Under the pieces are notes generated by a model that saw only the letters and a list, made by a program, of their open reading frames with translations, had not been told where the DNA came from and did not search any database. A program made the translations under genes and the position numbers. Source: a virus (Duplodnaviria > Caudoviricetes). From it: 64,000 nucleotides of DNA. Location of the stretch: the IMG/VR virus record IMGVR_UViG_3300032007_000017; one strand, 5' to 3'. Positions 1 through 64,000 of the stretch are shown piece by piece. Within the stretch, counting starts at the first letter, position 1. Every line of letters starts with the position of its first letter.

Positions 1-204
1 TGAGATATTAGTGCTAACCATGACAGGAAAAACACAGACAAGGTTGGTAGTCTTTCTGACTAACGATGTTGAATTATATGGGTTATTTTTACGAGCTTTA
101 TAATCCATGAATTCTTCTGGATCCATTTTCTTGAAGAAATCAATGGTATCAATAACTTCACCGACTATAGTCTCGTGCATAACTCTGCAGTCATTCATAG
201 CCAT
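1..204 (-). CDS. Putative virion structural protein, 5' part only (MAMNDCRVMHETIVGEV...), runs off the window
   Basis: Open frame from ATG at 204 to the window edge, translated by hand; GGAGG SD and AACA-N6-TA motif (237-248) upstream. Confidence 0.7.
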   Translation of the reverse strand, partial: MAMNDCRVMHETIVGEVIDTIDFFKKMDPEEFMDYKARKNNPYNSTSLVRKTTNLVCVFPVMVSTNIS

Positions 205-259
205 AAAGAACTCAATACCTCCAATCTTAATTAGATTACTTCTATGTTCCAGCCTAAAA

Positions 260-285
260 AATAAAGGGGCTTTCGCCCCTTTATT
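260..285 (-). terminator. Intrinsic terminator
   Basis: 11-bp stem, GAAA loop, U tail. Confidence 0.8.
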
Positions 286-424
286 CATTATTTTCTGTAA
301 CCTTCTGAGCAGCTTTTAATAATGTTTCAACTGCATCAGGATGGTCATCCAGAAAATTAAATATTTTTTCAAAGGTAGCTTTATGCTTAGAGAAAAACAT
401 AGCAAATTCTACGCTATCAGCCAT
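281..424 (-). CDS. Small hypothetical protein, 47 aa (MADSVEFAMFF...)
   Basis: GGAGG SD upstream, open frame, terminator hairpin at its end; below the ORF-track cutoff. Confidence 0.65.
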   Translation of the reverse strand: MADSVEFAMFFSKHKATFEKIFNFLDDHPDAVETLLKAAQKVTENNE

Positions 425-468
425 GTTTTAAATACCTCCACAATGTAATCACTTACCTGTTATTAATA

Positions 469-678
469 TTATTTAGTAGGTGATTGATTATGGAAGTCAT
501 TAGAAATTTTTTCTAATGCCTCTGCTATTTTTTCCTCAGCTTCAGCTTTGTGTTCAAAGGCTTGTACGAATCGTTCTGCCAATTCGAAGCCTAGTTTAAT
601 TCTAGCTTCTTCTCTGTCAGCCTCTTCTCTACCAAGCCTAGACATCATTTCTCCATAGGTTTCATAGTTACCAGCCAT
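469..678 (-). CDS. Small hypothetical protein (start revised to MAGNYE)
   Basis: GGAGG SD before ATG 678; TATATTAT-type motif at 775-790. Confidence 0.7.
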   Translation of the reverse strand: MAGNYETYGEMMSRLGREEADREEARIKLGFELAERFVQAFEHKAEAEEKIAEALEKISNDFHNQSPTK

Positions 679-813
679 AGATCTTAAAACCTCCAACTAC
701 ATAATCTTATCTTCCCTATATAAATAAGGAAAGTATCTTTCATGTGTTGATTGAATTAAGATGCTCATGACCACTATAATAATATACAATTATCCATAGC
801 TTTTGCCGCCCGG

Positions 814-825
814 AACATCTGAGTA
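814..825 (+). promoter_or_regulatory. Late-type phage promoter AACA-N6-TA (representative copy)
   Basis: Also on + at 4856, 5934, 21783, 23398, 24215, 43334, 46639, 48073, 49676, 49850, 58553 and on - at 248, 9859, 18515, 19051, 23396, 36179, 55661, 63208; matches the AR9 non-virion RNAP consensus. Confidence 0.85.
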
Positions 826-858
826 ATTAACAGTCTAAACTTCCTAAGGAGGTTTAAT

Positions 859-1959
859 ATGGCTAGATTTTATAGTTCAGAAAATGATATGATAGGTAAG
901 CTCTATTCTAAAGATCACCTATCAGATGGAATTCGCACTTCAAAAGATTATAATGTAGGTCTTACATTAAAACCACCTGTTGTGGAAGATCTGAGAGCGA
1001 GAGCAGTTTATAATCGGATTGATGGTCACTGGGATAAACGGTTTACCAGAGTTCCGATTATAGATCCATACACCACTCTTCAAGGTACAAGAGAATATCT
1101 GTTTTTCACAAAACCAGACCTTCACTTGTATGGTAATAATAGTGGTGGCTACTCGATCACAGATTTCACAAACAAAAATACTGAATTGACTTCTCGTAGT
1201 AGTTTCTTTGCTGATGCACTGGAACGTTATCCTAGAGTAGTAGATCAACTTCAGTATTCTAAATCTAGTGGTGATAGCGGAGGTCCTCTTAGTCCACTAC
1301 TCTCTAATGCAGTAGTAAGTAATTTGGATCTGCCTTCTATCTCTGCGGATACAATCGATACTCCTCAGAATGTATATGGTACCAAGATTGAATATCGTGG
1401 AACTTCATACAAGTCTGATGAGGGATTCGATTTTTCTTTGACTTTTAAAGATACTAAGTATCTTGAAGTCTATATGTGGTTTAAGATGTACGATGAATAT
1501 GAACGCATGAAGTGGAAAGGACAAGTTACTCCCACTCGTGATGAATATCGTCGATTCAAAATACTACATGATCAAATGGCAATCTATAAGTTTATAGTTG
1601 CCGATGATGGTATGAGCTTAGTATACTATGCTCGTATTATGGGTTGTTTCCCAACCAGTGTTCCTAGAGAAACGTTTAATAGACTGGAACCTGGTGAGAT
1701 ACAATATGATGTCAATTGGCATGGATTCGATGTGCAAGAACTCGATCCTGTCATTCTCGCAGATTTCAATAATATTACTCGCTCTTATAGAGAATCGAGT
1801 GGGGATGGAGCTCTCAGGCTGTATGATACAAATAATCATACCTTTAATCCAGAATGGGCTCTTTGTCCTTTTATCTATCAGCGTGAGAATATCAATAATG
1901 AATTAGACCAGATGAATAAATACTATCTTTTATGGTCTAAGGCAAGGGAGGAATTATAA
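859..1959 (+). CDS. Virion structural protein, probably baseplate or tail-tube-like
   Basis: 366-aa ORF, AGGAGG SD, late-type promoter 814-825, abuts the baseplate wedge gene; product inferred from context. Confidence 0.6.
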   Translation: MARFYSSENDMIGKLYSKDHLSDGIRTSKDYNVGLTLKPPVVEDLRARAVYNRIDGHWDKRFTRVPIIDPYTTLQGTREYLFFTKPDLHLYGNNSGGYSITDFTNKNTELTSRSSFFADALERYPRVVDQLQYSKSSGDSGGPLSPLLSNAVVSNLDLPSISADTIDTPQNVYGTKIEYRGTSYKSDEGFDFSLTFKDTKYLEVYMWFKMYDEYERMKWKGQVTPTRDEYRRFKILHDQMAIYKFIVADDGMSLVYYARIMGCFPTSVPRETFNRLEPGEIQYDVNWHGFDVQELDPVILADFNNITRSYRESSGDGALRLYDTNNHTFNPEWALCPFIYQRENINNELDQMNKYYLLWSKAREEL

Positions 1960-4857
1960 ATGCCTAACAGTTCCTCAAATATTAAGAAACTTACTCCGGA
2001 TGTCTATGACATTGCAGAGTATGTAGGAGAAATTCAAAAGAATAATATGGATGGAGCTCCTGAAGATACCTTAATGCTTGGTATCTTCGGTTTCATGAGA
2101 GAAGTATTCTCTGATATGGGACAGAACTCCATTGTTATGGCTAGTGAATTTGCATCTGAAGGTATTCCTACTAAGGCTAAGTTTGAGAAGAACTTAATTG
2201 CTCATGCATTAAGCCTTGGTATTACTACTTTGAATGCAGTTCCTGCACAGATGGAAGTATTCCTTACTTTCCAAGAAGATCAGATTATCAATGCAATTGG
2301 TGGAGGTTCTGGAGAATTTATCTACGATTGTGATAATCCGATTTACTTTGGAGATTATGAATTCCATCCTGATTATGATATTATTATTAAACGAGTCAAA
2401 CTCGTCAATGGTAATTACACTTATACAGCGATGTATGATATGGAAGGTAGTGGGATTTATACAAATCCTGTATCTGATATCACTAATCCGTATCTGACTC
2501 CTCCTGTTGTAATGAAGATCAATAGCACTAGATATCTCTTTACTGCCTGTACCATTCGTCAGGTTGAAAAGAAGACCATCTATGGTAAAGTCCTTAGTGA
2601 TAATACTATCTCTGCTAAGACCTTCAACTTCAACTTTGAGTCTCAGCTTGCTGGATTTGATGTGAATGTAATCAATTCCAATGGAACTACACATCTTACT
2701 CCAATCTATGAAGGGCTTTCTTCTAGTGGAACTAAATATCCATATGTATGGTTTAATTATATGGATACAGAAACCATTAGACTGAAGTTTGATCGTTCTT
2801 CATATTATCCGAGACTTAGTTCTGATATTGAAGTTCGTCTTCAGACTACACAGGGTCAGGCTGGTAACTTTGTTTGGTCGAAAGAAGAGCAGTATCCTAT
2901 CTTTTCTTTCGATTCAGAAAGACTTGGCTACTCTAGTATCATCGTTGAGGTTCGTCCTATCAACTATGAGTCTAGATATGGTATGGATAAGAAGACCGTA
3001 GAAGAGCTTAGAGAGATTATCCCGAAAGAAGCTCTTTCTAGAGGATCTATTACAAATACAACTGACCTTCAGAATTACTTCAATGCAATTGATACAAATC
3101 TTTCTAAGATGTATTTCTATAAGAAGAAAGATAATTGCATGGGTAGATTGTATTATTCATACATCGTTATGAAGGATGCAAAATCGAATGTTATTCCTTC
3201 GAATACCGTTCCGATTATGCTTGATCCTTCTCAATTGGTTACTAAAGAGAAGTCTGGTAAGTTGATTCTGAAGAGAGGAACCGTGTTCCGTCTTGAAGAT
3301 GATGGCTATGCTAAGATTTATGATATCTCTCAAGGAACCGATGATGATCATTTCTATTACATCATTCCTTATAATCTTGTCATTAGTGAATCTCCTATGT
3401 ATGGAATTTACTTCTTGACGACAATGAATGTGAATAAAAACTTAGGATTTACTCACATTAATGAGGAATGCCAGTATCAGTATATCGCTACGTATATTAA
3501 CTGGAATCGTAAGTATACGGAAGAGACTGATACTTATAAGCTCACTATGATTTGTGAGCAGAACTTAACCGATGATGACTCTATGATTACAGTAGATCCT
3601 ACTACCGGAGAAATCACGAATACAAACGTGAAGGCTTATATTGTTTTCTATAATGATGACGATGAGCCTACTCGTTATGCGGAAGGTACTATTGTTAATT
3701 ATGAGCCTGATGCTAAAGTCATTACCTATGAATTCAAGATTCAGACGAATGACTTAATCAATGAGAATAATGGCATTAGAGTTACTGGAGTTACCGAAGC
3801 TGGTCATGCTCCTGGCTCTGGTGTCCTATATGGATACTTGCCTGGTAACTGTAAGGCTATGATCCATATTGTAACCTATCAACCTGAATACTCTACAGAT
3901 ACTGGCTATACAGATATCTTTGGAGATGATTCGGTTGATCTGAAAGATATTATTCCTCTTGATACTGATTGGTGTGTTTCTAATTCCTATGAAGTAAAAG
4001 CTGGAGTTGATTTCTTCTATAACTATTCTGAGATTGTCTATTCTTATATTGATGCAAAGGCTAAGTCTGGTGGTGGGAGTATTGATCCTTTTGATCCGGA
4101 TCCTGAAGTCAGATCTATTACAGCACACTTTGCATATAATGATGACATGGTTCTTACCTTTGAACGTGTTGAAGGAGAAGACGATCCTATCTATCAATCT
4201 GATCTGGAAGGTTCTACTGCTATAATTGATCATACTGGAACTCAGTTAGATTATATAACTCCTGAACCTGATCCAGATCCTGGTACTTCTGATAATCCTG
4301 ATGACTATTCCTATTATTTTGTAATTGATGGAGTTCCTTTACTTAAGTGGGATTACTTCAAGGATGAATCTACAGTTGAATTCTTCTGTAATGAGATTAT
4401 TCGTAGAAAAACATATATCTCGAATGCTCTTCCATATCTTGAAGATTCTTTTGGAATGGATTTCAAATTCTTCAATACATATGGACCTGCTCATATGTAT
4501 ACTACGGATGGAGTTGCAAACTATCTCAACAGAGTGAATATTTCTCTTAAATTCCGTCTTGGTCTTAGGATCAACTATGACGAGAATATTATTCAGTACA
4601 TCAAAGATGATGTCAAAGAGTTTATCGATAATATCAATTCGATTGATAGTATCCATATGACAAACCTGACTACTGAAATTGAAGAGAAGTATGCTGAATC
4701 TGTTCGATTCTTTGAATTCCTTGACTTCAATGGATACGGTCCTGGTGTTCAGCACATCTATACTGGTGAAATGCCTAGTGATGTGATTACTCCTGAGCTT
4801 GTATCTGTTCATATCAAAGAAGATGGAGAACCGGACATCGATATTACCATCGCGTAA
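1960..4857 (+). CDS. Baseplate wedge protein (T4 gp6/baseplate J-like)
   Basis: 965 aa; N-terminal 'LIAHALSLG...AVPA', central 'TTQGQAGN' and 'VEELR...ITNTTDLQNYF' resemble the gp6/J family pattern. Confidence 0.7.
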   Translation: MPNSSSNIKKLTPDVYDIAEYVGEIQKNNMDGAPEDTLMLGIFGFMREVFSDMGQNSIVMASEFASEGIPTKAKFEKNLIAHALSLGITTLNAVPAQMEVFLTFQEDQIINAIGGGSGEFIYDCDNPIYFGDYEFHPDYDIIIKRVKLVNGNYTYTAMYDMEGSGIYTNPVSDITNPYLTPPVVMKINSTRYLFTACTIRQVEKKTIYGKVLSDNTISAKTFNFNFESQLAGFDVNVINSNGTTHLTPIYEGLSSSGTKYPYVWFNYMDTETIRLKFDRSSYYPRLSSDIEVRLQTTQGQAGNFVWSKEEQYPIFSFDSERLGYSSIIVEVRPINYESRYGMDKKTVEELREIIPKEALSRGSITNTTDLQNYFNAIDTNLSKMYFYKKKDNCMGRLYYSYIVMKDAKSNVIPSNTVPIMLDPSQLVTKEKSGKLILKRGTVFRLEDDGYAKIYDISQGTDDDHFYYIIPYNLVISESPMYGIYFLTTMNVNKNLGFTHINEECQYQYIATYINWNRKYTEETDTYKLTMICEQNLTDDDSMITVDPTTGEITNTNVKAYIVFYNDDDEPTRYAEGTIVNYEPDAKVITYEFKIQTNDLINENNGIRVTGVTEAGHAPGSGVLYGYLPGNCKAMIHIVTYQPEYSTDTGYTDIFGDDSVDLKDIIPLDTDWCVSNSYEVKAGVDFFYNYSEIVYSYIDAKAKSGGGSIDPFDPDPEVRSITAHFAYNDDMVLTFERVEGEDDPIYQSDLEGSTAIIDHTGTQLDYITPEPDPDPGTSDNPDDYSYYFVIDGVPLLKWDYFKDESTVEFFCNEIIRRKTYISNALPYLEDSFGMDFKFFNTYGPAHMYTTDGVANYLNRVNISLKFRLGLRINYDENIIQYIKDDVKEFIDNINSIDSIHMTNLTTEIEEKYAESVRFFEFLDFNGYGPGVQHIYTGEMPSDVITPELVSVHIKEDGEPDIDITIA

Positions 4858-4891
4858 CATCTTGATAAAATGCTTAAAAGGAGGTATATTT

Positions 4892-5887
4892 ATGCCTTTT
4901 ATCAGACCTCAGAAGGCCACATCAACTAAAGCCTTTATTGAGTCTTCTATGAAATATACTGAGAAGATGAATAATGACATTGCTCGCCAGAACAATCAGG
5001 CGAACTATGATGCCAGAAGGTCTATTAAAGAGAATGCTGCTATCCTTGAAGCGGCTTCTCGACATTCTATCAATCAGGATAGATATGCTAAGTTCTCTGA
5101 GAATGTAAAGCTCAGACTACTTGGTCATTCTATCACTGAGATTGCAGAATCTGCTATGCAGAGAGCAAATGAGAAGCTTGATCGTGAATTCTTCAATCAT
5201 GAGAATTATAATACGATCAATGCTATTACCTATAACTTCATTCGTGAGAATGGCGAGGCTTCTACTCTGATCAACAATGTGACTACTAAGCCAATGTCTA
5301 CTTACATGGCTGAGGTTATGTCTACTATCAAGAAAACCCAGCGTAGTGTTCTTGAAGGAGTTGATCGTAATGATCCTGATTCCTTTAAGATGACTTCTGG
5401 TGTCATGGACGATTACAGTGCCCATGTTGGTGAAGTTTTCGGTCATGACGAGCTTGTTGATAGTATTGCTGATCGTGTTGCCTCTACTCTTCAGGATTTT
5501 GTCACTCAGAATGCTAAGGACAAGGAGAAGATCATTGCTGCTCTTACAGCAACTAAGGATAAGGTCGAATCTCTTGGTCCTGATGCTAGTGAGGAGCTCA
5601 AGGAGTCTTATGCGAATCTCAGCCGTCGCTTCATTGCTGATATCCGTGCTAAAAAGCATGGTATCTTCAATGAGATGGTCGTTCGTATGTCTAAGGCTAT
5701 TATGAAGAGCGAGAATCCTAATGTCAGAGCTAAGTTTATGGAAGGTGCCCATCTCAATGTCGAGTCCATTGTTAATAATGTCGCTACGATGTATACATTC
5801 ATAGAGACAGTTAATAGCATGGGACTCGTCAATGTTGATGAAGCTTTCATCACCAATATGCTGAATGACATTAGCAACGAGACCTAA
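4892..5887 (+). CDS. Putative virion/head protein (start revised to MPFIRPQ)
   Basis: AGGAGG SD before ATG 4892; own late-type promoter 4856-4867 and terminator. Confidence 0.7.
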   Translation: MPFIRPQKATSTKAFIESSMKYTEKMNNDIARQNNQANYDARRSIKENAAILEAASRHSINQDRYAKFSENVKLRLLGHSITEIAESAMQRANEKLDREFFNHENYNTINAITYNFIRENGEASTLINNVTTKPMSTYMAEVMSTIKKTQRSVLEGVDRNDPDSFKMTSGVMDDYSAHVGEVFGHDELVDSIADRVASTLQDFVTQNAKDKEKIIAALTATKDKVESLGPDASEELKESYANLSRRFIADIRAKKHGIFNEMVVRMSKAIMKSENPNVRAKFMEGAHLNVESIVNNVATMYTFIETVNSMGLVNVDEAFITNMLNDISNET

Positions 5888-5890
5888 AAT

Positions 5891-5922
5891 AATTAGAGAG
5901 CAGGAAATCCTGCTCTCTAATT
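5891..5922 (+). terminator. Intrinsic terminator
   Basis: 14-bp stem after the stop codon. Confidence 0.8.
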
Positions 5923-5969
5923 TATTGGCCTAGAACAATTTAGTAATACTGATTAGGGAGAATATTATT

Positions 5970-6575
5970 ATGAGTAATAAGCCATTTGGTATTTTTACTG
6001 ATATGATTCTCAAAGAGGCTACTCTTACAGAAGTAACCACATCTGAGCCTCTTCAGGAATTTGTTACAGTATCAAAAGATAAATTAGATTCTAAGATGGT
6101 AGCAGATATCAAGAAAGTCTATGATAACTGCTATAAGGACCTTTGTGATTGGCCTAGAATGCATTTTGGTAATTCTAAAGAAACTCTTGGCGATCATTCT
6201 AAACCTTTTAACCGCATGTATGATGTGATTAAAGATAAGATTAGTGATAAGCCTAGACAAAATTTACCATTCAATTGCGGTCAAGGAATTATTTCAATGA
6301 CTGGTCCTACTAGTCCTGAAGCTATGGCTAAGCTTCTTAGTAAGAATGTAGAAGCTGCAGGATTTAAGCTTACTCCTTCTAGAGGTAGTGGGTTTAAGGA
6401 TTTCTTGAATGGTCGCTATTATTACAAAGTATATGGTGATCGTATCGTAATCATGAATCCTTATGTAACCTATACCACATACTATGGAGCACCTATTGGA
6501 TTCTCATCTGTTTGTATCGAAATCAAATGCTACAATTACGATGAGAAGGTCAAAAAGAACTTTAATCTCAAATAA
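5970..6575 (+). CDS. Putative internal head protein with GIF-motif leader
   Basis: 201-aa ORF, late-type promoter 5934-5945; N-terminal FGIFTDMILKE resembles motifs in ORFs 21840 and 23349. Confidence 0.6.
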   Translation: MSNKPFGIFTDMILKEATLTEVTTSEPLQEFVTVSKDKLDSKMVADIKKVYDNCYKDLCDWPRMHFGNSKETLGDHSKPFNRMYDVIKDKISDKPRQNLPFNCGQGIISMTGPTSPEAMAKLLSKNVEAAGFKLTPSRGSGFKDFLNGRYYYKVYGDRIVIMNPYVTYTTYYGAPIGFSSVCIEIKCYNYDEKVKKNFNLK

Positions 6576-6601
6576 AAGAGAGCCCTTAATGGGCTCTCTT
6601 T
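6575..6601. terminator. Bidirectional terminator
   Basis: AAAGAGAGCCC/GGGCTCTCTTT between convergent genes. Confidence 0.85.
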
Positions 6602-6603
6602 CT

Positions 6604-7080
6604 TTATGCGAATTGAAGAATGACGTTATTAGGATCATAGCTTAGAATCTTGTAGAACAAACCTATCTTAGCAGGTTGTTCAATATAAGCATGAAGCCAT
6701 TTATAAGCATCTTCGATACTAAGTGTAGGATTCTCCATTCGCTTAATATTGATGAGATTGACTACGGTGTTTGGGTTGTTAGTAATAGCCGTAGTGATGC
6801 ATCTATTCACAAAAGACTGAATGTCTACAACAGTGAGAGTACGCTTTCCACATGATCTCTTTAAGAACGGTATAGAAAGCGACATAGAAGAGGTGCAGCC
6901 TTCATAGCCAACACCTCCTAAACCAAGATCTCCACCAGTTAGTACACCAGTGAGATCGACTGCCATAAAACCAGGGTTGTCAAAACACACATCTTTAAAG
7001 ATCATACGATCATTTAACATGTCGATCAGTGCATTTTGAAAGCCCTGATCATACATAATTCTACTAGTGACATTTTCCAT
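6604..7080 (-). CDS. Hypothetical protein
   Basis: 158-aa ORF with AAGGAG SD, downstream of rusA. Confidence 0.75.
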   Translation of the reverse strand: MENVTSRIMYDQGFQNALIDMLNDRMIFKDVCFDNPGFMAVDLTGVLTGGDLGLGGVGYEGCTSSMSLSIPFLKRSCGKRTLTVVDIQSFVNRCITTAITNNPNTVVNLINIKRMENPTLSIEDAYKWLHAYIEQPAKIGLFYKILSYDPNNVILQFA

Positions 7081-7099
7081 TATTACATATTACTCCTTT

Positions 7100-7813
7100 C
7101 TACCTAAAGTAAGATAAGTCTGTAGATTGATCGAAATCTACTCTATTCGTGATAGCATTGTACTGTTGTTTATTGTAGAGCATATTCAGATATCTGATTC
7201 TTATCTCAACTCTTGGAAGAATTGAGTAATATTTGTGAACAGATCCGTCTACTACTAATGTATCATCAAGCCATATGTTAGTATTAAACATATCGCAGTA
7301 TTTTTTGGCAATATTATCGAAATCTGGTTTGAAGATAGGCCGAATCAATCCTATCTCAGCTAATATTGTATCTATTCTATTATATGCTGTAGGAGTCTTC
7401 ATGTAAGCATTGATATCAATCTGGCATGGTGTGCATATAAGATGATCTAGTTGTTGCAGTTCTCCTGCATCAACCATACGTCTCATATATTTATTATCCT
7501 CAGCTCCTGTAATAGAGTAAACATGAACAAATGCTGGATTTGCTATAGCCATATTAGCAAGATTCTGCCGATTCACCAATCTAAATCTAGGACGTGGAGA
7601 CCCTTCTGGTATCTCAAAAAGAACTACATTGATATTATAGTATTCAAGAGCGCCAATCATTTGTGATTGCTTCATCATAATATCAAATGCTTGTCTTTCT
7701 GTTATATGATATTGATCATACATCCAACTGAGTCTCTCAGAATAATCTACAGGTATATTACCAAATTTAGATTCATACTCCGATGCTTTTTGTTTTCTTG
7801 ACTTGTGTGGCAT
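7100..7813 (-). CDS. rusA: RusA-like Holliday junction resolvase
   Basis: Motifs PRPR, KPDFDNIAK, DDTLVV and KYYS..PRVEI typical of RusA. Confidence 0.85.
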   Translation of the reverse strand: MPHKSRKQKASEYESKFGNIPVDYSERLSWMYDQYHITERQAFDIMMKQSQMIGALEYYNINVVLFEIPEGSPRPRFRLVNRQNLANMAIANPAFVHVYSITGAEDNKYMRRMVDAGELQQLDHLICTPCQIDINAYMKTPTAYNRIDTILAEIGLIRPIFKPDFDNIAKKYCDMFNTNIWLDDTLVVDGSVHKYYSILPRVEIRIRYLNMLYNKQQYNAITNRVDFDQSTDLSYFR

Positions 7814-7896
7814 TATTTATCACCACCTATTCTATTAAACAGTTTTAATTTAAATAAAAATTAAAAATGAGACGATCATTGGATCGTCTCATTATT

Positions 7897-9828
7897 TTAT
7901 CGATTATTGGGTCTCCAAACTCTACTAATTGCATTAGCAACAGAGTTCTGAAGATTAGACCATACACCAATTCTAACAAAGTCTTTAAATCTATTCTCAA
8001 AGTTAGTAGCAATCCACATACGGATAGTTCTACCAACTTCAGGAGTATAGATATTAACTCCACACAAATTAGCGATATAGTCCATAAGAGTAGTATTATC
8101 AAGAGTATCATATCTTAAATCATTGCCCTTTGTCATAGAGATATTCTCATAAAGGTCAACAATAGAAAGATTTACATCTATTGCAGATGGAATTCCATCA
8201 GCATTCCACATACCAGAATCACCTCTGGTAACAGACATACCAGTGACAATACCCATATCAACTGTCCAGTGTCCCTTATAGATTCCTCTAACCAAGAACG
8301 GAGAACGTAAACCATTCGGATTATTCTCAATCTGTCTAGGAACAGTGAATCCAAACAGATGAAGAAACGGGACAATTACATTCAAGAATACAGAAACTGT
8401 ATCCATATCAGGACTACGAAGTTTAATAGTAACCTCATAGGGGTGGCTAAAACTAGAATCTTTCCAAATCTTCGGGAAGATCAGTTTACCACCAGTAGCA
8501 ACAGAGCTCAGATTGGTAAAGAGATTTTGAACGAATTTACTACTCGTAGCTCCAGCTACATTATTAAGCAATCCGGAAAGAGCACTCTCTCCTGTATCAG
8601 AATCGAATTCAGCAATAGCTACATTCTGAGCCATCTGAGAATAACCAAGGAAGAACATGGCTTCTTTTGCTGCATCAGATAATTGATCTGCCATTCCAGC
8701 AATAGAAGAAGCACCAACATCATTTCCAAACGACTCACTAAACTGAGTATCGGATTCAATATAGAAAGGAATAGACATATACTCTGTAGGATCAATAATT
8801 CCATTAAAGAATCCATTCAGAGTTTTTGTTGTATATTCAGACCAATCTATACTGTCGAGCTTCTTATTATCAAATACGTAATCACCAATCCCTAAAAAGT
8901 TTGCAGCAAGTCTGCAAAGAGGATTTACGTAATTATAATAATCAGCCACATTATACTCAAATGTATAATACTTTCCGGTATCAGAAAGAAGCTGATCGGT
9001 ACTAACAGTTCCTCCTCCAGAAATTAGACTGGCAAGAGAACCAAAAATAGAGTTCTTTTCTTCATCACTATAAGATCCCATGAAATTAGGAACACCAGGA
9101 GAAAGAAAGAGAATAGGCATATTCTCTACAATCTTTTTAGCATAAATTTTACCAAGTTTATCAAAACCACTATTGACATATCCAGAATAATCAGATATTT
9201 CCTCATTGGTAATTCTGGGATCGACATGTGGCATAAACTGATAAGGAGCTCCAAATATTCCAGTTATAGGTCTTGAATTAAAGATATCAAATTTTTTGCC
9301 TTCCATAGAAGAAGGCCACTTTGTAATTGATTCTACTGTAGGAAGATATCCCTGAGATGCAATAGCATAATCAGAAATATCATCTACAATATTTGTAGCT
9401 TCAAGAATATTTCCATCTTCATCATAAGAAGCAGTTACATTATAGATAGTACTATCGAGATCATCATATGAATCTATAAATGTATCTGTAAGAAATGGTC
9501 CTTCAGTACGTTCATACTCGTCTCCGCCAGTTGGAGTGGTTCCTCCAGTAGCAGTCCATACAGACTCTAAATGCCAATACTTTTTCTGATCATCATAAAC
9601 AAATAGAGTCTTATATTTATTGCCATTATATTCTTCAAACTTTTCACGTTTTATTGTCGATGTAGGAGAATTCTCACTAGTAAAGACAATTTTATTTAAT
9701 GCAGATGCTTCATATGCGCCATTCTGTAAAAGAGGTTTATCGACTGTCTTATAACCCCTTCTAGAATCCCATATATAACATGGTAATCCACGAGGATCGG
9801 TTATTTTCCAAGCTCTAATATTAGGCAT
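7897..9828 (-). CDS. Virion structural protein, probably baseplate hub or tube initiator
   Basis: 643 aa, directly downstream of the tape measure gene, late-type promoter 9848-9859; C-terminal beta-rich tube-like segment. Confidence 0.55.
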   Translation of the reverse strand: MPNIRAWKITDPRGLPCYIWDSRRGYKTVDKPLLQNGAYEASALNKIVFTSENSPTSTIKREKFEEYNGNKYKTLFVYDDQKKYWHLESVWTATGGTTPTGGDEYERTEGPFLTDTFIDSYDDLDSTIYNVTASYDEDGNILEATNIVDDISDYAIASQGYLPTVESITKWPSSMEGKKFDIFNSRPITGIFGAPYQFMPHVDPRITNEEISDYSGYVNSGFDKLGKIYAKKIVENMPILFLSPGVPNFMGSYSDEEKNSIFGSLASLISGGGTVSTDQLLSDTGKYYTFEYNVADYYNYVNPLCRLAANFLGIGDYVFDNKKLDSIDWSEYTTKTLNGFFNGIIDPTEYMSIPFYIESDTQFSESFGNDVGASSIAGMADQLSDAAKEAMFFLGYSQMAQNVAIAEFDSDTGESALSGLLNNVAGATSSKFVQNLFTNLSSVATGGKLIFPKIWKDSSFSHPYEVTIKLRSPDMDTVSVFLNVIVPFLHLFGFTVPRQIENNPNGLRSPFLVRGIYKGHWTVDMGIVTGMSVTRGDSGMWNADGIPSAIDVNLSIVDLYENISMTKGNDLRYDTLDNTTLMDYIANLCGVNIYTPEVGRTIRMWIATNFENRFKDFVRIGVWSNLQNSVANAISRVWRPNNR

Positions 9829-9890
9829 TTAAAAACACCTCCAATTTTACTAAAGTGTTGAGCAGGTATAAACCTGCTCAACAGCTTTTA

Positions 9891-12800
9891 TTAGTCGGAT
9901 GCAAGTTTCTCCATAGCAGCCACAATAGTAGCAGTGGGAGAATTTGCCAAATCGGACATATCATCATCTCCAATCAGAGATCTAAGTCCATCAATGGCAT
10001 TCTTAGATTGTTCAGCTCTAGCTTTAGCAGCACGTTTTCTTGCATTACCAGCAGCCTTTTCAAGCTTCTCATAATCAATCTGAACGCCTTTCTGAGCAAG
10101 AGCCTTCTGAACTTCAGCCAATCCTTCCGTATTGGTAGCAATGGTAGCCAAGAGTTCAATGATTGCACCAAGGAATCTATCATACATAGCTTCCTGAGCG
10201 ACCATATTATAATTATTACCAACAGTAGAGACTGTATTGGAAGTATTGATACCATACTTACGAATGATATCATTAGCCTTAGCAGATCCACCTCTACCAA
10301 ATCCCTTATAACGTCTGACCATCATAAGATTCTTCTTACGGCCATTAGTCAGGTTTCGATATGTCGGCCCTAAACCAGGACCACCATGAGACAGATCTTG
10401 GTTATTGCCAGCATACATCTCTGTATGAGACATATTACCATTATTGGCTGTCTGCTTCCAGTTGTAATACATAATATCGCCAGGCTGAAGCTTATTAGTA
10501 TCGACAAGATCACGTCCATTATTAGTGTAAATAGTCTTGAAGTTACTATCCTTAGCCTGTTGAGTCGAACTCATGTAAGCCCAACCATTGACAGAATCAC
10601 CAGGTCTGATACCAAGAGCCTTCTTATAAGCCCAAGCAACAGTAGAAGCACAAGAACCAGAACCATTATCAGGATTTTGTTTGCTTCCTTCCTGAGAATA
10701 CTTCAACTGTCCCATCTTACTAGCCATGGCATCAACAATAGACTTTTGAGTACCATTACCAGTAGAAGGAGCAATTGCATAGTTTGATGTATCTCCAGTA
10801 GAAGTAGTATTTCCACTAATAGCTCCAGATACTTTATTCTTGACATTTCTAACCACATTCATCAGGCCAGAACCAAAGATCTTATCCATCAGTGCATTAG
10901 ACTGTTCCTGAGTCTGAGAGAGAATCTGGTCAGAGATTCTATTGCCAGAAGACTGCATACTATATCCACTAGACAGATCCACAGTAGTCTGAGAAAGAGT
11001 CTTATTGAGAATATAAGATGCTATATCAGAAATCTCGATAGATCCTGCACCAACTTTAGAAGTCTTCTTAATCAGGTCATAGCAACCTTGACGACGAGAA
11101 GCATACTTACCAAAGTTCTGCAAAGCAGTCTGATGAAGATTATCAAGAGTAAGAGACAATCCTGCACTCTTACAAGCATTAATCAGCTTGCTAGCAGAGC
11201 CATACTGATTTTGGAAGTCAGCACAGTAAAGGATTGCATTCTCTTCCGATACTCCTTGCTTCTTAATTGATTCGATATATCCATCAATATTCTGCATAGC
11301 AAGGACATCCTGGCAACGTTGACCAATAGGAGTAGAGATAAGTGCACTAATCTTCTTAGATTCGCTATCATTGACGATAATACGCTTATCCCAATACTTT
11401 CTATCCTTGGTAGTAATCTCTTTATAAAGAGCTTCACCAAGAATCTCTCTAGCCTGATCTGCACCCATATTATTGATAACCATCATCATCAAATCATGAG
11501 CACGACAGCCATGCCACTGAATCTTACCAATAGAGAGAGCACCATTATCGTTCTTATTGACAGCGCCATAACGGCCACCAGCCTCAAGCTGTTCCATCAT
11601 AGCATAAGAACGTTCAGCCATCTTAGATACTCTAATGGTATTTGCTTTTCCTCCACGGAACTTTCCGAAACGGAACTTAGAAGATCTAGCTTTACCAGCA
11701 GTAGGCATACCAACAGTAGTATCATTAAGAACCTTATTTGCCGGATACTTATAAGAAGAACCAGGCAGATCAGGATCTTCAGCAATGATATTACCTTGCT
11801 TATCAGTACCCATTGCAGTAATATAGTGATCACCAGATCCAAAAGGAGTACCATTCTGACCATTGGAATGTCCAAGTAAGAATGTAGGAACTCCAGCACG
11901 AATCTTCTTCATAAGATCTCGCTTATTAGAAGTCTGATATCCTCCAAAGAGATCAGTAAAGTAATCAGGAGAAACAGATCCATCAGAATTCTGGTATCCA
12001 GTAGCAAAGTTTGCAGCAGCCGCAAGACCATTACCACCACCAGACATCTTATTCATCAGATTTGCTGCAGCAACAGGACCGCATCCAGCTTCTCCAAAAG
12101 TAGAGTTACCAAACTTAAGTCCAGAGATTGCAGGATCATTCTGATAAATATGACCAAATCCTCCATTACGACGATCTTTCGAACGTCCTTTTCCATACTT
12201 ATTACCAACCTTATAAGTTCCATTGCCTTGGGATTCAAGGATATAGTCTTGAGATCCTTTAATTTCAAGGCCAAGCTTTATACCATCCCCTCTAGAGAGT
12301 TTTACATGCATGACTCCAGAACTATCTACCCATGCAGTTTTCTCAATAGAAGTAGTACCGCTTTGATTGATAATAGTGACTTTAAAACTACCTCCAGATT
12401 TAGGAGAAGGTTTACCAGAAGTAGTAGGAGTAGCTATATTATTGCCAGTAGATTTATTATACTGAGCAGCCATACTATAGCTACTAGCATCATCGATAGC
12501 ACCGCTCTTAACAGCACTATCAAACTTTGCATCTGTAGCAAAGGCAGGCCAATCAGAAATATCACCATTCCAACCAAAGAAACCGCAAATATATTCAAAC
12601 TGACCAGGAAGTTTCTTAGCACTAATCTCGACTTTAGCAGTATACTTTCCATCAGAAGTTTCATAAATACTTCCTCCGATAGAAGCACCACTGAAAGACA
12701 AAACGAGTCCAAGAACAGCTCCACCGATAAGAACAGGAAGTCCGATAGGAGCTCCAACTCCACTAGCGGTAAGACCAGCACCAGTTGCAGTAGCTGCAGC

Positions 12801-15800
12801 GGCTGCGGCGGAGGCACTAGCAGCCCATGCTGTCATGCCTACAGCAACACCTGCTCCAACAGCAGCACCAGCAGTAACATAATTTCCCTTATTATCACAA
12901 TAGTATCCATAAGTAATAATATTACTCATTTGGCCATTGGCATAAGGAATGATAATATACTCACCACTAGTCTTGCAATAGATAGAAATTGTACCTTGCT
13001 TATCGTCACCCTCCTGAAGAAGTTTAAATTCTCTACCGTAAATATCCTTGGCTTCTGTCTTAAAATTATGACCAGATCCATTACCCCAGATATTATTCTT
13101 CATACGATTAAAACTCGTAGAATTATCATAAGTAGATGTAACAGATCCATTCTCATTAATCTTTTTACTTCCGATAGCAGCAAGAAAATCATTCTCAGTG
13201 GATTTATTTCTATTTTGCCACCAATTATAGAGAGTTACTCCAAGGCGAGTCATGATAGGTTCAATAACGATATCATTGAGTTTGGTCCATCCAGACTTGA
13301 ACCAGTTTAAAACACCGCCGAAAACATTCTCCCAGAAGGTACCTTCTTTAATCCATCCAATGACTTTCTTAAAAGGATCGATTATCTTTTCTTGGACCCA
13401 GGATGCAACTTTGGGGAACATTCCCTTTATTCCACCCTTACCGTCCTTACCTTCCCAGATATTACGGAAGAATCCTTTAACTCCACCATTGCCGTCTTCG
13501 CCTTCCCAGATTCGCTTAGCAATCGGCTTGACTGCGGGCCAAACGACTCTTTGAACGAAATCAACAAGATGGCCAAGTGCTGCACCTCCAACAAGAACTC
13601 CAGCGCCTACTTTAAGAATCTTCTTTACGACTCTAAAGAAACCATTTTCAGAAATCTTATGAATTAATCCAAAGATACCAATTCGATCCTTTTTCTGAGA
13701 ACGTTCAACACCTTCTTCATCAGGACCGATAATGGCTTCTTTTACTTTCTCAATAGGAGACATAGTCTCCTTCTTGATCTCTCCAGTGCCATCTTCCTTA
13801 TAGCCTAAATACTCAGCTATCTTAGTTACAGGATCAATTACTCTATCAAATTGGCTCTTCATAGCCTCGATAACTACATTCTCAGGCTTAGCAGCTTCAG
13901 CCTCACCATTAGCTTTGGCTTCAGCTTCTGCGGCACCTTTTACATCATACTCTTTGTTGATAAGACGACTAAGCTTACGAATATTACCAAATCCACGTAC
14001 ACCAAATTTAGCTCCAATGCCTTTCATTGCTTTTGCACGAAGGTCTCGTACATTAGCAAGATTATCTTTCTCTTTAGAGATATTAAGTGTAATCTCTTTG
14101 ATATTCTCGAGGAATTCATTTCCTTCCTCAGCCGTAAGCTTTCCACGACGTACAAAGACTCTGATTTCGCTTTCGACTTCATCAAAACGACCTTTAGAAA
14201 CAGAAACATGAACTTTCTTTATATTTCTATTTCCACAAAGATTATATCTAGAATATCTATGATCAACATCGCTGGGTTGATTAAAGAATTCGGAGATATA
14301 TCCTCCAGCCTTTTTAACAAGGTCACCGATCTTCTTACCCATATGCTTACGAGCATTAAGAGCAAGAGCAGTAGATTCTTTCCAGATAGCAAGCTCACCA
14401 GAATTCATACTTTCTAACTCAGTATCAGCCTTATTAAAGGCATCAATGCCACCAGTACGGAAAGGATGAGCAGCTCTAAAGGATTTGCGCTCTGCAGCAG
14501 ACATGTTATCTGCAGAACCACCTTTAACCTGATTGGCAGTGATTCTATTTGAGATTCCTCTCATAGCAGCAAAAGGAGCATTTATAGCACCCTTTGCAAT
14601 CTTACCAGGAAGCCAGAGAGCGCCTTTAGCTAACTTAGCAGCATTACCAACAATGGTATGACCGATAAAGTCAACTAATGGCTTACCAGAAGTGCGTTCC
14701 CCAAGCCATGCAAAGAATCTAGAGAAATTATCTCCAATATTTCTGACTCCATTGAAAATGCGTTGAGTTATACTCTTCAGAAACATTGCAGTTGAAGGAA
14801 TAACTGTCTTTTCAAGGAAATTCTTACCTTGTGTAAGAATCTCTAATCCAAGACGTTTAACAGGAAGAACAAGTCCTCCATAGAGAGCGCCTACAAGCCC
14901 ACCAACTCTATGCTTCTTGCCAGTTTCATCAGTTTCTTCTTTACCAAGAATAGCATTCTTGAAAGCATCTGTTGTAGTGGCAAATCCAAGAGCCGAACCC
15001 ATAACAGCATTGCCAAGAAGACCAAAGGGTCCAAACAATGCAGCACCAGCGGCTCCAATAAGCATAGAGGGAGCAGCTTTCTTAAGCTTCTCTCTAAATT
15101 CCTTCTTAAAGAGACCGTCCTTCTTATCGGGACCGAGTTTATCATTACCCCATAAGAACTCTTGGAATTTATCATTCTCCTTAGCGAATCCGACAGCAGC
15201 ACCCATCATGGTTCCACCAATCAGACCCATAGGAGTCAGAAGACCAAGAAGTCCTCCAGCGATACCAAAGTCTCCCATAGTAGGAAGATACTTATTAAGT
15301 TTCTTCTGGAGTTTCGGAGGAATTAAGCCACCCTTATGATCAACAACATTACCTTTCTCATCAGTAACGTCTTCACCAAAGAGAAGTCTCTGAACAGTTT
15401 GACTATTCTTAGCGATACCAACTGCAGAGCCAACAGCAGCACCAAGAAGAGGACCACCAACTACTCCAGCAAGAGTAGTAAATCCTCCACCAATGAGTGT
15501 AGATGCTACTACATCAGCGATACCTTTACCACCAGATCCCTTGGAGACTTCTTTTGCTACTTTCTTAATAGTCTCTTCGGTCTGTTTAGCTTGATCGGCT
15601 GCTTGCTTAGCCTTATCTTTTGCCTTACCATGATATCCCCGATAGAAGTCAGAGCCATATGCATAGTAATTAACTCCATGGAGGCCATGAGCTCTAGCAA
15701 AAGCTCTTTCAGCAGCTAAGTCACTATGCTGACGATTACGATTATTCGGGATAATTCGTTCTCCAGGAGAGACGACAGCTAAACCACGACGAGTAATAAG

Positions 15801-18479
15801 ACCGCCATTAGCGAAGGTTTCTACTTCATCATCATAGTCTTCCCATTCGCTACTGTACTCATCTTGACTCATACCTCCATGAACTCTACGATATTTCCAG
15901 GCATCCCAAGCAGCTCCATAGGTATTAGCCCATCCACGTTTAACTCTATCTTTGATCTGGCTACCTTGGACTTTCATACGAGCCCAGACATCTTTACCAA
16001 ACTGCTTAGCTTTCTTGACTTTATCATTCTCATCAAGGAACTTCTTCAGTCTTGTGAGAACATGTTCATCGATCCAGTCATTCAGTTTATCAAAAGATTC
16101 TTGAGTCTTGAAGATAAGATAGTCAAGAAAACCTTTAATTCTATTGCCATCTTTATCAACAATCTGCTTATCTTCGGTCTCTTTACCTCCAAAGAAGAGA
16201 GTAAAGATTCTCTTATCAGCAGTATCAAGAAGTCCAGTAAGATAGAGAGCAGGTTTCTTAGAAAGAGCATTCAAGCCATTCTGAATGACTTCCCATTTCT
16301 TTCCAAGAGTACTAGCTTTAAGAAGAGAATCAAGAAATGAAGTATCGTTATGGTCGAGTTCACCATGACGAATTCTCTTTTCCTCTTCTCTAGCAATCTG
16401 CTTATCATCCCAAAGCTTATCAAACTCTTCTCCAGTAAGAGGTTTCTCTTTATTAGCACCACGAGCTCTAGCACTCTCATAGATATTATTCATGACTCTG
16501 TATCTGGTGGCATCATCAGCTCTACCACCTCTACGGCGCATGTTTTCTCTACTATAAGGATTACCAGAACCAGTGGGACCATTGCCTCCACCACCACTAG
16601 GGCCATTGACAGGACCAGCGCCTGTTCCACCCATCATATTATGAATATTACGGAGATAGTAGAACAGGTTATGATTATATTCATCAACAGCCTGAGTGAT
16701 GATATTATTAGATCCTTTAAAGATCTCAGTTCTGTTTCCAGATTTATCAAATGCATTATTGTAAAGATGTCTAGCAGTGGCTCCTAAGCCAACACCATTA
16801 CCACTTTCTGCATTCTCATAATAACGAGCAAGAGATTCTATGGCATACATAGCATCATTTGCCATATTCATGGCCTTGCCCTTATCTCTGGTTACAGATT
16901 TAGCTGCTCTAATAAAGTCAGATTCTTTATCGAATCCATAATACTCCCAAGCAGCCATTTTATCATCGCCATATCCATGAGCTTTAAATGGTTCAAAGAT
17001 ACCGCGATCTTCATATATCTTTCTAAGCATGCCTTCAAATTGAGCTTCAAGATCCTTAGATCTCTCCATATCATGTCTGGCAAGCTCAGCAAGATAACTA
17101 CGGTATTCGCCAGTAACTTCAGAGGTAGCATCTCGAATAGCTCTATCCTGACGCTGCTTATTCTCTTTAGCAATTGTCTTGATATTAGTCCATTTACCAG
17201 ATTCGAAGTCAAATACTCTTTCGCTTCCTCCAGTAAGAGCTGCTTCGATTCTAGCAAGATGCCCAGGAATTACATCAATAATTGCTTTCTTGACGATACC
17301 ATCAAACGGTACTGCTCCCTTTTCATATTTGGAAGGATCAATAGAAGTTTTGGTTTTCATTCTTAAACCAAAAATCTTACCTAAAGTCTCCAACCATTGA
17401 GGAGTATCATAGTTAGGATTAGCAGCCGCTTTATTCATTCTTGCAATGAATTGACCAAAGACTCCTGTCATAGTCTGATCAAAAGCTTCAATAGAGTTCT
17501 TGACCATCTTAGGAATCAGAGCTTTAGCAGCATAAGCAGGAATGAATTCCAGCGGGTTTGCTACCAATCCCATAAGAAGATTAGTATCATCTCCATCATT
17601 ACCAAGAAGCATTGTAACTTCACTAGGAAGTACATCATAGAGATTCTTCTTAACAATTTTTGCATACTCCTTAAGATCAGGAGCAGTTGTTCCCAATTCA
17701 CCAAACTGAGAACGTTTATACTGTTGATCCTGTTTACTCTTGTAGATATTTCTCTGCATCTCAGTGGACTCTTTTACAAGTCCTTCAATACTACGAAGAA
17801 TATTAGTGGTCTCAGTATAAAATTTGGTAGAATTCTCAATATGAGTGGTTAGTGGGCCCTCGAGAAACTCATTAACCCTTTTGAGCATAGTCTGCGTACC
17901 AGCTAAGCCATTGGTAACAGTCGAGTACATTTTTTCTCCCTGCGCAAAGAGAAGTTTAGTACTCGCTTTTTCTGATTCTGCTAAATATTCCGCAGCTTTA
18001 GCAGTAATACCAGCTTGAGCAGTAGCAGCATCTTTCATTGCTGATGTGACAATATTTGCATCAGTATGGTCGTCACCATCCTTGATATCAAATGTATTAG
18101 AGTTAAACCCCCAATCATCACCATCATCAATTACACCAAGACTTCCACCAGCTTTATCTTGGTATTCAGCTTCTCGTTTAGGATCATAGAATCTACCTGA
18201 TCTGATAGAATCAAATAAGGCATCTCTTAATCCTACACCAGCTTCATAAACCTTAGAACGCTGAATAGACTTCTGTGCTAATTGTGCTGTCCGCTTATAG
18301 TTTCTAGCACCAGCATAGATGTCTTTAAAGAGTTCTTGGTTTGTTTCGATGAAATCAGCTGTATTCTCAGCTGATCCCTTCAGTTCCTTTGCTGTAGCAT
18401 ATGCTACAGACTTTCCTAGATTAAGTACATACTGTGTAACCTTAGGCAGTGGTTTCTGCCCTTGATTATTAGAAGGCAT
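9891..18479 (-). CDS. Tape measure protein with C39-like peptidase, lysozyme-like and NlpC/P60 domains (start revised to MPSNNQ)
   Basis: ~2,860 aa, helical K/A/G-rich body with Gly-zipper segments; QNDP..GCGP..HY..EDP (C39-like), EAGG..NDNGALSIGKIQW (lysozyme-like), YSQ..SCAS..PGDI..H (NlpC/P60); GGAGG SD and late-type promoter 18504-18515. Confidence 0.85.
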   Translation of the reverse strand: MPSNNQGQKPLPKVTQYVLNLGKSVAYATAKELKGSAENTADFIETNQELFKDIYAGARNYKRTAQLAQKSIQRSKVYEAGVGLRDALFDSIRSGRFYDPKREAEYQDKAGGSLGVIDDGDDWGFNSNTFDIKDGDDHTDANIVTSAMKDAATAQAGITAKAAEYLAESEKASTKLLFAQGEKMYSTVTNGLAGTQTMLKRVNEFLEGPLTTHIENSTKFYTETTNILRSIEGLVKESTEMQRNIYKSKQDQQYKRSQFGELGTTAPDLKEYAKIVKKNLYDVLPSEVTMLLGNDGDDTNLLMGLVANPLEFIPAYAAKALIPKMVKNSIEAFDQTMTGVFGQFIARMNKAAANPNYDTPQWLETLGKIFGLRMKTKTSIDPSKYEKGAVPFDGIVKKAIIDVIPGHLARIEAALTGGSERVFDFESGKWTNIKTIAKENKQRQDRAIRDATSEVTGEYRSYLAELARHDMERSKDLEAQFEGMLRKIYEDRGIFEPFKAHGYGDDKMAAWEYYGFDKESDFIRAAKSVTRDKGKAMNMANDAMYAIESLARYYENAESGNGVGLGATARHLYNNAFDKSGNRTEIFKGSNNIITQAVDEYNHNLFYYLRNIHNMMGGTGAGPVNGPSGGGGNGPTGSGNPYSRENMRRRGGRADDATRYRVMNNIYESARARGANKEKPLTGEEFDKLWDDKQIAREEEKRIRHGELDHNDTSFLDSLLKASTLGKKWEVIQNGLNALSKKPALYLTGLLDTADKRIFTLFFGGKETEDKQIVDKDGNRIKGFLDYLIFKTQESFDKLNDWIDEHVLTRLKKFLDENDKVKKAKQFGKDVWARMKVQGSQIKDRVKRGWANTYGAAWDAWKYRRVHGGMSQDEYSSEWEDYDDEVETFANGGLITRRGLAVVSPGERIIPNNRNRQHSDLAAERAFARAHGLHGVNYYAYGSDFYRGYHGKAKDKAKQAADQAKQTEETIKKVAKEVSKGSGGKGIADVVASTLIGGGFTTLAGVVGGPLLGAAVGSAVGIAKNSQTVQRLLFGEDVTDEKGNVVDHKGGLIPPKLQKKLNKYLPTMGDFGIAGGLLGLLTPMGLIGGTMMGAAVGFAKENDKFQEFLWGNDKLGPDKKDGLFKKEFREKLKKAAPSMLIGAAGAALFGPFGLLGNAVMGSALGFATTTDAFKNAILGKEETDETGKKHRVGGLVGALYGGLVLPVKRLGLEILTQGKNFLEKTVIPSTAMFLKSITQRIFNGVRNIGDNFSRFFAWLGERTSGKPLVDFIGHTIVGNAAKLAKGALWLPGKIAKGAINAPFAAMRGISNRITANQVKGGSADNMSAAERKSFRAAHPFRTGGIDAFNKADTELESMNSGELAIWKESTALALNARKHMGKKIGDLVKKAGGYISEFFNQPSDVDHRYSRYNLCGNRNIKKVHVSVSKGRFDEVESEIRVFVRRGKLTAEEGNEFLENIKEITLNISKEKDNLANVRDLRAKAMKGIGAKFGVRGFGNIRKLSRLINKEYDVKGAAEAEAKANGEAEAAKPENVVIEAMKSQFDRVIDPVTKIAEYLGYKEDGTGEIKKETMSPIEKVKEAIIGPDEEGVERSQKKDRIGIFGLIHKISENGFFRVVKKILKVGAGVLVGGAALGHLVDFVQRVVWPAVKPIAKRIWEGEDGNGGVKGFFRNIWEGKDGKGGIKGMFPKVASWVQEKIIDPFKKVIGWIKEGTFWENVFGGVLNWFKSGWTKLNDIVIEPIMTRLGVTLYNWWQNRNKSTENDFLAAIGSKKINENGSVTSTYDNSTSFNRMKNNIWGNGSGHNFKTEAKDIYGREFKLLQEGDDKQGTISIYCKTSGEYIIIPYANGQMSNIITYGYYCDNKGNYVTAGAAVGAGVAVGMTAWAASASAAAAAATATGAGLTASGVGAPIGLPVLIGGAVLGLVLSFSGASIGGSIYETSDGKYTAKVEISAKKLPGQFEYICGFFGWNGDISDWPAFATDAKFDSAVKSGAIDDASSYSMAAQYNKSTGNNIATPTTSGKPSPKSGGSFKVTIINQSGTTSIEKTAWVDSSGVMHVKLSRGDGIKLGLEIKGSQDYILESQGNGTYKVGNKYGKGRSKDRRNGGFGHIYQNDPAISGLKFGNSTFGEAGCGPVAAANLMNKMSGGGNGLAAAANFATGYQNSDGSVSPDYFTDLFGGYQTSNKRDLMKKIRAGVPTFLLGHSNGQNGTPFGSGDHYITAMGTDKQGNIIAEDPDLPGSSYKYPANKVLNDTTVGMPTAGKARSSKFRFGKFRGGKANTIRVSKMAERSYAMMEQLEAGGRYGAVNKNDNGALSIGKIQWHGCRAHDLMMMVINNMGADQAREILGEALYKEITTKDRKYWDKRIIVNDSESKKISALISTPIGQRCQDVLAMQNIDGYIESIKKQGVSEENAILYCADFQNQYGSASKLINACKSAGLSLTLDNLHQTALQNFGKYASRRQGCYDLIKKTSKVGAGSIEISDIASYILNKTLSQTTVDLSSGYSMQSSGNRISDQILSQTQEQSNALMDKIFGSGLMNVVRNVKNKVSGAISGNTTSTGDTSNYAIAPSTGNGTQKSIVDAMASKMGQLKYSQEGSKQNPDNGSGSCASTVAWAYKKALGIRPGDSVNGWAYMSSTQQAKDSNFKTIYTNNGRDLVDTNKLQPGDIMYYNWKQTANNGNMSHTEMYAGNNQDLSHGGPGLGPTYRNLTNGRKKNLMMVRRYKGFGRGGSAKANDIIRKYGINTSNTVSTVGNNYNMVAQEAMYDRFLGAIIELLATIATNTEGLAEVQKALAQKGVQIDYEKLEKAAGNARKRAAKARAEQSKNAIDGLRSLIGDDDMSDLANSPTATIVAAMEKLASD

Positions 18480-18503
18480 AATTAAACCTCCTTCTTGCAG
18501 AAT

Positions 18504-18515
18504 TACTACGATGTT
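18504..18515 (-). promoter_or_regulatory. Late-type promoter of the tape measure gene
   Basis: AACATCGTAGTA. Confidence 0.8.
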
Positions 18516-18549
18516 CGAGGGGTATATATGGACGGAAATTACAAAAAAA

Positions 18550-18585
18550 TACATAAGACTACCCTTAAGTGGGTAGTCTTATGTA
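18550..18585 (-). terminator. Intrinsic terminator
   Basis: 15-bp stem plus U tail. Confidence 0.8.
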
Positions 18586-18600
18586 TTTCAGAAGGAGAAA

Positions 18601-19017
18601 TTACAATCCGAGTTTAGATGCAGGGACATCAAAGAACGGAAGCTCTTCAATCTGGCAATAGATGGTTTCAGTAGGCTTAGCACCAATGAATTGGCATTTG
18701 ATCTTACCATTCATCGTATTCAGCTTAAGCATCTCATCATCATAGATCTGCTTAAGAAGCTTATTACCAGCCTCTCTAGTACTAGCCTTATTCATGATCA
18801 TATCATCATCGGGAAATACTTTGCAGATGCAAGATTCATGAAGGCCAGGCATCTCGATGACACATTCAGCAATACTAAGATTGGTATCCCAATCTTCAGG
18901 TTTGATTACGAGATCATATTTATTCGGGGTTACTTCTTCAACGAGTCCTTTGATAGGGGGTTCACCCTCTCCACCAGGCTCAGTAGAAACAAGTTTTCTA
19001 ACATCATGGTCTTCCAT
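18601..19017 (-). CDS. Hypothetical late protein
   Basis: 138 aa, AGGAGG SD, late-type promoter 19040-19051. Confidence 0.75.
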   Translation of the reverse strand: MEDHDVRKLVSTEPGGEGEPPIKGLVEEVTPNKYDLVIKPEDWDTNLSIAECVIEMPGLHESCICKVFPDDDMIMNKASTREAGNKLLKQIYDDEMLKLNTMNGKIKCQFIGAKPTETIYCQIEELPFFDVPASKLGL

Positions 19018-19062
19018 ATGAGAAACCTCCTGTTTTCATTACTGACATGTTTCTATGCTTCA

Positions 19063-19074
19063 AACTTACTAATA
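19063..19074 (+). promoter_or_regulatory. Late-type promoter variant (AACT-N6-TA) of the terminase gene
   Basis: AACTTACTAATA; same variant on - at 7844, 34834 and 59841. Confidence 0.6.
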
Positions 19075-19106
19075 AAATATGAAAAAATAACGAAGTAGGT
19101 GGTAAC

Positions 19107-21311
19107 ATGGCTGTTGCATATGCTTCTACACAACGAGTGGTATATTATCATCACTCTACTTCTAATAAATCATTTATTGATATGGCTCTTTATCTAAAAG
19201 ATAAAGGTGTTCAACACTATGAATTCATGCTTCTTCTTTTAGATGCTGACTTAGCAGGAGTGGATCCACATAATCCTAATCTACCCACTGCTCTTAAGTC
19301 TAAAGTACTCAGAGAGGTCATATATAACCCTTGGTATTTTCTAAGAGAAGTTGTAAGAATTCCTACGGATGGTGCTCCTAAGGGTATTGCATTTATACTT
19401 CATAGGGGTAACTTGGCGATGCTATTCTGTCTGATGCTGAATATAAATACAATGTGTATACTACCACGTCAGACAGGAAAAACATACTGTGCAGTTGTAT
19501 GGTATCTATATCTATTTAACTTTGGTACTAGTGGTGCAGAAATTTCGTTCTTGAATAAGAAATTTGAAGACTCGAAGAACAACTTGCTTCGTATGAAGAC
19601 AACAAGAGATCTTCTTCCTTCTTATCTTCAGATGAATGCAATGTTTGCACCAGATGGATCTAAGCTTAAAGGTCGTAACTCTGTTGAGACAATGGAGCAT
19701 CCGATCAATGGCAATAAGATCCGTACTGTTCCTAGTGCTAGAGATAAGACTTCTGCTGCTTCTCTTATGCGTGGTCGTACTACGTCTATAGTCTATATCG
19801 ACGAGTATGCGTTCATTAAGCATAATAAGATCATCTATATGAACATGGTTCCTGCATGGAATACAGCAGCACATAATGCTAAGAATAACCATAGACCTTA
19901 TGGTATGCTTATTACCACAACGCCTGGAATGTTGGCTACTGAAGAAGGTCAATATTGCTATGATGTCATGGGTAATGCTACTCAATTCTCTGAGCAATGG
20001 TATAATCTTACTTATGCTGAGATTATGGATATTGTAGCAACTAATGAGCGTTCTACATTTGTCTTTATTCAATTCACTTACCAGCAGCTTGGTTATAGTG
20101 AAGCTTGGTTCAGACAACTCTGTAAGGATATGGAATTGAACTGGGATGACATCCGTCGAGAAGTTTTGCTCGAATGGTCTCCCTCTATTGAGAATTCTCC
20201 TTTCCGTAAGGAAGATCTCGATATGATTCGTAATCTTCTTAAGGCTCCGATAGGTTCATTTATGATCTTTAATAAGTATACTATCCTAGTATATGAACGT
20301 ATGGATCCAAGACATGTACCTATCCTTGGGGTGGACGTTGCCGGTGGATACTCTCATGATAGTTCTGCTATAACGATAGTTGATAGCTGGACTACTAAGG
20401 TAACTGCCGAGTTTAACTGTAACTGGATTCCTACATTGGATCTTGCTGCAGTTATTCAGGAAATCGTTTCTAAATATATGCCAAATGCAGTTGTTAATAT
20501 TGAGCGTAATGGTGGTTTTGGTGCTACTGTTATTGCTGCTCTATTAAGAACTAATATCAAACGTAATCTTTTCTTCTCTTTCAAAGATAGGGTTATTGAA
20601 GAGAGATATGGAGGACATGAAGTTGTTCGTAAGAAACAACTTACCAAAGTATATGGCTCTGACTCTACACATGAAGAAAGAGATAAGCTTATTGAAATTC
20701 TTAGATCTCGTGTGAATTTCCATAAGGATAAGATTATTTCTAAGACAATCTATGATGAACTCTGTGGTATGGAAGTGAAGAAGAATGGTCGTGTTGAACA
20801 CTCTTCTAATACTCACGATGACCAGGTGTTCTCTTGGTTGTGGGCACTTTACGTCATCTACGAAGGTGGAGACTTAATGCGTAACTGGGGTATCGAGCGT
20901 CATGAGATTCGTACTGATGCTGATCTTGAAGAAGCTGTTTATGACTTCGAACAAGGTAAAGAGCAAGTCAATCTCAATATGACTGGTGTTGATCTCGAAA
21001 CCCAGCAAATTGTTGATGAACAAATGAAAACTCTCGAGAATTCTCCTGGAAAGAAGATGTACAGAGAATGGCTCGAAGAGGAGAAAGCTAAAGATGCTGC
21101 TTGCTTAGCGAAACTTCTTAAGGATCCTAAAGCAAGAGAAGCATATGCTCGTGATATGCACTTAACTCTTGATGATGTAACTCCTGCTGCTGGAAGTTTG
21201 GATACTCTCCCCATGGATGTATTCCTAAACGGAGATCCTACAGAAACCCAGATAGATCAAGGAAATCTGTCATCTATGTTTTCTCGTATATCTCGTGTAT
21301 TTGGCAGATAA
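19107..21311 (+). CDS. terL: Terminase large subunit
   Basis: Walker A PRQTGKT, Walker B IVYIDE, motif III TTT, nuclease GVDVAGG and HDD. Confidence 0.93.
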   Translation: MAVAYASTQRVVYYHHSTSNKSFIDMALYLKDKGVQHYEFMLLLLDADLAGVDPHNPNLPTALKSKVLREVIYNPWYFLREVVRIPTDGAPKGIAFILHRGNLAMLFCLMLNINTMCILPRQTGKTYCAVVWYLYLFNFGTSGAEISFLNKKFEDSKNNLLRMKTTRDLLPSYLQMNAMFAPDGSKLKGRNSVETMEHPINGNKIRTVPSARDKTSAASLMRGRTTSIVYIDEYAFIKHNKIIYMNMVPAWNTAAHNAKNNHRPYGMLITTTPGMLATEEGQYCYDVMGNATQFSEQWYNLTYAEIMDIVATNERSTFVFIQFTYQQLGYSEAWFRQLCKDMELNWDDIRREVLLEWSPSIENSPFRKEDLDMIRNLLKAPIGSFMIFNKYTILVYERMDPRHVPILGVDVAGGYSHDSSAITIVDSWTTKVTAEFNCNWIPTLDLAAVIQEIVSKYMPNAVVNIERNGGFGATVIAALLRTNIKRNLFFSFKDRVIEERYGGHEVVRKKQLTKVYGSDSTHEERDKLIEILRSRVNFHKDKIISKTIYDELCGMEVKKNGRVEHSSNTHDDQVFSWLWALYVIYEGGDLMRNWGIERHEIRTDADLEEAVYDFEQGKEQVNLNMTGVDLETQQIVDEQMKTLENSPGKKMYREWLEEEKAKDAACLAKLLKDPKAREAYARDMHLTLDDVTPAAGSLDTLPMDVFLNGDPTETQIDQGNLSSMFSRISRVFGR

Positions 21312-21313
21312 AA

Positions 21314-21341
21314 AATAAAGGGTGCTGTTGCGCCCTTTATT
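21314..21341. terminator. Bidirectional terminator
   Basis: Hairpin between convergent terL and ORF 21670. Confidence 0.8.
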
Positions 21342-21358
21342 CTTTCCCCTTCTCCTTA

Positions 21359-21670
21359 TTAGGGATCGTGAGTTGGGTCAAATTCAAACCCGACAACGAC
21401 GTGAAAATCATCAAACCTGACGTATAACACTTGGTTCCGGAATACGATCTTGTAGCAGGTGTGATTGTCGGCGAATGCCTGATCTGTTTCTTTCGCGAAT
21501 CGCTCATGAATTGCGCTGATGTAGCTATCGGGTGTATATTCCAATCTTTCGATCCATGTGCTGGGGTCTGGCCTACCTTTTCTATAGCCGTAGCACTCTA
21601 CGGCTTTTGATGCATGGAGGATTTCCTTAACATAAGAATCCTTAACTTCAATATCAATGTTGCGCTTCAT
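21359..21670 (-). CDS. Hypothetical protein, putative early
   Basis: 103 aa, AAGGAG SD, early-type motif 21732-21746. Confidence 0.7.
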   Translation of the reverse strand: MKRNIDIEVKDSYVKEILHASKAVECYGYRKGRPDPSTWIERLEYTPDSYISAIHERFAKETDQAFADNHTCYKIVFRNQVLYVRFDDFHVVVGFEFDPTHDP

Positions 21671-21839
21671 GGTATTATTCTCCTTTTAAATTTAAGATAT
21701 AAGAGGACCATCACTTCCTTCTTATTCATGATTATAATGTGTAACTGAAAATAGTGACTTTTACGGGTTCTTAGAAATCATCAACATTCAAATAATCTGT
21801 ATAAGATTGACTATACTCTAAAAAATGGAGGAAATAAAT

Positions 21840-22772
21840 ATGGCTATGTTGTTTAGCGAGCATCAGGCTGCTTTGTTTGAAGGCAAGCAGGCTGAGGAAT
21901 ATAAGGCTAAGAAAGCCGAACAGGCTAAGAAAGATGCCGATTTTGGTAAAGAGCGTTTTAAAGCTGAGCCTGCTGTAAAGAGTAATAGAAAGTATAAAGG
22001 TATGGATGTCTATGAAGCTCCTAAGGGAGATGCATTTAAAAAGGGCAATGATTGGCATGGTAGGGTTAATGATGATAAATCTGAAGAAGATGTGATCGTC
22101 CCTGGAAATAAAATGACTAAAGATAATCCTAATTATCATCCTTATCTGCATCCTAAGAAGACAAAAGCTGCTAAAGATGAAGATAAAGAGCGTAATAAGA
22201 TCGCTGATGATAGAACTAGTAGGCATAATCGTATGAGTGGTAATGCTCTTAAGAATAATAAGTATGCTTTTGAGTATGCTAGAGATGCATCTCGTCGTCA
22301 TGAGCGTCGTCATCCGACTAAGGAGTCCTTTGGTATCTTTGCTGAGATGGTTGACACTGATGAGCCCACTCAGTATGGTGATCAGATGACTCGTGACGAT
22401 CTTGTTCCTGATGATGAGATCTGCAATGGAATTCAGCATCAGTATAATGGCATCGAAAAGACCGGTAATGGTATCGATGATAATGGTGCTCCTGTTGATG
22501 AATCTTATGGAATCTTTGAGCCTATGATGGAAGGTAAGCTAAAAGATCTTGATAAGAAACTTCGTGATAATAAGAGCAAACAAGCATCTGATGATGATCC
22601 TTTTAATGGAAAGTATAATGTTACTTCTCCGGATGGTTCTAGAACTGATAAATTCGGTTCTATGAAACGCCGCTTTGAAGTTGGCCCATATGCTACTGAT
22701 TGGAAAACTCCTTCTGAGAAGCATATTAAAAAGGCTTACGACAAAAAACGTAAGGAATACGGTTATGTTTAA
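21840..22772 (+). CDS. Highly charged putative internal head (poly)protein with repeated GIF..EGK motifs
   Basis: GGAGG SD before ATG 21840; late-type promoter 21783-21794; K/D/E-rich. Confidence 0.7.
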   Translation: MAMLFSEHQAALFEGKQAEEYKAKKAEQAKKDADFGKERFKAEPAVKSNRKYKGMDVYEAPKGDAFKKGNDWHGRVNDDKSEEDVIVPGNKMTKDNPNYHPYLHPKKTKAAKDEDKERNKIADDRTSRHNRMSGNALKNNKYAFEYARDASRRHERRHPTKESFGIFAEMVDTDEPTQYGDQMTRDDLVPDDEICNGIQHQYNGIEKTGNGIDDNGAPVDESYGIFEPMMEGKLKDLDKKLRDNKSKQASDDDPFNGKYNVTSPDGSRTDKFGSMKRRFEVGPYATDWKTPSEKHIKKAYDKKRKEYGYV

Positions 22773-22778
22773 CCAAAA

Positions 22779-22804
22779 AAGAGAACCCCGAAAGGGGTTC
22801 TCTT
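22779..22804. terminator. Bidirectional terminator
   Basis: 11-bp stem, GAAA loop, convergent genes. Confidence 0.85.
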
Positions 22805-22809
22805 ATATT

Positions 22810-23349
22810 TTAGATGAATTTAGAGAAGATACTATTCTCCTGGGTAGCAGTAGCAGAAGTCTTAGCATCTGCAGGATCATTGCCAGGATCAGTAGGAGCA
22901 TCAGCTCCATTTTGAGTGCTTCCGCCAGCAACATTTCCAGTATTCTGAGTTTCAAGAATATCAGAAAAGATACCAGCTTCTTCTTTAGTTGGATGACGAC
23001 GATCATGACGGCTAATTGCTTTAACAGCATTGTCTTTTGTATCGCTATCACGCCACATGTTTACATAGTTATTCATCGCTTTTTGACCTTTTTCCTTGGA
23101 TTTTTTAAGGTCATCAATATTTTTTGAAAGACGTTCAGCCTGATATTTAATATGATCATCACTAGCTCCCTGAACTTTACGCTTTGTATCATATATATCT
23201 TTGGCTACTTTATTACGCTTATCGGTATACTCATTAGCAGCATTATTAGCATTAATGCGGCGCTTTGTAAATTCTTTTTTATATTTTTCTTTTGCTTTTT
23301 CATCATCCTTACCTTCAAGCAAGGGAGTAAAAATTCCATATTCAGACAT
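22810..23349 (-). CDS. Charged putative internal head protein, paralogous to ORF 21840
   Basis: Shares RHxRRHPTKE..GIF and GIF..EGK motifs; late-type promoter 23385-23396. Confidence 0.7.
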   Translation of the reverse strand: MSEYGIFTPLLEGKDDEKAKEKYKKEFTKRRINANNAANEYTDKRNKVAKDIYDTKRKVQGASDDHIKYQAERLSKNIDDLKKSKEKGQKAMNNYVNMWRDSDTKDNAVKAISRHDRRHPTKEEAGIFSDILETQNTGNVAGGSTQNGADAPTDPGNDPADAKTSATATQENSIFSKFI

Positions 23350-23384
23350 TTATATATACTCCTTTCAGGTAAAATACCTTAGAT

Positions 23385-23409
23385 TATTTAGTTGTTCAAC
23401 ATTTCAATA
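23385..23409. promoter_or_regulatory. Back-to-back divergent late-type promoters
   Basis: TA-N6-TGTT, one C, then AACA-N6-TA. Confidence 0.8.
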
Positions 23410-23431
23410 ATCTAAGTAAGGAGATGATTTT

Positions 23432-24199
23432 ATGGCTCCTATGAATAAGATGACTAATCTGCTCAATAAGATTGAGAGACGTTTAGGAACCAAAATGCTG
23501 AATCTTCCTGATGAACTCTCTAAAGATGAGTGGGCTAAAGTCATTGATGAAGACTCTTTAACTACTTTTTCTCGTTTCTTTCCTAATCAGATGACTATCA
23601 TTCTTGGGCCCGATCTTAAGAAACAAGATGGATGGTATCTGATTGATGAGTATATTCCTGATAATGTTGAAATCTTAGGAATTCGTGATATAGATTTCCC
23701 TATGCTTTCTCAAGATGCATCTACTCAGCATGATGCATATGGGTTTGGTATCTATTCTGTCCTTCCGACTGATTATTCTTATGATGATATTGCTGCTATT
23801 CAGATGAGAGCAGATTTAACTTCTATCTTTTTGAATCAGATCTTTGTCAAGTACAAAGCTCCTAATATGATTCGTTTGGAATCAAATTATCATACGGATG
23901 TCACTCGTGGATTTAAGAATTATCCTCTCCATCTTTTGATTAAGCATGCACCTAATCTGATGACGATTCCTCCTACCATGATGGAAACATTTGAGAATCT
24001 TGCTACTGCCGATGTAGCTAAATTCCTTCATGGTAATCTTAAGTACTTTGATGGAGCAGAAACAGTCTATGCAAATCTCGATCTTAAACTTCAAGACTTA
24101 GAACAAGAAGCTAATAAGAGAGATGATATTGTAAAAGAACTTGATGATGCTCATGTCTCTGCTGCAAATCAGAATCAGCCTTTGATTCTCTGTGTATAA
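23432..24199 (+). CDS. Putative neck/head-completion protein
   Basis: 255 aa; N-terminal 'IERRLG' and overall layout reminiscent of T4 gp13-type neck proteins; late-type promoter 23398-23409. Confidence 0.55.
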   Translation: MAPMNKMTNLLNKIERRLGTKMLNLPDELSKDEWAKVIDEDSLTTFSRFFPNQMTIILGPDLKKQDGWYLIDEYIPDNVEILGIRDIDFPMLSQDASTQHDAYGFGIYSVLPTDYSYDDIAAIQMRADLTSIFLNQIFVKYKAPNMIRLESNYHTDVTRGFKNYPLHLLIKHAPNLMTIPPTMMETFENLATADVAKFLHGNLKYFDGAETVYANLDLKLQDLEQEANKRDDIVKELDDAHVSAANQNQPLILCV

Positions 24200-24212
24200 A
24201 AATAAACTAAAT

Positions 24213-24257
24213 TCAACAAATTGATAAAGGACCGGCCAGTCCCGGTCCTTTATCTTT
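24213..24257 (+). repeat. 45-nt promoter plus hairpin element, copy 1
   Basis: 43/45 identical to 49674-49718; the two differences are paired with each other in the stem. Confidence 0.95.
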
Positions 24258-24444
24258 GACAAATAAGCATTAGGGTTATAATATCTTGACATGTTATGTC
24301 CTCCATTTATAAATATTTATATTTGAAGGACCTCCTATTCGAGTCAATAGAAGTGATAGTGGTATGACTGGCTACCACTATCACTTCTATTCATTCTTAT
24401 GGATCATATAAAAAAGAAAAACCGAGGGATTTCTCCCTCGGTTT
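24226..24444 (+). ncRNA. Candidate structured late RNA A: 5' hairpin, anti-SD region, 19-bp hairpin
   Basis: AACA-N6-TA at 24215-24226; hairpins 24223-24254 and 24346-24391 have complementary loops; 3' end uncertain. Confidence 0.5.
24419..24444 (-). terminator. Intrinsic terminator, possibly bidirectional
   Basis: 11-bp stem plus U tail. Confidence 0.8.
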
Positions 24445-25084
24445 ATAAGTATGTGTGTAGTAATCTTGTGAGTAAAATAGCATTGCCAATATCAGCAGCA
24501 GGACTATATTTGATGAAAACTCTACCATCTTTTATATAAGACCCTTCAAAATGATCAATCAATTTATTTATAATATACTGATTGATACTAATTGTAATAA
24601 ATGAGTCTTTTGAATATCCTGTATTGATATTAAATGATAGATAAGACATCTTATGCAGTCCCATAAGCATTGCTTTATATTCTTTTGGATACTTATTATG
24701 GATATCTAAAGCACTAGCAATAGATGCATCCATGCGAATAAGCTGTGGATCGGTTCGATATCCACCATCCCCAAGAAATTCAATCCAATGCTGTTCATAT
24801 ATTGGAATAATTTCATCAATTATTCTTACATTAAGAGTATGGACAAATGCAGCTTTCGTTTGATCATCATGAACAAGCTGATCATATAACTCCTTTGTAT
24901 CATTTAGAGCTTTTAAACGAGCTTGATTTGTTAGACCTCTTAAAAGCTGATTGGTTGTTGCTTCATCGGTTATTTTACCATGTTTTTTATTAGCCGTTGA
25001 TAGTGCTGTTGATGCATAAGCTTCTATAATAACTGATTCAGGATCAGAAGCATCATAAAATGAATAATGCCCTACACTATACAT
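24443..25084 (-). CDS. Hypothetical protein
   Basis: 213-aa ORF, GGAGG SD within the end of the upstream gene. Confidence 0.75.
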   Translation of the reverse strand: MYSVGHYSFYDASDPESVIIEAYASTALSTANKKHGKITDEATTNQLLRGLTNQARLKALNDTKELYDQLVHDDQTKAAFVHTLNVRIIDEIIPIYEQHWIEFLGDGGYRTDPQLIRMDASIASALDIHNKYPKEYKAMLMGLHKMSYLSFNINTGYSKDSFITISINQYIINKLIDHFEGSYIKDGRVFIKYSPAADIGNAILLTRLLHTYL

Positions 25085-25086
25085 TA

Positions 25087-25863
25087 TTATAAGTCCTCCA
25101 ATTTCTTAACACCGCCAATCAATCTTCCTTCAATAGAAGTATTGGTTTTCTTTACTTTCTCTTCTTCATTCAATGCAGGAAGTTGATGGTTATTAGCCGC
25201 ATCATCAAGATCCACTCTATTAGTTCCAAGAGGAATCCCCATAGATGCTACCATGATCTGAGCACTAATAAATGGATTAAATCCATCTAATGCTGTCTTT
25301 AAAGCAAACAATTGATCTACTGTCATAGTATAGTCAACTGCATCTCTTCCATTATCAAGTTCAATTGCAATACCTGGCATTTGAGAATTTCCAACGCCTA
25401 TTACAACTGGATTAAACATGAGAGATACTCCACTAGGAAGATCTTGTAATCCTATTCTAGGAACATTGGTCATTCCAAGTACCATCTCATTATTATTTTT
25501 AGCAAATAGCTTACTATATTTACTAGAAGTAAACCATTGAATCATTTCATCGATTCTTTGTTTTAGAATATAGAAATCACTTAATCCAATTCTAATAAAG
25601 AATTTATCACGATCTTTTGGTTTAAGTACTTCTTCTAAGCTTATATAATAATCAAACCCTCGTTTAATAGATACTCTTTTATATCCTTGAAGAGTATACT
25701 CATATTCTTTATAAAAGAAGTATCTATTATCATTAAATGACTTAGCGAGAGCTACATTTATTCTTAAAATCAGTCCACGTCCAACGTGAATGATGTCATC
25801 ACTAAATTTCTCAAATTTAATTATCTCGAATGGTTCATAGAAATTACGTTCGTTTTCTTTCAT
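25087..25863 (-). CDS. Hypothetical protein, putative early
   Basis: 258-aa ORF, GAGGTG SD, early-type motif 25881-25896. Confidence 0.8.
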   Translation of the reverse strand: MKENERNFYEPFEIIKFEKFSDDIIHVGRGLILRINVALAKSFNDNRYFFYKEYEYTLQGYKRVSIKRGFDYYISLEEVLKPKDRDKFFIRIGLSDFYILKQRIDEMIQWFTSSKYSKLFAKNNNEMVLGMTNVPRIGLQDLPSGVSLMFNPVVIGVGNSQMPGIAIELDNGRDAVDYTMTVDQLFALKTALDGFNPFISAQIMVASMGIPLGTNRVDLDDAANNHQLPALNEEEKVKKTNTSIEGRLIGGVKKLEDL

Positions 25864-25907
25864 TACTATTACACCTCATGGTAATAATATCCAATTATAA
25901 AAAAGAA

Positions 25908-25933
25908 AAGCCCTGGGTTTTATCCCAGGGCTT
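25908..25933 (-). terminator. Intrinsic terminator
   Basis: 10-bp stem plus U tail. Confidence 0.8.
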
Positions 25934-25991
25934 GTTCTTTCTACCCTACTATGCTGTTGCCGATGTTGTAGAAAACCATTGGCGAGTAGGG

Positions 25992-26171
25992 TTATGCGAG
26001 CCCAAGCGCTGCGAAAAATGCAGCCGCGGGATCTGCCTCTTCCTTGTTGGGGTAAGCGATCTTCGCGGCGTTGATCAACGCCATACGCTCCTCATGGGAC
26101 TTGGACTGATAGTCAACAGACTTCAGCCACTTAAGGGCCTCCATGGAGAGAAGTTCACCGTCATGCGACAT
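25992..26171 (-). CDS. Small hypothetical protein (MSHDGELL..., 59 aa)
   Basis: AGGAGG SD; start overlaps the stop of the upstream ORF. Confidence 0.6.
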   Translation of the reverse strand: MSHDGELLSMEALKWLKSVDYQSKSHEERMALINAAKIAYPNKEEADPAAAFFAALGLA

Positions 26172-28059
26172 TTTCTTTCTTATCCTCCTTTTTATCTGGT
26201 TTCTTTTCGGACTTGTTCTGCTCTGTCTTTTCCTCCTTCTTTTTCTTCTGTTCAGACTTCTCCTTCTTGGCATTCAGCTTCTTGGTATACCATTCAGGAG
26301 CTGCCGCACCATCGAATACAATATCAAGATCATACTTGATATCGGTACCGGTATTGCTGTTAATGAGAACAGTATGACCATCCTCAATGGTGGGGGTACA
26401 ATAGATATCGACCCTCCTACGTTTCATAATATTCGGGACGAGGTAATTATCGTCGACACCATCATTTGTCAGTACGAATGTCTGCTTATCATCAAGGATA
26501 TTGACGAAGTTGAATCGGCCATAAGCCGGATCCAACTTTGTTGCCATTCTGATGCAAGCGCCGCGAATGATGTTCTTCTCCGCAGCTCCCATATCTTTAA
26601 AGGACATGCTGCGAAGATTGATTCTCCTATTGGTGATAAGCATCCTTTCGTTGTACAGGATGCTTGCTTTGCGAGTCGGTTCATCGAGTCCGTTCAAGCC
26701 ATATTTGAAGAGCTTGTCCATGAACTCTTCATCAAGCTCGCGGATCTTTCCCTTGTCTTTGAACAGAGAATAGACTACCTGGGCATCTTCCAGGACACTA
26801 TAGGTTCCATCCGGGTTTGCAATGGGCCAAATGCCATACCGATTGTCGATCACCTTTCCAAAGTCGATGATGAATGACTTATCGGGGAGGTATACGAGGT
26901 TCCCGTTGTTGAATGTTCTGACGAACAATAGTGCAAGCTGTTGGTTATTATCGAGGATAACCTCCGGATGGATCAAATAGCCATTGCCGTTAGCAATGGT
27001 CATGATCTTATTGATCCACGGATACTTTCCGAGGACGCTACCGAGATATTCAGCCTCCTGCTGGGTTATGGGCTGAAAGGCAGATGCCACAGGATCATGC
27101 TTCGGTACGTCCATGCGGTTCTGTGTGATGAAATCGGGAGCCTGTTTATCAGAATATACTCCGCCATTCAAGTCCCCACGGAAAGCTTCCGGGAAACTCT
27201 TCCCTCCCAAAGGGTCGATCGGGTTTACATCAACTTTCTGGTTCATAAACCATGCGAAGGGATTGTTAGGATCATCAGTAATCGAAGTGAACGCCGCCTT
27301 CTTCTGAGGCTCAGTCTTTGCTTCCTCAGCCTTGGGCTCTTCAGTCTTAGATTCTTCCTTCTTCTCCTCGGACTTGGCTTCGTCCTTGGGATCCTCAGTC
27401 TTGGCCTTTTTCGGACCAGACTTAATGTCATCTTTCTTGATGCCGCTGACAGCATCATTGATCTTGCTGATTTTCAGCTTTTTCGCCTCTCGGATTCCAT
27501 CCTGGATCTTATCGGCCGCCTTGGTGATGGAATTGGAATCGCCGACTGCCAAAATTCCGATTGCCTCATCAAGAGCCTTACTGAACTCTTTCAGCGGAGT
27601 TTCATAGGGCTTGATTGCGGGAGCAAGAGTCATCAGCTTGGTGATGCTCTGAAAATCAGGCAAGTATCGTTTCAGGACTTCTGCACAAGTCCTGACAATA
27701 TCCTTAGCCTTCTCTAGCCGGTCGAGAGGGAGAACTTTAGCTGCGGACATCATGATTGAGACGACCTCAAGGGCCTTCTCAAAGACCTCGTCTTCGTCCT
27801 CGGCTTCCATGTCAAGCATGGATTTGTCGAAAGCGAAGCTGTCTCTGACCTTCAGCAGTTCATTACTGAAAGCCACAGTCTGGAACTCTTCAGTTCCGAT
27901 AATGGGGCGCTGACCTTGGAACGATTCCCGTTCAGCTTTCGTCGGGCGCTTCCAACCGTCGTAGATGATGCCAAGCTCATTGGCTTCCTCTACAGTGTTG
28001 GTGCCGAACATTTTGTCGAACACGCTCCAGGTACTCGGGTCCACGATTCTAATAGACAT
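26161..28059 (-). CDS. Large hypothetical protein, putative highly expressed early gene
   Basis: 632 aa, GAGGAGG SD, early-type motif 28116-28131, visibly GC-richer codons, K/E-rich linker and tail. Confidence 0.85.
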   Translation of the reverse strand: MSIRIVDPSTWSVFDKMFGTNTVEEANELGIIYDGWKRPTKAERESFQGQRPIIGTEEFQTVAFSNELLKVRDSFAFDKSMLDMEAEDEDEVFEKALEVVSIMMSAAKVLPLDRLEKAKDIVRTCAEVLKRYLPDFQSITKLMTLAPAIKPYETPLKEFSKALDEAIGILAVGDSNSITKAADKIQDGIREAKKLKISKINDAVSGIKKDDIKSGPKKAKTEDPKDEAKSEEKKEESKTEEPKAEEAKTEPQKKAAFTSITDDPNNPFAWFMNQKVDVNPIDPLGGKSFPEAFRGDLNGGVYSDKQAPDFITQNRMDVPKHDPVASAFQPITQQEAEYLGSVLGKYPWINKIMTIANGNGYLIHPEVILDNNQQLALLFVRTFNNGNLVYLPDKSFIIDFGKVIDNRYGIWPIANPDGTYSVLEDAQVVYSLFKDKGKIRELDEEFMDKLFKYGLNGLDEPTRKASILYNERMLITNRRINLRSMSFKDMGAAEKNIIRGACIRMATKLDPAYGRFNFVNILDDKQTFVLTNDGVDDNYLVPNIMKRRRVDIYCTPTIEDGHTVLINSNTGTDIKYDLDIVFDGAAAPEWYTKKLNAKKEKSEQKKKKEEKTEQNKSEKKPDKKEDKKENVA

Positions 28060-28115
28060 AAAAATGTCCTCCTCTTAATAAGATATAGAGAGGCCGTGGA
28101 AGCCTCTCTACTCAA

Positions 28116-28131
28116 TATAATAATATACAAT
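28116..28131 (-). promoter_or_regulatory. Putative early promoter, TATATTAT-type (representative copy)
   Basis: ATTGTATATTATTATA, identical at 775-790; related copies at 21732, 25881, 30261, 32257, 58514, all upstream of non-structural genes. Confidence 0.65.
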
Positions 28132-28153
28132 CATTGATGTATATTATTACGAT

Positions 28154-29752
28154 TTAACTGGGATTCCCAGATTCATCAAAAAAGACATATCTATATTTCT
28201 TTACCATTTCTCCTGTACGTTCATCTAATGTAGAGAATGGAGTATATAGATGGTTTCTTTCTTGAATGATTTTATTAGCTCTATCTTCTAATTCATTTGG
28301 TTTCATAGTTACTTCAACACATTCGGTAGCGTATTTAGCAAATACAGGTCTCTTTGCATTGTAATACTTTCTCAATTGAGGGAATCCAGTATCTACAATG
28401 TCTTTATAGATAGTCCCATCTGCTCTTGTACGACCAAACGTTTGTTGTGCTAAAACCTTTGACTTAAAAGGTTCCGCTAATACAATTGTTTCTACTAATC
28501 CAGCAATGTCCATTGCTGCACCAGCAGATTTAGTATTAGATAGAATAATCTTCTTTTCAAGCTCAGCTTGTCGATCATTCTTATCTATTTCACCATAATA
28601 AGTCCCTACATAGTTCGTCAACTCAGGATAATTCTCTATAAGCCAATCTCTTATATAGAGTATTCCTGCATTGGTTCCAATATACCATAAAGACTTACCA
28701 GGCTTATTAAGTGCTTGAGATACCAAGATATGCAGTAACTGATGGAATGATTCTTGCCGAATGATATAACCGGTATATCCTAAACGATTCAATCCATAAG
28801 CATTCTGTAAATCGGACATCTGTTTTGCAGAAGGTTGAGAATTGAATTTTATAGCTGCATATTTTGTATGAGGATCTAAATCTCTATTAAAGAGATCGAT
28901 AAAAGGAGTACCAGTAAAGTACTCTTTAAAGATTTCATTCTCTTCAAAAGAAGATCTATTTGGAGTTGCAGTTAGATAGAGAGTAAGGAAAGTATTAGTA
29001 GCACAGTCAATCCTAAACATATTATCCATATCAAGATGTGACTCATCATATACCTTAATACCTACTCCCATAAACTTAAATAAGTCTCCTACTCCAGACC
29101 ATCCATAGTGATTGGCATATGCTCTTACTGTAGAATGGAGCATCAGATAAACAGAATACTTCTTTCCAGTAGACATAATTCTTCTCATATTGGTTGGAGT
29201 AATATAGCATATTTCATCAGGAGTAATATCTGTATACTCTTGAAAGAAATTATACCATTGATCGAGACAACCAGATGTGGTTGTTACAACTGCACATCTC
29301 ATCTTTCTAAGAGAAAGAGATGCAATTGCACAATAGGTCTTACCCTTACCAGTATTCAGATTCAATGATAGCATTGTATAATTCTGAGTATACTCATAAG
29401 GATTCATACCCATAATAAACTTGATAGCAAGTTTTTGGTCTTCATTCTTTGGAGTATATTTGATATTCAATGGACGATCCATTGGTTCTGCTGGATCAAA
29501 GTCTCGAATAACCCTAATGGTAGTAGTATCTCCGAGCATCCATTTCATTTTATCAATATCAACTCCACGAGGAAGCATTAATACTTTTCGTTCACTATCA
29601 TACTCCATTCCTTTTGGTTCTAGTTTGAAGTATGTCTTTGTAATCATTTTCTTAATTAAATGCTTCTTTTCAATATAAGGAAAGTCACCCATCTCGTAGT
29701 TTGTAATCTCTGCATGGGTTCTATAGACTACAATTTCATGCGGTTTATCCAT
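28154..29752 (-). CDS. uvsW: SF2 DExH helicase (UvsW-like)
   Basis: Walker A NTGKGKT, DESH, TAT, QTFGRTR; AGGAG SD before ATG 29752. Confidence 0.85.
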   Translation of the reverse strand: MDKPHEIVVYRTHAEITNYEMGDFPYIEKKHLIKKMITKTYFKLEPKGMEYDSERKVLMLPRGVDIDKMKWMLGDTTTIRVIRDFDPAEPMDRPLNIKYTPKNEDQKLAIKFIMGMNPYEYTQNYTMLSLNLNTGKGKTYCAIASLSLRKMRCAVVTTTSGCLDQWYNFFQEYTDITPDEICYITPTNMRRIMSTGKKYSVYLMLHSTVRAYANHYGWSGVGDLFKFMGVGIKVYDESHLDMDNMFRIDCATNTFLTLYLTATPNRSSFEENEIFKEYFTGTPFIDLFNRDLDPHTKYAAIKFNSQPSAKQMSDLQNAYGLNRLGYTGYIIRQESFHQLLHILVSQALNKPGKSLWYIGTNAGILYIRDWLIENYPELTNYVGTYYGEIDKNDRQAELEKKIILSNTKSAGAAMDIAGLVETIVLAEPFKSKVLAQQTFGRTRADGTIYKDIVDTGFPQLRKYYNAKRPVFAKYATECVEVTMKPNELEDRANKIIQERNHLYTPFSTLDERTGEMVKKYRYVFFDESGNPS

Positions 29753-30227
29753 GATTTCTCCTATTTTCAAATCCAGTAATTCCAAGAATATATCGAAGTT
29801 CTTTCTTAAGAATCCTAACCTGATTTAAACGTAATCCATGCTGTTTAGCATATTGTTTAGAATCATACATCAGAATATCTCTGCATGTATAAGCATCAAT
29901 AAATTTACAATTATTATTGATCTTAATACCAAAATCATGTTTATCATTATCTTCATGAAGCATATTGAAGATCTGATGAACAGGGATTCCTGCTTTAAAA
30001 CAAATAGGTTCATAGAGCAACTTAATATCTGAAAATAGATATAATAGAAAAAGGGATGTACTAGTCGCTTGATACATCCGATTATTATCATCATATAGCT
30101 TACGAGTAGCAATCTTGAAATCTCTAATTCTATTATTTACTACTACAGATTTAGATTTTGGTTCTCCATATTTATTAAATACAGTTTCTGGATAACTGTA
30201 CTTTGCTAGATTATGTGGTGCCTTCAT
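29745..30227 (-). CDS. Hypothetical protein
   Basis: 160-aa ORF coupled to the helicase gene; early-type motif 30261-30273. Confidence 0.7.
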   Translation of the reverse strand: MKAPHNLAKYSYPETVFNKYGEPKSKSVVVNNRIRDFKIATRKLYDDNNRMYQATSTSLFLLYLFSDIKLLYEPICFKAGIPVHQIFNMLHEDNDKHDFGIKINNNCKFIDAYTCRDILMYDSKQYAKQHGLRLNQVRILKKELRYILGITGFENRRNHG

Positions 30228-30281
30228 GTGTTATTCATACCCTTTCATTTTATTATGATGATAATATGTAACTAAAAAAGA

Positions 30282-30308
30282 AAACGAGGGAGATTTACTC
30301 CCTCGTTT
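30282..30308 (-). terminator. Intrinsic terminator
   Basis: 11-bp stem plus U tail. Confidence 0.8.
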
Positions 30309-30321
30309 CTCATGCTAGAGA

Positions 30322-32193
30322 TTAGATAATGTCAACGATCTTTGTATCTTCAGGGTGTCTCATATTAGCAACTGCATTACGAAGCTGCTTTTCTGAAACA
30401 TGAGTAATATTTTCTATCTCTTTCTTCATCTTTTTACTTTCAATAATCCTTAAGCGGATCATGAGAGCATATAGGTGTTTTGAAAGATTTTTGGGTTGAT
30501 CTGCATACTTTTTAAGCTGATTGATCTCACTATTCTTTGCGAATTTGTAATGGGACCAAATCTTAAAGAATACAAAGTTTACATTACCATAGCAATTGTG
30601 GATAGGGGCATTCAACATCTGAGTGCAGTCTTTGATAGAATGGGTATTAAACCATTCGGCAATATCGTTAAAATCCATTACAATCTTGTATACCATTGTA
30701 TTATTTTCTCTCGAATACAGGAGGTAATAGAACACGATCTTGTCCTCAATACATGTCCCATTATAAATAATGGATTTATCCAAATATTGACTAATGGAAC
30801 CATCATCATACGATGCTCTATAGTCATTTATAATTGCATCGATATTTTTATAATTGCCGAATAATTTGCTGGTTCTAAATCTCTTAATGAACCCATTTAA
30901 CTCTACTTTTATATTATACTTGTATCCGTTACCGTGTTCATACATGTATCTATTAAAGCAACTAGTAAAGTGTCCATAAGAGCAAACGAGATTAGGCTCA
31001 AGAGATGTAATATCGCGATAAATGTCTATAAGGTTCTTATTAGATTTCGCTTCTTCCAGGATAAGATCACGAAGAATTACATTCTCCATGGGATTGGTGT
31101 ATTTGTTGATAGTTCTACAATCGCAGGCTTTAGTAGAAGGATCACAGTTATCCGTAACGCATTCTATAAGCAGTCTAGCCATGCCCTTATAGCAATAGTA
31201 GCTATTGATTGATTTATAGAGCCCAGCTCTAACAAGTACTTCACCAGGAGTTGAAACAAGTAGCTCGATATTCCGTCTGCTCATATAGTTTGTTTTAGCA
31301 TGATCGAACCTAACGGCTTCTTGTTTAACAAATTTCCTATAAATCGATCTAATAGGAAGACTATCGTCTATAACGTATTTAGAATACTCTTTAAATAATA
31401 GATCGACTTCATTTTTTACTGAATCTGAAATAGCAATATTATCAATGATATTAGTATTACCATTGCTATTACCATTATCAGTTTCAACGCTATTGACTGT
31501 ATCATCCTTTACTAATCTAGGGCGAATACCAGCCTTGGATTTCTTTTCAGATTCGTCAGGTTTTTCATCAGATTTCTTGGATTCGATAGCGCGAGCTACG
31601 TATTTCAGAACAGCGTCGTGCTCATCTTTTTCACGCTGTTCTTTCTTTTGTTGCTCGAACTTTTTCACTCGTTCATTGAACTTGTCGATTTGGGATTTCT
31701 TTTCTTCGGCATGTTCGCTACTAATTTTTGTAGGAACTACAGTAGTGGTGCTAGGAGTAATTACTGCAGAAGATTGATGATAGTCCAACAGGTTATTGCT
31801 GGGTCCGCACATACCATACAGCATACCTCTAATAGGATTGTATGTGTACGGTAAGATCGTAACTACTCCGTTCTCAACGGTAAAATAGCCCATGAGAATA
31901 TGAACATAAAACTCGATCACATTTAGATAGACGCTTCCGATATTGTCGTATATGTGTACAATAGATGCGGTATTGAAAGTATTGGGTTCTACATTGTACA
32001 CGCCGATAACTGTGCCTTTGTCTGTTACATTTACTTTTGGAAGGTTGTTAAAAATAGGATCACTCGAAATCTTGATACAATTGTATCTTCCATTTTGGGT
32101 ATCCTTGCCGATAATGATACCCATAACTCTTCTTTGCTTGCCAAGTGAACCAATTTTGCAGGCTATTACCTGCCCTAATGCTAATTCTTCCAT
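30322..32193 (-). CDS. Hypothetical early protein with possible degenerate PemK/MazF-like N-terminal domain
   Basis: 623 aa, AAGGAG SD, early-type motif 32257-32273; domain call by eye only. Confidence 0.6.
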   Translation of the reverse strand: MEELALGQVIACKIGSLGKQRRVMGIIIGKDTQNGRYNCIKISSDPIFNNLPKVNVTDKGTVIGVYNVEPNTFNTASIVHIYDNIGSVYLNVIEFYVHILMGYFTVENGVVTILPYTYNPIRGMLYGMCGPSNNLLDYHQSSAVITPSTTTVVPTKISSEHAEEKKSQIDKFNERVKKFEQQKKEQREKDEHDAVLKYVARAIESKKSDEKPDESEKKSKAGIRPRLVKDDTVNSVETDNGNSNGNTNIIDNIAISDSVKNEVDLLFKEYSKYVIDDSLPIRSIYRKFVKQEAVRFDHAKTNYMSRRNIELLVSTPGEVLVRAGLYKSINSYYCYKGMARLLIECVTDNCDPSTKACDCRTINKYTNPMENVILRDLILEEAKSNKNLIDIYRDITSLEPNLVCSYGHFTSCFNRYMYEHGNGYKYNIKVELNGFIKRFRTSKLFGNYKNIDAIINDYRASYDDGSISQYLDKSIIYNGTCIEDKIVFYYLLYSRENNTMVYKIVMDFNDIAEWFNTHSIKDCTQMLNAPIHNCYGNVNFVFFKIWSHYKFAKNSEINQLKKYADQPKNLSKHLYALMIRLRIIESKKMKKEIENITHVSEKQLRNAVANMRHPEDTKIVDII

Positions 32194-32298
32194 TCTTTAT
32201 ATCTCCTTTATAGTATATTTGAGATAGGAGAACTGGCCATATCCTCTTATCCCATCATAATAATAATATATCTTCAAAGGATTTAATAATTACGAAAA

Positions 32299-32324
32299 AA
32301 GAAAAGGCCCGAAGGCCTTTTCTT
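32299..32324 (-). terminator. Intrinsic terminator after the RNAP subunit gene
   Basis: C(UUCG)G hairpin plus U tail. Confidence 0.85.
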
Positions 32325-32325
32325 A

Positions 32326-34803
32326 TTATTCTTCGACATCAAGGATTTCAGAATCATCCTCAAATTCAGAACTATCTGCTGTAACCTTATCACTATCTTC
32401 CAATTTCGTAAACGGCTCATAAAGCTCACCAGGATCACGCTTTACAACCTCTGTATCAGCAGGAGTAATATCCCTAATGACAAGCTGAGGTTTATTCATA
32501 AAGAATAGATCCATAAAGCTAGGACCATGCTTACGATAGGTAAGAGGATCATACAAAGCTCTTGTAATCTTCTGATAAGACAGTGCGATTGTTACGGAAG
32601 GATTCTTTGTAAGAGCCTCATCAAGAGTAAGTATACGATAAGGAGGATTAATTTGATCCCAATCGGGACGTTCCAGTACATCGTCGATATCCCTAATCTG
32701 ATTAGACAGGATGAGCTCGTAATGTACAGCACTAATGTCCATACTTCCTTCAATGTTGGTGTCGAGAATCTGTTGCAAGAGTTCCGGAATGGTGTCATAA
32801 CGTTTAACTTCTTCTCCTCTATTATAGAGATGCTTAAGCTTATTCAAGATCTTGATAAGCTCATTGTTTTGCACTTTGAGATAAAACAGAGGAATATCAG
32901 AAAGTGCAGAAATGGGAATATTCAGCCTTTCTCCAGAAGGTGTAGCCTTCTTACGAATTACAGCATTCATCTCATTTGTAAGATAGAGATGCTCATGATT
33001 TTTCGTACGAATAGTCCAACTCTGGCCTGTCGATTTCTGGACAATTTCAAACTCAGAAATATACTCATCGTAATTTTCAGAGTCATCATCATCCTCATCG
33101 GTATCTGCTTCAATAGCATCTTTACGAATGTACATACGGAAGTCAGACGGATTATCGACATACTGACTGATACGAATAACAGTATTCTCCATATCAAACA
33201 GCTTATCGAATCCTTCTTCCCATTCAATACGATCGACAGACGCTTCAAGAATGTGTTTTGCGGAGAGTTGCTTCTGAGTTTGCTTTGCTGTAATCAACTC
33301 AGATGCAATACGTCCAATATTGATACCCTGTTTGGTAACAATATCAAATACAGAATATGCGAGATTACCATAGCACCTATAGCATACACCCTGCCCTCTA
33401 GCAGCAGATGCACAAGTGCACGGAGATCTAAGATAGATAGTCTTTCCAATCAGATGCTTATCTCTCTTATAATTGATCTCCATCTCTCGTCCCATAGGAT
33501 CCAAACGATAAAATCTAAGATTCAGATGTTTTAAATGTCCATCTGTCTTGACTATCGTAGGAATAAGATTACGAGAATGACAATCATAATTAGGATCAGG
33601 ATACAGATACGAATCCATGTTATTCAGTGACATGATTCGTGCAAGAGTACCCGATTTAGAGACGTTCTTAAACTTCAAGATCTGAGCAATACGAGAAGTA
33701 GAACTCTCGATAAAGTAATTAACCGGATCAATCAGACCTCCACCAATGAATGATGTATCTGCGATCTCGGGGAAGATACCTCCTCGGCCATCCGGCTTAA
33801 TTCCGATAGCAATAGTAAATTCTGCATATTGCTTCGGATTAATACCTTCATTTGCTCTCCAAGCATCAGCAAGACAATGATCATATCCAAGAAGTTTCTT
33901 AGAAACTTCAATACGTTCAATTGATGTTCTAGCATCAGCCATGATAGCAGACTTAACTTGGTCAACCTGAAGACCAGAATAAGATCCATGAAGCGCTTTA
34001 AAGAACTTTGGATCTCTATCCATCAATTCTGCAGAGTCTTCAAGATTAAGAGTATTGCAAAGATAGTTTGCAAACTGCTCAATATCATGATAATGATACA
34101 GAGTATCAGAAATCGTAATACTGAGCTCTCTTGTAGAGTGAGTAATGCGATTATCATTGATGACAAAATCATCAATATAATTCTTGATATCTTTTGCAGT
34201 AATATTCTTAGGGAAGAATAGATTCTTAGGTTTAACCTTCTGTCCGATAAAGATGATTGGCTTCCACATAATAAGATTGAAGAAGTAATCAGGAATAGAC
34301 AGATGGCAAATCTTTCCTCTACCGAAATTGATCTCTAAGAAATACTTTTGCACATACAATGAGAAGATACCATCTTTAAGGATATTGATAATCCCTCTAT
34401 AGTGATCTTCCCAGTTATCTTTATTGATCTTAGCGACATCGACAGTCATCTTAAGACCAAGAGCAATCGACTTATAAGGTCCATAGTTGTCGAAATTCTC
34501 AAGAGGATTCTTTCTCATATCACAGGGGACAGAGTTAGAAATAGCATCTTGAATTTCTTTCTTTCTTGCAGCAACAAAAGCTGGCATGTCAGTTACCTCT
34601 TCTGGACTAATTGCTTCAAGAAGCTCCGGAGAACCATATTCATTAACAACATCGTAGAGTTTATCTACTTCGACTTGCTGTTGAATACGGTCTTGTTCAG
34701 TATCCTCATCATCATCTTCTTCTCTTGGATAGAGATGCAGATTATTGAATACCTTTTCCAATCGCTTAAGTTCAAGTGTTTGCTTATCGTACATGTGTGT
34801 CAT
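32326..34803 (-). CDS. rpoC: Phage multisubunit RNA polymerase beta' subunit, C-terminal half
   Basis: Bridge helix SKSGTLAR, Zn site RSPCTC..GVCYRCYG, trigger loop NIGRIASELITAKQTQKQLSAKH, HYELILSNQ, ALSYQ; no NADFDGD (split subunit). Confidence 0.93.
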   Translation of the reverse strand: MTHMYDKQTLELKRLEKVFNNLHLYPREEDDDEDTEQDRIQQQVEVDKLYDVVNEYGSPELLEAISPEEVTDMPAFVAARKKEIQDAISNSVPCDMRKNPLENFDNYGPYKSIALGLKMTVDVAKINKDNWEDHYRGIINILKDGIFSLYVQKYFLEINFGRGKICHLSIPDYFFNLIMWKPIIFIGQKVKPKNLFFPKNITAKDIKNYIDDFVINDNRITHSTRELSITISDTLYHYHDIEQFANYLCNTLNLEDSAELMDRDPKFFKALHGSYSGLQVDQVKSAIMADARTSIERIEVSKKLLGYDHCLADAWRANEGINPKQYAEFTIAIGIKPDGRGGIFPEIADTSFIGGGLIDPVNYFIESSTSRIAQILKFKNVSKSGTLARIMSLNNMDSYLYPDPNYDCHSRNLIPTIVKTDGHLKHLNLRFYRLDPMGREMEINYKRDKHLIGKTIYLRSPCTCASAARGQGVCYRCYGNLAYSVFDIVTKQGINIGRIASELITAKQTQKQLSAKHILEASVDRIEWEEGFDKLFDMENTVIRISQYVDNPSDFRMYIRKDAIEADTDEDDDDSENYDEYISEFEIVQKSTGQSWTIRTKNHEHLYLTNEMNAVIRKKATPSGERLNIPISALSDIPLFYLKVQNNELIKILNKLKHLYNRGEEVKRYDTIPELLQQILDTNIEGSMDISAVHYELILSNQIRDIDDVLERPDWDQINPPYRILTLDEALTKNPSVTIALSYQKITRALYDPLTYRKHGPSFMDLFFMNKPQLVIRDITPADTEVVKRDPGELYEPFTKLEDSDKVTADSSEFEDDSEILDVEE

Positions 34804-34849
34804 TCCTCCATAATCATAGAGTTATCAAAAAGTTAAAGAATGGGTAAAT

Positions 34850-35197
34850 TTATACCCATTCTTTAACCTGAACTTCTCCAACAGAATTAAATCCTACTAA
34901 TGCTACTTCTTGTGTATTATCGGTAGGATTGATCTTATGAATAAAGCAATCATAAGTCTCTGCTGTTCTTGGATTGCAGAATGCCATCTGAGGAGTATGA
35001 AAATCTTCAATATTATTAATCTTCTTCAGGCAGTCTGCATATGAAAGAGTCCATTCGATATTATATTTCTTAGAAAGCAGCATCTCATCTGTGATGTCTG
35101 GATAGAAATGAGCTTCTGCTTTTTCGCCAGAGTATTTTGCTACTCCAGTATGATGATAGTATTTATCCTTCTTAGGATCTAGGTATGATTTAGCCAT
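34850..35197 (-). CDS. Hypothetical protein
   Basis: 115-aa ORF in the operon upstream of the RNAP subunit. Confidence 0.7.
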   Translation of the reverse strand: MAKSYLDPKKDKYYHHTGVAKYSGEKAEAHFYPDITDEMLLSKKYNIEWTLSYADCLKKINNIEDFHTPQMAFCNPRTAETYDCFIHKINPTDNTQEVALVGFNSVGEVQVKEWV

Positions 35198-35375
35198 GTT
35201 TATTACTTGTAAGCAAACCTAATGTGATAATGAAATATCTACATTGGTCATAGCTTATTCCTTTCTCTCGATATTTCTTAAAACATTCTGATCCTTGTTC
35301 AGGAAAGTTCTCTTTCATGAACTCGGCATCATCTTCAGTCCAATTTGCTTTCTTTCTGGTTTCTCTGTAAGGCAC
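35190..35375 (-). CDS. Small protein with SANT/Myb-like HTH pattern
   Basis: WTEDDAEFMKENFP motif; GTG start with AAGGA SD. Confidence 0.55.
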   Translation of the reverse strand: MPYRETRKKANWTEDDAEFMKENFPEQGSECFKKYREKGISYDQCRYFIITLGLLTSNKHG

Positions 35376-35389
35376 GGTTCATCATCCTT

Positions 35390-35626
35390 TTATATAAATT
35401 TTGCTTGATCTGACTCTATTATAGCTGTTGCTATAACTTCTGAAATAGATGAAATAGGGATTGATACCCTAACTGGTTTCATTCTTATTGGTCTTTCAGG
35501 TGTTGGATCTTTAAACAATGTGATATCAATTAAATTCGTTTTGCGATTATAATCTACTCCTAATATAATCGCATCTTCAACAAATAATTTACATATCTCA
35601 TTCAATGATTTATTGTTATTATCCAT
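35390..35626 (-). CDS. Hypothetical protein
   Basis: 78-aa ORF, GGGGGTG SD. Confidence 0.65.
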   Translation of the reverse strand: MDNNNKSLNEICKLFVEDAIILGVDYNRKTNLIDITLFKDPTPERPIRMKPVRVSIPISSISEVIATAIIESDQAKFI

Positions 35627-35644
35627 AAATACACCCCCATAGAA

Positions 35645-35676
35645 AAGTTACTACCCGAGTTAACGGGTAGTAACTT
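35645..35676 (-). terminator. Intrinsic terminator
   Basis: 13-bp stem plus U tail. Confidence 0.75.
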
Positions 35677-35706
35677 CATTTTTATAATATCTTTCTGATC
35701 TGATCT

Positions 35707-36135
35707 TTAGTCTTCAAGATAGCTCTTGGGAACATATTTAGCTACAAAGTTTGTACGAGCATTCTCTGCATAGGTCTTAGCAGCATCACCATACTCGCCG
35801 ATCAGTTCATTCATCAGTCTACGCTCTTCAGCACGATGACGAACTAACTCATTCCAACGCTCATCCTCATTCTCTTTAGCCATATGAGAAACAACCAACT
35901 CCATAGCATGATCAGTATATTCCTCATTAGCAAGAGCTTCAAGCGTATCACCAGAAATGATGTCATTCTCGATCAGATATTTAGCCTCAGGGCCAGTTAC
36001 AAATTCATGAAGCTTACTCTTGGAAAGACGAGAAAGCTCCTGGAAGATAAAAGCCTCCTGAAGGGGCTTGGTGTCTTTAAAGATACTCTTAGGTGCTAAA
36101 GTAGCACTCTCATCAAACAAAATGGACGTAGCCAT
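35707..36135 (-). CDS. Putative virion protein
   Basis: 142 aa, AAGGAGG SD, late-type promoter 36168-36179, own terminator. Confidence 0.75.
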   Translation of the reverse strand: MATSILFDESATLAPKSIFKDTKPLQEAFIFQELSRLSKSKLHEFVTGPEAKYLIENDIISGDTLEALANEEYTDHAMELVVSHMAKENEDERWNELVRHRAEERRLMNELIGEYGDAAKTYAENARTNFVAKYVPKSYLED

Positions 36136-36273
36136 CTATAATTCCTCCTTAAAAATTGGAATCGAATTAATTGATTGTTGATTGCATATTATTAATGTGA
36201 AAGGAGATAGAAAAGATTAATGAGATTTTTCAAAACATTTATCAATTTGCTTTAATTAAAGGAGGATGAAAAT

Positions 36274-36666
36274 ATGTTTCAGATTACAGTTTCTTCGTTG
36301 GATTGTAGTTTTGGAAAATATGCCAGTCTAACGATTGATTTTGAGTATGATAAGAATGCTAAGCTTCTTAATGCTTTATCTAATTTCAAGAAGAAGCTCT
36401 ATACTCAAATGATAAGTGTAGGAATTGATAACGATGAGTTGTCTGCTATTGGAGGAAATATCTTTCATAGTGATGATAATATTATCCCCAGTATTAAAAC
36501 CATCTTTGATGGTATTCCTGAATGCACTAAGTTCGATATCAACCGAGTAAGCGATAATATAATTCGGTGGGATATCGAGTTAGATCAATCTGCCGAAAAT
36601 TATGATAATTTGATAGCGGCTTTCGAGAAATTCACTAGTTATCTCGAATCTACTATCGAATTATAA
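36274..36666 (+). CDS. Hypothetical protein
   Basis: 130 aa, AGGAGG SD. Confidence 0.75.
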   Translation: MFQITVSSLDCSFGKYASLTIDFEYDKNAKLLNALSNFKKKLYTQMISVGIDNDELSAIGGNIFHSDDNIIPSIKTIFDGIPECTKFDINRVSDNIIRWDIELDQSAENYDNLIAAFEKFTSYLESTIEL

Positions 36667-36679
36667 GAAGGAGAAAATT

Positions 36680-37120
36680 ATGGAGCTTTTAATCCCATGG
36701 TCAAGAGGTATTCGAGAAGAGGTCAAGCAGATTTACAATCTGCTTGAAGAATACGAATCTAAAATAGCATCATATGCAAAAGATGGATATAAGTTTTCAG
36801 AAGTCTTTGTTGGTGCATATTATGCATCGTTCAAAGTATATTGCTTCTATAATGCAGAATTCAATGCATTATTTTCTAATTTATGCACATCTTCTTGGTC
36901 ATTAGAAGATGTAGTAAAGAAAGAACTTCAGCAAAATTGCACTATTTCTGCTGAGTATAAGTGGAAGCCTGATAATAATGAAATCCGAAGAATTATGATT
37001 TCTGCAACAGAGTTTTCATCATATCAGCCAGTCGTTAATACTCTTAAAATGGCAATTAGACGTATACCAATAGATTTTAATAAGTATGAAGCGGATGATG
37101 ATGAGGAGGAGGATGACTAA
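36680..37120 (+). CDS. Hypothetical protein with acidic tail
   Basis: 146 aa, AAGGAG SD. Confidence 0.75.
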   Translation: MELLIPWSRGIREEVKQIYNLLEEYESKIASYAKDGYKFSEVFVGAYYASFKVYCFYNAEFNALFSNLCTSSWSLEDVVKKELQQNCTISAEYKWKPDNNEIRRIMISATEFSSYQPVVNTLKMAIRRIPIDFNKYEADDDEEEDD

Positions 37121-37171
37121 AATATACTTCTCTTAAAACGATTTAATAAGTAAATCTCAAAGGAGAATATC

Positions 37172-39334
37172 ATGAGTAGATATGCAGAAATGAGACTAGC
37201 TAAATCTATGCCTGAAATAGTTCCTGATACAAACTTTAAAGGAATTTATAAGGACAATTTAGCAGTCAAGAATTATCGAGAATCTGCTATTGAATGTCTT
37301 CAGCTATATTTTCCTGAATTGAATATAACTGAAATCTCGTATGGTGTCGATAGAGCTATTGCTGAGAATATCAAGTATCACAAAGCTACTATCGATAATT
37401 CATATAAGAAACAAACAGTAGAGACAACTATACCTGAATTAGCACACTATATTTTATCTAAGAAGCCTATCATGACTACCTATGGATGTTTATTTACTCA
37501 GCATGCTGAGGTACCACATCCATTCTACTACATGGTAGATAACTTCATCAACCAGCGCGATGTAGTGAAGAAAGAAATGTTTAAACATCCGAAAGGATCG
37601 TTTGACTTTCAGAAGTATTCACTACTTCAGCTACTGTATAAGCTTGACGCGAATGCATTCTATGGTGCAATCGGTATGCCGAGCTGCTTCTATTATAACT
37701 TCTATACTGCGGCTTCTGTTACAGCTCAAGGTAGAAGTCTTAATAGTGCAATGGCATTGTTCTTTGAGATGTTTCTCGATAACAATGTCCCGTTTGGAAG
37801 TCTAAATGAGGTAGTTACATTTATTCAGCATACGATTCACGATTCTTATAGTATCGATGATCATATGATTCTGAATCATGTACCTGGGCCTCAGGAAACT
37901 TTCTATAAGATTATCACTTCCTGTGGATTCAATTATGTCCCCTCTGAAGAGGATATGATGATCTTATGGAAAATGATTAATCAATTAGATCAGCCCGAAC
38001 TCAATAGGCTTTATTATCGTAATAATCTCTATGAGTTCTGTGATAATGTCTATGTATCCGATCTGATTGTAAGAATCCTTTGTAAGCTTGATAGTGAGTG
38101 GGGAGACTCGAATAAAGTTCCCGAAGAAGTTAAACCCGAAGTCTCTGAGCTTCTCGACTTACTGAGAGAGTATGTCTTTTATAATCATCAGATTATCGAT
38201 AGACTGGATAAGATGGAGAAGTTAATTCGTTCCGTCAGTATTATCCAAGATACCGATAGTGCTATAGTTTCGTATGATGCTTTCTATCGTTTCGTACTTC
38301 CCAAGACTAATGGGATTGATATGAAGATTAAGAGAACAGAGTACAACTATATCACTGAAAAGACTGAACCTGTAACTTATGATATCAAGGATTATGACTT
38401 TGGCAATGATGAAGTCATTGAACTTGAGAGAATGAGAAATCCGTTTGTGGTAATTCCTCAAGATCAACTTCGTCACTCCATTCTGTCAATTCTTGCACAT
38501 TGTATCTCTAAGTTGCTGAATGAGTATATGTATTCATATACTAAAAATTCTCAAGCATTTATTCCAGCAAATGAAAACTATCCTATTCCTAAGAATATGC
38601 AATGCTTGATCTTTGCGAAGACAGAGTTCTTAATGAAGCGAGTATTACTCACTGATGCTAAGAAGCATTATGGATCTAATATTGAGCTTCAAGAGGGAAA
38701 CTATGTTCCGAAGAGTGAAGCACTTGATACCAAAGGAATGGATGCATTCAATAAGTCCACTTCTAATGATGCTATTAAAGAGAGACTGAAGAAAGTTCTC
38801 TTTAATGAGATTCTTGATACTCCTGCAATTGAGCAGGTTAAAGTGATCAAAGCTCTTGCCATTATTGAAAAAGAAATATTCGATTCTATTCATAGTGGCA
38901 AGAAGGAATTCTATAAACCTGCAAAGGTAAAATCCAAAGCAGCTTATGGAGATCCTATGAGAATCCAAGGTATTAAAGCAAGTATTGCTTATAATGCTTT
39001 GCATCAAGATGGAACAGAAACACTAGACTTAGATCAACGAAATTCTATCGATATTGCAAAGTGCGATATCAATCTGAAGAATATCGGTAGGATTAAAGAA
39101 GATTTTCCTGATGTATATGAAAAGGCAGTTAAATTCTTGACTGACAATAAGTATTATGCAACAGGAATTGAGTCTATAGCAATTCCGATCAATGAGCCTG
39201 TTCCTCAGTGGTTATTACCATTTATCGCTTATGAGACAATCATCAGTGATAATGTAGGTAACTTCCCGCTTGAGTCTATTGGTATCATTCGCGGTAATCC
39301 AAACAACAATAAATCCAATATCGTACGATTCTAA
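37172..39334 (+). CDS. polB: Family B DNA polymerase, C-terminal subunit (fingers/palm/thumb)
   Basis: Motif B KLDANAFYG, motif C QDTDS, KKHY and KG motifs; lacks the exonuclease and motif A. Confidence 0.88.
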   Translation: MSRYAEMRLAKSMPEIVPDTNFKGIYKDNLAVKNYRESAIECLQLYFPELNITEISYGVDRAIAENIKYHKATIDNSYKKQTVETTIPELAHYILSKKPIMTTYGCLFTQHAEVPHPFYYMVDNFINQRDVVKKEMFKHPKGSFDFQKYSLLQLLYKLDANAFYGAIGMPSCFYYNFYTAASVTAQGRSLNSAMALFFEMFLDNNVPFGSLNEVVTFIQHTIHDSYSIDDHMILNHVPGPQETFYKIITSCGFNYVPSEEDMMILWKMINQLDQPELNRLYYRNNLYEFCDNVYVSDLIVRILCKLDSEWGDSNKVPEEVKPEVSELLDLLREYVFYNHQIIDRLDKMEKLIRSVSIIQDTDSAIVSYDAFYRFVLPKTNGIDMKIKRTEYNYITEKTEPVTYDIKDYDFGNDEVIELERMRNPFVVIPQDQLRHSILSILAHCISKLLNEYMYSYTKNSQAFIPANENYPIPKNMQCLIFAKTEFLMKRVLLTDAKKHYGSNIELQEGNYVPKSEALDTKGMDAFNKSTSNDAIKERLKKVLFNEILDTPAIEQVKVIKALAIIEKEIFDSIHSGKKEFYKPAKVKSKAAYGDPMRIQGIKASIAYNALHQDGTETLDLDQRNSIDIAKCDINLKNIGRIKEDFPDVYEKAVKFLTDNKYYATGIESIAIPINEPVPQWLLPFIAYETIISDNVGNFPLESIGIIRGNPNNNKSNIVRF

Positions 39335-39353
39335 ATAAGAAAGGAATAAAAAT

Positions 39354-39893
39354 ATGAATACTATTGTCATTTCTGCATTCCCTGGCACTGGAAAGTCTTG
39401 GGCTGCTAAGAACTGCAATAATTTCTCTATCATTGATTCCGACAGCAGTAGTTATAAGAAGGAGCCTGGATGGGAAGATAAGTATGCTGAGTTTATCGAA
39501 TCCAAACTCGATACTGTTGACTTTATCTTCGTTTCTCAGCATGATGGTGTCAGAGCTGCTCTCCAAAAGAGAGGTATTCAGTTCTGCACTGTTGCTCCTG
39601 AGATTGATCCAATGGCTAAAGAAATTTATATTGGCCGTTGGCTCTTGAGAGACAATAGCCATATTAAGGATCTGAATCAGTGGATGAAGTTAATGGTCAA
39701 TAACTACGACCGTTGGGTTTCCAATGAAAATCAAGAGAAGTATGGCGCTCTCTTCTGCCTCAGACTTCCTGTTGGAACTTATCTGAATGACTATTTAACA
39801 GATCTGCATAATGTAGCATATCTGAGAAATGTCAACTATAATTTCCAGAAGCTCACACGTCCAGAAGAGGAAGAAAAAGAAGCAAATGATTAA
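39354..39893 (+). CDS. P-loop nucleotide kinase-like protein
   Basis: N-terminal IVISAFPGTGKS and IIDSD. Confidence 0.7.
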   Translation: MNTIVISAFPGTGKSWAAKNCNNFSIIDSDSSSYKKEPGWEDKYAEFIESKLDTVDFIFVSQHDGVRAALQKRGIQFCTVAPEIDPMAKEIYIGRWLLRDNSHIKDLNQWMKLMVNNYDRWVSNENQEKYGALFCLRLPVGTYLNDYLTDLHNVAYLRNVNYNFQKLTRPEEEEKEAND

Positions 39894-39894
39894 G

Positions 39895-39918
39895 AAGAAG
39901 GGGAGAAATCCCCTTCTT
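39895..39918 (+). terminator. Intrinsic terminator
   Basis: GAAA-loop hairpin plus U tail. Confidence 0.85.
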
Positions 39919-39989
39919 TTTTATTTTTTACTAAATACTCCATCCTAAACAAATTAATTAAAATAATTAAGAAAAGGAGGATATTTCCA

Positions 39990-40796
39990 ATGACTAATAC
40001 AGAGCGATTTAATGTCGTATCTGAGAATGAGCTTACCGAAGTTATTTCTCATTTTAATACGGAATTCATTATGTCTATTATTGAACAAGCCATTCAGAAT
40101 AGATTTAGTCCTACTGCATATATGGCTAATCCAAATGTCGTTGATGCTTGGGATATGAATTTCAAACAGATTGTAGACTACTATGGATCAGTTGATGTAC
40201 AAGAGAGAATTGCTGCTCTTAGATTGTCTACATATGAAGAGATATGCAAAAGAATTTGTGATTATCATGGATTGATTTTTACAGTGGATGATGTAGATAT
40301 GTATACTGCAGCCCACTGTATTTATCATTTCTTTGTCTCAAATTATCTGCAGTATCTCGATCAATTCTTTGCAAATTATATCGTTCAGAATGCCGAGACT
40401 CTTTATGATGCTCTTGGTTTAGCAGAATCTACTAGATTCAGAGATGCTTCTAGTAGTTATGCAAGAACGGTCTTTAAAGATCCTAAACTTGGAGTTATTA
40501 GTGCTAATATCGATATGGTTGTAAACTATATTGCTGGAGCAGATATTCATCTTGAAGATATAATCCAGAACTGTGGTTTACAACCGCAAGAAGCACAATA
40601 TCTGCTAAGTATTGTTAGTGATGGTAATGGTACCTTTTATAGAGATCATTATCTTGCTACTATCATGAATGACTATGTCAAACCTATTCGTTTAAATAGT
40701 ATTCGATTCATCATCAGAAGTATTGCAGGATTTAATGATGAAATTCTTGCTCCTATGATGCTTCAGTCGACTGATGTAATCGATCCTCAATTCTAA
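39990..40796 (+). CDS. Hypothetical late protein
   Basis: 268 aa, AGGAGG SD, AACA-N7-TA upstream. Confidence 0.8.
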   Translation: MTNTERFNVVSENELTEVISHFNTEFIMSIIEQAIQNRFSPTAYMANPNVVDAWDMNFKQIVDYYGSVDVQERIAALRLSTYEEICKRICDYHGLIFTVDDVDMYTAAHCIYHFFVSNYLQYLDQFFANYIVQNAETLYDALGLAESTRFRDASSSYARTVFKDPKLGVISANIDMVVNYIAGADIHLEDIIQNCGLQPQEAQYLLSIVSDGNGTFYRDHYLATIMNDYVKPIRLNSIRFIIRSIAGFNDEILAPMMLQSTDVIDPQF

Positions 40797-40810
40797 AAAG
40801 GAGATTTATC

Positions 40811-42214
40811 ATGAGCAATTTCTATCAGAAACCGATCAACAATCCCAATGCAAATCGTGTACAGATTGTCGCTCCTAAGAAAGAAGAAGAGACTACTAAG
40901 GAGCCTACAGTTAAGGGTCATTGCTTGAACCTTGATGGTACTGACTTCGATATTCCGGCCAGTGTCATTCATAAAAAAACAGAAAATGAGCCCGAAGCAG
41001 TAGAGCCTGAGAATTCAGAAGAGGTTGATATCGATACCGGAGATGATACTCTCAATAAAGTAATCAAAGAGGCTGTTAAGAATGCCGAAGAGAATGAGGA
41101 TATTCATAAGATCCGTGAGCTTCAGGAAAAGGAATATGGCTCTCGTGATATAGATGAATTGACTCCTTCTGATGCTGAGAAGCTTGAGAATAATATCATC
41201 AAAAAGGTAGAGACTTTCCCTCTTGATGCTGCTGGAAAGCCTGATTTCCGTAAACCTGGTCGTGAGGCTGCTCCTGCATCTGATGTGGATATTCTTCATA
41301 TTGAAGATCTCGATTCATTGGATCGTAAGAACTTTGAAGAGAATTTCAAGAATACTGCTGCTGCTCATGAGATTTCCGATGAGGCTGCTGCTGGCTTGAT
41401 TGATCTGATTATTGCTTATCGTAAGGATAAGTCGATCAGTGTTTACAATCATATGCCGGATGAAATTAAGAAGCAGGTTAGAGAGCTCTGCGCGAAGAAT
41501 GGTGTTCCTGCTAATCAAGTAAATGTCATGGCTAAGATGATGCTTGAAGAGCTTATTACTGAAACTGCTACTGACCAGACTTTTATTGACTTTGATAAGT
41601 CTATTAAGGAAGCTATGAAAATTCCTAGCCTGGTTGATATGTATGAAGATCAGAATGCTGAGAATATTCTCGAGAAGCTTCCTAAGATGGCTGATGCTAT
41701 TCAGGAAGAAGATCCAGAAAAAGCTCAGATGCTCAGAGATATTGCTAAGTCTTATGAGAAGGCTGTTACCTTTAGCTTTGCTAAAGAACAGTATGATTCC
41801 GTAGCTCGTATTCGTAAGCATGTACGTCGTGACTATAACGATTGGAATCGTTTTGCAAAAGAACTCAATCTCGGTAATGAAAAGACCAGCTTCCGTATGC
41901 CTGATGCTACTACTCTTGAGCCTATTGTCTGCAAAGTTATTTGGGCTGAAGATACCGATATCACTACAGATGAAATTCATAAGTTCCTTACACTGATCTT
42001 CCGTCATTGTGCCAATCTCGATAAGAATAATGTGGTAGATGCAGCTTACATCTATTATCTTCTGAAGAATATCTCTATGCTTGCTTACATCAATGATGAT
42101 AGCAGAGATAATGCCGAGTCCTTCTCCGCGGAACTTATTAGTAATATCAAGACTTTGATTTACTATATAAGAGCCAAGGAGAGTGAGTTCAATGGTAATC
42201 AGTCCAAACACTGA
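40811..42214 (+). CDS. Acidic hypothetical protein
   Basis: 467 aa, AAGGAG SD. Confidence 0.8.
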   Translation: MSNFYQKPINNPNANRVQIVAPKKEEETTKEPTVKGHCLNLDGTDFDIPASVIHKKTENEPEAVEPENSEEVDIDTGDDTLNKVIKEAVKNAEENEDIHKIRELQEKEYGSRDIDELTPSDAEKLENNIIKKVETFPLDAAGKPDFRKPGREAAPASDVDILHIEDLDSLDRKNFEENFKNTAAAHEISDEAAAGLIDLIIAYRKDKSISVYNHMPDEIKKQVRELCAKNGVPANQVNVMAKMMLEELITETATDQTFIDFDKSIKEAMKIPSLVDMYEDQNAENILEKLPKMADAIQEEDPEKAQMLRDIAKSYEKAVTFSFAKEQYDSVARIRKHVRRDYNDWNRFAKELNLGNEKTSFRMPDATTLEPIVCKVIWAEDTDITTDEIHKFLTLIFRHCANLDKNNVVDAAYIYYLLKNISMLAYINDDSRDNAESFSAELISNIKTLIYYIRAKESEFNGNQSKH

Positions 42215-43283
42215 ATGCACTTGTATGAACGTTGTAAATGGACCCATTGCGGAATTAGGTTCTTATTTACAGCTTAGTTTTAATAGTGGTCTTAAAGACT
42301 ACACTGTTCCTGTATATGTCGGCAAACTGTATACAATCAAGTGGTATAACCCTGATATGCAACAGTATGTGACAACCTCTGGAACGATTACTGGTATCAG
42401 TCAAGAATACATTGCTCAGAATTGTGTCAGGCTCTTAGATCAATATGGTAATGTATGCTTGAATGCTAATTTAGATCGTCTCAGTGGATTGATTTCTAAT
42501 GAAACTTATACGATTATGACCTCTAATATTGCCGCTATTGCTGCAATTGAAGAGCATACTCCAGTCGATCCCATTACTCCAGTTGAAAGGAGTGAACAAT
42601 TCGTGGCCGTACTCGGTATATCTTCTATGATCGTAAGATCTGTTATTGTCAGACTGAAGATCTTCGAAGATGATGTACAACATACTGTAACACCTGTCGA
42701 TATGGCAGTTGGAAATTCTTATCATGTAACGTGGTATAATCCTAATACCAATTCTGTCTATGAATTAACTGGCAGATTGGTTTTAATCGAGGAACTTCCG
42801 TTATATGGTAAAGAACCTACAACAAATGGATATGTACGTCAGGATCAAGCACAGCAAGCTGGTGACAGCAATAATGTGTATGATCCTAATTATTTTCATA
42901 ATCTTCCTAAGCATAATCCTGATGGAGATAGAATTAGATTCTGCTTTGACTCTTCTTCTAACTTCGAATCAAAATGGGATTATGTGATGCTGAGGGATAT
43001 CAGAAGAGTAGAGTTGGTTGAACCTGGTCCGATACCTCCGGCTCCTGTGCCGCCGGTACCGCCTCCTATACCTCCTATTCCTCCTTGCCCTCCGCCTCCA
43101 TATCCCCCGGGACCTGGTCCGATACCTCCGTATCCTCCCCAGCCTCCCTATCCGCCTTATCCTCCGTATCCTCCCTGCCCTCCTGGACCGCCTCCTGGAC
43201 CTAAGCCTCCATTCGATCCGGTTCCTCATCCATTCCCTGAGGGAGAGCATACGATTCAGCCTGATGCTGGAGAAGAAGGTTAA
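42192..43283 (+). CDS. Putative virion protein: two beta-rich repeats plus a proline-rich tail
   Basis: Duplicated G..Y...WYN......G domain; PPYPP repeats. Confidence 0.75.
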   Translation: MVISPNTECTCMNVVNGPIAELGSYLQLSFNSGLKDYTVPVYVGKLYTIKWYNPDMQQYVTTSGTITGISQEYIAQNCVRLLDQYGNVCLNANLDRLSGLISNETYTIMTSNIAAIAAIEEHTPVDPITPVERSEQFVAVLGISSMIVRSVIVRLKIFEDDVQHTVTPVDMAVGNSYHVTWYNPNTNSVYELTGRLVLIEELPLYGKEPTTNGYVRQDQAQQAGDSNNVYDPNYFHNLPKHNPDGDRIRFCFDSSSNFESKWDYVMLRDIRRVELVEPGPIPPAPVPPVPPPIPPIPPCPPPPYPPGPGPIPPYPPQPPYPPYPPYPPCPPGPPPGPKPPFDPVPHPFPEGEHTIQPDAGEEG

Positions 43284-43294
43284 GTTCTATAATA

Positions 43295-43323
43295 AGCCCT
43301 ATGCCTTTTTTAGGCATAGGGCT
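43295..43323 (+). terminator. Intrinsic terminator
   Basis: 12-bp stem. Confidence 0.75.
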
Positions 43324-43373
43324 ATTTCAGTCGAACAATCTAATAATTCAGTAAGAAGGAGGCGTAACACAGT

Positions 43374-45710
43374 ATGCCTATTATTGGTTCTGAGGTACTT
43401 CAGAAGAACTATTATAGACTTAGCATATCTATGGGTGGAGGACTTACTGATAACGTCCTCGTTTCCAAAGATGGCTTATATTCTGTGTACTACATCCGCA
43501 ATGGCCAGTATATCAATGAAACTGGCCGTATACCGCAGGTAGTTGTGGATTATAGACACCCGCAAAATAGCTATCTTCTTTTGGATTACTCCCATGATCG
43601 TTCGAGCCAGAGAGAACGTATTTACTTCTATCAGGTTCAGATGATCAAGGATATCACCCCGAATAACGCCTACATTATTGCAGTCGAACATGGGTTTGAA
43701 GGTACGATTGAGGAATGGCTCGCTTCTCTCAAGGGCGATCCTGGTAAGTCTGCCTATGAAATTGCTGTCGATTGTGGATATGTCGGTACCGAAGAGGAGT
43801 GGTTAGCTTCTCTTAAGGGTGAAAAGGGAGATCCTGGTAAAAACGCTTATGAGATCGCAGTTGATCATGGCTATGAAGGTACGATTGAAGACTGGATGGC
43901 CGAGTTTGGTGATACTACAGTTATCAAACAGGATGTGGATATCCTTAAGCAGACTACTGCTGGTTTGACAACTAAAGTTACTGAACTTGACACTGCAATT
44001 GAAGAAGCAAAAGCTACAGCTACTGAAGCCAAGACTGCGGCTTCACAGGCTGTGGTAGATGCGACCGCTGCACGAGTCGCATCTGGAGAAGCAATTACCA
44101 AGGCTAATGAAGCTAAGGGAATTGCTACTACTGCTGACGAGAAAGCTACCGAAGCTGGTACAAAGGCTGATGAGGCTAAAGACATTGCTGATGGTGCTGC
44201 ATCGCTCGCAGGTGATGCTTCCGCAAAGGCTGACGAAGCAAAGTCCATGTCAGAAGAGGCAAATACTAAATCTGATACGGCTGTTATCAAGTCTGAAGAG
44301 GCCAATACAAAATCTGAGGAAGCTAATGTAAAAGCTGATGAAGCTAGCACTAAGGCTGATGAGGCTAAGAGCTCTGCAGAAGAAGCAAATACCAAATCTG
44401 ATACTGCTATTACCAAGTCTACTGAAGCCACTGAAAAGGCTGCTAGCGCTGATGCTAAAGCTGATGAAGCAGTTACTAAGTCTGAAGAGGCTAAGACTGC
44501 TTCTGAGGAAGCTGGAACTAAGGCTGATGCTGCTAAGACTACCGCTGAAGAGGCTAATGAGAAAGCCACAGAGGCTAGCACCAAAGCAGACGAGGCTGGT
44601 ACCAAGGCCGATGCGGCCAAGACTGCTGCCGATGAAGCCGGTACAAAGGCCGACGAGGCCAGTACTAAGGCAGATGAGGCAGGAACCAAGGCTGATGAAG
44701 CCAAGACTGCTTCAGAAGAAGCTAATACAAAAGCAGATGAAGCAAAGACTACTGCTACTGAAGCTGGAACTAAGGCTGATGCAGCCAAAACCGCTGCTGA
44801 TGAAGCCGGTACAAAGGCCGATGAAGCTAGCACCAAAGCAGATGAAGCTAAGACTGCTTCTGAAGAAGCTGGAACTAAAGCTGATGCTGCTAAAACTGCT
44901 GCCGAAGAGGCTAGCACGAAAGCCGATGAAGCTACTCAGAAAGCAGAAGATGCTGCTTCTGAGATTAGTAAGATCGAAAAGATCATCGATACTACTGAGA
45001 AAGATCCTATCGTGATCCAGCCTGATATCGTTCCTTCGATTACCAATGCTGGAGAATTTGAGGTAGGAACTCAGTTTACTCCTGAATTCTCTAACCTGTT
45101 TGCTCCTGGGAATTATGAGTATGGTCCTGATCCTACTGGTGTTGTTGCTACTAGCATTTTGGTTACTGATACAGAGGGTAATACTTCTGATCAGATGGAA
45201 GGCACTATGCCTGCATTCACTATCACTGAAGATTCTAATTATCGCATTAGCGTTGATTGTAATCATAGTGCTGGTGAAGCTCCTCTGACAAATCTTGGTA
45301 ATCCTCGTCCTGCTCTTGCTATCGAGGAGAGCCATGTCACTAATATCACTGAAGATAGACTGGTTACTGGCGCTAGATATACTTTTGCTGGTGCAGTCAA
45401 TGAAAAGATTGCGATTGAGAATATAGATTCCGATTATATTCGCAGTCTTACTGGTTTTAGTGATACTAATATCGATAATATTAGACTTTCTGTCCCTGTT
45501 AATGCTCTTAGATTCATCTTCGCTACGCCGAATGATTCTATCACGAGAATCTGGGATGAGAATGCTAATATGGATATCACAAAAGCATTTAAGAAGTATA
45601 CTATATCCGTTGCTGGTGCTAATGGTTACGAAGCAATTGACTATTCTGTATATGTCATTAACTTTGCTGAGCCTAACGACACAGCCAATGTATATAATAT
45701 CACGCTGTAA
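43374..45710 (+). CDS. Fibre protein with collagen-associated repeats and a long heptad coiled coil
   Basis: 3x AYxIAVxxG(F/Y)xGTxExW repeats with KGDPG; about 300 aa of TKADEAx heptads; late-type promoter 43334-43345. Confidence 0.85.
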   Translation: MPIIGSEVLQKNYYRLSISMGGGLTDNVLVSKDGLYSVYYIRNGQYINETGRIPQVVVDYRHPQNSYLLLDYSHDRSSQRERIYFYQVQMIKDITPNNAYIIAVEHGFEGTIEEWLASLKGDPGKSAYEIAVDCGYVGTEEEWLASLKGEKGDPGKNAYEIAVDHGYEGTIEDWMAEFGDTTVIKQDVDILKQTTAGLTTKVTELDTAIEEAKATATEAKTAASQAVVDATAARVASGEAITKANEAKGIATTADEKATEAGTKADEAKDIADGAASLAGDASAKADEAKSMSEEANTKSDTAVIKSEEANTKSEEANVKADEASTKADEAKSSAEEANTKSDTAITKSTEATEKAASADAKADEAVTKSEEAKTASEEAGTKADAAKTTAEEANEKATEASTKADEAGTKADAAKTAADEAGTKADEASTKADEAGTKADEAKTASEEANTKADEAKTTATEAGTKADAAKTAADEAGTKADEASTKADEAKTASEEAGTKADAAKTAAEEASTKADEATQKAEDAASEISKIEKIIDTTEKDPIVIQPDIVPSITNAGEFEVGTQFTPEFSNLFAPGNYEYGPDPTGVVATSILVTDTEGNTSDQMEGTMPAFTITEDSNYRISVDCNHSAGEAPLTNLGNPRPALAIEESHVTNITEDRLVTGARYTFAGAVNEKIAIENIDSDYIRSLTGFSDTNIDNIRLSVPVNALRFIFATPNDSITRIWDENANMDITKAFKKYTISVAGANGYEAIDYSVYVINFAEPNDTANVYNITL
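44090..44960 (+). repeat. Degenerate 21-nt coding tandem repeat (TKADEAx heptads)
   Basis: Recurrent AAGGCTGATGA / AAAGCAGATGA units. Confidence 0.85.
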
Positions 45711-45723
45711 GGAGGGTTAAACG

Positions 45724-46566
45724 ATGGGTTTAGAAGATCGTCGTATTCCTATTACAAACTTGCTGAATCTGTCGGTTTCTTTTAACCGTACTTCAGCATT
45801 TCCGATTGATGCGAGATCTTTCTTCTCCAGTCTTGCTGATGCTAAAGCTGCAGCAAGTACTGCTAAAGAAGTAGGGTCTGATGAATCAGTCTATTACTAT
45901 GGTATGCCGATTACTGTTTTCTCTGAGGGCGTTGCCTCGATGTATATCATTCAGGGCGATGGTTCTCTGAGACTCTGTGGTACATCGGTACTTCCTGATG
46001 GAAAGTCTCTTGAGTTCAAGACTGATGGGGAAACCCTTCAGATGAAGAACTTCGGTAAAGAGTATTATGCTTTCCATGATAAGGATACCATTATCGAAGG
46101 AGAAGACTGGGTTTATCCTACCGATATGCCTGTCATCTCCGATGAAATTGAAGATGGTACTTATTGCCATGCTCATAATGGATCTATTATGAGTTGGTGT
46201 GTACTTGAAAATCGTATATGGGTTCTTGCCCCTAGAGACGGTCATCCTACTCCTTGGTATGAACTTACTGAGGGTTGGAAGGCTGGCCTTGAGCCTAAGG
46301 TTACAAGTAATGAAGGCGGCGAATTTGTCATTGCATGGTATGAGCCGTCTAGTACCACTATAGAAGGACTCTCAAGCATAGTTGAGGGCCTCTCAGGAGA
46401 AGTAAGTGCTCTCAGTGAACGTGTAGCGTCCGTTGAGCAGAAGACTTTGACTCCTGATAACAGCACTATCTTTAAGACGAACACGAATGTGATTTACGTC
46501 AACGAGATTGAAACGTCTAAAGTTAAGGGTCTTAATGATACTTTAAGCTGGAAAGACTATATGTAA
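45724..46566 (+). CDS. Putative fibre-associated structural protein
   Basis: 280 aa, AAGGAGG SD, follows the fibre gene; FNRTSAFPIDAR N-terminus. Confidence 0.65.
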   Translation: MGLEDRRIPITNLLNLSVSFNRTSAFPIDARSFFSSLADAKAAASTAKEVGSDESVYYYGMPITVFSEGVASMYIIQGDGSLRLCGTSVLPDGKSLEFKTDGETLQMKNFGKEYYAFHDKDTIIEGEDWVYPTDMPVISDEIEDGTYCHAHNGSIMSWCVLENRIWVLAPRDGHPTPWYELTEGWKAGLEPKVTSNEGGEFVIAWYEPSSTTIEGLSSIVEGLSGEVSALSERVASVEQKTLTPDNSTIFKTNTNVIYVNEIETSKVKGLNDTLSWKDYM

Positions 46567-46573
46567 TCTATAG

Positions 46574-46608
46574 AGTCCTATACAGATAGTGATATTCTGT
46601 ATAGGACT
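46574..46608 (+). terminator. Intrinsic terminator
   Basis: 13-bp stem plus U tail. Confidence 0.75.
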
Positions 46609-46702
46609 TTTTAGAAAAAAAGGTCGGATTTGTATTTCAACAATATAATAATCCGATCAAGTAATTCGGAGTCCAAGAATAATTATAAGGAGGAATATAC
46701 CT

Positions 46703-48004
46703 ATGCTTTCTTGGCACATTGTAACTGCTGCTACTTATTATGCTGCAGGCACCTATGACGAGAACAAGCTGTACTTCCTGAGCGACACTGGCGAGATCTA
46801 CAAGGGCGCTCTGCCGTTTAGTGAGGCAATTGCTTTCGTCGATGATACCGCTTCGGGTGCTACTTTCGATACCGAGCTTGGTAAGATCACCAACCCGGCC
46901 CGTCGTAAGCTGTACGTCTCCAAGGCGACCCTGGCTGCTAAGACCTATGATGGTACTGCTTGGCAGTGGGTCATCCATCCTGTCGTCGCTACTCTCGACG
47001 ATACCAACACCACCGATCCCGTTTCCGGTAAGGCTGTTGCTGACTACGTCGCTGACGTTATCGGCGATTCCGAGACCTTCTTCCATGCTGTTGCCTATGA
47101 TTCCACCTCGAAGGTTCTGTCCTTCACTGGTGGTGAGGACGGCAAGAAGCAGGTCACTCTGAATGGTCTGGCTTGCCAGATCACCTATGATGATACTACG
47201 GGCAAGCTTGCCATCAAGGACAAGGCTGGCACTGAGCTCTCTTCCATCAACCTCGACCTCGAGCGTTTTGTGAAGAGTGGTACGTATAATGCCACGACCC
47301 GTAAGATCACGCTGTACTTCGATGATGCGAAGACCGACTACGTCGATATCGATGTTGCCGACCTGATCAGCATCATTAGCGCTACCGATACCGATAGCGT
47401 TGACCTGACTGCTACCAACACCCAGCAGGGCACTGTCCTGAAGGCTGATGTCAAGCTGGCCGCTGGTGCTGGTCATACTGATAACCTGATCAAGGTTATT
47501 GCTGGCGAGGGTCTGTATGTTGCTCCGACCGATCTGAGCGACTACATGCAGCTGGTCGATAATGCTACCAATGGTGACATTCTGACGGTTAACGCCAGTG
47601 GTCAGGCTGTTGATAGCGGCAAGAAGATCGGCGGCGGCACGATCAGCGTTGATCATGACGCTAACACCCTGGCTACCGAGGCTGCTGTTGAGGCCATTCG
47701 TGCTGCTCTGCAGACCAACATCGATGGCAAGATCGCTAAGGTTGCTGGCGCTACCGCTGGTAATCTCCCGACCCTGACCAACGATGGTCAGCTCTCCGAC
47801 AGTGGTAAGGCTATCGGTGGTGCCACTCTGGCTGATACGCCGACTGCCAATACCCTGGCTACTGAGGCTGCTGTCAAGAAGTATGCTGACGACCTCAAGA
47901 CCAACTCCATCGTTCAGGATGTCGCTGCGAATGCTTCTGAGACCACTAAGGTTGCTAGCGTTAAGGCTATCGCCGATGCTCTCAGCTGGCAGACCACGAT
48001 GTAA
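46703..48004 (+). CDS. Abundant structural (fibre/decoration-like) protein with an internal duplication
   Basis: 433 aa, AAGGAGG SD, own late-type promoter and UUCG terminator, strong codon bias; 2x GQxxDSGKxIGG..ANTLATEAAV. Confidence 0.75.
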   Translation: MLSWHIVTAATYYAAGTYDENKLYFLSDTGEIYKGALPFSEAIAFVDDTASGATFDTELGKITNPARRKLYVSKATLAAKTYDGTAWQWVIHPVVATLDDTNTTDPVSGKAVADYVADVIGDSETFFHAVAYDSTSKVLSFTGGEDGKKQVTLNGLACQITYDDTTGKLAIKDKAGTELSSINLDLERFVKSGTYNATTRKITLYFDDAKTDYVDIDVADLISIISATDTDSVDLTATNTQQGTVLKADVKLAAGAGHTDNLIKVIAGEGLYVAPTDLSDYMQLVDNATNGDILTVNASGQAVDSGKKIGGGTISVDHDANTLATEAAVEAIRAALQTNIDGKIAKVAGATAGNLPTLTNDGQLSDSGKAIGGATLADTPTANTLATEAAVKKYADDLKTNSIVQDVAANASETTKVASVKAIADALSWQTTM

Positions 48005-48031
48005 TTCACTTACATCAAAAGTCAAACTTAT

Positions 48032-48055
48032 CGAGAGGGACTTCGGTCCCTCTCG
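48032..48055 (+). terminator. Intrinsic terminator
   Basis: C(UUCG)G hairpin plus U tail. Confidence 0.85.
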
Positions 48056-48110
48056 GTTTTTATTGTATAAAAAACAATAAAATAATTTATAGTATAGGGA
48101 GGATATTTTG

Positions 48111-48293
48111 ATGATCATTGAAGTTCCTTATATGCCTGGTGAATCCAGGTTTTATTCTGATAAGGGAGTTAAGATCCAAAACAAAAAGACTGGTGAGATC
48201 TCTGATGAGATTATCTCCGATGAAAAGCTCGATCCTGCAGATTTTGTTGAATTGGATACTGCTGTTGACACTGATACTCCTATTGAGGAATAA
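48111..48293 (+). CDS. Small acidic hypothetical protein
   Basis: GGAGG SD, late-type promoter 48073-48084. Confidence 0.7.
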   Translation: MIIEVPYMPGESRFYSDKGVKIQNKKTGEISDEIISDEKLDPADFVELDTAVDTDTPIEE

Positions 48294-48347
48294 TTACACT
48301 AAATCAATTCACATCTTATTAATATCCTAAATAAGGAGTGTATTATT

Positions 48348-48917
48348 ATGCCGTTTTTCTTTAAGTTTAGAGACTGCTTAGAGTCTGAACTCGATTCTCA
48401 GTCTTTTATTTCCGGTACCTTCATTGTCACCAGAGATGCTGGTAATTTATATTGCGATACATTAGCTGGTGATCGTTTACCTCTTGGACAGGTTGTTCAT
48501 GTTGTTACTGGCTCTATTAGTAGCATTCTTTATCCTGAAAGTGGTCACTTCTATTATAGTACCACTGATAAGAATGTGTGCTTCTATTCTGATGGTACCT
48601 TCCAGCCGATCAATATGACCGTTGGCTATATTGATTATAAGAATATTCGTGTACCGGCTGCTGGAAGTGCTAGTGTTGCTATCAATACTGGCTATTCTGG
48701 AAGAATCATGTCTGTTGCTACTCTGAAGCTCGATACCGATATCTCGATCTATGATCTGGATGCAACACAATTTGTCGGAGCTGGTAAAGTTAGAGCTAAC
48801 GCTGCTGTCAACACCAATGGAAGCTGGTCGATTCCTCTCGTCAACGAGAATACCAATTATGATTGGCTTGGTGGAATTACCGCTGTTATCGTTCAGAGAA
48901 CTGCACTGCCGTCGTAA
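48348..48917 (+). CDS. Putative fibre-associated structural protein
   Basis: 189 aa, AAGGAG SD; N-terminal TRDAGNLY resembles LSDTGEIY of ORF 46703. Confidence 0.65.
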   Translation: MPFFFKFRDCLESELDSQSFISGTFIVTRDAGNLYCDTLAGDRLPLGQVVHVVTGSISSILYPESGHFYYSTTDKNVCFYSDGTFQPINMTVGYIDYKNIRVPAAGSASVAINTGYSGRIMSVATLKLDTDISIYDLDATQFVGAGKVRANAAVNTNGSWSIPLVNENTNYDWLGGITAVIVQRTALPS

Positions 48918-48929
48918 AGGGTGATATAA

Positions 48930-49658
48930 ATGGCTGAAAGACTTCCCAGTTTCGTTAAACGAGATGGTGAGTCCATCATATTCAATGAAGATGGAGAATT
49001 TATCTTCTATGTATATGATGAATTCTTTCAAAAAGAATATGCACAAGTTAAAGGAGATCTAGTTAATCTAATTGGTATCCTTGACTATGCTGTTTTCGAT
49101 AAGAATGGTAAGAATAGTGGATTGAAGAGATTTTATTTCCCTTCTGTCTTTCTTACTAGACCTTATTCCATGGAAAAGATGAAAAACGTGAAGCTCACGA
49201 AAACTCAAGAGCCTCGCGACTATAGACTTCTTAGATATAAGAAAGGTGATGCTATCATTGTCACTACAAAAGTTCCTCAAGAACTTCGTAGTGTGGAGGA
49301 CTTTTATAAAGTCTTCTTATATGGTAAGCTTCCCACCACAATTCCTTATGGAAAACTTCAAGATTACTTCCCTAAGAATATTGCCTTAAATGGCGGTAAC
49401 TATGGAGTTAATCTTCAAGTATTCGGAATGGTTATAAGTGAAACATGTAGAGATCCTAATGACTTAAATAAGCCCTTTAGGATGACAAACTTTACAGATG
49501 AGACAGCTTATAAACCTATTTCGATTATTGATGTACCCAAATACATCTCTCCGCATCAATCTCTTACTTCCCAAAACTGGGATAGTGCTATTGTTGGTGC
49601 TATTATGCATCCGACTGATGTTGATTCTCCTTTGGAGAAGCTTGTTATGGGTCAATAA
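48930..49658 (+). CDS. Second RNA polymerase beta' extreme C-terminal subunit (putative virion RNAP)
   Basis: GVNLQVFGMVISETCRD and SPHQSLTSQNWDSAIVGAI..PLEKLVMG align by eye with RpoC KHIEVIVRQM and SAASFQETTRVL..LKENVIVG. Confidence 0.65.
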   Translation: MAERLPSFVKRDGESIIFNEDGEFIFYVYDEFFQKEYAQVKGDLVNLIGILDYAVFDKNGKNSGLKRFYFPSVFLTRPYSMEKMKNVKLTKTQEPRDYRLLRYKKGDAIIVTTKVPQELRSVEDFYKVFLYGKLPTTIPYGKLQDYFPKNIALNGGNYGVNLQVFGMVISETCRDPNDLNKPFRMTNFTDETAYKPISIIDVPKYISPHQSLTSQNWDSAIVGAIMHPTDVDSPLEKLVMGQ

Positions 49659-49673
49659 GAAAAAATAAAGCCA

Positions 49674-49718
49674 TCAACAAATTGATAAAGGACCAGCCAG
49701 TCCTGGTCCTTTATCTTT
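49674..49718 (+). repeat. 45-nt promoter plus hairpin element, copy 2
   Basis: 43/45 identical to 24213-24257. Confidence 0.95.
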
Positions 49719-49828
49719 ATTCATAAGCTTGTCGACTTAAGCTCATGAATGATCCGATCGTCTAAACAAACCGGGATAGCTAAACGATCAGGAAGACGGG
49801 TAGCAGAAATGCTACCCGTCGTTCTATC
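49687..49828 (+). ncRNA. Candidate structured late RNA B with four consecutive stems
   Basis: AACA-N6-TA 49676-49687; stems 49684-49715, 49719-49750, 49753-49793 and 49795-49820 (GAAA loop); no ORF; the sheath gene has its own promoter downstream. Confidence 0.55.
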
Positions 49829-49849
49829 TATGCCTCATTGCTGAAGTTT

Positions 49850-49861
49850 AACATAGCAGTA
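49850..49861 (+). promoter_or_regulatory. Late-type promoter of the sheath-tube operon
   Basis: AACATAGCAGTA. Confidence 0.8.
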
Positions 49862-49929
49862 AAGCACAAATACCACATTAAGTATGTCATTTTTGTGGCT
49901 TAAAATTTGTTATAAAGGAGGAAACTTCC

Positions 49930-51810
49930 ATGATTCCTGGTACTTTCTTTGAATGGGATGACCAGAGTGAGATCATTAATCTTGATATTGTTCAAGTGAG
50001 AACAATGCCATTATTTGCTCAGGTCTTCACATCTGATAAGGGAGAGGAAGGATGGACTAAGCTTAGTGGCCAGGATTGGTTTGATATGTACGCTGTCAAC
50101 AACACTGTTGACTTCTCGCGTCATGGACAGCCTCTCCTTCAGACGGCTATGGCCGTTAATGCTGGTGCTGAGATCCTTAGCAAGCGTGTTGTTGCTGATG
50201 ATGCGGCACTGGCTAATATTGCGGTTATTGCCCAGGTCGTTCCTGGTTCTACTTCTACGTCTCCGGCTACAATCTCTTATACTCTTAAATCTGCTTCTGG
50301 ATGCAAGACTCAGGCTGAGATTATCTCTGCCATTAGTGCTGCAGTAAAAGCAGATAATGATGCAGAAGAGGCTGCAGCCGAAGAAGCTGGAAGAGAGCCC
50401 AATCTGTTCTATCCTCTGTGGATTTTCTTCGATAATGGTCGTGGTGAGTCGAAGAAGCGTATTCGCATTTCTCCGAACTACAACCTGTCGAAGAACTATA
50501 CGAATTTCTTCATGTATGATCTTGACGTGCTTGAGAGCAATTCTGAGTTTGATACTCTGCATTTCTGCCTCAATTCCGACATGATCAATAATGGCGAGAA
50601 CATCTCGCTTCAGTATGTTGTCCATACTCAGTCTAATCAGATCGATGCCTACCAGTATAGCGAAGATATCCGTAGCTTTATGGATGCTGTTATAGCTAAA
50701 CTTCCCGAAGGCACTGAGAATCCTGAGGGACTCGATCTTATCTTTGCACATGATAAGAAGGGTCGTTCAATTAGTACTGTCGTTGTCAGTGATACCGATG
50801 TTGATCTTTCGATCAATTCTGGTACTCTGCTGATGAATGGTTCTAACGGCTCCTTTGGCGATTCGCCTATCACTGCAGAGAACTATGGTCTTATGCTTGC
50901 TAAGGCTTTTGCTGGTTATGTGCCGCAGGGTCAGCGTAGCTTTAAGATTCTGACAGCTAAAGATGGTTGCTATGATCCCATTATTTACAATGTCGATCGC
51001 TACTATATCGATGCTGTTATGGATGCAAACTATCCCGATGTGGTTAAGCGTGCTATCGAGCAGCTTGTTACCTATCGTGAGGATTGCTTCTACTTCCGCG
51101 ATATGGGTACCGATAAGAACACGATTGATCTGATTCTGTCTGCTAATGACGATATGATGAAGACCAAGTTCGCTGGTACTTATTGCACGTACTATGATGT
51201 CATCAACCCGTACTCTCGTAAGCAGATCACTGTTACGATGATGTACTCGATGGCTCAGCTGGTTGTCCAGCAGTTCAACAATGGTCGTAACCTGCCGATG
51301 GCTGGTATCAAGTATGGTTTTACCATTACTGATGCTATCGAAGGCACTGTTGGCTTTACGCCGACTATCTGCCCGGGCCTCAATCAGAAAGAAGATCTGC
51401 TTGATGCTCGTATCAACTATGCGACCTATATTGACAATGCACTTGTTATTGAGTCTCTGTATACCTCTCAGGAGAAGTACAGCCAGCTCAGTTTCATGAA
51501 CAATGTCATTGCTACTCAGGAAGTTATTAAGGAGATCCGTCGTAGATGCCCGGCTCTGCGTTATAGCTTCATTGATGGCGATGATCTTGAGAAGTATCGT
51601 GCGGATGTTGAAGAGGTAATTGCTCCCTTTGTGTCTAACTTCAAGAGTCTGACACTCGAGTATAAGCAGGATCCTTATTACACTCGCAATAAGATCTTCT
51701 ATGCAGTGCTTGCTGTTCGGTATCGTGACTTTGTCCAGACCGAATACTTCAAGATTACTGCCCTTAGCAGCGATACTAGTGTTGATACCACTAGCAGCGC
51801 TACTGTCTAA
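49930..51810 (+). CDS. Contractile tail sheath protein
   Basis: 626 aa; MIPG..E.D.S start, NGSNG, REDC, RINY sheath-type motifs; followed by the tube gene; late-type promoter 49850-49861. Confidence 0.85.
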   Translation: MIPGTFFEWDDQSEIINLDIVQVRTMPLFAQVFTSDKGEEGWTKLSGQDWFDMYAVNNTVDFSRHGQPLLQTAMAVNAGAEILSKRVVADDAALANIAVIAQVVPGSTSTSPATISYTLKSASGCKTQAEIISAISAAVKADNDAEEAAAEEAGREPNLFYPLWIFFDNGRGESKKRIRISPNYNLSKNYTNFFMYDLDVLESNSEFDTLHFCLNSDMINNGENISLQYVVHTQSNQIDAYQYSEDIRSFMDAVIAKLPEGTENPEGLDLIFAHDKKGRSISTVVVSDTDVDLSINSGTLLMNGSNGSFGDSPITAENYGLMLAKAFAGYVPQGQRSFKILTAKDGCYDPIIYNVDRYYIDAVMDANYPDVVKRAIEQLVTYREDCFYFRDMGTDKNTIDLILSANDDMMKTKFAGTYCTYYDVINPYSRKQITVTMMYSMAQLVVQQFNNGRNLPMAGIKYGFTITDAIEGTVGFTPTICPGLNQKEDLLDARINYATYIDNALVIESLYTSQEKYSQLSFMNNVIATQEVIKEIRRRCPALRYSFIDGDDLEKYRADVEEVIAPFVSNFKSLTLEYKQDPYYTRNKIFYAVLAVRYRDFVQTEYFKITALSSDTSVDTTSSATV

Positions 51811-51833
51811 TCTGTAGAAAGGAGTATATAGAT

Positions 51834-52733
51834 ATGGGACAGTATTACATGTTTAATGACCTGAAGTCCGCTCGTGATATTACCAAGTACACGTTATTCC
51901 GTGGTACTACCGACTGGACTCAGCTTGAACAGTTCGATATGTATGAGTCTGGCTATAACTATCTCGTCATGATCAGCATGCCTAAGTTCATTCGTGATAT
52001 GGCTGAGCAGGATCCTGAGGTTGATAAGCTGGCTAAGGCTTATAAGCATATTATTGAACGTGACTTCCTTGGTTTCGACAGTGGTCTCGACAATATCAGT
52101 GTTGAAACTCAGGAGATCTCCAATAACGTTCAGTCTGTCAACGTTATCACGAAGGTTAATGCACCTAGTGCTACCACCTTCTCTATGACACTGCGTGAGC
52201 GTAGTGGAACCCCGATTACGAGAATGCATGAGCTTTATCTGCGTTGTCTGAAGGATCCTGGAACTGAGTTTAAGACTTACAATGGTCTGATTCAGCTTCC
52301 TGGTATTACCACAGACAAGGAAGGATTCTATATCGATCCGAAGGATGCTGGATTCCATAAGGAATGCTTCTCCTTCCTCTATATGGCAACTGATAATACC
52401 GGTCTGCTTCTTGAGCGTGCTGTGTATTATGTTTGCTGCCAGCCTCAGAGTGCTAACCTTGAGATCTACAATGGTCAGCATGGTACTCCTGAATTCCAGC
52501 AGGTTTCCTGCGAGTTCAGTGGTCTGCCTCTGATGAGCGATAGGATCAATGAACAGGCTAAGCGTATCCTTAACTGGATGAACAACAAGGCCAATGAGAA
52601 TATGGTTCAGCGTAATAGCTGGAACTTCGATTATGAGCAGGTTGCTGGACGCAGAATTGATGGAAACAGAATGGATGATTCTGCCGCACGTGATCATGGT
52701 CTGCTTCAATCCAGTCTTATTGGCAATCAGTAA
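51834..52733 (+). CDS. Tail tube protein
   Basis: 299 aa immediately after the sheath gene, beta-rich, strong codon bias. Confidence 0.7.
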   Translation: MGQYYMFNDLKSARDITKYTLFRGTTDWTQLEQFDMYESGYNYLVMISMPKFIRDMAEQDPEVDKLAKAYKHIIERDFLGFDSGLDNISVETQEISNNVQSVNVITKVNAPSATTFSMTLRERSGTPITRMHELYLRCLKDPGTEFKTYNGLIQLPGITTDKEGFYIDPKDAGFHKECFSFLYMATDNTGLLLERAVYYVCCQPQSANLEIYNGQHGTPEFQQVSCEFSGLPLMSDRINEQAKRILNWMNNKANENMVQRNSWNFDYEQVAGRRIDGNRMDDSAARDHGLLQSSLIGNQ

Positions 52734-52739
52734 TAACCA

Positions 52740-52768
52740 AAAGAGAGTCCCATTTTGGGACTCTCTTT
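52740..52768. terminator. Bidirectional terminator
   Basis: 12-bp stem between convergent genes. Confidence 0.85.
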
Positions 52769-52769
52769 T

Positions 52770-53108
52770 TTATTGGTTTTTAGAAACCCATACTCGTATT
52801 CCTGATAGAATCTTTTCGAAATCTTCATCGGACATATTGTATATCTGATCTCTTGTATATGTGAGTCTTCTATCTGGACTATGCAAGATATGCATACTAT
52901 CCTGATTCCAATTGGATGAATACAAAATTAATAAACGTTGTTTATATCTTGTACGCAGATCTTCAGCATTTTCCATTTTAATCTCTCTTTCTATTGCATC
53001 ATAATCAATGTCTTTATTAGTTTCTTTTATGCATTTATCTACATATTCTAAAATAGATTCTGGGGTAGTAAGATATTTATCATAATAATTATCTGGTATT
53101 ATTCCCAT
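52770..53108 (-). CDS. Hypothetical protein
   Basis: 112 aa, AAGGA SD, early-like motif 53125-53138. Confidence 0.7.
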   Translation of the reverse strand: MGIIPDNYYDKYLTTPESILEYVDKCIKETNKDIDYDAIEREIKMENAEDLRTRYKQRLLILYSSNWNQDSMHILHSPDRRLTYTRDQIYNMSDEDFEKILSGIRVWVSKNQ

Positions 53109-53137
53109 TTTATCACATCCTTTTTAATATAATGTAT

Positions 53138-53163
53138 CCGAGGGTATCAAAAGATACCCTCGG
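53138..53163 (-). terminator. Terminator-like hairpin after the portal gene
   Basis: 11-bp stem. Confidence 0.65.
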
Positions 53164-53169
53164 TTTTTA

Positions 53170-55626
53170 TTATTGCTGGTCTTCTTCACCTTTTCTGGAT
53201 ACTTCGACAAGTTGTCTGGACTTTCTGAGAATCTCTTCATGACGAGAGATATCAAGATGAGTACCAAGATAGAAGTAATAGAGTTGTCTCATATACTCAT
53301 TCTTAATAGCCTCATCCTGCTCATTGGCGAGATCAAACTCAGTGACATTCTGAACAAACTGTTTTGTATTCTCTGCAATCTGATTGGTATTTGCAGTATT
53401 GATAAAGACAGGCGGCGGGAAACTAGCTTCAAGCTCAACATTCTCTTTATATTCAAAGTTATAGATCTTAGTGCAAATCCTAGACACAAACGGGGAGAAT
53501 ACAGATTGTCTTGCATAGATCTTTCTTAAGAACTTAGAGTTTGCCATAGAAAGCTGAGAAGCATAATCTACAGACATACGAGACTGAATAATTTCAAAAG
53601 GCACGCCAATAGAATTGATTGCCATTTCTTTGACTTGTTCAAGTTGCTCTGAATTGTCTGTAAACTGTTGGCCAGGCATAGTTTGAATATCAATGGGAGA
53701 ATTACCATCTGTGCCAACTGGGATAAAGAGGTCATTAAATTTACCAGTAATATTTAAGACATTATTGATATTAGAGAACTGTCTAAAACCAAAATTGCCT
53801 TGCTTTACTTGGTTAATGACATTTAAAAGAGTCTGAGCTATATTGGTATCAACCTGTTGTTTGACATAATAAACTCTCTTATCTTGTCCTCTCACAAGCC
53901 TACCAATAGCATCAGTGATATACATAGAAGCATAGATCTTAGCAGGTACCATTGCCTTATCAAGATCAGAAATACCTCTATGAGTAATGGGATCGAGTTT
54001 AAAGTATACATGAACCATATCCTCAGGCGGAATAAAGGTAATTTTTACCTTATCGATAGCCGGAGTATTAAAGAGATCATTATACTTTAAAATCTGGTAA
54101 ATCTCTTCTCTAAGATCCTGATTTGCCTGAATAAACTGCTTATCAATAAACTGGGAAAGTTGCCCAGCGACATATTTTAGCAGTTCTTCTTGACGAGAAG
54201 GATCAACACAGTTAAACGGAGCATTCATACCAGAGTTAGATCCTCTAAGAGATGTAAGAGAATCGCTCATGATATAGTTCAATCCTCTGAAGTCTTCAAG
54301 AGCTTCATAAGATCTAAGCTCAATGTAATAATATCCTAAGCAGGTATTATTAGATCCAATGTAAATAGGAATGACTTGTTCACGCTTAATACGAGATACA
54401 ACGCAACCAGGAACATCGACAGTTATCTCAGGTCTATTATCTCTCTGATTTGCAAATCCAATTAAGCCATCAGAAACAAGCTCATTCTTGTGGTTCGTCT
54501 CATCATCAATATCTTCTTCAATACCATCAACGACAAGCTTACCACTCTTTTTATCTTTCTTAACGATCTTAAGATCTTTCTTGCCTTCATTCAATGCTAC
54601 TTCATTCAAGAATTGAGCTGAAGTAGATTCCATAAATCCTTTTCTCTTATTGGTAATCTGAGCATTTCTAACTTCAGATTCGATAATACCACGACGGCAA
54701 ATCTCAACCTGAAGATGGAAAGATTCAGACTGATTGAGAAGGGATTGCATCTGCGGTTGATCAATACGATGTCCGGCCTTTACAGAAGAACCTTCTGTAA
54801 CAACAGCGGATTCTATGACATATTGAGGGTTTGCAGACTCTAAGACAGATGCTTTTGTATTATCGCTAATGACAGAACGTTTATTATCAATAGACAGCAT
54901 GAATGTCTCATTAAGCCTATCATCGGTTCCAACAGCAGACTCATGCTCAATATTAGCAGAAGTTATTGGATTAGTATAAGGCTTATCAGTAAGCAATCTA
55001 CTTAAAGCAGTCTTATACGGGACAATGTAAACGAAGTCTTCACCATACTTAGAAGCATGGTAATAGACATCTTCTATAAAAGGAAGAAGATTATATCTCT
55101 TCTTGAGATCTTTACAACGTTCATCGAAAGTTGTATCATCATCTTCTCCAATAGACAGATTCTTTAAAGTCAAGAAATCTTTAGAGAAATAGTCAGGAGA
55201 GAGAACTCCTTCTTTAAGAATAAGAAGAGCTTCTTCAAGATCAGGAAAGTACTTACAAGTAGAATCAATCTCTGCGTCCATCTCCATAAGATATCTATTG
55301 GACTGGAAAACAGCAAAGAAATCATCATAATTCAGAGCATCATCAAAGAATTTAGAAACGCCATTTTTGCCATTTATTCTTGATGTCTCTGTATCAAATT
55401 TAAACTTAAGCCTAGAATAAAGCTTCGAAACGCTAGGAATTCCCATAGTATTGATATTCGAAGCGACGATATCATCCAAATTAGAACTGATATCTTTTCT
55501 AAGCCTATCTATATTAGCATTATTAGACGGGGATGTAAAGTACGTAGTTTGATAAAGAGATGACATAGATCGATTTACACGACCCATGAGACCTCTTAAA
55601 CCACGTCTCTGGTCATTATCGGGCAT
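53170..55626 (-). CDS. Portal protein (T4 gp20-like)
   Basis: 818 aa; DLEEAL, YGEDFVY, EDMVH, RGISDL..A, RVYYV, IQTMPG, SIGVP motifs; late-type promoter 55650-55661. Confidence 0.8.
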   Translation of the reverse strand: MPDNDQRRGLRGLMGRVNRSMSSLYQTTYFTSPSNNANIDRLRKDISSNLDDIVASNINTMGIPSVSKLYSRLKFKFDTETSRINGKNGVSKFFDDALNYDDFFAVFQSNRYLMEMDAEIDSTCKYFPDLEEALLILKEGVLSPDYFSKDFLTLKNLSIGEDDDTTFDERCKDLKKRYNLLPFIEDVYYHASKYGEDFVYIVPYKTALSRLLTDKPYTNPITSANIEHESAVGTDDRLNETFMLSIDNKRSVISDNTKASVLESANPQYVIESAVVTEGSSVKAGHRIDQPQMQSLLNQSESFHLQVEICRRGIIESEVRNAQITNKRKGFMESTSAQFLNEVALNEGKKDLKIVKKDKKSGKLVVDGIEEDIDDETNHKNELVSDGLIGFANQRDNRPEITVDVPGCVVSRIKREQVIPIYIGSNNTCLGYYYIELRSYEALEDFRGLNYIMSDSLTSLRGSNSGMNAPFNCVDPSRQEELLKYVAGQLSQFIDKQFIQANQDLREEIYQILKYNDLFNTPAIDKVKITFIPPEDMVHVYFKLDPITHRGISDLDKAMVPAKIYASMYITDAIGRLVRGQDKRVYYVKQQVDTNIAQTLLNVINQVKQGNFGFRQFSNINNVLNITGKFNDLFIPVGTDGNSPIDIQTMPGQQFTDNSEQLEQVKEMAINSIGVPFEIIQSRMSVDYASQLSMANSKFLRKIYARQSVFSPFVSRICTKIYNFEYKENVELEASFPPPVFINTANTNQIAENTKQFVQNVTEFDLANEQDEAIKNEYMRQLYYFYLGTHLDISRHEEILRKSRQLVEVSRKGEEDQQ

Positions 55627-55649
55627 AATCTCACCTCGAAATCATTAAT

Positions 55650-55661
55650 TATTAAAGTGTT
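55650..55661 (-). promoter_or_regulatory. Late-type promoter of the portal gene
   Basis: AACACTTTAATA. Confidence 0.8.
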
Positions 55662-55669
55662 GAGGACAA

Positions 55670-55704
55670 AAAATAAAGCTAGAGATAACCCCTAGCTTTA
55701 TTTT
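55670..55704 (-). terminator. Intrinsic terminator
   Basis: 13-bp stem plus U tail. Confidence 0.75.
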
Positions 55705-55706
55705 AA

Positions 55707-56519
55707 TTATGAATCCAAATGAATAAACGTAGCATACGTTGACTCTATAAACTGTCCAGGATAAATATATTTGAATGGATTCTTTTTATGAGTGACAATA
55801 AACTGAATCTCGAATATTTTGGGATTGTCCAATCTATCTCTCAGTTTAATATCAAGAGAATCATCTTTATTTATCGGGAATAGAGTCTTAAACATAAAGA
55901 ATCCATAATTCCTTTTATCGACTTCAAGATTTACATAGCTTTCTCCCATCATAACCTTATTAGCTAGCACTGATGCAATGGTATCATTAAGATGCATAGC
56001 ATAATAGGTCTTGATAGGTTCGGAAACTAATTGTCTAGAATGAAGAAATCCGTTTACTAGACTGATTACATTCGGAAGCATAACAGATTTTCTACCATCT
56101 GGACCATACAAATCTACAAAATCAATTGGTTCATTGAGTCTAGTGTTTACCAGACCCCAGAGAGATGCATCAGATATAGGTCTCCATACAGGTTGTATAT
56201 ACTTGAATTCTTCTCTCATAGATAATGGAACCATTGCCCATTGAAGATCTTCAAGTATTGCAAAGTCTATATATTTATTGACTATATCTGCATCTACTGT
56301 ATCATATCTGAATATGAATGAGGATGGAACCTCTAGTTCTAGTGGGAGAGGCATCTCCCTAATGGAATGTATCTCATCTGGAATTCCATAGATAGCATGC
56401 CTCTCCGCACAAACGTAATAGAAGTGGCAACCTTTCATAGCTTTTGCGATTGTGATAATAATATCAAATCGCTTTACTACTTTATAACTAGAAGGATTGA
56501 TTGGGTGTGACAGCCACAT
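55707..56519 (-). CDS. Hypothetical protein coupled to the DNA polymerase N-terminal subunit (start uncertain)
   Basis: Up to 270-aa ORF directly downstream of the polymerase gene. Confidence 0.7.
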   Translation of the reverse strand: MWLSHPINPSSYKVVKRFDIIITIAKAMKGCHFYYVCAERHAIYGIPDEIHSIREMPLPLELEVPSSFIFRYDTVDADIVNKYIDFAILEDLQWAMVPLSMREEFKYIQPVWRPISDASLWGLVNTRLNEPIDFVDLYGPDGRKSVMLPNVISLVNGFLHSRQLVSEPIKTYYAMHLNDTIASVLANKVMMGESYVNLEVDKRNYGFFMFKTLFPINKDDSLDIKLRDRLDNPKIFEIQFIVTHKKNPFKYIYPGQFIESTYATFIHLDS

Positions 56520-58482
56520 TTTCTTTCCACTCCTGCAGTTTCTGTATTAATTCCTCAGACATTTCCACCTCATTAATGAATGGGCGATAATATCCTCCTT
56601 CTGTATGCTTTTCATACAGTGGGAAATAATACTTTTGATATTGGGTAAACGGATATCTGCATCCATCATCCATGGTCTCAGGCAGCCTTGCAATAGGATG
56701 TCTGGGCTGGATTTCATAGGTGTAGAGATCTCGTATATATGTCACAAGTTGATTGAAGTTCGGCAATCCTAACCAGCGTGTACCGAATTCTAGCCACTGA
56801 TGAGATTGTAGATCTTCACAGAATTGTCCTCCTGCTGTATAATGTTCATAATGAGTCCTATTATGCTTATCATGGATCTTACCAGCAATAATAATAAGAC
56901 CAATCTGGACATACGGGAAGACATTAAACTGACGCATAATCGACGGATACAGAGATTTATAGTCAGAGTCGACTAGATTCTCAAATACATTCGTCGGATT
57001 ACCGTTAAGAAATACTCTCGATTTATCGTTAACTTGAAGCGGATCAGCCACAAAGGCCCCAGGATAGGGCTGAGCGACATTATCATAATTGATATTATTA
57101 CCCTTTACGTAACCTCTATCCCAAAGAACTTGCTGACCGCGATTAGCAAGATATACAGTTTGACGATGAATCTTTGCATATCGAGTATTGTTCATCAAAC
57201 ACTTAGAGAATACATACTCTAAGTCTTGAGTATAATACTCAATACAATATTGAACGATAGTATCACAGACGTTATAGAAGAAGAATGTCTTATAGTTTTT
57301 ATAAGGCAGTAACTCAATCTGAGTTGTGATATCTTTATAGTCAAGCTTCTTCACCTTGGCTATAATTGTACCAATAGCATCCAATCCATAGGATAGGTAC
57401 TTTGTCTGTCCTTTTCGTCTGGATGCAAATTGGATCATTTGATCGAGCCAGACTGTATAAGAAGAGCATGAGAAGAAATCGTTACGCTCATCAAATACAT
57501 CTTTATTTCTATCGTCGACATAATAGAAGCATTCTTTGACCTTGAAATCTGGATGGCAGATTACATTTTCTGGTTTTCTACCAAGACGTTCAATTCTTGC
57601 AATCAGATATGGAAGGTCGAATGCTTCATTCCATGCCAGACAGAAATCTGGTTTATAGCTGTTTACCAGTTTAAAGAACTCACGTATCATTCTATATTCA
57701 TCATCTTCATCATAGAATGCTACATTGAATTTCATATTCTCTAAACCAAAGTAAAATGGCTCCTTGGTTTCAGAGTTATGATTATTCTCTGAAACATGAG
57801 CCAATACAAATTGCTTTAATTCAGCAAGATTCTGCTGAATATTTGCTTCTAGTTCAGCAATTTGTGGATTCCTAGGATTCCTCAGAAGGAATGTATAGGT
57901 CTCCATTCTATCCTGAAAAACGATGGTAATTGCATTGACTGGTGCTTCTCCAGGTTCCGGAAAATCACCAGCAATATCGATACCATCGACCTCAATATCG
58001 AAGAAAGCTTTAGAGATCTGACAGATCTGGTTTGTATAGGTATTATTAAACCAAAATCTATAATGATCTTCCAAAGTATTATCTGACATAAACACATCAG
58101 GGTGTTTATGAATATCTTTTATTTTTCTGAAATCGCCACTTCGAATAGTCTCTTTATACCAAGAAGTATATCCGAGCTTATCACAGATATCTGATTCAAG
58201 GAATAAATGAGGAGTATCATGGGCATCCACACTATTTAAAGGTGCATAAGTTCGATTATATGCTACCCGCTTATCAGGTTTTGCAATAAAATATTCATAA
58301 GCAGGATTCATAATCTCTTCTTTATGCTTCATTCCTGTTTTATTATCTTTATAGATAATAGTCATGCATTGAGTATATTTACTCTTTCCATTTTCATCTG
58401 GTGGCAACCTCCATTTCTTTACCATAGTATTCATAATGGTAAGATCATCACCAGGTTGCCTTGCAGTAAGTTTCAATTGCAT
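56488..58482 (-). CDS. polB: Family B DNA polymerase, N-terminal subunit (3'-5' exonuclease plus motif A)
   Basis: ExoI FDIEVD, ExoII WNEAFDLPY, ExoIII YNVCD, YPGAFV, motif A DYKSLYPSIM; AGGTGA SD before ATG 58482. Confidence 0.9.
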   Translation of the reverse strand: MQLKLTARQPGDDLTIMNTMVKKWRLPPDENGKSKYTQCMTIIYKDNKTGMKHKEEIMNPAYEYFIAKPDKRVAYNRTYAPLNSVDAHDTPHLFLESDICDKLGYTSWYKETIRSGDFRKIKDIHKHPDVFMSDNTLEDHYRFWFNNTYTNQICQISKAFFDIEVDGIDIAGDFPEPGEAPVNAITIVFQDRMETYTFLLRNPRNPQIAELEANIQQNLAELKQFVLAHVSENNHNSETKEPFYFGLENMKFNVAFYDEDDEYRMIREFFKLVNSYKPDFCLAWNEAFDLPYLIARIERLGRKPENVICHPDFKVKECFYYVDDRNKDVFDERNDFFSCSSYTVWLDQMIQFASRRKGQTKYLSYGLDAIGTIIAKVKKLDYKDITTQIELLPYKNYKTFFFYNVCDTIVQYCIEYYTQDLEYVFSKCLMNNTRYAKIHRQTVYLANRGQQVLWDRGYVKGNNINYDNVAQPYPGAFVADPLQVNDKSRVFLNGNPTNVFENLVDSDYKSLYPSIMRQFNVFPYVQIGLIIIAGKIHDKHNRTHYEHYTAGGQFCEDLQSHQWLEFGTRWLGLPNFNQLVTYIRDLYTYEIQPRHPIARLPETMDDGCRYPFTQYQKYYFPLYEKHTEGGYYRPFINEVEMSEELIQKLQEWKENVAVTPNQSF

Positions 58483-58585
58483 AATCTCACCTACTATCTT
58501 AATTATTGCACAGTTATAATATATTTTCAAATTGACTTTTAAAGATTACACTAACAGCAAATTATATTAGAAGGAGGATTTCAAT

Positions 58586-59581
58586 ATGGAATTCTATTAT
58601 CCTTTCATAGGCACCGAGCCTACAGAAGAAATTTCTGCTAAGAAGAATGCACTCGATGGTTATACAGAATTCGATACGTCATTCTTCGAAGATGATGGTG
58701 CGAAAATCGTCCCCTCTGAACAAGAACTCGAGCTTGCAGATAAGAATAATAAAGCTAAGAAAGCCCCTGAAAGACTTACCAAAGTCTCTCAAAAGGGTGG
58801 TCCTTTCGATGTACCAGTTCCTGTAGCATCTACAGAAGCTGTTGTAGATCCTATGACTGTACCTTATGCTGATTCTTATCGTAGAACTAATTCATGGCTT
58901 GAGCAGTCTGTTCTTCAGACGGATGTACTTGCTAGTGAAGTAAAAGAAGACTTGGATAAGATCCGTGCTTCCAATACCATGAAGTCTAAGTACACCTATA
59001 TCTCTAATCTTGCTGGTGTTCAGGCTAGTTTGATTGGTACGAAGATTCAGGCTATTCGTGAAATCAATAACTCTATCAACAAGGCTCATGAACTTGAGCT
59101 TAAGAGAGCTAAGGATATCAAGGATGCTCAGAAGGATCAGCAGAATGATGATTCTCGCATGATGGATATGTACAATGCCTTTATCAATTCTCCTATGGGC
59201 ATGTACAATAATGCTTTGAATATGCCGACTGTCCCTGAAGCGATGCTTGGTACGAATGGTTTAAACCCCACTATCCAGGGTGTATCAATTGCTCCGAACG
59301 CTGGTCTGTCTTCCAATCAGTTGTCTCCCGAGCAGCTTCGCATGAGAATGGAGGGCAACCCCAATATTGAAGAGGTTGTCATGTATGAACCTTCTACAGG
59401 TAGACGTTGGTTCCAGATTTTAGATAATTCGACAGGTCAACCTGTCCCCGGTATGCCTACAAGTGACGATTTCTTACTTTCGGATGTCACTATTGATGTC
59501 CGTAGTGGGACTGCTAAGAATCGTAACATTGACCGGGTTTGGAGGCTCGTAAACACCGAAAATACAGTTTACGAATATTGA
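58586..59581 (+). CDS. Hypothetical late protein
   Basis: 331 aa, AAGGAGG SD, late-type promoter 58553-58564. Confidence 0.8.
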   Translation: MEFYYPFIGTEPTEEISAKKNALDGYTEFDTSFFEDDGAKIVPSEQELELADKNNKAKKAPERLTKVSQKGGPFDVPVPVASTEAVVDPMTVPYADSYRRTNSWLEQSVLQTDVLASEVKEDLDKIRASNTMKSKYTYISNLAGVQASLIGTKIQAIREINNSINKAHELELKRAKDIKDAQKDQQNDDSRMMDMYNAFINSPMGMYNNALNMPTVPEAMLGTNGLNPTIQGVSIAPNAGLSSNQLSPEQLRMRMEGNPNIEEVVMYEPSTGRRWFQILDNSTGQPVPGMPTSDDFLLSDVTIDVRSGTAKNRNIDRVWRLVNTENTVYEY

Positions 59582-59586
59582 TGTGA

Positions 59587-59670
59587 AAATAAAAGGGGGA
59601 GAGCCCCGATTGTGGGCTCTCCCAAGAAAGAGGAAGTTCGATGCATCTCTATCGCATGGGCGCATCGATT
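59587..59670 (-). ncRNA. Candidate sRNA-4
   Basis: AGCA-N6-TA 59681-59670; 5' stem; CAUCGAACUUCCUCUUUCUU (anti-start/anti-SD); terminator 59623-59597 with U tail on the minus strand only. Confidence 0.45.
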
Positions 59671-59703
59671 AATTATATGCTATCAACTATATAAAAAATA
59701 AAT

Positions 59704-59728
59704 ATAAGAGGACTTTTTGTCCTCTTAT
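59704..59728. terminator. Bidirectional terminator-like hairpin inside the sRNA cluster
   Basis: ATAAGAGGAC/GTCCTCTTAT flanked by A and T runs. Confidence 0.7.
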
Positions 59729-59737
59729 TTCTTTGCT

Positions 59738-59830
59738 AAAACTAATTAGACAGTCATTATGACTGTCTAATTAGTACTATGGAGGAATCAATCAATGAAA
59801 ACCAAAAAGAAATATAGAAATTGTGGCTTT
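59738..59830 (-). ncRNA. Candidate sRNA-3
   Basis: AACT-N6-TA 59841-59830; UUUUCAUUGAUUGAUUCCUCCA; 16-17-bp terminal hairpin 59775-59741 plus U tail. Confidence 0.5.
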
Positions 59831-59844
59831 ACTTAATAGTTAGA

Positions 59845-59969
59845 TAGACTATATACAAGGGACTCGAAAGTCCCTTGTATATAGTTTTGAAAGAAGAAGT
59901 CAATCTGGGAAAAGTGTGGATAACATGTTGAAAAATCATAAGTTTCATCCAAAACCAAATAATGGTTTT
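59845..59969 (-). ncRNA. Candidate sRNA-2
   Basis: AACA-N7-TA 59981-59969; 5' hairpin AAAACCA/TGGTTTT; CU-rich body; 17-bp hairpin with UUCG loop on the minus strand. Confidence 0.45.
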
Positions 59970-59989
59970 ACTTTTTTTGTTATATGCAT

Positions 59990-60105
59990 AAAAAATAATA
60001 CGAGGGTCTACCAGCCCCCCGTATTACTGTATGTAGTCATATAAGAGGCCCATCTCACAAACCTCTTACTGAGTACATACTAATGTGGACGTATTTCAGC
60101 CCACC
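59990..60105 (-). ncRNA. Candidate structured sRNA-1
   Basis: AACA-N6-TG 60116-60105; three stems, all with G-U pairs that form only on the minus strand; terminator plus U tail. Confidence 0.55.
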
Positions 60106-60115
60106 ATTAGTATGT

Positions 60116-62854
60116 TCAGTTCGCATTAAAATCCCAAATTATATTATTGGTAGATTTATCAATATCAATACCATCAGATCTAAGAAGAATGATATCAGCA
60201 TTTGATACAATCATCTCAGAAGAATGTGAGATCATAATGCACTGCTCAGTTTCCATAAGATCCATGATATTATCCATCAATAAAGCAAATGCTGCTCTAT
60301 TAGGTTCATCAAGAGGATCATCAATTTCATCTACTTTAATGACATTATACTCAGTAGAAGAAATCTTCAAAAGAGCAAATGAGATAATCATGGATATCAT
60401 AGTCAACTGAGAGGAACTCATTGAAGATATATCATCATTCAAATATCCATTACCAATGCAAGGAATTCTAAACTCATTTTCATTGATAACGAATGGTTGA
60501 AGTTGATACTGTCCTCCAAATAGATAAGACAATAACTTATTGGAGAGTTTCAGTATATTACCCATATAGAGTTCCATAAATACTAGCTGGATGCCAGTAG
60601 TAGGGGATGAATAGAACTTGACTTTTTCATACTTCTTAATCTCAGTTTGATAAGACTCAAGAGATTTTTCATAATCTGCAATCTGTCCAAGCTTGTAAAC
60701 CAAATCATCTCGTTCTCTATTTTTATGAGAAACATCATTCTCATAAACTTTCAAACGAGTAACCTCTTCTGCTCTTCTAGCTTCATGATTACGAATGAAA
60801 TCTATCTGAGATTTATACTGATCAAGCTCATTCTTTGTAGAATCATAAAGTTGCATTGTTTGCAGTATCTGATCGACCTTGGGTATCAAATAATCGTTTA
60901 TTTGATGAATTCTGTCTTCTGATACTGCTAAAGCCCTTTGAACGTGTTCTACGATCCTTTGGTTCGCCTCAGAGTGCCTAAATAAGGCGCTGAGAGAAGC
61001 TTCAAGTTGAATTTTCATGTCGTAGAACTTTTTCATGCCTTCTTTCATTCCAGCAAGAGAAGCTAGCTTAGCTTCATACTTTTGAATATTTCCTACTATG
61101 ATTTGATATTCTTCAAAGTAATTGGCTAAGTCAATATATTGATAGATTCTATCAATATATTTCAATTCATCTCCTCCAAGAAGAGTCTCAAAGAACTCTG
61201 CTTTGGATTCGAATATTCCTCCATTTGGAAGTCTTGAAAGAATGGAATGATTCTTATCAATAGAACGAATGATCGTTCTAATGGCATTTAAGCAAGCATT
61301 ATGAACTTCTGCATGTTTAACCTCAGATTCATATTGATCTATTTGTGCTTTAAAAATATCATATGAATTGGTTAAGTCAGATAGAGTTTCTGCCGGATTA
61401 GTAGCAGCGGCTTTTACAGCATCTGATATAAAGAAGCATGAATCAATCTTACAACCACTAGGACGATTCTTTAACTTTTCTGCCAGCTTACGATTAGTAT
61501 CTGCTTCAGCAATTGCTGTTAGATACTTTTCGTTATACTGGTCTTTGGTATCAAGAACCGCCTGTTGTTTCGATGTATCAATAACAGAAGGCATGCCTAT
61601 ATAATTAATGGTAGCAAACTCATTGATACATTCTTGAATTGTATGATAGTCATACATAAACTTAAAATCTTCTACTAAGCGAGTAATCTCATGCACTGTC
61701 TCCAACGCAATAATATACTCAGCTTTTGTAAAAGAATTCGGATCAATACCTGTAACAGATATTGTCTGGGCTATCTGTGCCGCATCTTGTTTAGCACTAT
61801 TCAGATAGGATTCGACCTCATTATACTCATCAGACTTTAAAGAGGATAACTGATTTTCAATATCATCAATCTGTCCTTTGATAGATTGAATTTGATTTAT
61901 CAATCCATTATTAATAGATCTAATTCTCTCTATCTCAGACTTGAAATAGGTATTAGCAGCATAGTCTTTCTGAAGTTGCTCAGCCAATGCTTTTGCTTCC
62001 ACTTCAGGAATAAACATCATCTGCATACCATCTCGATGATAACCAAAAATCATCTCTTTAAGCTCTTTATTAAGCTTTCTGAGTTCAGATTCTTTGCTCT
62101 TATATGAAGTTTGAATAGAAGCATCGGGATCAATGTTTCTGATTTCTACATCAATCTCTGTAATGGTTCTTTTAACTTCATCAATGTTTCTTTGAATTTC
62201 ATTTGTCTCTCGTTCTACAGAATCTTTTAAAGCCTCTAAACTTGCTTTATCTCCAAGAGCTCCTAATCTAGTAGTGATACTAGACATAATAGCCTTAACA
62301 GCACTTACTTTCTTAGAAACTGTCTTGTAGATATCGTTATAGACTTCAAGAGATTCGATAATAGAATTAACAAACTTCTTTCTCTCAGCAGGCTTCTTAT
62401 AACCAAGACCTCTATCATCCATGGATAGTTTAGAGAGAGCAAAGAAATTAGGATCAAGCTTAAATTCAGAATACAAAATGTCTCGATAACTCGTTACATT
62501 CCCATTCTGATTCATCTCAATCATAACTCCATTATCATTAGACTTTGAGATAAATGCTTTAGTGGTTTCTCTTGTACCATTTGGTTTCAGTTCATGAAAG
62601 AACTGAATTAGATAGTTGTGTCCTTTGTGATAGACTCCTACTATTTTACTAGCAGATCTATCAGGAATAAATGCATCAGTACTATCTGGAAATAAACTTA
62701 ATGCATTCATAATAGTGGTCTTACCAGACCCATTGGTTCCTTTAATGACTTGGACTCTATGTGTAGCAAGACTAAAATCTATCCTGATATTATAGAGACC
62801 CATTCCATTATAGATACCAACGTAGTTATTCAGTTCAAGACTTGTAAATCTCAT
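60116..62854 (-). CDS. sbcC: SbcC/Rad50 (T4 gp46-like) SMC ATPase
   Basis: Walker A GTNGSGKT, long coiled coil, central CKIDSC, signature MSSSQ, Walker B/D-loop VDEIDDPLD, ISH. Confidence 0.9.
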   Translation of the reverse strand: MRFTSLELNNYVGIYNGMGLYNIRIDFSLATHRVQVIKGTNGSGKTTIMNALSLFPDSTDAFIPDRSASKIVGVYHKGHNYLIQFFHELKPNGTRETTKAFISKSNDNGVMIEMNQNGNVTSYRDILYSEFKLDPNFFALSKLSMDDRGLGYKKPAERKKFVNSIIESLEVYNDIYKTVSKKVSAVKAIMSSITTRLGALGDKASLEALKDSVERETNEIQRNIDEVKRTITEIDVEIRNIDPDASIQTSYKSKESELRKLNKELKEMIFGYHRDGMQMMFIPEVEAKALAEQLQKDYAANTYFKSEIERIRSINNGLINQIQSIKGQIDDIENQLSSLKSDEYNEVESYLNSAKQDAAQIAQTISVTGIDPNSFTKAEYIIALETVHEITRLVEDFKFMYDYHTIQECINEFATINYIGMPSVIDTSKQQAVLDTKDQYNEKYLTAIAEADTNRKLAEKLKNRPSGCKIDSCFFISDAVKAAATNPAETLSDLTNSYDIFKAQIDQYESEVKHAEVHNACLNAIRTIIRSIDKNHSILSRLPNGGIFESKAEFFETLLGGDELKYIDRIYQYIDLANYFEEYQIIVGNIQKYEAKLASLAGMKEGMKKFYDMKIQLEASLSALFRHSEANQRIVEHVQRALAVSEDRIHQINDYLIPKVDQILQTMQLYDSTKNELDQYKSQIDFIRNHEARRAEEVTRLKVYENDVSHKNRERDDLVYKLGQIADYEKSLESYQTEIKKYEKVKFYSSPTTGIQLVFMELYMGNILKLSNKLLSYLFGGQYQLQPFVINENEFRIPCIGNGYLNDDISSMSSSQLTMISMIISFALLKISSTEYNVIKVDEIDDPLDEPNRAAFALLMDNIMDLMETEQCIMISHSSEMIVSNADIILLRSDGIDIDKSTNNIIWDFNAN

Positions 62855-63171
62855 TATGTAAACTGTTTATATGCATATTTCTTTTCTTGTTGATTTACAT
62901 CAGTAGGTTTCTTTTCTTTTACAATACCAATACGGATAAGGTCTTGAAATTCTCCACTCATAATACTGATATCATCCGGTGTAGTGACACCAATATTCTT
63001 GCATACAGTTTCTACATCACTATATGTGAAATCATCAGTTAATTGCTGAAGAGTCAGATAAAGTAAACGACTTACACGTTCTTTATTCTGAAGGTCTGAT
63101 CTCCAGCGACTGTTGATATATTTGACTTCGTTTTGATTAAGATCTTCAATTATTTCTTGCATTGTCGTCAT
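62854..63171 (-). CDS. Small hypothetical protein, possible winged helix
   Basis: GAGGTG SD; coupled to sbcC; AACA-N6-TA 63197-63208. Confidence 0.65.
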   Translation of the reverse strand: MTTMQEIIEDLNQNEVKYINSRWRSDLQNKERVSRLLYLTLQQLTDDFTYSDVETVCKNIGVTTPDDISIMSGEFQDLIRIGIVKEKKPTDVNQQEKKYAYKQFT

Positions 63172-63229
63172 AATGGCAATCACCTCATAATAAGATTAAT
63201 GATCTGTTTTCATAAAGGTAATAAAAAGA

Positions 63230-63256
63230 AAAGAGAGAGCTATAAGCTCTCTCTTT
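63230..63256 (-). terminator. Intrinsic terminator
   Basis: 12-bp stem plus U tail. Confidence 0.75.
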
Positions 63257-63599
63257 TTCTCATAAGTTCTCTCTTCTTTCTCTGCTCAGTATCTGTAAGC
63301 TCTTTAAAAGCGCTTAAGAATATTTGAGAATTCAGAGGATTTGCATCAGGAATTGGAAAACCTCTATCCCAAAGTATAGGAAATGCCTTACCACACTTTA
63401 TACATCTAAATGTATAGAATGGGGTTCTGGTATTAAATTCCATACAGTGGGCACCGGCCATGTATTGATCTGCGATCTTTCTATAACCCACTGGATCATT
63501 GAAATACTCGTAGAGTTCTATACTTCGATGAGATCTGCAATTAGGGCAAGTATCAATCGGATCAATCATAAGATTAATCTTTTTGATAAACTCACTCAT
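63240..63599 (-). CDS. Zinc-ribbon protein
   Basis: CPNC and CIKC pairs; GAGGAGG SD before ATG 63599. Confidence 0.75.
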   Translation of the reverse strand: MSEFIKKINLMIDPIDTCPNCRSHRSIELYEYFNDPVGYRKIADQYMAGAHCMEFNTRTPFYTFRCIKCGKAFPILWDRGFPIPDANPLNSQIFLSAFKELTDTEQRKKRELMRKRESL

Positions 63600-64000
63600 T
63601 TGTTTCCTCCTCATAATTAGGTGTAGGCGGTGCTACAGGTGGAACAGTATTGCTGTATTTATTTCTCCAACGATTGAAAGACCCAAGAAGTTTATACTTA
63701 TTGGGAAAGTCTCTCGAAAGAGTATCACAATACTTGAAATCTTCCTCAAAGAACTTATAGTATGTGTCGTTATCTATAGCAATGCCAGTATCAATAAACG
63801 CAACTCTGAATGTATCGGGCTTTGTCAGATTGATTCTGGTGTTATTATAGATATACCATGTGATGATGTGCATGATGGCGAATTTAATCTGGCACAGATA
63901 TTCACCATCACATGCATCGTCAGGATAAATGATATCCAATAGAAGGTCATGCATGACCTTGATAAACTTCATCGTATTGACGCCATCCGCTGTATTAACA
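63592..64000 (-). CDS. Hypothetical protein, probably 5'-truncated by the window edge
   Basis: Frame stays open from the window end to the stop at 63592. Confidence 0.65.
   Translation of the reverse strand, partial: VNTADGVNTMKFIKVMHDLLLDIIYPDDACDGEYLCQIKFAIMHIITWYIYNNTRINLTKPDTFRVAFIDTGIAIDNDTYYKFFEEDFKYCDTLSRDFPNKYKLLGSFNRWRNKYSNTVPPVAPPTPNYEEETNE

Follow-up and report, generated by a model that had tools for sequence, protein, structure and literature searches.

Two hairpins with complementary loops in an AR9-like jumbo phage are probably the leader and terminator of a decayed small early-gene cassette

Results

The locus and its source genome

The window analysed here is a stretch of 64,000 nucleotides of phage DNA corresponding to bases 73533-137532 of a 178-kb IMG/VR virus record that is 72% complete by estimate. 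The locus of interest is the 246-nt gap between two convergent genes, and its features are as follows.

23432-24199, plus strand: late gene for a 255-aa virion structural protein (phrog_18911, E 2.7e-23), convergent with the cassette described below.
24215-24226, plus strand: AACA-N6-TA motif (the AR9 late core) whose predicted start point, A24226, is where a 10-bp version of hairpin 1 begins; its function is doubtful.
24223-24254, both strands: hairpin 1, with a perfect 13-bp stem (A-tract, GC core, U-tract) and a 6-nt loop, CCAGTC, at 24236-24241; from folding and a terminator scan.
24255-24292, minus strand: relic of a small gene, comprising the start codon (24292-24290) and the first 13 codons, fused to hairpin 1; from alignment with relatives L092, L095, L096, L103 and L104.
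24298-24331, minus strand: AT-rich hairpin pairing the Shine-Dalgarno (SD) sequence of the small gene (complement of 24298-24304) with an upstream segment; from folding.
24346-24391, minus strand: hairpin 2, with a perfect 19-bp stem and an 8-nt loop that reads TGACTGGC on the plus strand (24365-24372) and GCCAGUCA on the minus strand.
24392-24418, minus strand: site of a 28-nt deletion (junction ~24397/24398) from which the early promoter box is gone; from alignment with relatives.
24419-24444, both strands: ancestral two-way terminator between the convergent 255-aa and 213-aa genes, the sole element there in cassette-free relatives.
24443-25084, minus strand: gene for a 213-aa protein of unknown function (from the list of open reading frames), upstream of the cassette on the minus strand.

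The source record of the window is an AR9/PBS1-like jumbo phage. The closest relatives of its large terminase are those of the Bacillus phages BpSp, PBS1 and AR9 and of Staphylococcus jumbo phages (36-38% identity), and the genome encodes split RNA polymerase (RNAP) beta/beta'-like genes, present as fragments, as well as a tail sheath protein and a family B DNA polymerase. The 255-aa protein has 643 homologues in metagenomic jumbo phages, and the 213-aa protein gave no family match.

Late promoters of AR9 have the form AACA-N6-T(A/G), where the last base is the start point, and early promoters of AR9 and PBS1 have the form AAATATATATTAT-N6-G (Lavysh et al. 2017, PMC5312081). In the source genome, AACA-N6-TA was enriched between genes, with 54 of the 103 copies falling in the intergenic 10.5% of the sequence, mostly 20-45 nt ahead of a start codon on the matching strand. 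An early box, ATTATATATTAT-N6-G, was found ahead of many genes (~25 besides the small-gene box described below), and other early leaders likewise open with a hairpin right after the box. Since both early and late words are AR9-like, the phage very probably transcribes its genes in the manner of AR9. The resemblance to AR9 and PBS1 thus extends over the AACA-N6-TA enrichment, the split RNAP genes and the terminase; the phage differs in being uncultivated, with promoters predicted from motifs, and in the limited identity of its large terminase.

Two neighbouring hairpins share a six-nucleotide loop match

The gap folded much better than shuffled sequences on either strand (z ~ -11). A preliminary description of this DNA had read two of its hairpins as a candidate kissing-loop pair, with hairpin 1 presenting GCCAGTC (24235-24241) and a perfect 19-bp hairpin presenting the exact reverse complement. 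The coordinates and the stem of the 19-bp hairpin (24346-24391) were confirmed. The seven letters of hairpin 1 are also present and match, but G24235 forms the closing pair of stem 1, leaving a loop of only CCAGTC, and only six nucleotides (CCAGUC/GACUGG) are complementary from loop to loop. The predicted energy of the loop duplex is -8.0 kcal/mol for 6 bp and -11.4 kcal/mol for 7 bp. On either strand, folding predicts that the two loops are free of pairing (probability 0.82-1.0). The pair therefore has the predicted anatomy of a kissing-loop complex, namely two stable hairpins with accessible loops that are Watson-Crick complementary over 6 nt. Known kissing-loop RNA pairs include ColE1 RNAI/RNAII, the HIV DIS and the phi29 pRNA.

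To estimate chance, we used the 108 perfect hairpins of the 178-kb genome with a stem of at least 8 bp and a loop of at least 5 nt, counting as neighbours those at most 500 nt apart. Outside this hairpin family, loop-loop complementarity of at least 6 nt occurred at 0.0017 per pair, which gives ~0.06 such matches expected by chance among the 33 neighbouring pairs. This figure is suggestive but not compelling, and chance is not negligible. Hairpins 1 and 2 are the sole neighbouring pair in the genome with a loop match longer than 4 nt, so loop matching is not a house style of this phage. Even so, it is unusual for the two strongest neighbouring hairpins to match perfectly over 6 nt of loop. The words GCCAGTC and GACTGGC were not enriched in the genome (8 and 3 observed, 5.0 and 4.3 expected). 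An origin of the two hairpins as a MITE or an inverted duplication was considered and rejected, as inspection by eye found that they share only the 7-mer.

Relatives carry an intact small gene between the hairpins

In five relatives (L092, L095, L096, L103 and L104), an intact minus-strand gene for a 59-aa protein, P0241, lies between the two hairpins. The contigs with this intact gene, and with the promoter box beside the hairpins, encode an identical 255-aa protein. The ribosome-binding site and start codon of P0241 correspond to window positions 24304-24290, and the AT-rich hairpin that pairs the SD sequence is near-invariant in all eight of the variants that carry it, with L094 alone differing, at two positions.

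In the intact relatives, an AR9-type early box (ATTATATATTAT-N6-G) adjoins hairpin 2 on the minus strand. The box fits the AR9/PBS1 early consensus, with its G as the predicted start point 3-4 nt before the hairpin. Hairpin 2 thus stands a few nucleotides from the G start and on the strand of the downstream gene, both here and in the second cassette described below, which is the placement of an early leader. Its stem has two pairs changed on both sides; among the single changes that produce wobble pairs, two favour the plus and three the minus strand in our reading of the variable columns, a split that carries no information on the strand. These motifs and positions suggest that hairpin 2 is a 5'-proximal leader stem-loop of a small early mRNA, where it would most likely protect or process the 5' end.

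At the other end of the gene, the stop codon lies 3-20 nt from the base of the hairpin 1-type terminator in the intact relatives (~20 nt for P0241). Hairpin 1 has the predicted make-up of a two-way Rho-independent terminator, with an A-tract, a GC-rich stem and a U-tract between convergent stops and with compensatory changes in the stem. Across the copy in the window, the copy at 49.7 kb and the L100-type copy, three stem pairs have changed on both sides and one has become G-U, and 96% of the aligned cells remain paired. Its anatomy and position therefore point to a two-way intrinsic terminator serving the plus-strand 255-aa gene and the minus-strand small early gene. Like other two-way intrinsic terminators between convergent genes, it can be read on both strands between two stops, with an A-tract, GC-rich stem, loop and U-tract. 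It differs in that its loop has 6 nt, whereas most terminators of this genome have tetraloops (GAAA, TTCG, CGAA), and in that a late-promoter-like motif overlaps its 5' flank. Promoters, transcript ends and termination at hairpin 1 are throughout predictions from motifs and positions.

The cassette in the window has been broken by two deletions

Two deletions, of 151 nt and 28 nt, are common to the window, L093, L094 and a 270-kb ENA contig. The 151-nt deletion runs between TTTGA direct repeats (~24255-24259); it removed the small gene from codon 14 onward and shifted the frame. At the site of the 28-nt deletion, no early box is left at 24392-24418 even with up to 4 mismatches allowed. As a result, hairpins 1 and 2 are now 91 nt apart in the window with no gene between them. 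Two other candidate features of this stretch were rejected. A 64-aa open reading frame (ORF) at 24098-24292 is a deletion-made fusion into the antisense of the virion gene, and a sigma-70-like TTGACA-17-TAATAT (24256-24284) lies inside the relic codons and varies at third positions.

The preliminary description had placed here a small RNA, termed RNA A, with an anti-SD segment. That segment turned out to be the complement of the real SD sequence and start codon of the 59-aa gene, and close relatives lack the supposed RNA. As the two deletions removed most of the coding sequence and the promoter, what was called RNA A with its anti-SD is the antisense strand of a gene relic. RNA A does not qualify as a stand-alone small regulatory RNA, that is, a conserved noncoding unit with its own promoter.

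Relatives with 72-76% amino acid identity have convergent stops 31-44 nt apart, with only a terminator of the 24419-24444 type between them (31 nt in L003, 44 nt in L004). Most of the 80 IMG/VR relatives likewise have only this terminator; none of these 80 loci, which came from an alignment-based search and are all at most 58% identical, holds the insertion. Since distant relatives have the bare terminator, 24200-24418 is an insertion. The cassette is missing even from the 31-nt gap of L105, whose 213-aa protein falls in the same 90% cluster, and L100-L102 carry a diverged copy of the cassette in which the ORF has an internal stop.

Further searches returned little. A single-protein locus search in IMG/VR gave no loci, and no similar DNA was found in a phage collection. 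The hairpin 1 pattern had no match in IMG/VR, with the loop either fixed or free, and in JGI metagenomes the loop-free pattern matched only three unrelated bacterial terminators with other loops.

The copy at 49.7 kb is the remnant of a paralogous gene

As the preliminary description had noted, GCCAGTC recurs at 49.7 kb, and the same CCAGTC loop is indeed found there in a hairpin. Two features make up this second locus.

49674-49718, both strands: copy B of a 45-nt element, with a hairpin at 49684-49715 and the loop CCAGTC; predicted terminator of a paralogous small gene.
49721-49834, minus strand: truncated paralogue B, comprising the last 37 codons and the stop; from alignment with L086/L087, its translation scoring 158 against P0242.

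Copy B differs from the 45-nt stretch around hairpin 1 by one compensatory G-C to A-T change. In L086 and L087, whose flanking protein is 99% identical, the locus contains an intact minus-strand gene for a 60-aa protein, P0242, with the same promoter box, and the stop of this gene lies 3 nt from hairpin B. In the window, a 225-nt deletion removed the 5' half of the gene, the leader hairpin, the promoter box and the upstream terminator. The sequence previously taken for a partner RNA, RNA B, is consequently what is left of a paralogous gene after loss of its 5' half. Both cassette B and hairpin B are missing from relatives at 80-82% identity.

Cassette A, at the main locus, and cassette B have common ends, 41 nt at the terminator end (95% identical) and 32 nt at the promoter end (97%), with little in common between. 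In cassette B the leader hairpin is homologous to hairpin 2 but interrupted, and its loop is CCAGAUC.

P0241 (59 aa) and P0242 (60 aa) are 32% identical. Their alignment score of 51, against 20.9+-4.0 for shuffled sequences (0 of 5000 as high), indicates that they are paralogues. Among 5.8 billion and 1.84 billion proteins, homologues of the small protein were found only in its own cluster and in paralogue B, so there are no further cassettes in which covariation could be followed. Neither protein had a match in Pfam or PHROGs. The AlphaFold model of the small protein is confident (pLDDT 85.6) and has three strands and a helix, with no significant match in the PDB. TG, RL and DR residues are conserved in this protein family. 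Neither hydrophobicity nor any likeness to toxins was apparent in the small proteins.

Discussion

A probable decayed accessory early-gene cassette

Taken together, these results make it probable that 24200-24418 holds the remains of a small accessory early-gene cassette, in which the hairpins are the leader and the terminator and the loop match is coincidental. On the minus strand, the intact cassette would begin with an AR9-type early promoter followed by the 19-bp leader stem-loop (hairpin 2). Next would come a short hairpin hiding the ribosome-binding site, and then the 59-aa ORF. The cassette would end at hairpin 1, a putative two-way Rho-independent terminator that would also end the convergent late 255-aa gene. 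In the window phage, the 151-nt and 28-nt deletions removed most of the ORF and the promoter, and the paralogous cassette at 49.7 kb, diverged but with the same promoter and terminator ends, has decayed likewise. The loop-pair element is ordinary, and in this genome it is defunct.

The arrangement recalls the PeSLs of T4-like phages, composite promoter-terminator motifs that flank variable small ORFs (Arbiol et al. 2010, PMC2839356; Comeau et al. 2014, PMC4122927). Here too, a conserved early promoter and a conserved stem-loop terminator enclose small ORFs without an assigned function, the ends are 95-97% identical between loci around diverged interiors, and the cassettes are inserted, deleted or absent among close relatives, between conserved modules. 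The cassette may thus be called PeSL-like for its conserved promoter and stem-loop ends, divergent ORFs and indels among close relatives. The differences are that the phage group and the promoter type are others, that in PeSLs the stem-loop and promoter form one unit whereas here they stand at opposite ends of one gene, and that the cassette deletions use repeats of at most 5 nt. Ends 95-97% identical around proteins only 32% identical fit conversion or exchange, and no recombinant junction was found.

Does the loop match work?

In intact relatives, one transcript would carry both loops. The leader loop (U/G)CCAGUCA could then pair with the terminator loop GACUGG and close the ~380-nt mRNA, slowing exonucleolytic decay or tuning translation. 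Six perfect pairs at -8.0 kcal/mol between loops that are predicted to be free are in keeping with this, as are the lack of any second such neighbouring pair in the genome and a core that is invariant in eight of eight variants. Pairing of the 5' and 3' UTRs is known to control the bacterial mRNAs icaR (PMC3868564) and hbs (PMC5737220).

The comparison of homologous loci argues against a working contact. In the loop core, 0 of 12 positions vary among the eight variants, against a background of 12.8% (Fisher p = 0.20); this invariance is not significant, and among eight near-identical variants it is uninformative. The seventh pair is absent in five of the eight variants, the base being C in the three decayed and A in the five intact ones. 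As the C occurs only in decayed variants, the exact 7-mer belongs to a dead lineage. In cassette B, an extra A in the leader loop leaves 4 contiguous pairs with its own terminator loop (-4.5 kcal/mol), and the A and B leader loops are no more alike than the surrounding 5' half of the leader. In the L100-type cassette the terminator loop is still CCAGTC, but the leader loop is unrelated and there is no complementarity. No loop covariation was seen, whereas both stems show compensatory changes. The preliminary description had named loop complementarity and covariation in homologous loci as a check; complementarity was kept in near-identical variants only. Moreover, the sampled phage lineages readily lose the whole cassette. 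This particular 5'-3' contact is therefore, in our judgement, unlikely.

Two observations deserve to be recorded here. The six core bases are unchanged in every copy, which is a point against coincidence. The B leader loop repeats the CCAGUC word apart from a single inserted base. A constraint on the loop could explain this, though the whole 5' half of the leader is similarly conserved.

Most likely, the 6-nt match is a coincidence carried by descent in one young cassette lineage rather than a docking device. We give a modest minority weight to the broader possibility that the intact cassette has some working loop contact, whether 5'-3', sense-antisense or by docking to the paralogous transcript. 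If true, such a contact would set mRNA lifetime or translation and would be a case of end-to-end mRNA communication in a phage, present as a fossil in the window.

A possible antisense RNA on the plus strand

A second possibility starts from the late motif at 24215-24226. A plus-strand late RNA from A24226 would silence the small early gene late in infection, with contact starting at the hairpin loops; in the window it would survive as an orphan RNA of ~170-220 nt, kissing itself or the transcript of copy B. First contact through hairpin loops is familiar from plasmid copy-number RNAs and type I toxin-antitoxin pairs. The AR9 late core is present here with the right spacing, and the predicted +1 coincides with the first base of the hairpin. 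In the L100-type copy, AAC-N7-T-purine has stayed in register although many flanking positions differ. In AR9 itself, 13 genes have antisense RNAs driven by late promoters (PMC5312081). For bsrG/SR4 (PMC3834814), first contacts are described that are loop-loop and that involve a terminator loop.

The flanks of the motif are atypical of AR9-like late promoters. Scored with a flank weight matrix built from 32 gene-proximal promoters, the motif gave -6.2 at copy A and -0.85 at copy B, compared with 3.5+-6.0 for gene-proximal copies and -7.1+-5.1 for copies inside genes, so that at copy A it scores like a chance copy. By our own rough estimate from base composition and within-gene density, ~6-20 of the 54 intergenic copies of AACA-N6-TA are expected by chance. 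We regard a working late promoter at 24215-24226 as possible but doubtful. If it did work, its RNA would be first of all an antisense of the small gene, and such full complementarity needs no extra match between hairpins 1 and 2. The small proteins also lack the hydrophobic, toxin-like character that would suit such a pair. The preliminary description had further proposed two convergent RNAs, each beginning with a GCCAGUC-loop hairpin. The geometry holds for the minus strand, where hairpin 2 is predicted to be the 5' hairpin of the 59-aa gene mRNA in intact relatives; the plus-strand half is not supported, its promoter motif having a chance-like score. On balance, silencing by a plus-strand late RNA appears quite unlikely.

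The precedents for both kinds of contact resemble the cassette in having complementary segments at both ends of an mRNA or in the loops of convergent overlapping RNAs. They differ in that mutation and probing demonstrated the pairing there, which takes in the SD region or longer segments, whereas the cassette has a predicted 6-nt match that is not kept in the paralogue.

A possible protein-read loop, and packaging RNA

The word CCAGUC could instead be a loop motif that a phage RNA-binding regulator or ribonuclease reads on the 5' hairpins of both convergent transcripts, with complementarity as a by-product. The same word does occur in hairpin 1 and hairpin B on the plus strand, in hairpin 2 on the minus strand and, with one inserted A, in the B leader on the minus strand, and these loops agree while the stems differ. 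There are only three to four instances, however, all kin by descent, and neither the genome as a whole nor its other hairpin loops are enriched in the motif. Transcription of the plus strand is doubtful, and the binding protein is purely putative. We consider this explanation very unlikely.

A phi29-like packaging RNA, or another RNA forming rings on the prohead by loop-loop pairing, had also been suggested and can practically be dismissed: its one attraction is the formal possibility of intermolecular A-B pairing, while close relatives with the same virion genes are without the element, the phage, an AR9-like myovirus, has a large terminase, the two loci are remnants of genes, and no Rfam family reached its gathering score over the whole window (in a permissive scan of 24150-24480, the only matches were to generic hairpins, far under the threshold).

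Implications

The result is mainly a correction: set beside near-identical phages, the regions taken for novel small RNAs prove to be what deletions have left of two paralogous small genes of the early class, with leader and terminator hairpins of an ordinary kind. The gap that follows the 255-aa virion gene is a hotspot; among phages with 90-100% identity in the flanking proteins, it occurs in at least four allelic states. Beyond this locus, the promoter motifs suggest that the early and late promoter words of Bacillus phage AR9 are also in use in an uncultivated clade of ~250-kb phages.

A hypervariable site between two conserved genes

The interval between the genes encoding the 255-aa and 213-aa proteins was compared with the corresponding loci of related phages, and four or more states were found where the flanking proteins are 90-100% identical. 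The site holds an intact small gene, a doubly deleted relic or a pseudogene that has diverged and contains an internal stop, or it lacks the cassette. In many IMG/VR relatives (L039, L047, L051, L056 and L009), the gap is occupied by other, unrelated small minus-strand ORFs.

24200-24442: hypervariable site between the 255-aa and 213-aa genes, also in L003, L004, L092-L096 and L100-L105

The paralogous 59-aa and 60-aa small proteins are confined to one phage lineage.

L092, 3334-3513, minus strand: family member
L086, 2047-2229, minus strand: family member
25992-26171, minus strand: further 59-aa ORF, predicted as a gene in relatives, which overlaps the 632-aa gene at its end

TG, RL and DR residues are conserved in the family, and AlphaFold predicted a fold of three strands and a C-terminal helix (pLDDT 85.6). 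Searches found nothing in Pfam or PHROGs, no significant match in the PDB, and no homologues beyond this lineage. The ORF at 25992-26171 was rejected as a relative, its scores being 14 and 17 compared to shuffle means of ~19-20.

The candidate "four-stem RNA" upstream of the sheath gene (49719-49834) was also rejected, as this segment is the truncated 3' portion of a minus-strand gene for a 60-aa protein, which L086 and L087 carry intact. The GAAA-capped stem at 49795-49820 lies within the coding sequence of this gene, in the stretch encoding TGSISATRL.

Early and late promoter sequences

An AR9-type early promoter box precedes many genes, with ~25 sites in the genome. Several of the boxes are directly followed on the 3' side by a leader hairpin that opens with ATAGA(A/G)G or AGAGAGG. 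The AR9 late-promoter word, AACA-N6-TA, is enriched at least 2.7-fold in intergenic regions of the whole phage genome and depleted within genes. Its extended consensus there is C-rich and then TC on the 5' side of AACA, with TT-A-G in the spacer, and start codons lie 20-45 nt downstream.

790, 25895, 28131 and 32274, minus strand: examples of the early box, ATTATATATTAT-N6-G
23398, 43334, 49850 and 58553, plus strand: examples of AACA-N6-TA
9848, 19040, 36168 and 55650, minus strand: examples of AACA-N6-TA

Outside the window, at genome position 159008 on the minus strand (~85476 in window coordinates), AACA-N6-TA stands immediately 5' of a 13-bp terminator-like hairpin. This hairpin starts at the predicted +1, a layout shared with hairpin 1 (the putative two-way terminator at 24223-24254). 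The arrangement at 159008 may be a true promoter-in-terminator design or a coincidence of the kind considered for hairpin 1.

Terminator flanks and coding repeats

Three minus-strand terminators (24407-24444, 25896-25933 and 30271-30308) share the conserved flank TATAAAAAAGAAAA, after which comes a GC stem; the stems themselves differ. The common flank looks like a shared U-tract design or repeated conversion. Separately, coding repeats of 21 nt (7 aa) and 9 nt (PPY-like) were observed in long arrays at 43000-45000, in ORFs of 366 aa and 778 aa, whose products have the appearance of structural proteins of a fibre or collagen-like type.

Follow-up and report, generated by a model that had tools for sequence, protein, structure and literature searches.

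Candidate late small-RNA genes in a row downstream of sbcC in an uncultured AR9-like giant phage

Two to four genes for small structured RNAs probably lie in the gap that follows the sbcC repair gene in an uncultured giant phage of the AR9-like kind, since two related phages, here called L062 and L160, keep the same layout. In its fuller form, this reading sees in the gap several short late transcription units that follow one another on the minus strand and encode no protein, in a jumbo phage that is a distant member of the AR9/PBS1 type; sequence comparison gives this description about an even chance. Within the genome of the window (a stretch of 64,000 nucleotides from IMG/VR record IMGVR_UViG_3300032007_000017) taken alone, the four promoter-like boxes of the gap are at chance frequency and its hairpin density is ordinary; it is the relatives that changed the reading. 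An earlier note on this DNA had proposed an array of four independently promoted small RNAs. As late small-RNA genes, units 1 and 3 of that array are credible; the promoters of units 2 and 4 are weak in this genome.

The gap spans positions 59582-60115 (~535 nt), lies at 133 kb of a 178-kb record that is ~72% complete, and contains no ORF of at least 30 aa with a ribosome-binding site. As claimed previously, it is the largest in the window, and it ranks fifth in the record. It is also the longest of the 20 convergent junctions of the genome, whose median is ~47 nt. On one side lies the sbcC-like ATPase gene (PHROG 77 match, 8e-40; Pfam SMC_N). The best phage matches of its product are the SbcC proteins of AR9 and PBS1 (24% identity), and its nearest SbcC relatives are 98%, 69%, 59%, and 54-57% identical in protein sequence. 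The convergent 331-aa neighbor has no match in Pfam, PHROG, or PDB, has no solved relative, and has a poor Atlas model; its DNA is 71% identical to that of L062 and its protein 63% identical to that of L160. The gene order (sbcC, the convergent ~320-aa gene, and the DNA polymerase gene) is kept. A tRNA/tmRNA scan finds none, a DNA search of the gap against a phage collection returns no match, and Rfam at the gathering threshold finds no family, whether in the window or at nine related loci. A permissive Rfam scan of 59000-60700 gives noise only, the best sub-threshold hit being STnc400 (29.6 bits vs a threshold of 80). The unit bodies are distinct rather than repeats, as the earlier note had it: similarity between units is not significant. 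A 17-nt word is repeated in the gap, probably by chance. The features of the locus, listed along the minus strand, are as follows.

60116..62854, minus: sbcC-like ATPase gene, 912 aa, the upstream flank; stop TGA at 60118-60116
60105..60116, minus: box P1, AACATACTAATG (AACA-N6-TG); putative start site G at 60105
60075..60115, minus: H1, a 16-bp bulged hairpin (-20.6 kcal minus, -16.5 plus)
60085..60104, minus: 5' hairpin of unit 1, GUGGGC / GUCCAC; folds in 3/3 phages, with paired changes
60042..60069, minus: H2, the middle hairpin of unit 1 (-12.7 minus, -6.5 plus)
59990..60027, minus: H3, terminator of putative unit 1 and of sbcC; 12-bp stem, loop GCUGGUAGA, U tract
59969..59981, minus: box P2, AACA-N7-TA; weak candidate
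59848..59885, minus: H4, perfect 17-bp hairpin, UUCG loop on minus, UUUU tail on plus only
59830..59841, minus: box P3, AACTATTAAGTA (AACT-N6-TA); PWM including the AACT variant, 9.0
59776..59806, minus: unpaired CU-rich stretch of putative unit 3, UUUCAUUGAUUGAUUCCUCCAUAG, between P3 and H5
59741..59775, minus: H5, perfect 17-bp hairpin, then UUUUAG
59692..59728, minus: H6, 10-bp bidirectional terminator, U-rich tail
59670..59681, minus: box P4, AGCA-N6-TA; weak candidate, PWM 4.8-5.0
59638..59668, minus: 5' hairpin of putative unit 4, UCGAUGC / GCAUCGA; then unpaired CUUCCUCUUUCUU at 59624-59637
59586..59623, minus: H8, 10-bp GC-rich hairpin; U tract on minus only
58586..59581, plus: convergent 331-aa gene; own canonical late promoter at 58553

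The motif AACA-N6-TA is enriched 4-fold upstream of genes across the genome (103 sites, 47 of them intergenic and 30 located 15-65 nt before a start), the consensus near genes reads AACA-N6-TAAT, and TTACATATTAT-N6-G, a second class of promoter, agrees with the AR9 early consensus. The enrichment and the second class together indicate that this phage uses AR9-type signals. The AR9 late consensus is AACA-N6-T(A/G) (PMC5312081). Its AACA occupies -11 to -8, its T is -1, and the A or G is +1. Single substitutions at -11 to -8 abolish in vitro transcription, and the AR9 non-virion RNA polymerase, nvRNAP, no longer transcribes in vitro when -10 is substituted (PMC5449584). Elsewhere in the genome of the window phage, some canonical late promoters are not followed by a gene, for example that at 24215 (plus strand), which makes ORF-free late units plausible in the gap.

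The four motif strings of the earlier note lie exactly where it placed them, and an exact AACA-N6-TA is absent from the gap. However, the class of motifs that was accepted (up to one mismatch, or N5/N7 spacing) is present at chance density, the minus strand having 4 members and the plus strand 6, versus an expectation per 534 nt per strand of 3.9 genome-wide and 5.1 in intergenic DNA. With a strict PWM, all sites in the gap score at most 4.8, and scores of at least 4 number 415 in 357 kb. No plus-strand site of the gap reaches 7 with the extended PWM, and an early-promoter weight matrix finds a best score of just 3.8. σ70-type promoters, which this type of phage does not need, were considered and set aside, being at shuffle level in the gap. 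Among the single-mismatch variants, AACT-N6-TA is the only one raised before genes in this genome (9 of 104 sites in promoter position). AGCA-N6-TA (1/161) and the N7-spaced form (1/103) show no excess there, and AACA-N6-TG (1/77 before genes) behaves like TT and TC controls. Sequence points to only two of the four promoters as credible: P1, which fits the AR9 consensus (PMC5312081), has an extended PWM score of 6.5, and recurs in three lineages; and P3, whose AACT variant is in use elsewhere in the genome and which appears to be the best promoter candidate in the window genome. P2 (N7) and P4 (AGCA) belong to the classes without excess in promoter position.

Compared with shuffled sequence, the gap folds with a z of -13.8 (minus strand) or -11.8 (plus strand); the putative RNAs of all the units fold with z values of -3.8 to -6.8 each. 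The four hairpins claimed earlier exist (those at 59885-59848 and 59775-59741 are perfect over 17 bp, and that at 59623-59597 over 10 bp), but the list overlooked hairpins at 60115-60075 and 60069-60042 and a bidirectional terminator at 59728-59704. Perfect hairpins, at 0.75 per 100 nt, are about as dense as is usual in the intergenic DNA of this genome (0.93 in convergent gaps; 1 per 196 nt in all intergenic DNA). The earlier argument that U tails and G-U pairs favor the minus strand holds in part. U tracts follow H3, H6, and H8, but the hairpin at 59885-59848 has no minus-strand U tail and that at 59775-59741 has merely UUUU; the G-U bias is present in the three sbcC-proximal hairpins only, and the remaining hairpins are strand-symmetric. 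Minus-strand stability is greater by 4-6 kcal for H1 to H3, and the G-U pairs of H3 are valid on that strand only. H1 overlaps P1, forms only in sbcC read-through RNA, and is not kept in L062 or L160. On the minus strand, H3, H6, and H8 have the form taken to define an intrinsic terminator, a stable GC-containing stem and then a U run. H6 is likely the true end of unit 3 as well as a terminator of the plus-strand gene, and H8 lies 15 nt from the stop of that gene.

As the earlier note had suggested, the architecture downstream of sbcC was sought in relatives, and it is found in two phages, L062 and L160. These are about equally distant from the window phage and from each other (coding DNA 69-79% identical). 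At the same junction they too have a gap free of ORFs, 552 and 675 nt long. Common to all three phages are P1 with its 5' hairpin, H3, H8, a box ~10 nt past the U tract of H3, and another box past the next terminator. The AACA and TG of P1 are invariant and its N6 is variable. The box after H3, which is P2 in the window, is a canonical AACA-N6-TA in L160 and AACT-N6-TA in L062; the box after the next terminator, equivalent to P3, is canonical in L062 and AACT-N6-TA in L160. H3 has standard pairs in 36 of 36 cells across the three phages even as 10 of its 12 positions vary, its 9-nt loop is invariant, a U tract follows it in each of them, and its region matches L062 by blastn with an E of 1e-4. 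Compensatory changes are seen in H3 and in the 5' hairpin of unit 1, thus in unit 1 only, units 2-4 not being alignable; the covariation and conservation described here are those of three lineages. The stems of H8 are identical at 20/20 positions in the three phages, its loops differ, and a hairpin is present at this position in more distant relatives too, with the T tract mostly on the sbcC strand.

With the extended PWM, the sbcC strand has three spaced boxes per gap in both L062 and L160 (scores 4.8-9.9), and the opposite strand has none of at least 3 in L062 and one of 6.1 and one of 3.3 in L160. Across 18 non-redundant family gaps, 11 matches scoring at least 7 lie on the sbcC strand, 8 of them right after a hairpin, versus 4 on the other strand, 1 of them right after a hairpin; with 5.5 expected per strand, the bias of 11 vs 4 is modest. 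Alignment with L062 is at shuffle level for the center of the gap (59971-59625), and likewise for a homology of unit 3 with L062 that had been seen by eye. No sequence conservation of the gap is found in 25 IMG/VR relatives whose SbcC is at most 41% identical. In distant relatives the H3 loop, with one mismatch allowed, is matched only inside sbcC coding sequence, and pattern scans of viral contigs for H3 and H8 retrieve nothing related. A fold asymmetry of the L062 gap (-219.6 vs -189.1 kcal) was discarded as largely compositional because the sbcC strand is G+T-rich (z of -8.8 vs -13.9).

We infer that the phage non-virion RNA polymerase starts at the boxes and that the RNAs are stable. Unit 1 would extend from its AACA-N6-TG box (start ~60105) to H3 (end ~59990), giving a fully structured RNA of ~116 nt whose sequence would also form the 3' terminus of the sbcC mRNA. 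Unit 3 would start at ~59830 from its AACT-N6-TA box and proceed through H5 to the terminator H6, a product of ~140 nt with an unpaired CU-rich stretch. Units 2 (59969 to H4) and 4 (59670 to H8) would be laid out in the same way, with degenerate start signals in the window genome, and thus they may be weakly expressed, transcribed by read-through only, or dead. H8 would halt minus-strand transcription before it enters the 331-aa gene in the antisense direction.

Other explanations must be weighed against this row of small RNA genes. One, which we consider unlikely, is that the gap is a passive buffer in which stacked one- and two-way terminators avert polymerase collision and antisense RNA, the boxes being chance or relics and no small RNA being functional. 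Two late genes with canonical late promoters do run into the gap from either side, H3, H6, and H8 do resemble intrinsic terminators, the hairpin density equals that of other convergent gaps, and the motif density is that of chance. In addition, the wider family has gaps of anything between 37 and 843 nt, which would make most of the sequence dispensable. Yet 18 of the 20 convergent junctions of this genome manage with at most 250 nt, and a buffer leaves unexplained both the boxes kept in the same place and on one strand in three lineages amid scrambled sequence, and the invariant 9-nt loop of a terminator.

It is less probable still that only the sbcC message is made, with unit 1 as its structured 3' UTR, possibly processed to a 3'-UTR-derived RNA, and with silence beyond H3. 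The L160 gap argues against it, because there the P1 box and 5' hairpin lie ~230 nt past the sbcC stop, behind a separate U-tailed hairpin terminator. Promoter-like boxes also recur past H3, and the minus-only U tract of H8 is sensible only if minus-strand transcription gets that far. What speaks for a 3' UTR is that no terminator lies between the sbcC stop and H3 in the window genome, that H1 to H3 favor the minus strand, and that, in L062, the conserved P1 directly continues the conserved end of sbcC.

Relics of small-gene cassettes, or tiny plus-strand ORFs, with the hairpins as leftover terminators, are very unlikely. The plus strand does offer Shine-Dalgarno (SD)-plus-ATG combinations (GGAGG, 9 nt, ATG, and 13 codons at 59795-59836; GAGG, 7 nt, ATG, and 17 codons at 59641-59694), small ORFs are present at the locus in some relatives, and six small genes separate sbcC from the DNA polymerase gene in AR9. 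However, neither the length nor the sequence of such mini-ORFs (9-29 aa) is kept in L062 or L160, the plus strand lacks a promoter-like site of at least 7, and perfect 17-bp stems and conserved elements speak against decay. That the palindromes form a DNA-level site (a replication origin, a packaging site, or a protein-binding array) is highly improbable despite the two perfect 17-bp palindromes, the identical H8 stems, and the adjoining replication and repair genes, given that perfect 15-19 bp stems are common in the intergenic DNA of the genome, that the extremes of cumulative GC skew fall at 6.7 and 166 kb of the record rather than at the gap, that iterons and significant direct repeats are absent, and that H3 covaries as RNA with strand-specific G-U pairs.

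Trans-acting, base-pairing sRNAs of the RsaE/RoxS type in Firmicutes cover the SD sequence with C/U-rich seeds. Units 3 and 4 resemble them in having unpaired CU-rich stretches between the 5' hairpin and the terminator (UUCCUCC in unit 3, CUUCCUCUUUCUU in unit 4), but differ in lacking an alignable, conserved seed, and the unit 3 stretch also reads as an SD plus ATG on the other strand. In a target search with the unpaired stretches, unit 3 alone beat shuffled controls (best -27.1 kcal), a result flattered by the shuffling, which also destroys generic CCUCC. Its best target lies around the start of a gene that occupies record positions 11927-12625; for this one candidate, in the one relative tested, the L062 ortholog has no matching change. 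Masking of ribosome-binding sites by the CU-rich stretches, or reading of the invariant H3 loop by a protein or RNA, is speculative. We regard as fairly unlikely the most ambitious version, that jumbo phages of an uncultured AR9-like clade have retained, behind sbcC, three or four late small RNAs as a cassette transcribed by their own non-canonical RNAP, with the loop GCUGGUAGA of the first RNA read by a specific phage or host factor and the later CU-rich stretches blocking ribosome-binding sites late in infection.

Late units of AR9 have the same promoter grammar as those of the window phage (Lavysh et al. 2017, PMC5312081; Sokolova et al. 2017, PMC5449584), although the window boxes, known here from the DNA alone, depart from the AR9 consensus (TG, N7, AACT, AGCA). 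AR9 also has late promoters without a protein product, seven antisense starts such as that at 75478 on the minus strand (PMC5312081), and these lend support to ORF-free late units. Unlike the window gap, however, the AR9 RNAs lie antisense to genes and have not been described as forming an ORF-free tandem row, and between sbcC and the DNA polymerase gene AR9 has protein genes where the window phage has a gap. Small RNAs of other phages have come from transcriptome maps: phiKZ by dRNA-seq (PMC8244752), 201phi2-1 by ONT-cappable-seq (PMC11512511), and PA5oct (PMC7318152). Like the proposed units of the gap, they are ORF-free and intergenic and extend from a phage promoter to a hairpin terminator. 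They are single, RNA-mapped loci in Pseudomonas phages, whereas the window has a conserved row of three or four putative units found by comparing sequences; for phiKZ a single 75-nt sRNA was predicted, which a northern blot did not confirm (PMC8244752).

Regulatory RNAs of lytic phages are barely known, and the searchable papers hold a few single loci, none of them in AR9-type phages. If the reading is correct, a conserved row of RNA genes read by a uracil-dependent, σ-less polymerase would mean that the early/late switch of these phages has a post-transcriptional layer as well. The gap would also supply natural test templates for the phage polymerase, since it holds TG, AACT, and N7 variants of the promoter.

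In the virus record that holds the window (178.5 kb, about 72% complete), the DNA polymerase (30% identity) and SbcC (24%) have their best matches in the Bacillus phages AR9 and PBS1. The gap under study lies between two convergent genes:

60116-62854, minus strand: sbcC, one flank of the gap
58586-59581, plus strand: a 331-aa gene, the other flank

Mini-ORFs of 9 to 29 codons aside, these 534 nt hold no ORF that has a ribosome-binding site, and the gap is the largest among the 20 convergent junctions of the record (median about 47 nt). The 331-aa gene stands alone within a long minus-strand block, has a GC content of 0.42-0.47 compared with 0.33 in its surroundings, and occurs at the same place and in the same direction in about 25 relatives; its product could be assigned to no family and no fold, and has no solved relative.

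The promoter grammar of the phage was derived from its own genome. The late motif AACA-N6-TA is enriched four-fold before genes, with the extended form yC-AACA-yTTnAn-TAAT; of its 103 sites, 47 fall between genes, and 30 have a gene start 15-65 nt downstream. Another promoter class, TTACATATTAT-N6-G, agrees with the AR9 early consensus AAATATATATTAT-N6-G and, judged by its sequence, is this phage's version of that early (virion RNAP) promoter. The whole record holds about 26 copies, mostly 13-60 nt ahead of genes, for example (window coordinates) at 30269 (-), 64380 (-), 79199 (-), 83796 (-), 101195 (+) and 102812 (+). Because both classes fit the AR9 grammar, the AR9-type promoters assumed in the earlier note are borne out at the level of the whole phage. 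When every single-base variant of the late core is considered, AACT-N6-TA is the only one raised in promoter positions in this genome (9/104), and its flanks are consensus-like. Here AACA-N6-TG behaves the same as the TT and TC controls, and the N7 and AGCA forms show no excess in promoter positions. For the AR9 polymerase, a base change at -11 to -8 abolishes transcription in vitro (PMC5449584); in vivo, 17 of 118 AR9 late starts deviate (PMC5312081).

The earlier note had proposed four minus-strand small RNAs (units 1-4) in the gap, each with its own late promoter and terminal hairpin. The four promoter strings are indeed present, at 60116-60105 (P1), 59981-59969 (P2), 59841-59830 (P3) and 59681-59670 (P4), but none is an exact AACA-N6-TA. 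A strict weight matrix (PWM) based on 30 promoters close to genes reaches a maximum of 4.8 in the gap, and scores of at least 4 number 415 in 357 kb. For the motif class that the note had accepted, the average number per strand in 534 nt is 3.9 over the whole genome and 5.1 over intergenic DNA; with four occurrences on the minus strand and six on the plus strand, the gap is at chance density. With the AACT variant included in the matrix, P3 (AACT-N6-TA) scores 9.0, the best promoter score in this gap; P2, with N7 spacing, and P4, with AGCA, are degenerate.

The gap folds with z of -13.8 and -11.8 against shuffles on its two strands. The hairpins proposed for it are real, although three had been missed (60115-60075, 60069-60042 and a bidirectional terminator at 59728-59704). 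A minus-strand preference holds for the three sbcC-proximal hairpins only, and the hairpin at 59885-59848 has no U tail on the minus strand. The intergenic DNA of this genome contains 83 perfect hairpins of at least 9 bp in 16.3 kb, and their density per 100 nt is 0.93 in convergent gaps versus 0.75 in the studied gap. From this genome alone, a terminator zone would be the best reading; comparison with relatives shifts it. Across the record, terminator-like hairpins are unusually long and perfect, many with stems of 13-19 bp, and many carry an A tract on one side and a T tract on the other and are therefore able to work in both directions.

The order sbcC, convergent gene of about 320 aa, DNA polymerase is kept in about 25 IMG/VR relatives whose SbcC is at most 41% identical. 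Their gaps, of 37-843 nt, are nearly all strongly folded and allow no alignment with the window; a hairpin close against the stop codon of the 320-aa gene recurs, with its T tract mostly on the sbcC (minus) strand. Two closer relatives were compared with the window:

L062: contig in a Clostridia MAG; SbcC 50% identical
L160: 267.5-kb ENA metagenome contig; SbcC 53%, 331-aa protein 63% and polymerase 62% identical

Coding DNA identity is 69-79% between each of these and the window and between the two themselves; the three lineages are therefore about equidistant. At the same junction L062 has a gap of 552 nt and L160 one of 675 nt, both ORF-free on the sbcC strand and with boxes and terminators, so the architecture that the note had suggested seeking in relatives was found. 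In L160, about 230 nt (9860-10086, minus strand) separate the sbcC stop from the conserved AACA-N6-TG box; the sbcC strand of this stretch has three CU-rich motifs that read, on the opposite strand, as Shine-Dalgarno (SD) sequences with short ORFs of 15-16 codons. The stretch ends in its own terminator.

Several elements are conserved across these three lineages, which are the whole basis of the comparison. The P1-type element is an AACA-N6-TG box with GG and a small hairpin after it; all three copies share AACA and TG, and the N6 differs (TACTAA, TCCTAT, TTTATT). It is not merely stop-codon context, since the L160 copy lies about 230 nt past the sbcC stop, behind a separate U-tailed hairpin. 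H3, the hairpin that ends unit 1 (60027-59990), has a 12-bp stem in which all 36 cells are standard pairs even though variation touches 10 of the 12 positions, in many of them on both sides. All three lineages share its 9-nt loop, GCUGGUAGA, with a U tract following, and every copy has G-U pairs that become mismatches on the opposite strand. The loop (window 60004-60016, minus) includes UGGUAGA, which resembles a sequence common in tRNA D-loops; an ARAGORN scan of the window gave no tRNA, and the likeness is probably a coincidence. About 10 nt past the U tract stands a late-promoter-like box (AACA-N6-TA in L160, AACT-N6-TA in L062, AACA-N7-TA in the window), and past the next terminator another (AACA-N6-TA in L062, scoring 9.9; AACT-N6-TA in the window, 9.0, and L160, 7.1). 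In the centre of the gap, alignment between relatives is no better than with shuffles. The stem of H8 (59623-59586) is identical at 20 of 20 positions, with differing loops; it may be frozen while H3 covaries because G-U intermediates are not open to a hairpin that acts on both strands.

With the extended matrix, which also takes in AACT, the L062 and L160 gaps each show three spaced hits on the sbcC strand; on the other strand, hits of at least 3 are absent from L062 and number two in L160 (6.1 and 3.3). In a set of 18 non-redundant gaps from the family (7.3 kb), the sbcC strand carries 11 hits of at least 7, 8 of them directly after a hairpin, and the other strand 4, 1 of them so placed; 5.5 are expected per strand. 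The family-wide bias is modest.

Taken together, the comparative sequence data agree better with a series of short late transcription units on the sbcC strand than with a passive spacer between convergent genes. Unit 1, which would run from 60105 to about 59990 and would here also form the 3' end of sbcC, is the best supported of the putative units, with a conserved start box, a 5' hairpin and a covarying terminator. Unit 3 would extend from 59830 to hairpins H5/H6 (H6, 59728-59692). Of the four promoted units proposed, unit 1 is credible on conservation and unit 3 on promoter score, and units 2 and 4 are left with degenerate boxes. Each putative RNA folds with z of -3.8 to -6.8. Elsewhere in this genome there are canonical late promoters that lead into no gene, and AR9 produces late antisense RNAs (PMC5312081), and thus ORF-free late units have precedent.

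As to function, the invariance of the H3 loop suggests a specific reader, and none was found. CU-rich stretches exposed in putative units 3 and 4 could cover SD sequences; read on the plus strand, the same bases are an SD plus ATG, and the best candidate target of unit 3 shows no co-variation in L062.

Elsewhere in the record, a 45-nt module occurs twice, at window 24215-24260 (+) and 49676-49720 (+). It is a canonical late promoter, tcAACAAATTGATA, followed directly by the hairpin AAGGACCgGCCAGTCCcGGTCCTT, and the copies differ by one compensatory G-C to A-T change. The copy at 24215 lies in a convergent gap and its own strand is gene-free for 12 kb, which makes it a cleaner candidate for an ORF-free late unit than the studied gap. 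Canonical late promoters (PWM 9-14) also stand in other large gaps, at record positions 157884 (-), 158760 (-), 158977 (-) and 159649 (-), past the window end (window coordinates 84352-86117), and at 45615 (-), before its start. For 130-1000 nt behind them no gene starts on the same strand, several strong hairpins are present as well, and these gaps are candidates for further non-coding late units of the phage.

Follow-up and report, generated by a model that had tools for sequence, protein, structure and literature searches.

The 331-aa gene (58586-59581, plus strand), which belongs to no known family, and the SbcC/Rad50-like gene (60116-62854, minus strand) converge on a gap of 534 nt (59582-60115) that contains no ORF of 60 codons or more. 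The question that this locus raises is what such a gap does. An earlier note on the DNA had placed candidate small RNAs on its minus strand and had proposed that they carry, just 5′ of a terminal hairpin, segments complementary to a Shine-Dalgarno (SD) sequence and a start codon, by which they would silence translation of host defence genes, competing elements or early phage genes. Because such anti-SD and anti-start segments are the reverse complements of plus-strand SD-spacer-ATG strings, the question becomes which of the two strands functions. To our knowledge, little is understood of how giant phages with RNA polymerases of their own regulate gene expression after transcription.

The window, by which we mean the whole 64,000-nt stretch that was analysed, comprises bases 73533-137532 of a single contig of 178,490 bp. 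The phage is a large myovirus with tail sheath and tail tube genes, a family-B DNA polymerase and the SbcC/Rad50-like ATPase, for which the closest isolates are the uracil-DNA giant phages AR9/PBS1 and the Staphylococcus S6-type phages, at only 24-28% identity. Megablast of a phage collection with the region and tblastn with the 331-aa protein returned no match, and neither did a search of viral contigs for the exact pattern of the hairpin that we call H1. Relatives were located through homologues of the 331-aa protein, which led to 12 further loci with 49-100% identity; the near-identical contigs derive from sequencing runs DRR595539 and SRR25030049. The convergent gene pair is kept in 12 of these 12 loci, and a gap of 519-948 nt is kept in all of them except the most distant (L001, 49%), where two protein cassettes (128 aa and 27 aa) lie in the gap on the minus strand. 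The equivalent place in AR9 is occupied by six small minus-strand genes. Outside L001, the gene callers used at the source placed at most one frame (38-39 codons) in each gap. Scans of the gap for tRNAs and Rfam families found none at the gathering score; what matches the units gave were far below threshold, at the level of noise. The single clue to the host is that one relative was binned in a Clostridia MAG. As a separate observation, the family-B DNA polymerase of the window is one 680-aa frame, and in two relatives the gene is in two pieces (488 and 162 aa in L012, 18-3885; 470 and 145 aa in L021, 339-2849), with a 424-aa TnpB/Cas12f-like ORF lying between the two pieces in L012.

The late promoter of phage AR9 has been defined experimentally as AACA-N6-TA/G, the last base of which is the transcription start (Lavysh et al. 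2017, PMC5312081). AACA-N6-TA is concentrated between the genes of the phage studied here: 47 of 103 sites (46%) are intergenic, whereas intergenic DNA makes up 9% of the genome, and most of these intergenic sites lie 15-40 nt ahead of gene starts that have an SD and an ATG. Variants of the form AACT-N6-TA stand at the customary distance before approximately nine of the phage's genes. For the strand tests, counts were made over the gaps of a non-redundant set of seven relatives. Here the strict late motif occurs 16 times on the minus strand against 1.08 expected (15-fold), a number reached in none of 500 shuffles, whereas on the plus strand it occurs 0 times against 1.96 expected. We also noticed a different, AT-rich motif (TCAT, about 3 nt, then ATAATATGTAA) at 12 or more mostly intergenic places, often abutting a divergent gene start, with examples at 30261 (plus) and 36193 (minus) of the window and at 1284, 9208, 17937 and 21259 of the genome. 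By analogy with the long AT-rich early motif of AR9, it is probably an early promoter read by the virion RNA polymerase.

The hairpins of the seven gaps show the same polarity as the late motif. Among 40 strong hairpins, a U-tract is found on the minus side only in 17, on the plus side only in none and on both sides in one. The minus-strand RNA version is the stabler one for 25 hairpins and the plus-strand version for 8 (sign test, p=0.0046; Wilcoxon, 0.0012). Since the minus-strand stems are the more stable, their non-Watson-Crick positions are G-U on the minus strand and C-A on the plus strand. Within the window itself this asymmetry in stability is confined to the sRNA-1 stems, as H1-H4 are perfect palindromes. 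Comparison of the sequences establishes the strand polarity, and the promoters, the U-tract terminators and the stems that depend on G-U pairs point to the minus strand as the organised and probably transcribed one.

The unit next to SbcC, sRNA-1, has a late promoter of the form AACA-N6-TG (60105-60116, minus), the first A of which also ends the SbcC stop codon. Its body (59989-60105, minus) is predicted to fold into a 5′ stem, a long middle stem and the terminator H5 (59996-60026) with a U-tract. H5 and the 5′ stem depend on minus-strand G-U pairs (-17.1 vs -11.3 and -24.6 vs -21.0, respectively). The promoter and the conserved 5′ end of the RNA are found again in relatives, and the 8-nt loop of H5, CUGGUAGA, is identical in every relative that has this hairpin, while the stem covaries. 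sRNA-1 belongs to a conserved RNA family whose 5′ stem is conserved too (59989-60116 of the window, minus strand, and the gaps of L002, L014, L016, L019, L021 and L023), which in the relatives of 63% identity forms a separate unit about 250 nt from SbcC. No member of this family carries an anti-SD core.

The promoter-like site of sRNA-2 (59969-59981, minus), read from the sequence, has N7 instead of N6 spacing. The N7 class is not enriched in the intergenic DNA of this genome (8/103), and the homologous site of relatives shows the canonical N6 spacing. The sRNA-2 body (59846-59969, minus) consists of a predicted 5′ stem and the terminal hairpin H4 (59848-59885), which lacks a U-tract on its minus side. 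sRNA-2 and sRNA-3 have paralogous 5′ ends (repeat D1), and the 7-bp 5′ stem that the two share tolerates an A-to-G change on the minus strand only. In L011, H4 carries a compensatory change and the body between H4 and H5 has been swapped wholesale. Minus-strand frames of 39-41 codons at 59829-59958 were considered as genes and rejected, since no SD precedes them and L011 has other DNA in their place. In the relatives of 63% identity, the second unit contains an 11-nt single-stranded motif, CAUCUGUACAG, with an 8-nt palindrome (minus strand of L002, L016, L017, L019 and L023, and nearly so in L021), which sRNA-2 of the window does not have. It is followed by an anti-SD in L002 and L019 and not in the other relatives with the motif.

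The promoter of sRNA-3 (59830-59841, minus) is of the AACT-N6-TA type found ahead of genes in this genome. The unit (59736-59830, minus) comprises a predicted 5′ stem, a single-stranded segment, the hairpin H3 (59741-59775) and UUUU. H3 is AT-rich with only four U residues after it, and neither H3 nor H4 qualified as an intrinsic terminator by test. The sRNA-3 transcript may, on this model, run on to H2 (59704-59728), a hairpin with T-runs on both sides that was scored as a bidirectional terminator. In L010 the outer pair of H3 turns into G-U on the minus strand, and in L012 a hairpin of other sequence occupies the position of H2.

At sRNA-4, the promoter position defined by alignment with relatives (59670-59681, minus) is degenerate, with AGCA in place of AACA/T. 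Of eight other loci that could be aligned here, seven show canonical AACT, paired with TG in L012 and with TA in the others, and the eighth shows AACC. Intergenic DNA of this genome has no excess of AGCA-type sites. Among the units of this phage's gap, canonical promoters are those of sRNA-1 and sRNA-3 only, sRNA-2 and sRNA-4 having the N7 and AGCA forms. The sRNA-4 unit (59586-59670, minus) has a predicted 5′ stem, a CU-rich single strand and the terminator H1 (59597-59623) with its U-tract (59586-59596). Relatives keep H1 through compensatory changes, and in each case the T-run lies on its minus side. The terminator scan called H1, H2 and H5 as terminators on the minus strand.

The strings on which the silencing proposal had been built are present in the sequence. 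In sRNA-3, the complement of a ribosome-binding site (RBS) consists of the anti-start CAU, a 9-nt spacer and CCUCC (59781-59800, minus); on the plus strand it reads GGAGG (59781-59785), the spacer, ATG (59795-59797) and AAA. That of sRNA-4 consists of CAU, a 7-nt spacer and CCUCUUU (59627-59643, minus), opposite AAAGAGG (59627-59633) and ATG (59641-59643). The weaker CU-rich and CAU strings ascribed to sRNA-2 are also there, as the complements of 59889-59899 and 59916-59927. So is the similar string of an RNA outside the gap, termed RNA A (CAT at 24290-24292 and CCTCC at 24300-24304). RNA A belongs to one of two places, 24215-24400 and 49676-49850 (both plus), at which late promoters of identical motif would fire into ORF-free DNA; the first hairpin is common to both, apart from a compensatory pair. 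The unit at 24215-24400 carries CAU-N7-CCUCC, and on the opposite strand a 32-codon frame runs through its hairpin and promoter.

The window alone contains two plus-strand SD-ATG strings against 0.41 in dinucleotide shuffles, which is suggestive only (P=0.056). Across the seven gaps, SD-N4-10-ATG occurs 20 times on the plus strand against 4.36 in dinucleotide shuffles (4.6-fold), and none of 1000 shuffles reached 20; on the minus strand it occurs 5 times against 2.4. The plus-strand ATG offsets peak 5-8 nt past the SD core, with 18 in these four offsets versus about 1.3 per offset elsewhere, and the minus strand has no 5-8 nt ATG peak. These results clearly demonstrate that the mirror image of an RBS recurs in the relatives well above chance and that its geometry is that of an RBS. 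Its location also bears out the earlier note, as 12 of the 40 strong minus-strand hairpins have an anti-SD core in the 18 nt upstream of them and only one has it downstream (random rate 0.17, p=0.025). With no more than 12 of the 40 hairpins so preceded, the core marks a subset of the units.

The RBS-complement segments are predicted to be single-stranded, between the 5′ stem and the terminal hairpin. In the predicted folds, the mean probability of being unpaired is 0.83 for sRNA-3 and 0.71 for sRNA-4, in which the CU tract is at about 0.99 and the CAU lies inside the 5′ stem. The sRNA-3 seed block is common to a unit of L012 (75% identity), and its flanks have diverged. Conservation between the window and L012 takes in the SD and some of the spacer, then the ATG with two or three codons, and ends there; this is the footprint of a start region and not of a peptide. 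The sequence evidence supports minus-strand units that would run from promoter to terminator, free of ORFs and with predicted exposed RBS complements. A further string, CACCUCCUUUCU, of 12-13 nt, is present on the minus strand in the SbcC-proximal part of the gap in L016 and L023, where it is the mirror of a 'perfect' SD. It matches exactly the 3′ end of 16S rRNA in Firmicutes. In L017 the string is kept though the matching start codon is lost.

One alternative is that the plus strand is the functional one. Transcripts of the 331-aa gene that continue into the gap would then present the SD and ATG to ribosomes, which would translate micro-ORFs whose sequence is free to vary or, docked as 30S subunits, would stabilise the message. 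Stabilisers of mRNA that act by 30S docking are known in Firmicutes. The SD-ATG geometry is indeed that of real start sites, an SD follows each plus-strand hairpin, as between the genes of an operon, and H1 has no U-tract on its plus side in any relative, so plus-strand transcripts may read into the gap. The two micro-ORFs of the window, of 13 codons (59795-59836, plus; unit 3) and 17 codons (59641-59694, plus; unit 4), the lengths that the note had given, each have an SD and a start codon at proper spacing. SD-led micro-ORFs have a median of 17 codons versus 10 for other ATG-led frames, a weak upward trend that is not significant (p=0.068). The peptides themselves, however, argue against this alternative. 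Those of the relatives are 1-38 residues long and unrelated to one another, and at the sRNA-4 position the frames of relatives are 3-7 codons long, with sequences unrelated to that of micro-ORF 4. In L011, near-identical save for the exchanged body of sRNA-2, micro-ORF 3 is put out of frame after its seventh codon by an insertion of 2 nt, and in L017, one of two near-identical relatives in another clade, the ATG behind the perfect SD is ACG. A conserved ORF was sought in the units on both strands across the relatives and none was found; the possibility raised by the earlier note, that the micro-ORFs are conserved as peptides, is thus not borne out. The promoter and hairpin counts also oppose a functional plus strand, as the late motif is absent from it where about two were expected, no hairpin has a U-tract on the plus side alone and the stems favour the minus strand. 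We think that this alternative is unlikely.

If the minus-strand RNAs act on start regions in trans, targets might be found in the phage itself. As a set of start regions we used the 134 SD-led starts of the phage. The seeds pair with them at -16.2 kcal/mol, compared with -13.1±0.8 for shuffled seeds, and at -15.9, compared with -13.2±0.7 kcal/mol, and the real seeds pair better with start regions than with internal coding controls. As a stricter control, each real start region was converted to its antisense and scored against the remaining ones. Against this control, the best match of sRNA-3, the start of a 179-aa gene at genome position 27326 (-33.5 kcal/mol), is at the 4.5th percentile, and the best match of sRNA-4 is at the 67th. 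The 179-aa gene, which is thus no more than a weak lead, has no Pfam or PHROG family, and the nearest of the homologues retrieved for it comes from an unlinked sample. Seven RBS-complement segments from across the genome have a mean z near 0, and no start region of the phage genome stands out above the antisense-of-RBS controls. A crude classification by promoter assigned only one start region to the 'early' class. The blastn-short comparison that had been suggested, against the rest of the phage genome, returned no match longer than 14 nt. The sRNA-3 20-mer has 22 exact matches in bacterial genomes, and because they are scattered over many phyla, it is a generic RBS string that points to no host. 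Complementarity is thus better than in shuffled controls but not better than in antisense-of-RBS controls, which indicates that the mirror is generic; no specific phage target emerged. Of the silencing proposal, the organised minus strand, the ORF-free units and the predicted exposed RBS complements have support from comparison, and a specific target in the phage has not. It counts against silencing that the late mRNAs of the phage itself, with the same strong SDs, would be hit by a generic anti-RBS RNA as well. Outside the window, the genome contains four further orphan late-promoter units with CAU-N6-9-anti-SD ahead of a hairpin (genome positions 19559, 21249 and 60493 on the minus strand and 28605 on the plus strand), whose best start-region matches are likewise no better than controls.

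The outcome of the target search also bears on an alternative in which the RNAs are real, but the pyrimidine tract binds a protein or is a decoy of the 16S rRNA 3′ tail, the CAU being secondary. The relatives of sRNA-4 keep a CU-rich pyrimidine tract before H1, but not the strict anti-SD or the CAU; the SbcC-proximal unit of L016 and L023 carries the string that matches the Firmicute 16S 3′ end; and a specific phage target was not found. On the other hand, the 5-8 nt spacing peak between ATG/CAU and the core is hard to explain without complementarity to start sites, and the block shared by sRNA-3 and L012 keeps the SD, the ATG and the first codons together. On balance, a role of the pyrimidine tract by itself seems improbable to us.

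Alternatively, the gap might be a stack of terminator-promoter modules that flank swappable cassettes or insulate the convergent late genes, in which case the bodies would be empty or decayed cargo. There is precedent in the PeSL cassettes of T4-type phages (PMC2839356, PMC4122927), where, as here, a hairpin and then a promoter are repeated and flank variable, swapped cargo. In the gaps of the relatives, each next promoter begins a few nt after the preceding hairpin, and the complete exchange, in L011, of what lies between H4 and H5, the protein cassettes in the gap of L001 and the six small genes of AR9 would all fit. The likeness to PeSLs is architectural: the promoters here are of the late AR9 type, whereas those of PeSLs are early and sigma-70-type, and the cargo here is ORF-free with RBS complements, unlike that of PeSLs. 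Decay, moreover, does not predict a 4.6-fold excess, on one strand, of correctly spaced SD-ATG complements, nor conserved seed blocks, nor a gap that is kept free of genes across the loci other than L001. We therefore regard empty or decayed cargo as a quite unlikely account of the bodies. Expression of both strands as a cis-antisense pair, of the type I toxin-antitoxin kind, with the minus-strand RNA silencing the micro-ORF opposite, is very improbable, because although units combine promoters on the minus strand with overlapping start sites on the plus strand, plus-strand promoters are absent and the 13- and 17-residue peptides are short, basic or mixed in character, not membrane-like, not conserved and frameshifted in L011.

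The explanation that we tentatively prefer is that short non-coding transcription units follow one another in a tandem array along the minus strand of the gap. Each would have, or would once have had, an AR9-type late promoter read by the non-virion RNA polymerase of the phage, followed by a body of approximately 85-125 nt and a terminal hairpin. sRNA-3, sRNA-4 and units in the relatives would expose, between the 5′ stem and the terminal hairpin, a single strand that is the Watson-Crick mirror of the SD, the spacer and the AUG. Late in infection, this stretch could pair in antisense with the translation-initiation regions of target mRNAs and so keep the 30S subunit off. We infer from the sequence that such RNAs would be made, would act in trans and would repress translation. 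That the array silences defence, rival or early genes in this way seems to us possible and comes close to, without reaching, being probable. T4 shuts off translation of early mRNAs at the RBS with the proteins RegA, a repressor, and RegB, a nuclease that cuts at GGAG. The proposed outcome here is the same, a temporal silencing at the RBS, but the agent would be RNA, and the analogy is a functional one only.

One could envision several further points of comparison. The Firmicute sRNAs RsaE/RoxS (PMC6158497, PMC8216469) likewise have a 5′ stem, an exposed pyrimidine seed for the SD region, an intrinsic terminator and no ORF. The units of the window differ from them in being phage-encoded, in tandem and with promoters for a phage RNA polymerase, and their seed mirrors the SD, the spacer and the AUG, whereas that of RsaE/RoxS is a CCC motif. 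AR9 offers a closer setting. Its late start site 75478 lies on the minus strand, in the interval from g090 to g091, has AACA-N6-TA and is labelled antisense in the published list, with no function assigned; its step height of 3757 is the highest among the late start sites in the rows examined (PMC5312081). In this locus (75401-75538, minus; our L048), the site gives a short intergenic RNA with an anti-SD hexamer at its start and then a hairpin, opposite which there is an orphan SD-N10-ATG frame of about 21 codons. The AR9 unit resembles those of the window in its AACA-N6-TA grammar, in lying on the strand opposite the flanking genes and in its short body that runs into a hairpin. Unlike them, it is single and not in an array, its anti-SD is at the 5′ end and not before the terminal hairpin, and it shares no sequence similarity with them. 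AR9 itself, to judge from the same rows, makes a very abundant late intergenic RNA to which no role is assigned there. A wider reading is that AR9-like giant phages of gut Firmicutes have, throughout the family, late RNAs that mirror whole RBSs (anti-SD plus anti-AUG), are made by the phage polymerase and serve as an RNA-based counterpart of RegA/RegB that silences early phage or host messages; we consider this doubtful, although it is worth stating.

Should the units prove to be unexpressed, the locus would still be a clear case of terminator-promoter cassette architecture in the AR9-like lineage. If the units are made and silence start sites, they would account for 0.5-0.9 kb of DNA without genes that is kept at a fixed place in a phage family, would offer ready-made natural antisense designs for use in Firmicutes, and would give the phage a simple, programmable means to time translation.
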